Assembly: GCA_016748015.1 (NCBI GenBank)
Contig: JAAOMT010000183.1
Location: 351,144-377,906, forward strand
Source of the DNA: Geosiphon pyriformis uo1
Lineage: Eukaryota; Fungi; Glomeromycota
Length of the DNA stretch: 26,763 bases
Direction of reading: 5' to 3'
Shown here: piece after piece, positions 1-26,763 of the stretch
Numbering within the stretch: the stretch's first letter is position 1
Layout of the letters: every line of letters begins with the position of its first letter
Translations under genes and position numbers: made by a program
Notes under the pieces: generated by a model
What the model saw: the letters and a program-made list of their open reading frames with translations, nothing else
Told to the model about the DNA's origin: nothing
The model's database searches: none

Positions 1-496
1 TTTCATGGTACCTGGACATACCAAATTTAAGTGTGATGGTAGTTTTGGATTGATTAAAAAGCTTTATCGAAAAACAACAGTAGATTGTGTGGATCACATT
101 GTTGAAGTTGTGAAAAAATCAAGTACAGCGGGATTAAACAAAGTTCAGTGCTATGAAAACGGCAAAGGCTTTCAATACTTAGATCTTAATTCCGTGTTGG
201 GAATTTTTTTTAAGAAATTGAGTGGTTTACAAAAGTATCAGCATTTTCTATTTGAAGCAGCTCAACCTGGAGTTGTCAAAGCCCAGCTGGTTGCTAATGG
301 TACTTATACTGAATTTAATTTGTTAAAAACTAAAAAAGCAAGTGTTTCTGAAATTACCAAAGAAATTAAGTCCTTTTCAATCCTAGTACTAACCCCTCCT
401 CCTTTGGATTACAGAAGGCAAGAATACCTTTATCACAATATTCGTCCATTTGTCCGGGATGAATTCAAAGATATCACTTGTCCAGAACCAATCTAA
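1..496 (+). mobile_element. C-terminal part of a transposase-like ORF (GHTKFxxDxxFG family, Sola-like/DUF7869-type); 5' end lies outside the window
   Basis: The frame is open from the window edge (F-MVPGHTKFKCDGSFGLIK...) to TAA at 494-496. The GHTKF..D..FG motif and the C-terminal RQEYLYHNIRPFV...CP match my recollection of a widespread TE-derived family. The superfamily assignment is from memory. Confidence 0.55.
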
Positions 497-547
497 TCTA
501 CACTGCCAATAAATAAAACATATTTATATTACCAAAGCTGTAGAAAT

Positions 548-1537
548 ATGAATAATCAAAACAAAATTGATTCCCTTTACACTTTTATCAAAGAACAAGT
601 CAAACTCAGAGGGAAAAAATTAAAGATCATTGCTGATTGAGATGAATGTTTACAATCTAGTAAGCCTTTTTTATTGTGAGAAGTTGGTAAGAAGAAAATC
701 CCTTCTCCTGAATACTTTAAAAAGTTTTGAGAAAATTCCCAAATTGTTTATTCTACTACCCGTGGTTCTAGACTAAATGAAAAGGCATGAGAATATTCTT
801 ATGTTGACAAAGATGATCCAAATGAGAAAAAGAATATTGAAATGTTAGCTAATGGAACTTTAAAAAGAAGAATAAAAGCCAATCTAGAACCTCACTATAG
901 TAATCTTCCCAAATTCTATGACCGAACCTTTTATCTTTCATTAGCCCAAGAATTATTGCAGGCTTTAAAAGAAGAACTAATTAGTGAATTAGTGATTATC
1001 AGTGCTATGGTCAAAGGTCGGAAAAATGCTGGAAAAGGAAAGAAAGACAAAATAGTTAAAAATTTTGCTAATTTTTCTCAAAGCAGATTGGTTTTAATAG
1101 AAACAGTAATTCCAAAAAAAAGTGAAGAAGAAAGAGGGGATGGCTATAAACCTACTCGTTGAGATTATATTAAAGAAAATATCCCTGATTTTGATATTTT
1201 TATTGATGACAGTGAAATTATCATTGAGGAAACTAGAAAGCTCTTATCTGATAAAACTTATGTCATACCAAATTACAAATACAACCAAAATCTCCAAGCT
1301 CCCAATATCTATCATCTGACAACCAGTGTTAATGATTTAAAAAACAGTGATTTTGTTATTGCTACTTTAGAGATGAAAAATAATCAATTAAAGAAAAAAC
1401 TAAAATTTCTGCAAATACAAAAGAGAAGAGACAGTTGAGTTTTTTGGATGATAAGTAGTGAATCACAAATTTTTATCTTAGTCACTTTAGTAGTTAAAAT
1501 TATAATAGTACAGGAAAAAGGTTTTAGAAAGAACTAA
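548..1537 (+). CDS. HAD-superfamily phosphatase (NT5C/5'-nucleotidase-like), 329 aa, readable only with TGA=Trp (translation table 4); candidate bacterial (Mollicutes/MRE) origin
   Basis: ATG 548 to TAA 1535-1537 with no TAA/TAG. Six in-frame TGA (638, 677, 728, 788, 1160, 1436) and one TGG (1445). Motif I KIIAD[W]DECL, motif II LVIISA, motif IV FDIFIDDS; K-rich segment followed by a hydrophobic C-terminus. No introns. Track ORF 842..1162 is its middle part. Confidence 0.8.
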
Positions 1538-1959
1538 AAAACTATGAGCAAAACAATGACAAAGATCAAATCAAACCATTATTTTTTATTCTTCTTGATA
1601 AATTTCATAATAATAAGTAATTTTTTCTTGATTTAAATATTTCTGGAAAACTTTAGTATTATTAATTTTAAAAACATATGAAGCAATATTTTTTCTTGAG
1701 CTTTCTTTAGAATGCTTTTAATAGTGCTGTAATTCTTGAATTCTATAATGAATTTAATGTAAATTAGTTTCATATATTTTATTTTTATATAAAAATAATC
1801 CTATATTAATCTTGTTATAATTTATATTCATCACATTTTGGTATAATAAAATGAATATTAAAATTAACAAGTTCATAAGTTATAAATGAGCACTATTTTT
1901 ATGTCATCTAATAGAATATTTAGTTTGTTTAATTTTATTGTAGTATGCTCTATATAAAA

Positions 1960-2787
1960 AAAAATTTTGAAATTAGTTATAATATACTTAGACAATATCA
2001 ATATATTTTTTAAAACATTCAATAATTACTTGCTCTATTTTCAACAAATTTTTGATTACTTTTGAAGCATTAAACTAAAACTTAATCCAGACAAATGCTT
2101 CTTTAGAAAGATTAAACTAAAATTTTTGAAACACATAATAGCTAAAAACAGAATAAAACCAAATTTTAACATGGTTTAAAAAGTCAAAAACTTTTCAGTT
2201 TTGACCAATCTATGAAAATTAAGAGGATTCTTAGTTTTAGTTAAATACTATTGCAGATTTGTTAAAGGTTTTTTGAATATCACAAAACCACTTTATTATC
2301 TGTTATCAAAACATGTTCCATACTTATAGAAAAAAAAACAGCAAAAGATTTTTAATTATCTTAAACAACACTTAATAAAACACCAATATTGATTTATTTA
2401 GACTTTAATAAATGCTTTATTGTTATTACAGATGTCTTAAAAAATGCACTGAGAGCCATTTTGTTACAAATCAGACTAGATAATTGAAAACATCTAATTG
2501 TCTATGCCAATTACAGTACCAATATAGTAGAAAAAATATACAGCATAACAAATTTGGAATGTTTTATTATTTATTAAGCAGTACAAAATTAGAAACACTA
2601 TTTTTACTAATTATTTAATCTATATACAGATTACAAAAAACTTATTTAATTACTTAACAAGCTACAATTAGAAAAAAAATATGCACAATAAAATACTTAT
2701 TTGTAATAATTTCTTTACAAAGTACATTATAAAAAAAGAGCCAAGAATACCAATGCTAACAGTTTGTCAAGAATAATACAAATCTAA
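1960..2787 (+). mobile_element. Degenerate Ty3/Gypsy LTR-retrotransposon pol relic (RT C-terminal half + RNase H)
   Basis: From 1982: IYLDNINIF...LKLNPDKCFF..LKFLKHII...LRGFLVLVKYYCRFVKGF..ITKPLYYLL. From 2401: DFNKCFIVITDV...YSITNLECF...YTDYKKL...NTNANSLSR. These match the YLDD, LNPxKC, FLGH, YYRRF, TDAS, TDH and NADxLSR motifs. Many stops and one frameshift near 2380-2400. Confidence 0.9.
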
Positions 2788-3134
2788 CTCTGAATTTATA
2801 AACACAACCATTTATCAGCAATTATATCAGTATCTATTAATACTGCAGTTTAAGAAGAAATTATTTTAACAAAAACAAAATATTATACAAAAACAAGCTT
2901 GTAATTACTTTATTCAAAACAATTAATTATATCATTAAAAATACCAAAACTGTACTATCTTACAACAAATTATAAAAAACAATAAAAGAAAAACTGTTTT
3001 GCATAAGATGTATTTTAATTCAATTGCAAAAAACTTCAACAAAGACACTACTATAAAAAAAATAATAAATGTAAAATGAAAAAATTGTGTTTAATATGTC
3101 TAAATATCAAATTATTAATAAAATAGTAATTTAG

Positions 3135-4400
3135 ATAAATATTTTTTGTAATATATCTTCCACTATATTATTACATCTATTTTTTTATTGGCTATTTTTT
3201 TAAAAATATAATAATTAATTTTTATTAAGTTATTTTTTCTTATTATTGTCAAAGTCTGCTTCTAATATAGATTATGTAATTAATACTATAATATTATTAA
3301 AATTGTCATTCAACAAAAAACTGTTATTTGATATTAGTATAATATCTAATGTGTACTTTATTTTAAAAAAGTATGTATTCTAAAGATTTATTTATCATGT
3401 GAGAATTGGAAAATAAAACTGTTTGAATAAATTAATAACTTATAATTCTTTTATTTTATTAATATTGTCATCTGAAAATTTTTTTTTTTTAAATAATAGA
3501 ATTTTTTTCTTGAATCTAATGCAGTATAGAGCATTATAGTTGTATTTGTTTTAGAGTAATATTCAACCAACTTTTCTTTTGCTGTCTTAATTACTATAAC
3601 AATTAATAAATCTAATATTAAATATGTTAAATGAATAACTAAATAAATAAATACAATCAAAATTATAATGTTTTATCAGATTTATTATTATCAACCATGT
3701 TTTTAACATGATTAAGAATGATATTAAAAAAGAGAATAATTAAGAAAGCAGTATTATTTAAACTGGCTGACATTTTAATTATAATATCTTTAAATAATTC
3801 AAAAAATTTAGCAATTTTATTAAAAATAGCTTACTAATTATGTGAAATGACATATTAATAGAAGTCAATATAAGTGCTAGTAAAAATGTTTAATGCTTAT
3901 AAATTTATAGTCAAAATTTTTATATTTAAAATATATGGAATCAAAAATTAACAACTTGCTAATTTAAGAGATAATCTATTCTTAACTATGTTGTAAGTAG
4001 AATTCCATTAGATAGAACAATCCAGAATGAGTTTACAGTATTTAATTTAACATGTATTACAAGCGTATTCAAGAAACTTAAAACATTGGAATAAAATAAA
4101 GATTGCAAAGTTAAGTTCTTTAATCTTAAATTTATACAAAGTTTACATTAAAAAATTTTAGGTAAATATATTTAGTTTGGGTTTTTAACAAATACTTTGA
4201 AAACATTATTGTTTATTTTATTTAGAGCCATCTGTATTGTCAAGTTTAGAATATAATCAAAGCATCAAAACAAAAGTTTTTTAAGTTCTATTGAATGTTT
4301 TTTTCTTTTAATTTTTTTATTAACATTTTTATAATAATACTATTATTTGTGGTATTATCAAAGATAATAACAAAAAGCTTCAAAAAAAATTAAATTATAA
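3135..4400 (-). mobile_element. Degenerate hAT-superfamily transposase relic
   Basis: Motifs occur in the correct order on the minus strand: KLFVIIFDNTTN (~4380; TxDNA), F*CFDYILNL (~4270; RCxxHxLNL), KLILDCSI*WNSTY (~4030; DxxTRWNST), KLVEYY...ALDSRKK (~3570-3510; LDPR), and DVII*WK (~3175; start of the dimerisation domain). Confidence 0.85.
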
Positions 4401-4489
4401 CTAATAAAATTAATAGTAAACTCATATAAAAAAAAGATAAATGTAACTTTTTCTTAAACTTCTTTTTTAATTTTTTTGGCTGAAAATTT

Positions 4490-4706
4490 GGCTTAAAACA
4501 ATAATAAAAACCACTTAAGCTAATATTAAGAAAACATAATTTTCAATAATATAAACACTGTAGTAACTTTGAGTCTCAAATAATGCCAATACCAAAAATT
4601 CAGTTCTGGAACAATGATAAAAACCAACTTAAGCCAACATTGAGAAAATGCAATTTTTGATAATATAGACACTATGATAACTTTAAGTCTTAAATGATAC
4701 TAATAT
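4490..4706. repeat. Diverged direct tandem duplication, two copies with ~113-bp period
   Basis: cttaagctaatattaagaaaacataattttcaataatataaacactgtagtaactttgagtctcaaataatgccaata (~4514) aligns without gaps to cttaagccaacattgagaaaatgcaatttttgataatatagacactatgataactttaagtcttaaatgatactaata (~4628). Confidence 0.85.
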
Positions 4707-6300
4707 ACAGCATAGTATGTTAATCTCATTATTGGCTATTGATTAATCCAAATTCATGTAAAAATATATGTACATATCTTTGATATAATTTTTTAATTTT
4801 TTAATACTTTAAAAAATTCATTTGCAATATTTATTTCATTATGTTATCTATTCATTAATCCAAATTCAATTATTGTTTATTAAAGATCTCAATTGTTATT
4901 AATATAATAAGCAGTAATGGAAACAAAGGCTTTGTTATTGAAAGTTGTCCAGAGATTTGATGTAAAAAAAATTTTGGACTTAATAATATTTAAGTATGCC
5001 TATTATGTTATAAGTATAGGTAAAAAAAAGAGACATTTTATAATAAATGTAGTGCTTACTCTTAATTTTTGTCTATCCAAGACATAAAGTTCTATTACTC
5101 TATTCTTAATTGCATCAACACAAACAGATTGAGAAATAGAGTTTAAATATTGGAATATTTTGATTAATTAAAGGTTTTCTACTATAAGAAGTGATTACAT
5201 GTGATTGATAAGCTAAATAGTAATCATGTCACAAAGTTTTTTATTATCAACATCAATAGCAGTTACTACAAAAAGTTAAAGCAGTTTTCTAGTTAAATTG
5301 GCCAAAAATTATAATAAAAAATAGCAATTTCACCCATCAAAACATTTTTTCAATTAACTTGCAATTTTTCTAGACATTTTGTCTTTTTTTATAATATTTT
5401 TCTATTGTAACATATACTGTCCAGTGAGAAGCCTCTAAATAGCGTTATAAGGGTTTAGTAATGCCTGTAGTTCTACAAGAAAATGGTTTATGCACACATT
5501 TTGAGACTGTTGTTACCAGTAGAATTTTAGCCATTAAATAACATGAAATTACCCTTATAATTTTCATCATTAATTAGCACATATTAATATCATCAAATTA
5601 CACAATACTCCGAACTATGTAACATTCAAGAAATCACCGAAATTTGTAGAAATTTGTAGAAATAATAAATAGCTCACTGAAATAACTTGTAGTTTGTCAA
5701 AATGTATCTTTAGGTCGTCAAAATTATAGCAAAGAGAAAAGTTCAAGTTCAAAGACTAGTACTACAACAAGTTGTATAAAAGAAGAGCTTCTCTCTTCGA
5801 GAAAATATATCTTACATTAGATTTATATTCATTAGAATCATCCTTAAGAAATAAAGATAAAAATATTCGAAAAACCAATCTCTTAAATCATTCCCACTTG
5901 AAAATTCCCAAAAACTCAACTAAAATTTTGAAATTGATTAGCTACAAATTTCAGTGATCCATTAGTGACTTCAGGCCTGGATAGAAAACAATTCCCTTGA
6001 TAACATTTCATTTCATTTACATTTCTTTTATCTTTCTCCCAATTCTGTATTATAATCATTAGGGTAGCCTACAGACAAGATCCCTGTAGAAGAGTTGACT
6101 TTCATAGCAAAGTAACTACACATTTTAGTGAGCTTCCAGATGAGCAATTCTTGGGAAAGAGTTGACGTTTACTACAACATAACTACATAAAGTAACTGGC
6201 ATGGAATTGGCCATTCCACTTATAAGCCCAGCAGTTCAAATTATAGGAGATAATTTGAAGAGAAATTCAGTTATCGGAGGTTCACTAGCTTCCAAAAAAC

Positions 6301-7925
6301 ATGAATTCACAACAAACAGACATTAACAACATTCAAGAAAAGAGACCAAAAACCTTCGGTAACACTGTATATTTAGCTGTTTTTTTTTCTTTTGTCCACT
6401 CAAACTTATCAAAATAGTCCTATACTTTATTCTGAAAACTAGATTTACCAAATATATTAATATTCGGACTATTTGAGTTATCAAATTCCATTATTTTAAA
6501 TTTTGAATCTTTGGTAACATTGGATAATGTTGACAATGAATTCATTTTGGTAAGTTGGAGAGTAGAGTTGTTATACATACATAGTTTTATATACTTCTTT
6601 AACTGATAATCATATTAAAAAAGTATAATCAGTTTTTAACAGTCTTTTTATACAGATTCCGCTTTTGATTCTTCACAACCAATGCAATAGTTTGAAGGCT
6701 TCTAATGGCCTGTAACTCGTTTCATTTACGATCCATTAATATTCAAGGACTTGGATATTAATGCATTTGGTAGTAATTATATTGTAAGTCTCAATAAACA
6801 CAATCTCTTTCAATATGAAAAAAATTAATATTTTTAAGTAAATTCTATTGCTTTTTTGATTAGAGCGGAAATGTTTTTATTTACCAAAATAAATCGATTG
6901 CACTTCAAAAAAAGGCCCTCAAACATACACTCTCTCAAGGTAGAGATACACAGAAATTAAATTTTGTAAGTAAATTTTATTAAACGTATTTAAGTATTAA
7001 CTAAATAAGACTTTTAAATAATGCTTACACAAGTATTTGCCAAGTGTTTCGGACTTTTGGAACGCGTGTTTTAATATAGATACATTAATAGGTAGATGTG
7101 CAAGCATTAACATAGACATTCTTCTTCCAAATGAGCTAAAAGACCCTCAGAACACAATAATAAATTTAGAAATTAAAAATTTTAATGTGAATATCATGGA
7201 AAACCTTGCAATTTATAATAATGCTGGACTAAATATTAAGGCAATTAATGGAAATATCAAGGTTTATGTAAGTATTAAAAATTTTGTGGTAAATTATTAG
7301 AATTCGCTCTCTAACTAATGACTTAATTAAATAAGGATTTATCAGCTCGTTCGGTCTCTTTATCAATAGAGGAAGGTGGTCATATAACTGGAAGCATCGC
7401 TGAAATCCAAAATGAACTATACGTAAGCAATAGCGAAGAAAATTCTATTAGCCTTATTATTAAATCCATTACTGGTAAAGAATCCCCTAGAATAACAGCT
7501 AAAACAGAGAGAGGAGGTTTATCGTTGATTTTTGTAAGTGATATTCCATTTTTATAAAATTATTTTACATGTTCCTCATAATTAATATTTAAAATCCTTT
7601 GTAGGATAACCATACTTTTTCGGGTATATACAATCTAACCACAAAAGAGGGTGATATTTTTATCAAATATCCAGATTCCATAAGTTTTCAAAAGCAAGAT
7701 ACCAATAGAACATTTGGAACTCTTGATACTATAGGGATTAAAATTTTAGATTCAAGCCTAATTGCAAATTCGACTAGTGGGGCTATAAAATTGGGTTTTA
7801 ATCTCTTAGAATTATTATATTTTATATTATATTTTTATTTTGTTTTATATGAATATTTTTTCTATATTGCTATCATTGTAAATCTTTTGGCTTTCAAACT
7901 ATCTATTAGCTTTTTAAAATTTTAG
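6301..7925 (+). pseudogene. Seven-exon gene for a beta-strand-repeat (DUF4097/putative adhesin-like) protein with one apparent 1-bp frameshift
   Basis: Exons 6301-6358, 6443-6549, 6656-6783, 6864-6965, 7034-7267, 7336-7533, 7605-7925. Introns are GT..AG, 68-106 nt, with matching phases. One extra base near 6709 (ggcc>ggccc) is needed to keep the frame. Repeats of the type LNIKAINGNIKV / ITAKTERGGLSL / YNLTTKEGDIFI / IANSTSGAIKL. The domain name is an inference. Confidence 0.65.
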
Positions 7926-8232
7926 AATTAGTTAGGTATTTAAAGAAACTATTAGAATTCGCTTCAGTTTCAATGAAAATATACATTTATTAACTATATA
8001 AAGATATAGAACTAAATTTTACTTTTTGAATATAATGTTACAAAAGATATTTTAATCTTTCTCTTTTTATTTTCAAACCTATTAACAAGAAAGGCAGAAA
8101 TTGTATTTTATAATAGATTTTCAAAGAAAATATCTAATATAAAAACCAAAAGTGGTTAGATTCTATAACTATTAACATATTCTATTAACTAATTAGAAAG
8201 CTAACTCATTTTAAGCAATATTATTAATAAAT

Positions 8233-8380
8233 ATTCCTAGTTCTCAGGAAACCAAGTTTAAAATTGAAATTGGAAATCAAGGACAATCTGCACACATTTG
8301 CCGACGTTGATTCCGAAAACCTCAAGCTCTTGAAGCGAAAGCCAAACGCTGAAAATCCTTTATTAAATCAATTTTCGTGA
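8233..8380 (+). pseudogene. Short Crinkler (CRN)-like N-terminal domain fragment
   Basis: From 8291 HTFADVDSENLKLLK resembles the CRN motif F..VDA..LKLWKV, preceded in another frame by TKFKIEIGNQ. Very short. Confidence 0.3.
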
Positions 8381-10446
8381 TGTAAAAAAAGAAAAAAAGG
8401 GATTTCAAATTTTGTTTGACCTTATGTATATAAAGAGATTAAGATCTGTAAGAAAAAGTAATGTTTATTTGATAAACAATTGAACTGAAATATTATATTT
8501 TTTAATACATAAAAGATCTAGCAACTATAAATAAAAATAAATAGTCCTGAGGCAGTTCTATTGTAATGTAAAGAAGCAGGTAAAATACTAAGTTTCAAGA
8601 TTAAAAGCATCGATTTATACAACGTTTTTGTCTACTATAAAAATAAAATAAAATTTTTTATCAGCTAACAATAAAATTAGAAAAAAAAAGATTGATATAA
8701 ACATTGTTTAATATAAAAAACTTTTGAAATTGTTTGTTTACAAAATTGAATCATTATTTTTTAAAACATATTAATTTCGTTTTTATTAAATGATATTTAA
8801 AAGAAATTATAATATTTTGATTAATTTTTAATATAAATCTGAAATATTATTTCAATTGATCATGTTTTTAAAATAATAAATAAAATATCTTTTTACTTTA
8901 TTAAATTTACATGGTTTTTATAAACATAAAAAAGATTATATTATTTTCGTTTTTATATTAATTTTTCAACAACAATTTGTTATTATATATTTTTGTTTTG
9001 TTAATTTTAATATTAACAATTTTTTATTGTACATTATTTTATTAATAATTAATTTGATAAAATATAAATAACCAAAAAATTGATTAATATTATTGCCATT
9101 TTTTTTATATTTCAAATTAAAAAATTTAAATTTATTTATATATTAATAAAAAATTTTTTTTAAATTATTTTAAGCTTGAAGAGCTATTTTTTTGATAATT
9201 TAATTTAAAAAAAAGCAGTATTTAAATGATTATTTTTATAGCCAATTTTTGTTTTTTTTTTCCTAATTAGTCTGATCCGACTGCTGATTTAAACATATTA
9301 AACCCAGCTCATGCCTTTTCTACACGTGATCAGCCACTTATTATATTATAGATGAAAAGGGCAGTATAAAAAAGATATAACATAATAAATTAATTTAACC
9401 ATAAAATTTTAAACAAATTTCAAAATCCAATATTATTATTATTTCTTTTATAAAATTAATGAATGTTTTTTTGTTTAATATAATCAATTGGTTACTAATA
9501 GAAGATTTCCTAATATAGTCTGAAGTAGTTTTTGATCGGCTCGGATAGCTGGTCACGTGCAGCCGCGTCTAATGTATGACGTTCATGTTATGCGAGAATA
9601 GTCGGTGGTTGGACTACACCTTAAGCATAATAAAAAAAATTAATAATAATCAATTATATTTACATATATGTAAATTCAATAAAAAAAATTATTATAAGAA
9701 AATTCTTTGATTTATTTTCGATAATTTTATTCTTAAATTTGTTAAAAAATGACAATTTTATAGTAGAAAAATTCAATTAAAAATTATTGATTGCTAATTT
9801 TTTCTTGAAAAAAATACTTTTATAAAAGTATCATTTATATTGATCATATATATATAACAATTTTTTCTATTAAAATAGCAAGATAAAGCTTAATCATATA
9901 TAAACATTAGGTTTTTAAAAAAATGAATTTATCTATGATCACTATAATTTTATTAAAATCTTAATAGATTATTTAATTGTAAATTTACGATGTCGTTTCA
10001 GTTTTATGTTTTTGAATCAGCTTAACGCATTTAAGAAGCAAATCTCAGAACTACTCGTTTAGGCAAAGTTACTTAGATATTTATAGTTAAACACTAATGG
10101 TTTAAGGGGAAAGGGAAAAAACTGATCATTGTGACCTACACCTTATAACATGATCGAGATTGGTAGGAATTTACAAAGTTGGATTAGCTCAACGAGCAAA
10201 CAATCAAACATTATCACTTAAGAAATTAATGATGTCCGATCACGATTGGATCTATGAAAAGTCGTCTAAATCTGATAGATAATAAAAGAAATAAGCGTTA
10301 AACAAGAGGATAAATTTCATTAATGATAGATGTAATTTCTTACCTTCAGGCAAAAAGAATATTTCTTTTAAAAGTCAAGGAAATTAATGTTTGATATACT
10401 GTATAAATAATTAAATTAATGATTAATTATTTTCAAATTAAATAAA

Positions 10447-11893
10447 CTAACCATTAAAAAAATCATCGATCCGCGCAGTCAAAAGACGACTTGTATAATA
10501 TGCTCCTGAATGAATTTCTGTTGTCGTTGTTGTTGTCGTTGCTGAGTAATTTGTCGTCGCGTCGTTCTTCAACATTTCTTTTATATGGTTTTCTGATTCT
10601 AAACACTGGCGATACACAGTTTTACCCTCTTCATATGTAAACTCTTCATCTGCAAACTCTTTTATGATTGACACATCATTTGTAGACACCTTAAATAGCT
10701 TATACATTTTCCAAAGTTTCCACAACTTGTTCTGAACTTCTTCCGCAGTAGGACGATTTAATGGATTAGCATCCCAACACTTTACAATAATTTCGACAAT
10801 ACAAAGTGGAATAAGTGGGGAGGTAATTTCAGGTCTAATACCCTTAGAAAGAATATTAAATATGAGAGTATTATCATGAGGACGGTAATATCACCAGCCG
10901 GAGTAAACTTTTCCCCTCTTAAAACTTCTGGTGGAATGTATAATATCACTCCAAAGATCTCTTTTTCACTCGTTGTTGTTGCTTCATTGTTTATTGGTTG
11001 ACATAATCCGAGGTCTCCAATATTTACAGTCTTACGTCCTTTAGAGCTATATTTTAGAATGTTGCCCGAGTGTAGGTCACAATGAACCAGACCAGAAGAA
11101 TGAATTTTTGAAAGTCCTTTAGCTATATCACGCGCGATCCCTAATTTATAAAACCAACTGGTAGAATGAAAATTTTTTTGATAAATATCTTCGCATGTCT
11201 CCATCTTAGGCAAACTCCATCACAATTCCATAGTCGAGTGTTTCAGCGTTTTGCGTAAGCCCCATATCAAAGAGATAGTACCTGAATACCAACCATTTTG
11301 AACTTCAATAGTTCTTTGAATATTTAACTATCAACAGTATATCAAAGTAAATAGATAATATACATTAAATAATTAATAGGTAAATATAAATTAATAATAA
11401 ATATAAATACATAATAATAATAATAATATAATTACCTCTTTAAATATTTCTTCACTGTTCGTTATAATTTTTAGTGCTACTTCCGTCCCTTCTTCATCTC
11501 CTTCCCATCTTTCATATTCCAATGAACCATGATGTTTTATAGCATTAGTATCAATTAATCCATCCATATAAGTTGCTTTAGAAATTATGCCAAACCCTCC
11601 TCTAGCAATTTCTTTGATATTCGAGAAACGCTCCCATAGAATTCATTCATAATAATGAACATTACCATTATCAAATTAATTATCACTCTCAGGTTGATTA
11701 TAGATTGGATTCTTAATTATTACATCCACTTCTTTATTACCGCTTGAAAAGTTGCGGTAAAGCTTTTTAAAAAATGTAAAGTGGCATGCAGCACAGGAAT
11801 TCCTTTCATTTCTTGTAAACTCTCTTGACACAAAAAACACTCGTCGCAATCATGAGTATATGGATAAGTGTTTTTAATTTCTTTGTTTTCCAT
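10447..11893 (-). pseudogene. Protein kinase pseudogene (Glomeromycotina-expanded TKL-like, HxDLHxGN type)
   Basis: Cys-rich N-terminus, then YE*ILWERFSNIKEIARGGFG (EW>E*), VALK, an intron at 11435-11328, HCDLHSGNIL, DLG and YIPPEVL. Frameshifts, stops and loss of the subdomain IX segment after GDI. Confidence 0.9.
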
Positions 11894-14800
11894 GGTGTGA
11901 ATAAAGAACAAAAGGGCAAAAAGATAAAATGTGAATATATTATTATTCGAAGAGAAGTTCTTTAAACCTTCATTTGATAGTAGATTAGGAAGTAATTTTT
12001 CTAAAGGCGAGTTCTTATTTATGTTGTTTTTCTATGTTCGCATAGTCTCCACCCCAAGTGATCAGATTGGAATAAGAATTGCCTTAGCTTTTCTTTACAA
12101 ATTAATTTATTAACCTTATTCATTAGACTGTGATTCGATACAAATCAATAATATCAAATAGGGTTTAACTATGACCAAATTTAAGTAGCTATGCTACGCG
12201 CCAAACAAGTTTCCAATTGTCGCATTGTCTTGCCGCCTAAATAAGTTAGTGAATTTATTTGTAGAACAACAGTAAAAACAACAAGAACATAATTTAGGCT
12301 TCGTGTGAAGCATAAAAATACTGTATGATTCATTAATCAAATATCATAAATTTGCTTGGATACTGTTTAAAGGCATTTTTATATTTAATAATAAAACAGA
12401 AAAATTTTATTAACGCCCGCTTTTCATTTCTTATTTTTGTTAGCTCTCAGTTTCTCTTTGAGCTAAGCTAATTTTTCCATTTCAATGGATTAAATTCAAA
12501 CCTACAGTAAATGCATGTTAGAGCTAAGATTTAATAATAAAATTAACGATTTGAGCATTACCATTTGATCAAATTATATTTGATTTCTCAGTCGAAACTT
12601 TTAATAAGCAACTCATCTCAAATTCGGTTCAAGTTGATAACGCAGAGGATTACTTATTTTCGGAACTTTATAGTATGTAAAAAAATATTGGTTATTTTTA
12701 TCTTAAAAACAATCAAATAGAAAATAATCTGAAATTTATTAAATTTTATTTTAAAAACCAGGTGTTTTATTATTCATATGATTTCTTAAAAGTGTTACAA
12801 AGAACATTACATATAATTAATGTGCATAAATTAATTTTAATTAATTTAAGTTAGTAAACTTTTATTTACAATTCTTCAAATTCTAAAAAATATATAAATA
12901 ATTATTAACTATAGTATTTGAATAAATTAATTAAAACTTAATTAACAACGAAATAAAATTTATTATCCTATTAATATCTTAAACAATTAGATTTTTGTAA
13001 ATTAACAATATTTTAAAAATTAATTAAATAAATAGATTTTAAAAAAATTAATTGTATGTTTACTAATTATTATTTTACCTTTTATTTAAGTTTTAATTTT
13101 ACTTCATTTTAATATTAAATGTTAGCAATAAAATCTCAGTTTTTTGAAATGTATAATATTTTCGTTATTATAAATTAATATTAAAACCAATATATCAGCA
13201 GATTTAACGCTTAGGATTAGTCATTAGGCAAATATCGTCGGTTTTCTATTTTGGCATTTTCTTCTCTGTTTATTTAATTTTTATTAGTCTCCTTTTGGTA
13301 AGTTACAAAATGATTTCTATCAGGAAAGCTGGCGGCCCAGTTTTCCATTATAGATTTTTAGTATAGCTAGATTATTAATATTATTATTCAAAGATCGCCA
13401 GAAACTAATTTAGAGACCTGATTTGAAAATCTTGAAAGATTTCAGTAACAGCCAGGACGCTTTACTGTGATAAAAAGGGAAGTAAATTTATTATAAGTTA
13501 ATCACCCATAAATAATATAATTCCCGCTATTAATGACTATTTCAAATTTGAACTATTATTTTATGATTGCTTGGCCTTCAAAGAGATTAATTATATTTTT
13601 TGAAATGCTTAGATGAATGTAATAACCTTCACAAAAAACTTTATTTAGCTTGCCTCTTACTGGTTTAAAGGAGTTAACATAATAAATTGAATAACCTGTA
13701 AATTTTAATGACATAAATTAGTCAGGATAGAAAAAACTTATTCCATTAGTGGTCCCGATTCAGAGTTTTTTATCATGAAAACTGAATCGATGTGAAACTA
13801 GAGATTGTCGTGTAACCAATAGTATTCAGAATAACTTTACTCAATTTATTTAATTATCGCATGTTCCCTGACCACAGGTTCAAATTAAATTTATAGTAAA
13901 TTTCAATATTTTAGCATATTTTAGTAGTCAAGATATTAACCAAAAAAACTTGTAGCGGAATATATTTTATCAATTTGTAAATGTGTTAAAATTTTCAAAA
14001 TCACCATCTTAATTACATAAAAGTTTTTTTCTTTATTAATTTAGAAAATTGATAGTCTTATTGCCACAAAACTTGGGTTTAATAATTTTATAAAAAATCA
14101 AATCACCAAGAACTATAATTAATATGTTCAATTCTTTTTCATTTTTGAATTGAATTAAAAAATGAAATTGTTTTCGAAAATAATTAAAACAAAATTATTT
14201 ATTGCATTTTAAAATCTAATTTTATCAATCATCTTTTAGGTAGTTTAGAGATAATACTTGACAAAATACCATGCGAAAAATGATTTGAGCATTATCAAAA
14301 AGTCTAAATTTATTTATCAAAAAAGAAGGTAAATGTAATCTGATATCTTAATATGCGTGATTATCCGCTCTACCAACAACCACAATTAATAAATCCTCAC
14401 CAATGCATGCAAAATTCTAAAATGCCAAGATAAATAAAAAAATTATTAATCAAAGAAATTTATTTAGTACAGAAGTATAAAATATTTTTAGATTTTGTGC
14501 TTATGGAAACCTGTGTATTTGGCTTTGATATAATATACATATCGTTAACTTTATTTCAGCCGCCTCTATGATAGTAAAGAGTTCTATAATGATAATAATG
14601 ATAATAGGATAATCATGAGGTCTTAATGATTTATATTAAAATTTCACTGGCTCAGGTTAAATTATACAGCTTACCTTTTTTTCCTATTAATTCAGAGAGG
14701 AGATTTATTATTTACGAAATGAATTTTATCTTATTCGAAATCATTACTAGTTTATTTCATATGTATAAAATTCAAAATTATTAAAATAATTGAATGCAAA

Positions 14801-15947
14801 AATTTTAATTTTTTTGGTCTTCAGTCATTAATCTTTTAATTCTTAGGCTATGATCCTTTTATGAATAAATTTTTTAGATACATATATTATGATAGATAAT
14901 TTTAATAATATTGGACATTATATGAAATAAAACAGTTTTTACAAAAAAATTAATTTAGACAAAATATTGTTTTGTTTGTTTTTTATTAAACAAAATTATT
15001 GATAATATTTGTGAAATTTGTGTAAAAATTCAATATACTGTAAATAACAACTATATATTTTTTTACTTTAAAAACTAGTTTCCAGTTTCAAATTTTTTGA
15101 AATTTTTTTTTTGCATTTTTGTATTAGTAGTATTACACGATATAAGTAATAGAATTAAGATAATTATCTTTGATAACTGTGCATTTAAAACAGGAATTTT
15201 GTTAATCTTGACATAAATTTAATATTCCAATCTATTCAGGTATTATATTTAGACAACTTTCATAGTTCCAATCATACATCATAATTTTTAAACTTTAGTT
15301 TCATAAGTAATAAAAATTAATATTCCCTCCTCTTATTGTTGTTGTTGCTATTGTTTCTAGGTTTAATTTTTCATTGTTTTCCTGTTAAGTTAAATTCAAT
15401 GTTGTAAATTCCTAATTAAATTAAAAAAATATAAGCTACTTTGAATGAATAAAATATTTAAAGTACTTTGAATGAATAAAACAAGGATTAATCATTTGTT
15501 GTATATTGTTCCATTACAGATATAACACCTTAATGAACTCTTAATTCGTGGTTCCAAAGAAATTAAAAAAAACCGCCAAGTGTTTCCAATTACTTCTCTT
15601 TATTAAATTCTTAACTCTAGCTTTTTACCTTTCTGCAGTAAAAATACATGATAACTTGAAAACCAATCTCGATAATTTATATTCAAATAATTCACCTTGA
15701 AAAAGATACTTTAGAGCATTTAAAAGTCTTATAATTCAGAATTAATAGAACACATTCTCACAGTTATAAGACTTCTTTTTACTTAAAGATGAATAAGATT
15801 TTGAAAATTAAAATTTTATGAAAAATAAATCTTTTAAATGTAACCGAGTCTACACATTCTATTGATCCCTCAATTATATTCGAGTCCTAGCTCCAACACC
15901 TTAATTCGCTTTTTGTCATATATTTTCCACTGTGTTATTAAAAGTCT

Positions 15948-16823
15948 CTATTTTAATGTAATTTCACTTTCCTGCAAAATTTTTTTGAAGTTTCGGGAAT
16001 TCGAGTGTTTTATAATTTTATATAAACGACGTCCCGGAAATAATTTTCTAACTTTTTTCCAATCTTTTCCATATTCTTGCAACCCTTTGATTAGATTTTG
16101 ATTTTCTTCTTCAGTCCACGGCCCCTTTTTAATCCAAGGAGTAAGAAAGTCGATATAGTGGCGTTTTATACTTTTAGCAGGTCTCTCAAGAAAATGGCTC
16201 ATTTTTCCCCATTGATTACCAAACTTTTTAACCAAACTTTTCAATTTCTCCTCTTCTTCTTTTGTCCATTGACCACGCTTTGGATGCAATAATATATTAA
16301 AATAGCGCTCCGATAGCTGCCTAGGGGTTTTTAAAAGAAAAATCCCTGTTGATGATATAGCTTTCCAGGAAATTTTGCTTTTGCCATATTTTTTTACTGC
16401 AGATATGAGTTCCATATCCTCTTTCGGTGTCCACTTGGTATTTTTAATATAAAGACTTTCAGAGTTTACTAACTTTTGCTTTGTGAGTTTATAATATTGA
16501 AATCTTATAGCACCTATTGTCCGCTCCGGGAAATACTTTTCAGCAATAATCTTCCATGATAACCCATTTTGCCTTCGAAACTCGATCAAAGCTGTTTTCT
16601 CTTCAACAGTCCATTTCGGGCTATCTCTTACACGAGATGCTTTCTTGGTTATTCTTTGATCAGCTATAAGATTCTTAATCTCTAGGGAAATAACCGAATC
16701 ATTTTTCTTGCTAGAATCAGTAAACGATGGAATGGGATTAGCAGGTATTTTAGTTAGGGAGCCCTTTTGAAAAAATGAAAAGAGGGATGGTGACCTATTC
16801 TTGATAAAATTTAGGATATTCAT
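15948..16823 (-). CDS. Myb/SANT repeat protein with 4 repeats, copy A (intact, intronless, 291 aa)
   Basis: Four W-T-x-x-E repeats (KWTVEEK, KWTPKED, QWTKEEE, PWTEEEN), each followed by a G..W motif. The fourth repeat is degenerate at its C-terminal end. Confidence 0.9.
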   Translation of the reverse strand: MNILNFIKNRSPSLFSFFQKGSLTKIPANPIPSFTDSSKKNDSVISLEIKNLIADQRITKKASRVRDSPKWTVEEKTALIEFRRQNGLSWKIIAEKYFPERTIGAIRFQYYKLTKQKLVNSESLYIKNTKWTPKEDMELISAVKKYGKSKISWKAISSTGIFLLKTPRQLSERYFNILLHPKRGQWTKEEEEKLKSLVKKFGNQWGKMSHFLERPAKSIKRHYIDFLTPWIKKGPWTEEENQNLIKGLQEYGKDWKKVRKLFPGRRLYKIIKHSNSRNFKKILQESEITLK

Positions 16824-17175
16824 TGATTAAAACTCTTCAGGGATTTAATATCAAGATCTTTCAAATTTTTCGCTTGATGCTTTTAATAGTAAAAAAAGAT
16901 CAGCATATTTTTCATTGGATCTTTGGCTTCCCATATTTAGAAAGGGAGACAAAAAAATGCAACCAATTTTTACACTCAGTCCAGATTGAAACCCTTTATT
17001 TGAAGGTTTGTCGAATAGTATTATAACTCCAAGTGATAAAAACAAACAATCATTATTAACCACCTAATCCATTCTCCCGATTACGAGACTTATATTTTTT
17101 AATCTGTCAAATCTAAAGTTTCGTGAAAAATAAAATTTTCTAATGTAATTGAATCTATCTATAACACAGGTTTTG

Positions 17176-20100
17176 NNNNNNNNNNNNNNNNNNNNNNNNN
17201 NNNNNNNNNNNNNNNNNNNNNNNNNNNNNNNNNNNNNNNNNNNNNNNNNNNNNNNNNNNNNNNNNNNNNNNNNNNNNNNNNNNNNNNNNNNNNNNNNNNN
17301 NNNNNNNNNNNNNNNNNNNNNNNNNNNNNNNNAAATCAAATGATGAATTTTTTATTTAAAAGCCAGTTTAAATATACTTGATAAAAAAATTTAATCATTA
17401 AATCAATGACTAAATTAATAAGCAAACTAATAGTTAAGGTAATAATTTTTTTCATTAAAATAAAATATAAAAAACTAAAAAATAATTTGAATTTGAGTTT
17501 GTTTGTTTTTTTTTAATTGAATATTTGCCACTAATAATTTTTAATTAAAAGTAATTTAATGATCTCATTTTAAATAAAATTTTAATCTTTATAAAGCGCA
17601 ATAATATTTATTTTAAAATTTATTTATTTATTTATTTTATAATTTTTTTATTAAATTTGTTTTCAATAATTTTTTATTGCTTATTTTAGTTCAAAAGAAA
17701 AAAACTCAAAGGTTTAGATAACTCGAAAAATAATATCAAGTTTTTTAATAAGTGGTTAAAAAATCTTAAGACATTCAACAATTTAAACAAATTTTATATA
17801 CATGGGGAAGCTGCAAATAATCCTACTGAATTTTTATCTTATATAAAGAATCTCTTTGACAATAAATAAGAAAATATTCCTTTAATGATGTTTTTGATGG
17901 GTTTTTTCCGAATAATATTAAATCAAACACTTTCATTATAGTTAGTCATTGGAACTAAAAGTTAAATTTATATAATATAATAANNNNNNNNNNNNNNNNN
18001 NNNCCCAGAAGCCAGAGAAGTAATATAGTGACGATATATGTTATGAGCAGGTCTCTCAAGAAAATGGCTTACTTTTCTCCATTGATTACCAAACTTTTTG
18101 ACCAAAATTTTTCTTCTGATTTCGTTCATTTCCCACGCTTTGGACATATTAATATATTATAATAGCGATACTTCAGCTGAGCAACATTTTTCTCAAGAAA
18201 AATTCCATTTAATAATATACCCTTCCAGGAAATTTTGCTTGTGCCATATTTTTCCAAATCTGTGTTCGATATCCTCCCTTGGCGTTCACTTAGCAGCTCC
18301 AATACAAAAAGTTCCAGAGTTTAATGACTACTGCTTTTTGAGACTATAGTATTGAACTCTTATAGCATCTGCTGTCCGATCTGGGAAATACTTTTCAGCA
18401 ATAATCTTCCATGATAACCCATTTTGCCTTCGAAACTCAATCAAAGCTGTCTTCTCTTCAACAGTCCATTTCTGATAATCTCTCACTTGAGGTGCTTTCC
18501 CGGTTATTCTTTGATCAGCTATACGATTCTTAATTTCTAGGGAAATAACCGAATCATTTTTCGTACTAGAACCGGTAAACGATGGCAGGTATTTTAACCA
18601 GGGAGTCCTTTTGAAAAAATAAAAAGAGAAATACTATTCTATCCTCAAAAATCTTGATCAAATTTAGGATATTCATCAAATAAACGCCTAATATCAAAAG
18701 TTGTACCAATTACTGATTGAAGTTTTAGTCAATAATTGATAAAATAAGGCTTTTCCCGTTAAAATGATGANNNNNNNNNNNNNNNNNNNNNNNNNNNNNN
18801 NNNNNNNNNNNNNNNNNNNNNNNNNNNNNNNNNNNNNNNNNNNNNNNNNNNNNNNNNNNNNNNNNNNNNNNNNNNNNNNNNNNNNNNNNNNNNNNNNNNN
18901 NNNNNNNNNNNNNNNNNNNNNNNNNNNNNNNNNNNNNNNNNNNNNNNNNNNNNNNNNNNNNNNNNNNNNNNNNNNNNNNNNNNNNNNNNNNNNNNNNNNN
19001 NNNNNNNNNNNNNNNNNNNNNNNNNNNNNNNNNNNNNNNNNNNNNNNNNNNNNNNNNNNNNNNNNNNNNNNNNNNNNNNNNNNNNNNNNNNNNNNNNNNN
19101 NNNNNNNNNNNNNNNNNNNNNNNNNNNNNNNNNNNNNNNNNNNNNNNNNNNNNNNNNNNNNNNNNNNNNNNNNNNNNNNNNNNNNNNNNNNNNNNNNNNN
19201 NNNNNNNNNNNNNNNNNNNNNNNNNNNNNNNNNNNNNNNNNNNNNNNNNNNNNNNNNNNNNNNNNNNNNNNNNNNNNNNNNNNNNNNNNNNNNNNNNNNN
19301 NNNNNNNNNNNNNNNNNNNNNNNNNNNNNNNNNNNNNNNNNNNNNNNNNNNNNNNNNNNNNNNNNNNNNNNNNNNNNNNNNNNNNNNNNNNNNNNNNNNN
19401 NNNNNNNNNNNNNNNNNNNNNNNNNNNNNNNNNNNNNNNNNNNNNNNNNNNNNNNNNNNNNNNNNNNNNNNNNNNNNNNNNNNNNNNNNNNNNNNNNNNN
19501 NNNNNNNNNNNNNNNNNNNNNNNNNNNNNNNNNNNNNNNNNNNNNNNNNNNNNNNNNNNNNNNNNNNNNNNNNNNNNNNNNNNNNNNNNNNNNNNNNNNN
19601 NNNNNNNNNNNNNNNNNNNNNNNNNNNNNNNNNNNNNNNNTTGTATTGATTTACTTGTATGCAATGCATCAAGAAAATTAAAATCAGTAGTCATTGCTCA
19701 TTTCAAAATTTTGGTGCTTTTAAGAATGTTAATATTGGATTCTTGCCAGTTATGCACAAAACAAACGAAAAAATTTGTATGCCTGAAAATATTTTTAATG
19801 AATTATTATGCTATATATATATATACAAGTGTTCAATCCAAAAATAACATATTGTTTTATTGATAAATAACACCATATCTCACCACTTGCTGTCTGTTTA
19901 AATAATAAAGAAGATAAAATTCTAAAAATGGTAATAAAATTTAAATTGAACAGTAATATTAATTTTTTGTTTTTAAATAGTTAATAAATAATTTATTTAA
20001 TTTAGCGGATTCAACAAAAAATATTAACTTTAACTCTGAAAATATTGAAATTTAATAGAATTAATTTTCTGTTTTTAAATAATATCTGAATTAATAAAAA

Positions 20101-20232
20101 TTTCTCAAAAAACCTCAAGAGTTTCATTAAAATAATTCCAATAAAGCAAAGAATCCTGAAAACATCTAAATTATTTTAATTTAGAAGTTCTGCTTAAATT
20201 GATTGAGAATATNNNNNNNNNNNNNNNNNNNN
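17176..20232. other. Assembly gaps: 17176-17332, 17984-18003, 18771-19640, 20213-20232
   Basis: Runs of N, all inside the Myb repeat cluster. Confidence 1.
18004..18676 (-). pseudogene. Myb repeat paralog copy B (pseudogene; 3' end runs into a gap)
   Basis: ATG at 18676 (MNILNLIK...). 18004-18562 is the reverse complement of 21665-22223 and carries the same premature TAG and frameshifts as copy C. Confidence 0.85.
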
Positions 20233-20309
20233 GGTTTAAGATTTTGATTTGTTAGTAAAATTTTCATAAATACTTTTGGAAAAAATTTTCGCTTCTAATT
20301 ATATATATA

Positions 20310-21297
20310 TAGACCCATGAAACAAAATTAGGAAGACTTCCTCAAGACCATAAAGAATTTTAAAGATTGCAGTAATTTTAAAAAGCTTAAAATTACATCT
20401 TTGTGGTTATTTTTAATAACAAAAAACATTCGTCTTTGTTTCAATTTATTATTTAATTAAAGAGTGACTTGGAAATTCGAAATGTATACACAAATAGGTC
20501 ACCGAAAAGATCTTTGTCAAAACGATTGTTATACGGTAAAAATGCTTTAAGAGCGACAGTCCTCTACTTGTGTTAAAATTTTCTTTAAAGTTTAAATTAA
20601 CAAAAAATACTGAGTAATTAAGAAGAAATAATAGTGGTCGAATATCTATTCAAATTTCTTTAGAAATTAAAAAAATCAAGTAATAAGAAAGATACCAAAA
20701 CATATGTTTACTGCCGAAATCTCATCTCGAAAAGCAATATTAAAATTCTTATATAATCCCTAAACGGCGACGTGCTCTTTGGACAGACGAATCATAAAAG
20801 TGAGCTTTACAATCCTGATCATACACGAGCAACTGTTAAAAGTGATCCAATCATTATGAACACTAAAAAAGCTATATTCCAGGAAGATAAAGTTCCAACT
20901 CACAAGTACAAGCTTGTGAAAGAACTCCATGATAATCTTGGAATTGTGACTTTGGAATGGCCTCCACAATCGCCAGATCTTAGTCCAATTGAAAATATGT
21001 GGAAAAAGGTTAAATATCAAATTCACCAGAACCGAAAGTAACGAACAGAAGCTGACTTGGAGGAGGCAGTTTTAATGCTTGAAATGTTATTCCATTAAAG
21101 ACAATTCTTCAATTTATTAACTCGATGCCAAAACGTCTTAAAGAAGTTATAAAAAGAAATGGGTATGCGACCCATTGGTAGAAGTTTGTTTTTCAATAAT
21201 AAATGATAATGAAAAAAGTTACCTTTTAATACATATAAAAATAACCGTTATTATTATTTTATTTTGAGAAATCGTCCTAATTTCGTGTCACTGTCTG
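20310..21297 (+). mobile_element. Internally deleted Tc1/mariner (DD34E) DNA transposon, ~990 bp, with imperfect TIRs and TA flanks
   Basis: WTDES (20780-20794); FQED...WPPQSPDLSPIE with 34 residues between D and E; frameshifted tail SMPKRLKEVIKRNGYATHW* (stop 21179-21181). Left end TA|tagacccatgaaacaaaattaggaagacttcctcaa matches the reverse complement of the right end, TA|cagacagtgacacgaaattaggacgatttctcaa. Confidence 0.85.
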
Positions 21298-21572
21298 TAC
21301 ATTTAATCAATTTTTCCTTCAAAGTTACATGTATATGGAAAAAGTTTTCAAGATCTTTGCCTGAAAAAATTTTGATATTTTAAAAAACTCACTTATTTGA
21401 CAAAACCTTCAAAAAAGGGTTTTAATAGCATAATATTCTCTGTTTTTATCCATTTCTTAATTTAGGAAGCCAAAGATCCAATGAAAAATATGCTGATCTT
21501 TTTTTACTATTAAAAGCATCAAGCGAAAAATTTGAAAGATCTTGATATTAAATCCCTGAAGAGTTTTAATCA

Positions 21573-22373
21573 ATGAATATCCCAAATTTTATCAAGAATA
21601 GGTCACCACCCTCTTTTCATTTTTTAAAAAGGGCTCCCATTCCATCGTTTACTGATTCTAGCAAGAAAAATGATTCGGTTATTTCCCTAGAAATTAAGAA
21701 TCGTATAGCTGATCAAAGAATAACCGGGAAAGCACCTCAAGTGAGAGATTATCAGAAATGGACTGTTGAAGAGAAGACAGCTTTGATTGAGTTTCGAAGG
21801 CAAAATGGGTTATCATGGAAGATTATTGCTGAAAAGTATTTCCCAGATCGGACAGCAGATGCTATAAGAGTTCAATACTATAGTCTCAAAAAGCAGTAGT
21901 CATTAAACTCTGGAACTTTTTGTATTGGAGCTGCTAAGTGAACGCCAAGGGAGGATATCGAACACAGATTTGGAAAAATATGGCACAAGCAAAATTTCCT
22001 GGAAGGGTATATTATTAAATGGAATTTTTCTTGAGAAAAATGTTGCTCAGCTGAAGTATCGCTATTATAATATATTAATATGTCCAAAGCGTGGGAAATG
22101 AACGAAATCAGAAGAAAAATTTTGGTCAAAAAGTTTGGTAATCAATGGAGAAAAGTAAGCCATTTTCTTGAGAGACCTGCTCATAACATATATCGTCACT
22201 ATATTACTTCTCTGGCTTCTGGGATTAAAAGAGGCCCTTGGACTGACGAAGAAGACCAGAATTTAACTAAAGGTTTGCAAGAATATTGAAAAAAATTAGA
22301 AGCTTAGTGCCAGGACGTCATTTGGTCAAAATCAAAAAACGTTGCTATGATTCACCAAAAATTAAACAGATAA
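21573..22373 (+). pseudogene. Myb repeat paralog copy C (pseudogene)
   Basis: Colinear with copy D. Premature TAG at 21897-21899 (AAG in D), TGA in place of the repeat-2 Trp, small deletions and frameshifts. Homologous stop at 22371-22373. Confidence 0.9.
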
Positions 22374-22765
22374 TAACCACATTAGGATATCCGAGCTAGT
22401 TAATATGAAGATGCAAAACCTGTGTTATAGATAGATTCAATTACATTAGAAAATTTTATTTTTCACGAAACTTTAGATTTGACAGATTAAAAAATATAAG
22501 TCTCGTAATCGGGAGAATGGATTAGGTGGTTAATAATGATTGTTTGTTTTTATCACTTGGAGTTATAATACTATTCGACAAACCTTCAAATAAAGGGTTT
22601 CAATCTGGACTGAGTGTAAAAATTGGTTGCATTTTTTTGTCTCCCTTTCTAAATATGGGAAGCCAAAGATCCAATGAAAAATATGCTGATCTTTTTTTAC
22701 TATTAAAAGCATCAAGCGAAAAATTTGAAAGATCTTGATATTAAATCCCTGAAGAGTTTTAATCA

Positions 22766-23614
22766 ATGAATATCCTAAATTTTATCAAGAATAGGTCACC
22801 ATCCCTCTTTTTATTTTTTAAAAAGGGCTCCCTAACTAAAATACCTGCTAATCCCATTCCATCGTTTACTGATTCTAGCAAGAAAAATGATTCGGTTATT
22901 TCCTTAGAGATTAAGAATCTTATAGCTGATCAAAGAATAATCGGGAAAGCACCTCGAGTAAGAGCTTTTCAGAGATGGACCGTTGAAGAGAACACAGCTT
23001 TGATCGAGGCTCGAAGGCAAAATGGGTTATCATGGAAGATTATTGCTGAAAAATATTTCCCGGAGCGGACAATAGGTGCTTTAAGATTTCAATATTGTAA
23101 ACTCAAAAAGCAGAAGTTAGTAAACTCTGAAAGTTTTTATAATGGAGCTGTTAAGTGGACACCAAGGGAGGATATCGAACTCAGATCTGCAGTGGAAAAA
23201 TATGGCACAAGCAAAATTTCCTGGAAAGCTATATTATCGACAGGAATTTTTCCTGAAAAAAATGTTGCTCAGTTGAAGTATCGCTATTATAATATATTAC
23301 TATGTCCAAAGCATGGCAAATGGACTAAAGCAGAAGACGAGATATTAAAAATTTTGGTTAAAAAGTTTGGTAATCAATGGAGAAAAGTAAGCCATTTTCT
23401 TGAGAGACCTGCTCATAACATATATCGTCACTATATTACTTCTCTGGCTTCTGGGATTAAAAGAGGCCCTTGGACTGACGAAGAAAATCAAAATCTAATC
23501 AAAGGGTTGCAAGAATATGGAAAAGATTGGGAAAAAATAAAGAGATTAGTGCCAGGACGTCATTTGATCAAAATCAAAAAACGTTCTATGATTCACCAAA
23601 AATTAAACAGATAA
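22766..23614 (+). CDS. Myb/SANT repeat protein with 4 repeats, copy D (intact, intronless, 282 aa)
   Basis: Repeats RWTVEEN, KWTPRED, KWTKAED, PWTDEEN; clear paralog of copy A. Confidence 0.9.
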   Translation: MNILNFIKNRSPSLFLFFKKGSLTKIPANPIPSFTDSSKKNDSVISLEIKNLIADQRIIGKAPRVRAFQRWTVEENTALIEARRQNGLSWKIIAEKYFPERTIGALRFQYCKLKKQKLVNSESFYNGAVKWTPREDIELRSAVEKYGTSKISWKAILSTGIFPEKNVAQLKYRYYNILLCPKHGKWTKAEDEILKILVKKFGNQWRKVSHFLERPAHNIYRHYITSLASGIKRGPWTDEENQNLIKGLQEYGKDWEKIKRLVPGRHLIKIKKRSMIHQKLNR

Positions 23615-25354
23615 TAACCACATTAGGATATCCGAGCTAGTTAATATGAAGATTCAAAACATGTGTTATAGATAGATTCAATTACATTAGAAAATTTTAT
23701 TTTTCACGAAACTTTAGATTTAACAGATTAAAAAATAGAAGTCTCGTAATCAGGAGAATGGATTAAGTGGTTTACAAACAATAATCCTTTTTTTTGTCAC
23801 TCTGAGTTATACTACTTATAAACGCCCTAAAATAATTTTTTCAAGACGAGATACACGGGTGACTTCCATTCTTCCTAAGTTTAATTTGCTTTCGGATTAA
23901 CTGAATTTTCAAAATTATAATATTATTAATGCACATGATAATCAATGCAACAGTTAAAATCATAGGTAAAAAAAATTTTCACCTTTTTGGTTTTATTTGT
24001 TCATGTAAAAGAGAATAAATGAATAAAAAAATAATTAAAAAAAAACATTAATAGTAATTAAACTAAATAAAATTGTTAAATTACAATCTTCTTATTCATA
24101 TATTATATTTAAACCAACCAATGTATACTTACAACATTTTCAAAATCTTCAAATATTTTATATCAATAATAAATTTTTTTTATCAGAAATTATAAATAAC
24201 TTTATTTATAATAATTTTATTTATAAACATTAATTTAAATTTCATGAAAAACAATTTTTTATATCTATATTTTTAAATTTTAAATAAATAAATAAATAAA
24301 ATAAAATAATTAAATAGTTATAATACTCAATATTAATAAAAAACTTGCTTTTAATATATAATACCATCATTTTTATTAATATTGTTTCTCGGTTTAAAAA
24401 AGAAAACGTATCAACTCAATTTTAGATAGTCGATAAATTTATATTCATATAGAAATAAAAAAAGGATTTATAATCAATCTTTAAAAAAAAAAAAAAAAAA
24501 AGTCTTTAAAACCACAATCATTTTTTTAATAAAAAATAACCAAGATCGCTTGTGAATTTTTTCCTAAACATATCTTTTTTGAAATATTTCAATTCAAAAA
24601 ACGATGAAACTTTAATAAAAATCAGCTCACAAAAAATATATATATATATATATGTAATCCATAATCTCTGCTTTCCCTTGTTTTGTTTTGTTAAAGTTTT
24701 TGAAAGAAAAGTTAATCATTTTTTGTAACATTTTGTTTAAAAAAATAGGAAATAGGAAATAGAAAATCTAAATATAAGTTAAACACGGAATGTATTTCCT
24801 ATGAAAAATTAAAACATCAAAGTGTTTGAACAGATCTCTGATCTCTGCTCAGATTGAATATTATAAAATGTTTCAATAAATCTTTAACCAATCAAATGAT
24901 TATAATGAAAGTCAAATTGGATAGATTTTCACAGTAAATAAAAAGTCTTGCCAAATTTTGTCTTTAGTTAATTATATTGGGTATATGTTTCACAGTATGA
25001 AAATGAGGGGCTTACTTTGGTATGTTGTGCATGCGTATTTAGGCTAAATACAAAAACAGAAAGACAAAGTTACATAATAGTAATTTAGATAAGAGGTGAA
25101 AATAATTTACAAGGGTAGAATCAATGTATTAATCTATTATACATACAAATTAAATGAAAAATCGAAATTAGGGAGGATTAAATTACATGATTGATTGGAT
25201 TGATTGTTCGTGTGCGTTGTTATTTAATGTGTATAATGGGAATAATTGGGAAAGTTATCCTTTTCAATAAAGATGTTATCATTCAAAATGGTGGGGAATT
25301 GCGGAATATTAATTAAGGATTGTCCATTTGTTTCGTTAGCTTAATGATTGTCAA

Positions 25355-26557
25355 TTATACGGAGACCATTTCAGGTTTTGTTCGTTCCCATGCCAAATTC
25401 TTTATTTTTTTGGAGAGTAAAGGTGGAATTAAAAATAGTAATGAAACAAATAACATCTTCAAAAGTAATAATGGATCCCAAATATCGGCAGTTGATTGAA
25501 TTTCAGCAAGAATATTTCCTGCTTGACACGATGCAAAATTGTAAGGTATAGATCCAAAAAACATTGAAGCAAAGAATGGTCCAATAGGGATGTAGACTAG
25601 TGGTGAGCCAATATTTAGTAGCCTAGATACAAAAAAAAAAAATCAGAAAAATATAATGTTATCATTTATCACTTTATAGGATAACAAATTTCATTTTAAT
25701 CTTTGTTTATTTTTCTTTGACGATAACAAATAAAAAAACTTACCACCAAGGGGATAATGGAAACATTCGAATAAATAAAAGATAATAGAATAAATTGTCA
25801 CGATTTTCCTCAACTTGCTTTCGTAGGTATGAAAGTTTTTCGGATAAATAATATTCCGACATTGGTTGAGCGATAAATTTTCCCAGTAGATAGGCACCCG
25901 AAGCACCGATTGCCGTCAGCAGAGAAGTAATTATGGTTGCATTAATTGGACCATAAATGGCACCAGCAAGAATATTCTATTTTTTTGAAAAACAAAAGTA
26001 AAACGATATGAATGATTGATAAAAGGGAAAATCTAAAGTCAAATTCAAATTCAAATTCAAATTCTCATCAAAAGTTGGAGAATAAAGTTTAAACTTACAA
26101 GAAAGATAGCACCAGGTACCGAGAAGGCTTGTTTCCATATGTAAATTAAACAAAAAACGGCTAATATGTGAACGTATCCTTGCCATGTTTCCGTTGAATA
26201 ATCCTCCAATATTATTGCGATTTGTTTAACGTTTTCGATTGAAGTTGGATGTGAAAGATTTGGTATTGTTCTGGCTAATTGATATATACCGAATAACCAG
26301 AATAAAGCACAAGTTATAATGAAAAGAAATCGAAGAGAAACATTTAAAGTTGAGACTGAAGTTGTCTTTTGTGACTTTGAATATATTTGTTGGGTTTTTA
26401 GAGTTACTAATGTTGGAAGTTTAAATTCTGTAGAATCATCGTCGAAGGGAATTTCGATAGCAGAATCAGTTGGAGATGATAATAAAAGTTTTTCATCTTC
26501 TGGTATATTTGCCGTTGAGCTACGACGAGCTGAGGCAATAGTTAATTTAAGAGGCAT
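25355..26557 (-). CDS. TMEM41-like VTT/DedA (SNARE-associated Golgi protein) family membrane protein, 3 exons, 319 aa
   Basis: Exons 26557-26099, 25976-25744, 25622-25355 (960 nt, phases 0 and 2, GTAAGT..TAG introns). Motifs YIWKQAFSVPGAIFL|NILAGAIYG, FIRMFPLSPWWLLNIGSP and FFGSIPYNF are typical of TMEM41A/B. Confidence 0.92.
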
Positions 26558-26715
26558 TTTTGACGAGGGAAATAAAATAGGTTGAAGAAATGATGAGAAA
26601 CTGATAAATTTGGAATATATATATATATTTACGTCTGGAGAAATAATTAATAATCCTATTTTTCGGAATAAATTTGTTGATTATTCTCCCCGATCAAAAA
26701 AGTCTCTGTATTTTA

Positions 26716-26717
<2 letters not shown>

Positions 26718-26762
<45 letters not shown>
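26718..26762. repeat. Poly(T) homopolymer, ~45 nt
   Basis: Directly visible at the window end. Confidence 0.95.

Positions 26763-26763
<1 letters not shown>

Follow-up and report, generated by a model that had tools for sequence, protein, structure and literature searches.

How does a fungal genome come to hold a long, intact reading frame that is legible only if TGA is read as tryptophan? The DNA that we analysed, referred to here as the window, comprises 26,763 nt of Geosiphon pyriformis uo1 (Glomeromycota; GCA_016748015.1, JAAOMT010000183.1, 351,144-377,906, forward strand). According to the original prediction, the frame near its left end was a piece of a symbiont chromosome that had either been inserted recently or been joined to the fungal contig by the assembler. 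This origin was not borne out. Positions 548-1537 are ORF2, an accessory gene of one copy of a Sola1-like (DUF7869) TIR transposon in the Geosiphon nuclear genome, and the same layout recurs at no fewer than 12 nuclear loci. We take the element to be of the type named 'Sola1'; the match to DUF7869 is the part of this assignment that was tested. The features that bear on the argument are the following:

2-496, plus strand: the C-terminal 164 codons of the transposase (Sola1-like / DUF7869), with the TAA at 494-496; the window begins too far downstream to include the N-terminal part.
548-1537, plus strand: ORF2, 329 codons readable only with TGA as Trp; predicted tail-anchored HAD-like phosphatase.
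635-643, plus strand: motif I, Asp30-Trp31(TGA)-Asp32, corresponding to the nucleophile and general acid/base pair of HAD enzymes.
989-1009, plus strand: motif II strand LVIISAM with Ser at the strand end, aligned with IISSY or ITTSY of homologues.
1034-1066, plus strand: Lys-rich stretch with the candidate motif III lysine, placed in the window by homologue alignment.
1193-1213, plus strand: motif IV DIFIDDS with the acidic pair Asp220-Asp221; the family consensus is PDFDIFIDDN.
1466-1510, plus strand: C-terminal hydrophobic segment with basic residues after it, which may serve as a tail anchor; homologues have the like at the same place.
1578-1955, no strand assigned: right TIR, with the terminus ...GTAGTATGCTCT running to 1951, followed by ATAT at 1952-1955.

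The stretch 548-1537 is a genuine gene that is legible only with TGA as Trp. Its translation on the plus strand yielded 329 sense codons followed by a TAA stop, and neither TAA nor TAG occurs inside the frame. Tryptophan is spelled by six in-frame TGA codons (638-640, 677-679, 728-730, 788-790, 1160-1162 and 1436-1438) and a single TGG at position 1445, so that six of the seven Trp codons are TGA. At the base composition of the stretch (A 0.41, T 0.30, G 0.16, C 0.13), the probability of 329 codons without TAA or TAG is about 4e-11, and none of 20,000 shuffles of the stretch was open. The CAA (12), CAG (2) and CGA (1) codons are unaltered, introns are absent, and in the standard code the frame ends after 30 aa. 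In its length, its six TGA codons, its lack of TAA and TAG, its intact CAA codons, its missing introns and its early standard-code stop, the frame matched what had been predicted for it. The next base after each of the six TGA codons is G, because Trp precedes Asp, Glu or Val at these sites. Scans of positions 1-2200 returned sigma-70 promoter-like sites at chance level only and no intrinsic terminator.

The proposed decoding of UGA as Trp was upheld by the homologues of ORF2, which have Trp aligned at the conserved TGA sites. The first TGA (D-W-D) corresponds to Trp in 14 of 14 aligned homologues, the third (F-W-E) and the fifth (R-W) in most of them, and D27-W28-D29 and W58 are invariant in an alignment of ORF2 homologues (A2). 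The transposase that adjoins ORF2 upstream also uses TGA for Trp. At five invariant Trp columns of 22 full-length transposase genes, the TGA:TGG ratios were 18:3, 12:10, 4:18, 17:5 and 14:8, and 20 transposase genes of 583-604 codons from soil metagenomes were open only under the code with UGA as Trp (code 4). The ORF2 of the window and that of the copy C457 share 51% amino acid identity (dS about 1.5, dN/dS 0.27), and TGA and TGG are swapped at three of their six shared Trp sites. For the transposase, dN/dS was 0.09-0.18, within an overall range for the family of 0.09-0.3, and TGA is common to element lineages with saturated dS. The Trp columns of the transposon copies keep TGA; some copies show TAA or TAG there. 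RIP-like or APOBEC-like mutation was considered as a source of the TGA codons and was ruled out by the selection tests. These patterns indicate that purifying selection acted on both ORF2 and the transposase while UGA was being decoded as Trp.

Host genes are spelled differently. The two host Myb genes in the window (15948-16823 with nine TGG and 22766-23614 with eight TGG) contain no TGA, and host tubulin exons lack internal stops. Under code 4 all modules of the element are open, whereas in the standard code only the cargo is. Long frames in the retrieved Geosiphon loci ended in TAA (14), TAG (9) or TGA (9), a tally that is confounded by introns and other repeats. Neither the window nor 12 copies of the element contain a tRNA gene. 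A genome-wide pattern search for the loop and T-arm of a tRNA with UCA anticodon gave 75 matches versus 124 for the control, and ARAGORN recognized no tRNA in 38 of the 75; the pattern itself has no detection power, and its CCA version missed the fungus's own tRNA-Trp. That the transposase and ORF2 share the same Mycoplasma-like code points to DNA traffic between the fungus and endobacteria.

The layout of the element is left TIR, variable standard-code fungal cargo, transposase, ORF2 and right TIR. The window holds its right arm, from the transposase C-terminus (2-496) through ORF2 to the end of the right TIR at about 1951. In Pfam, the transposase piece in the window scored 25.3 bits for DUF7869, just below the cut-off of 26 bits; the Geosiphon genome has 35 matches to this family, and full copies elsewhere reach 54-66 bits. 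The transposase ended in ...FKDITCPEPI, 51 nt before ORF2, in all 12 copies examined, and ORF2 directly followed the transposase stop in every copy examined. Transposase, ORF2 and, where present, ORF3 are co-directional and separated by gaps of 3-200 nt in an operon-like manner. The right TIR, the interior of which is rearranged near 1901, pairs with a left arm that lies 4.4 kb before the window begins (L015, 2025-2343 versus 7722-8045, 86% identity). The TIR arms are 300-440 bp long; in four copies the inverted arms were 76-88% identical, and in the compact copy C457 both ends carry the terminal motif. Ten element termini aligned with one another, while their flanks are unrelated to each other. 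ATAT stands beside almost every element end and, as it is always the same palindrome, a target-site duplication is indistinguishable from the element's own last bases.

Copies of the element are numerous. We obtained 14 DNA matches of 66-100% identity on contigs of 0.2-2.7 Mb, and the large nuclear contigs of G. pyriformis carry at least 12 copies of ORF2 and 35 copies of the transposase. The standard-code cargo upstream of the transposase varies from copy to copy; in one case, a kinase gene, it seems to contain a GT-AG intron. Contigs from the source sample cover both ends of ORF2, a soil contig spans 463-1123, and the transposase-ORF2 junction was also present in an independent soil metagenome. 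Contigs from soil and rhizosphere metagenomes match the window up to about 1900 and not beyond. A rhizosphere metatranscriptome contig matched 790-1012 with one mismatch.

ORF2 encodes a protein of about 38 kDa with the four HAD-superfamily motifs DxD, Ser/Thr, Lys and DD and a putative C-terminal membrane anchor, the predicted Rossmann-like core of which comes nearest to the class B acid phosphatase AphA and to deoxyribonucleotidase-like proteins. Motifs I, II and IV and the hydrophobic tail are as the original prediction described them and lie at 626-652, 989-1009, 1193-1213 and 1466-1510. The sequence IIAD-TGA-DECL occupies 626-652, and its D-W-D is invariant in eight full-length homologues. 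In the window protein the motif residues are, in order, D30 and D32, then S152, lysines clustered at 163-168, and finally the pair D220/D221; the columns of the four HAD motifs are invariant or conservative across the family. In alignment A2, K170 of the homologue P0003, the candidate motif III lysine, is invariant, as are D214, F215, D216, D220 and D221. At the position of the putative tail anchor, the homologues carry a hydrophobic helix and a Lys/Arg tail.

The fold was assessed on an AF2 model of P0003 rather than of the window protein, at medium confidence (pLDDT 74.6). Here, the motif II strand was predicted at residues 148-158 and a long C-terminal helix at 269-321. The top Foldseek matches of this model were all HAD enzymes (E about 2e-3). 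VIA aligned it with AphA over 175 residues (Z 10.4 and 10.2); the top 50 were mostly HAD enzymes, with other Rossmann-like folds at Z 8.5-9.9. For the sequence searches we used stop-free pieces of ORF2, a stop-free 157-aa piece of the copy C725 and database homologues. Pfam assigned no family to the stop-free pieces or to 19 family members, six full-length homologues matched nothing in NCBIfam or PHROG, and searching PDB sequences with a family profile gave no match. As no curated HAD or NT5C profile in Pfam or NCBIfam matches the family, the HAD assignment rests on the motifs and the predicted fold. Of the predicted membrane-anchored, nucleotidase-like HAD enzyme, the motifs stood, and a match to a HAD or NT5C profile did not emerge. 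A HAD-like fold with a C-terminal membrane anchor is plausible, and the family appears to comprise unannotated tail-anchored HAD-like phosphatases. The protein may be a phosphatase or nucleotidase displayed at the membrane, of the kind with which an endobacterium auxotrophic for nucleotides would obtain them from its host.

Relatives of ORF2 led to the Mollicutes-related endobacteria (MRE). We found 89 homologues, the full-length ones of 300-320 aa, on metagenomic contigs in code 4 with 32-33% GC that also carry AIG1, LRR, HIT and integrase genes; in some relatives a HIT domain is fused to the protein. In a scan of 185,579 species representatives, limited by a motif pattern from an 8-row alignment, DhMRE was the sole named genome matched. 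It holds three copies of the family (E 4e-40 to 6e-29), and no copy was found in the four other, incomplete genomes of the DhMRE family. Outside these transposons, we encountered ORF2 relatives only in DhMRE and on code-4 contigs. The transposon-linked ORF2s form one clade (SH-aLRT 98) among the MRE and code-4 homologues in a tree that is unrooted and has an unresolved backbone; the transposon-linked L072 falls outside this clade on a long branch. The expected relatives were present in an MRE genome and on code-4 contigs, and the same family proved to be transposon-borne as well.

The code-4 transposase subfamily occurs in Geosiphon, Ambispora, Diversispora, Gigaspora and Dentiscutata. A MAG of Ca. 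Moeniiplasma glomeromycotorum encodes a transposase of 50-55% identity with seven TGA codons; the gene lies on a code-4 contig of 125 kb, with ResIII on one side and N6_Mtase on the other. Phylogenetically, this transposase is the sister of the code-4 clade (support 96), and both together are sister to standard-code transposases of Rhizophagus and Gigaspora (support 97). We did not find the transposase in the complete DhMRE genome, in its GTDB family (5 genomes) or in its order (401 genomes), and we found no description of code-4 transposons of Glomeromycotina in the literature searched. Several observations speak against upkeep of the element in endobacteria: the transposase is missing from most MRE genomes searched; the one MRE copy found, that of Ca. 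Moeniiplasma, is frameshifted and has neither a detectable TIR motif nor an ORF2 beside it; and every long contig with the code-4 subfamily looks fungal.

Our data establish the anatomy, the code, the kinship and the multi-copy nuclear residence of the element. We consider it, on balance, probable that the element lineage is kept in endobacteria and that the nuclear copies are untranslatable spill-over. The lineage would be maintained and expressed in the endobacteria, and nuclear copies such as that in the window would represent insertions into the host nucleus. Fungal ribosomes would stop at codon 30 of ORF2, so that the nuclear copies would be silent and decaying. This accords with the nearest outgroup of the lineage residing in a Ca. 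Moeniiplasma (MRE) chromosome and with the only other relatives of ORF2 apparently being MRE genes. Against this reading, the varied cargo and the apparent intron in the kinase cargo indicate capture and further movement inside nuclear DNA, for which a transposase would be needed in the nucleus, and we know of no mechanism by which a transposase made in a bacterium acts on host chromatin. Only tentatively do we propose that the element is a living inter-domain shuttle, that is, a eukaryote-derived transposon that replicates in MRE, repeatedly inserts into host nuclei and there acquires fungal genes with introns; MRE would then be the place where its code-4 genes for the transposase and the surface protein are expressed.

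The element could also be a true nuclear transposon that is translated in the fungal cytoplasm, with UGA decoded as Trp either through leaky termination or by a tRNA-Trp that is unusual or acts as a suppressor. The presence of several UGA codons would then restrain the element by holding transposase output at a very low level, and ORF2 would be a captured MRE gene. We regard this as rather unlikely. All long contexts are nuclear and fungal, the ends are precise and ATAT-flanked in unrelated flanks, and the variable cargo with its apparent intron in one gene suggests activity in the nucleus; the spread over five fungal genera, the absence of the transposase from most MRE genomes searched and the metatranscriptome match at 790-1012 are also in its favor. 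However, the host genes examined never use TGA for Trp, and the free alternation of TGA and TGG at invariant Trp positions fits efficient decoding, not rare read-through of three to six stops per message. In addition, eukaryotes do not normally translate a second cistron that follows the first after 51 nt, neither the window nor the 12 copies contain a tRNA, and the closest outgroup of the clade sits in an MRE chromosome. A fungus that decodes UGA as Trp for these messages alone would be an alternative as novel as the shuttle.

Code 4, low GC, missing introns and MRE homologues of ORF2 would suit a plain piece of an endobacterial chromosome, recently integrated or an MRE read joined by the assembler. 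This is very improbable given at least 12 copies of 66-96% identity on different Mb-scale contigs with a constant transposase-ORF2-TIR layout, none of them flanked by other MRE genes, and given a eukaryote-type transposase as the adjoining gene; the source-sample contigs over both ORF2 ends and the soil contig over 463-1123 argue in the same direction. We attach next to no credence to the decay of a standard-code gene into a pseudogene, with TGG turned into TGA by G>A mutation that was AT-biased or directed at repeats. The genome is very AT-rich, some copies have TAA or TAG at Trp columns, and G follows all six TGA codons, as this explanation would have it, but the 329 codons hold no TAA or TAG and 12 intact CAA, TGA was kept across lineages with saturated dS at a dN/dS of 0.09-0.3, and 20 independent full-length genes from environmental samples have an open frame in code 4 alone. 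On this point our results agree with the original prediction, which had already judged G>A decay unlikely. Fungal mitochondria likewise read UGA as Trp, and a NUMT or the remnant of a mitochondrial plasmid would therefore share the code, and nothing else, with the element. A mitochondrial origin is scarcely credible: the relatives of ORF2 occur in MRE genomes and on MRE-like contigs that also carry AIG1, LRR and restriction-modification genes, the neighborhood is free of mitochondrial genes, and the element has TIRs and a DDE-type transposase.

Gene exchange between arbuscular mycorrhizal (AM) fungi and MRE, their ancient Mycoplasma-like endobacteria, is documented; to our knowledge, the vehicle for it is not known. 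The transposon family described here has core genes that are legible only in a bacterial code and yet resides in dozens of copies in the fungal chromosomes of several genera. With fungal genes as cargo and a relative in the chromosome of an endobacterium, it is a concrete candidate for such a vehicle. If the shuttle proves true, it would constitute the physical vehicle of two-way gene traffic between Glomeromycotina and their endobacteria. The family raises the questions of whether a mobile element can repeatedly cross the boundary between bacterium and nucleus, whether a difference in genetic code may act as a switch that confines expression to one partner, and where the transposase is made. 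In practical terms, standard-code gene callers split the code-4 genes of the element into fragments of 30-270 aa, and many database entries, such as recurrent 173-aa 'proteins' from soil metagenomes, are fragments of this kind. The analysis also defines an unannotated family of predicted tail-anchored HAD-like proteins in endobacteria.

Among known systems, the element resembles the Sola1-type / DUF7869 transposons of Glomeromycotina (e.g. Rhizophagus irregularis GLOIN_2v1484099), with which it shares a DDE-type DUF7869 transposase, TIRs, the capture of host genes and a multitude of nuclear copies; its sister group consists of the standard-code DUF7869 proteins of Rhizophagus and Gigaspora, at 33-40% identity. 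In contrast to these, the code-4 subfamily spells most Trp as TGA, its transposase gene is closely followed by one or two AT-rich accessory genes in code 4, and a relative of it resides in the chromosome of an endobacterium. ORF2 itself compares with the DDDD-group HAD phosphatases (AphA and 5'(3')-deoxyribonucleotidase-like enzymes; PDB 1z88, 1n8n, 3bwv), which have the DxD, Ser/Thr, Lys and acidic pair in the same order. It differs from them by the Trp between the two Asp residues and the predicted C-terminal membrane anchor, its family by a poorly modelled insert of about 70 residues after motif I, by the HIT fusion of some relatives, and by the lack of a Pfam, NCBIfam, PHROG or PDB sequence-profile match. 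Gene exchange between MRE and AM fungi involves the same partners as the Geosiphon element. Genes acquired from the host and numerous mobile elements are known from MRE genomes (Naito et al. 2015; Torres-Cortes et al. 2015, cited in PMC4916391 and PMC13315312). The published cases described there are fungal genes in MRE, while in Geosiphon a eukaryote-type transposon in a bacterial code occupies many nuclear sites. NUMTs and Wolbachia inserts similarly place genes of another system, silent, in nuclear DNA. These are random end-joined fragments, whereas the Geosiphon element ends in constant TIRs, encodes a transposase and shows purifying selection throughout its family.

The frame at 548-1537 on the forward strand (ORF2) comprises 329 sense codons closed by a terminal TAA, with no TAA or TAG before its end. 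The stretch has a G+C content of 29%; the chance of a TAA/TAG-free frame of this length is about 4e-11, and 0 of 20,000 shuffles of the stretch were open. The long frame broken by six TGA codons alone, as described in the original prediction, is thus borne out, and 12 CAA, 2 CAG and 1 CGA codons within it are intact.

Features of the window and of the compact element copy on Geosiphon contig C457
2-496, forward strand: C-terminus of a DUF7869 transposase, directly upstream of ORF2
638, 677, 728, 788, 1160 and 1436, forward strand: the six in-frame TGA codons of ORF2 (TGA 1 to TGA 6)
1445, forward strand: the one TGG codon of ORF2
1951: right terminus of the window copy, followed by ATAT
4.4 kb upstream of the window: left arm of the window copy
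15948-16823, reverse strand, and 22766-23614, forward strand: a pair of intron-free Myb paralogues, each containing four or five Myb repeats (Pfam E 1e-39 and 3e-36)
L026 (contig C457) 4245-7205: compact, cargo-free copy (about 2.95 kb), consisting of terminal motif, transposase, ORF2 and terminal motif

ORF2 is part of a transposon and not a lone insert. The Geosiphon genome contains 14 matches to its DNA with 66-100% identity; their contigs measure 0.2-2.7 Mb. In every copy the transposase stop is followed after a few dozen bases by the ORF2 start. Comparison of the 9-kb stretches around 12 element copies revealed a common core of about 3.3 kb (transposase and ORF2), inverted arms of 300-440 bp that bound the element, and a segment between left arm and transposase that differs from copy to copy. 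Ten termini fit one consensus with ATAT alongside, and the outer flanks are unrelated. These large contigs, the constant transposase-ORF2 frame and the common ends of a multi-copy TIR transposon contradict the initial proposal of plain symbiont DNA, either inserted or joined in by the assembler. G+C in the variable cargo is 37-46%, with TGG for Trp; in the C673 copy, a cargo kinase gene is split by a stretch that starts with GTAGGT, ends with TAG and joins two reading frames, apparently a spliceosomal intron as read by eye.

At least 35 DUF7869 matches occur in the Geosiphon genome, with TGA as the sole in-frame stop type in 15. The transposase is not fully intact in any of the 12 copies examined; the best, C457, bears an N-terminal frameshift. 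In the code in which UGA is read as Trp (code 4), ORF2 is open over its full length in the window copy and in C457; that of C673 is open too, with an altered C-terminus. The right end of the C457 copy is intact (...GTTGCAGCACGCCCC then ATAT), and its left terminal 16 nt are altered.

Outside the element, the window is ordinary eukaryotic DNA with two Myb genes and kinase fragments. The Myb genes contain 9 and 8 TGG and no TGA; they are written in the standard code and stop at TAG and TAA. The TKL-like kinase fragments at 10447-11219 (reverse strand) lie in two overlapping frames and probably represent a frameshifted or intron-split gene. About 1.1 kb of near-pure A+T simple sequence at 18690-19870 (G+C 0-8%) gives spurious open frames in all six frames.

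The use of code 4 is real and old. Trp columns among the Geosiphon copies mostly hold TGA in common and TGG now and then. Selection on ORF2 was assessed between the window copy and C457 (326 codons), the most divergent intact copy: amino-acid identity is 51%, dS about 1.5, with synonymous sites near saturation, and dN/dS 0.27, and at three of the six common Trp sites one copy has TGA where the other has TGG. The transposase gives a dN/dS of 0.09-0.18. A JGI metagenome scan for the transposase returned 80 soil contigs, 20 of which carry full-length frames of 583-604 codons with 2-4 TGA each and no TAA or TAG. At the five invariant Trp columns of 22 full-length transposase genes, TGA:TGG is 18:3, 12:10, 4:18, 17:5 and 14:8. 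Such free exchange is the behaviour of synonymous codons and excludes decay of TGG as the source of the TGA codons, which had already been judged unlikely on first reading; it also argues against rare read-through of TGA.

With a stop-free piece of 157 aa from copy C725 as query, 89 ORF2 relatives were retrieved among 1.8 billion representatives; the full-length members are 300-320 aa long. Aligned with the code-4 translation of the window ORF2, they have Trp at TGA 1 (an invariant D-W-D), TGA 3 and TGA 5, which together with the TGA/TGG swaps confirms the proposed UGA=Trp code. The family shares a Ser/Thr strand, an invariant Lys, an invariant F-D...D-D block and the predicted C-terminal hydrophobic helix, followed by a basic tail. 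No match was found among Pfam, NCBIfam and PHROG families or PDB sequences. The AlphaFold model of P0003, a homologue, has a pLDDT of 74.6 (core >85). HAD enzymes rank top in Foldseek, with an E-value of only about 2e-3; both VIA-align runs paired the model with the class B acid phosphatase AphA over 175 residues (Z 10.4 and 10.2), a deoxyribonucleotidase-like protein reached Z 8.7, and the hits below were mainly HAD enzymes, a few other Rossmann-like folds scoring nearly as high. The suggested HAD phosphatase is therefore retained, from motifs and the predicted AphA-like fold, as a HAD-like protein with moderate confidence.

Features on metagenome and endobacterial contigs
L028 3273-5864 and L027 2607-4379: HAD-like domain duplicated and fused to HIT (Ap4A hydrolase-like), on code-4 metagenome contigs resembling Mollicutes-related endobacteria (MRE)
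L035 11417-13003 and L036 11430-12842: LRR accessory gene behind the transposase, JGI sample 3300063414, another Glomeromycotina-like genome
L158 9225-10990: transposase copy in the Ca. Moeniiplasma glomeromycotorum MAG GCA_021409605.1

Two of the ORF2 relatives come from contigs with a G+C content of 32-33% and tightly packed genes, all using TGA for Trp (e.g. 12 TGA to 3 TGG) and encoding AIG1 GTPases, LRR proteins, HIT, a phage integrase and a phi29-type capsid protein. On L028, the fusion gene is near the gene for the phi29-type major capsid protein, and some relatives may accordingly be phage- or island-borne. The fusion to HIT nucleotide hydrolases hints at nucleotides as substrate. The same hint comes from a reported inability of some MRE to make purines and pyrimidines (PMC13315312, citing Sun et al. 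2019). In a motif-pattern scan covering 185,579 species genomes, the only one with the family was DhMRE, the endobacterium of Dentiscutata heterogama, in line with the MRE/Mollicutes homologues expected at the outset; a profile search there gave three copies with 3-4 TGA each. Geosiphon ORF2 copies and one soil transposon-linked copy form a single clade (SH-aLRT 98) among the relatives, on an unresolved backbone.

Assemblies of Ambispora, Diversispora, Gigaspora and Dentiscutata contain close relatives of the transposase, as do very many soil contigs; many of these relatives are 173-aa fragments corresponding to a stretch bounded by two TGA codons. In one JGI sample, the same transposase, with 2-3 TGA and upstream Crinkler/kinase cargo, is found on fungal-looking contigs up to 119 kb long. 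Behind it, in place of the HAD-like gene, stands an AT-rich LRR gene (470-528 codons, G+C 32-33%, 2-4 TGA, C-terminal anchor), whose product matches an AIG1-LRR protein encoded on L027 (41% identity over 139 aa). Soil contigs display a gradient from cargo (40-55% G+C, no TGA) through transposase (30-41%, TGA and TGG mixed) to accessory genes (25-33%, TGA far exceeding TGG), the latter being HAD-like, LRR or coiled-coil.

Among public sequencing runs compared with window 1-3000, soil and rhizosphere metagenomes matched the transposase end, ORF2 and the TIR at 90-99% identity, with nothing extending past about 1900. The transposase-ORF2 junction lies within one soil contig, which covers 463-1123. 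Window 790-1012 recurs, with one mismatch, in a contig of a rhizosphere metatranscriptome, a hint rather than proof of ORF2 transcription. Two soil contigs (L072 5-526 and L049 6-911, both reverse strand) have a standard-code gene upstream of the element whose start, MDLLP...GTDPG, presumably recalls the RuvC-I motif of TnpB/Fanzor nucleases. A separate Geosiphon repeat family (L129, L137, L140, L142 and L148; contigs C445, C546, C568, C578 and C596:821556-824600) has long frames that stop at TGA and stay open for 130-340 further codons (e.g. 423 plus 340 in L148); it may be another code-4 element.

Where the core genes are expressed is a matter of weighing. Expression of transposase and ORF2 in the endobacterium appears somewhat the better supported reading, because code 4 leaves all modules open and the standard code the cargo alone, the core genes have an operon-like layout, and TGA acts as a true synonym of TGG; the nuclear copy in the window would then be silent. 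The main rival, decoding of UGA in the fungal cytoplasm for transposon messages, accords with the precise element ends, with cargo that varies and apparently includes an intron, and with contexts that are fungal throughout; we regard it as rather unlikely. A mitochondrial source of the element is contradicted. A full-text literature search, with some key primary papers outside its reach, found no description of code-4 transposons in Glomeromycotina nuclei.

Searches of DhMRE, of five genomes from the same family and of 401 from the same order did not find the transposase. A full-length environmental transposase as query identified the Moeniiplasma protein, which is encoded on two near-identical 125-kb contigs (30% G+C) between ResIII and N6_Mtase genes with 11 and 13 TGA. 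These neighbours are the helicase and N6_Mtase/specificity genes of restriction-modification systems, and 8 kb downstream there is an LRR-tyrosine-kinase-like gene. The gene has 7 TGA, 2 TGG and one frameshift that splits it; neither the TIR motif nor an adjoining ORF2 was detected. In the simplest history, a fungal Sola1-like transposon would have entered endobacteria, adapted to their code and gained endobacterial surface-protein genes, and members of this lineage would have returned to fungal nuclei. The Moeniiplasma transposase is 50-55% identical to the nuclear subfamily. In the tree it branches as sister to all of the code-4 subfamily (support 96), and the clade formed by the two has the standard-code Rhizophagus and Gigaspora DUF7869 transposases as its sister group (97).
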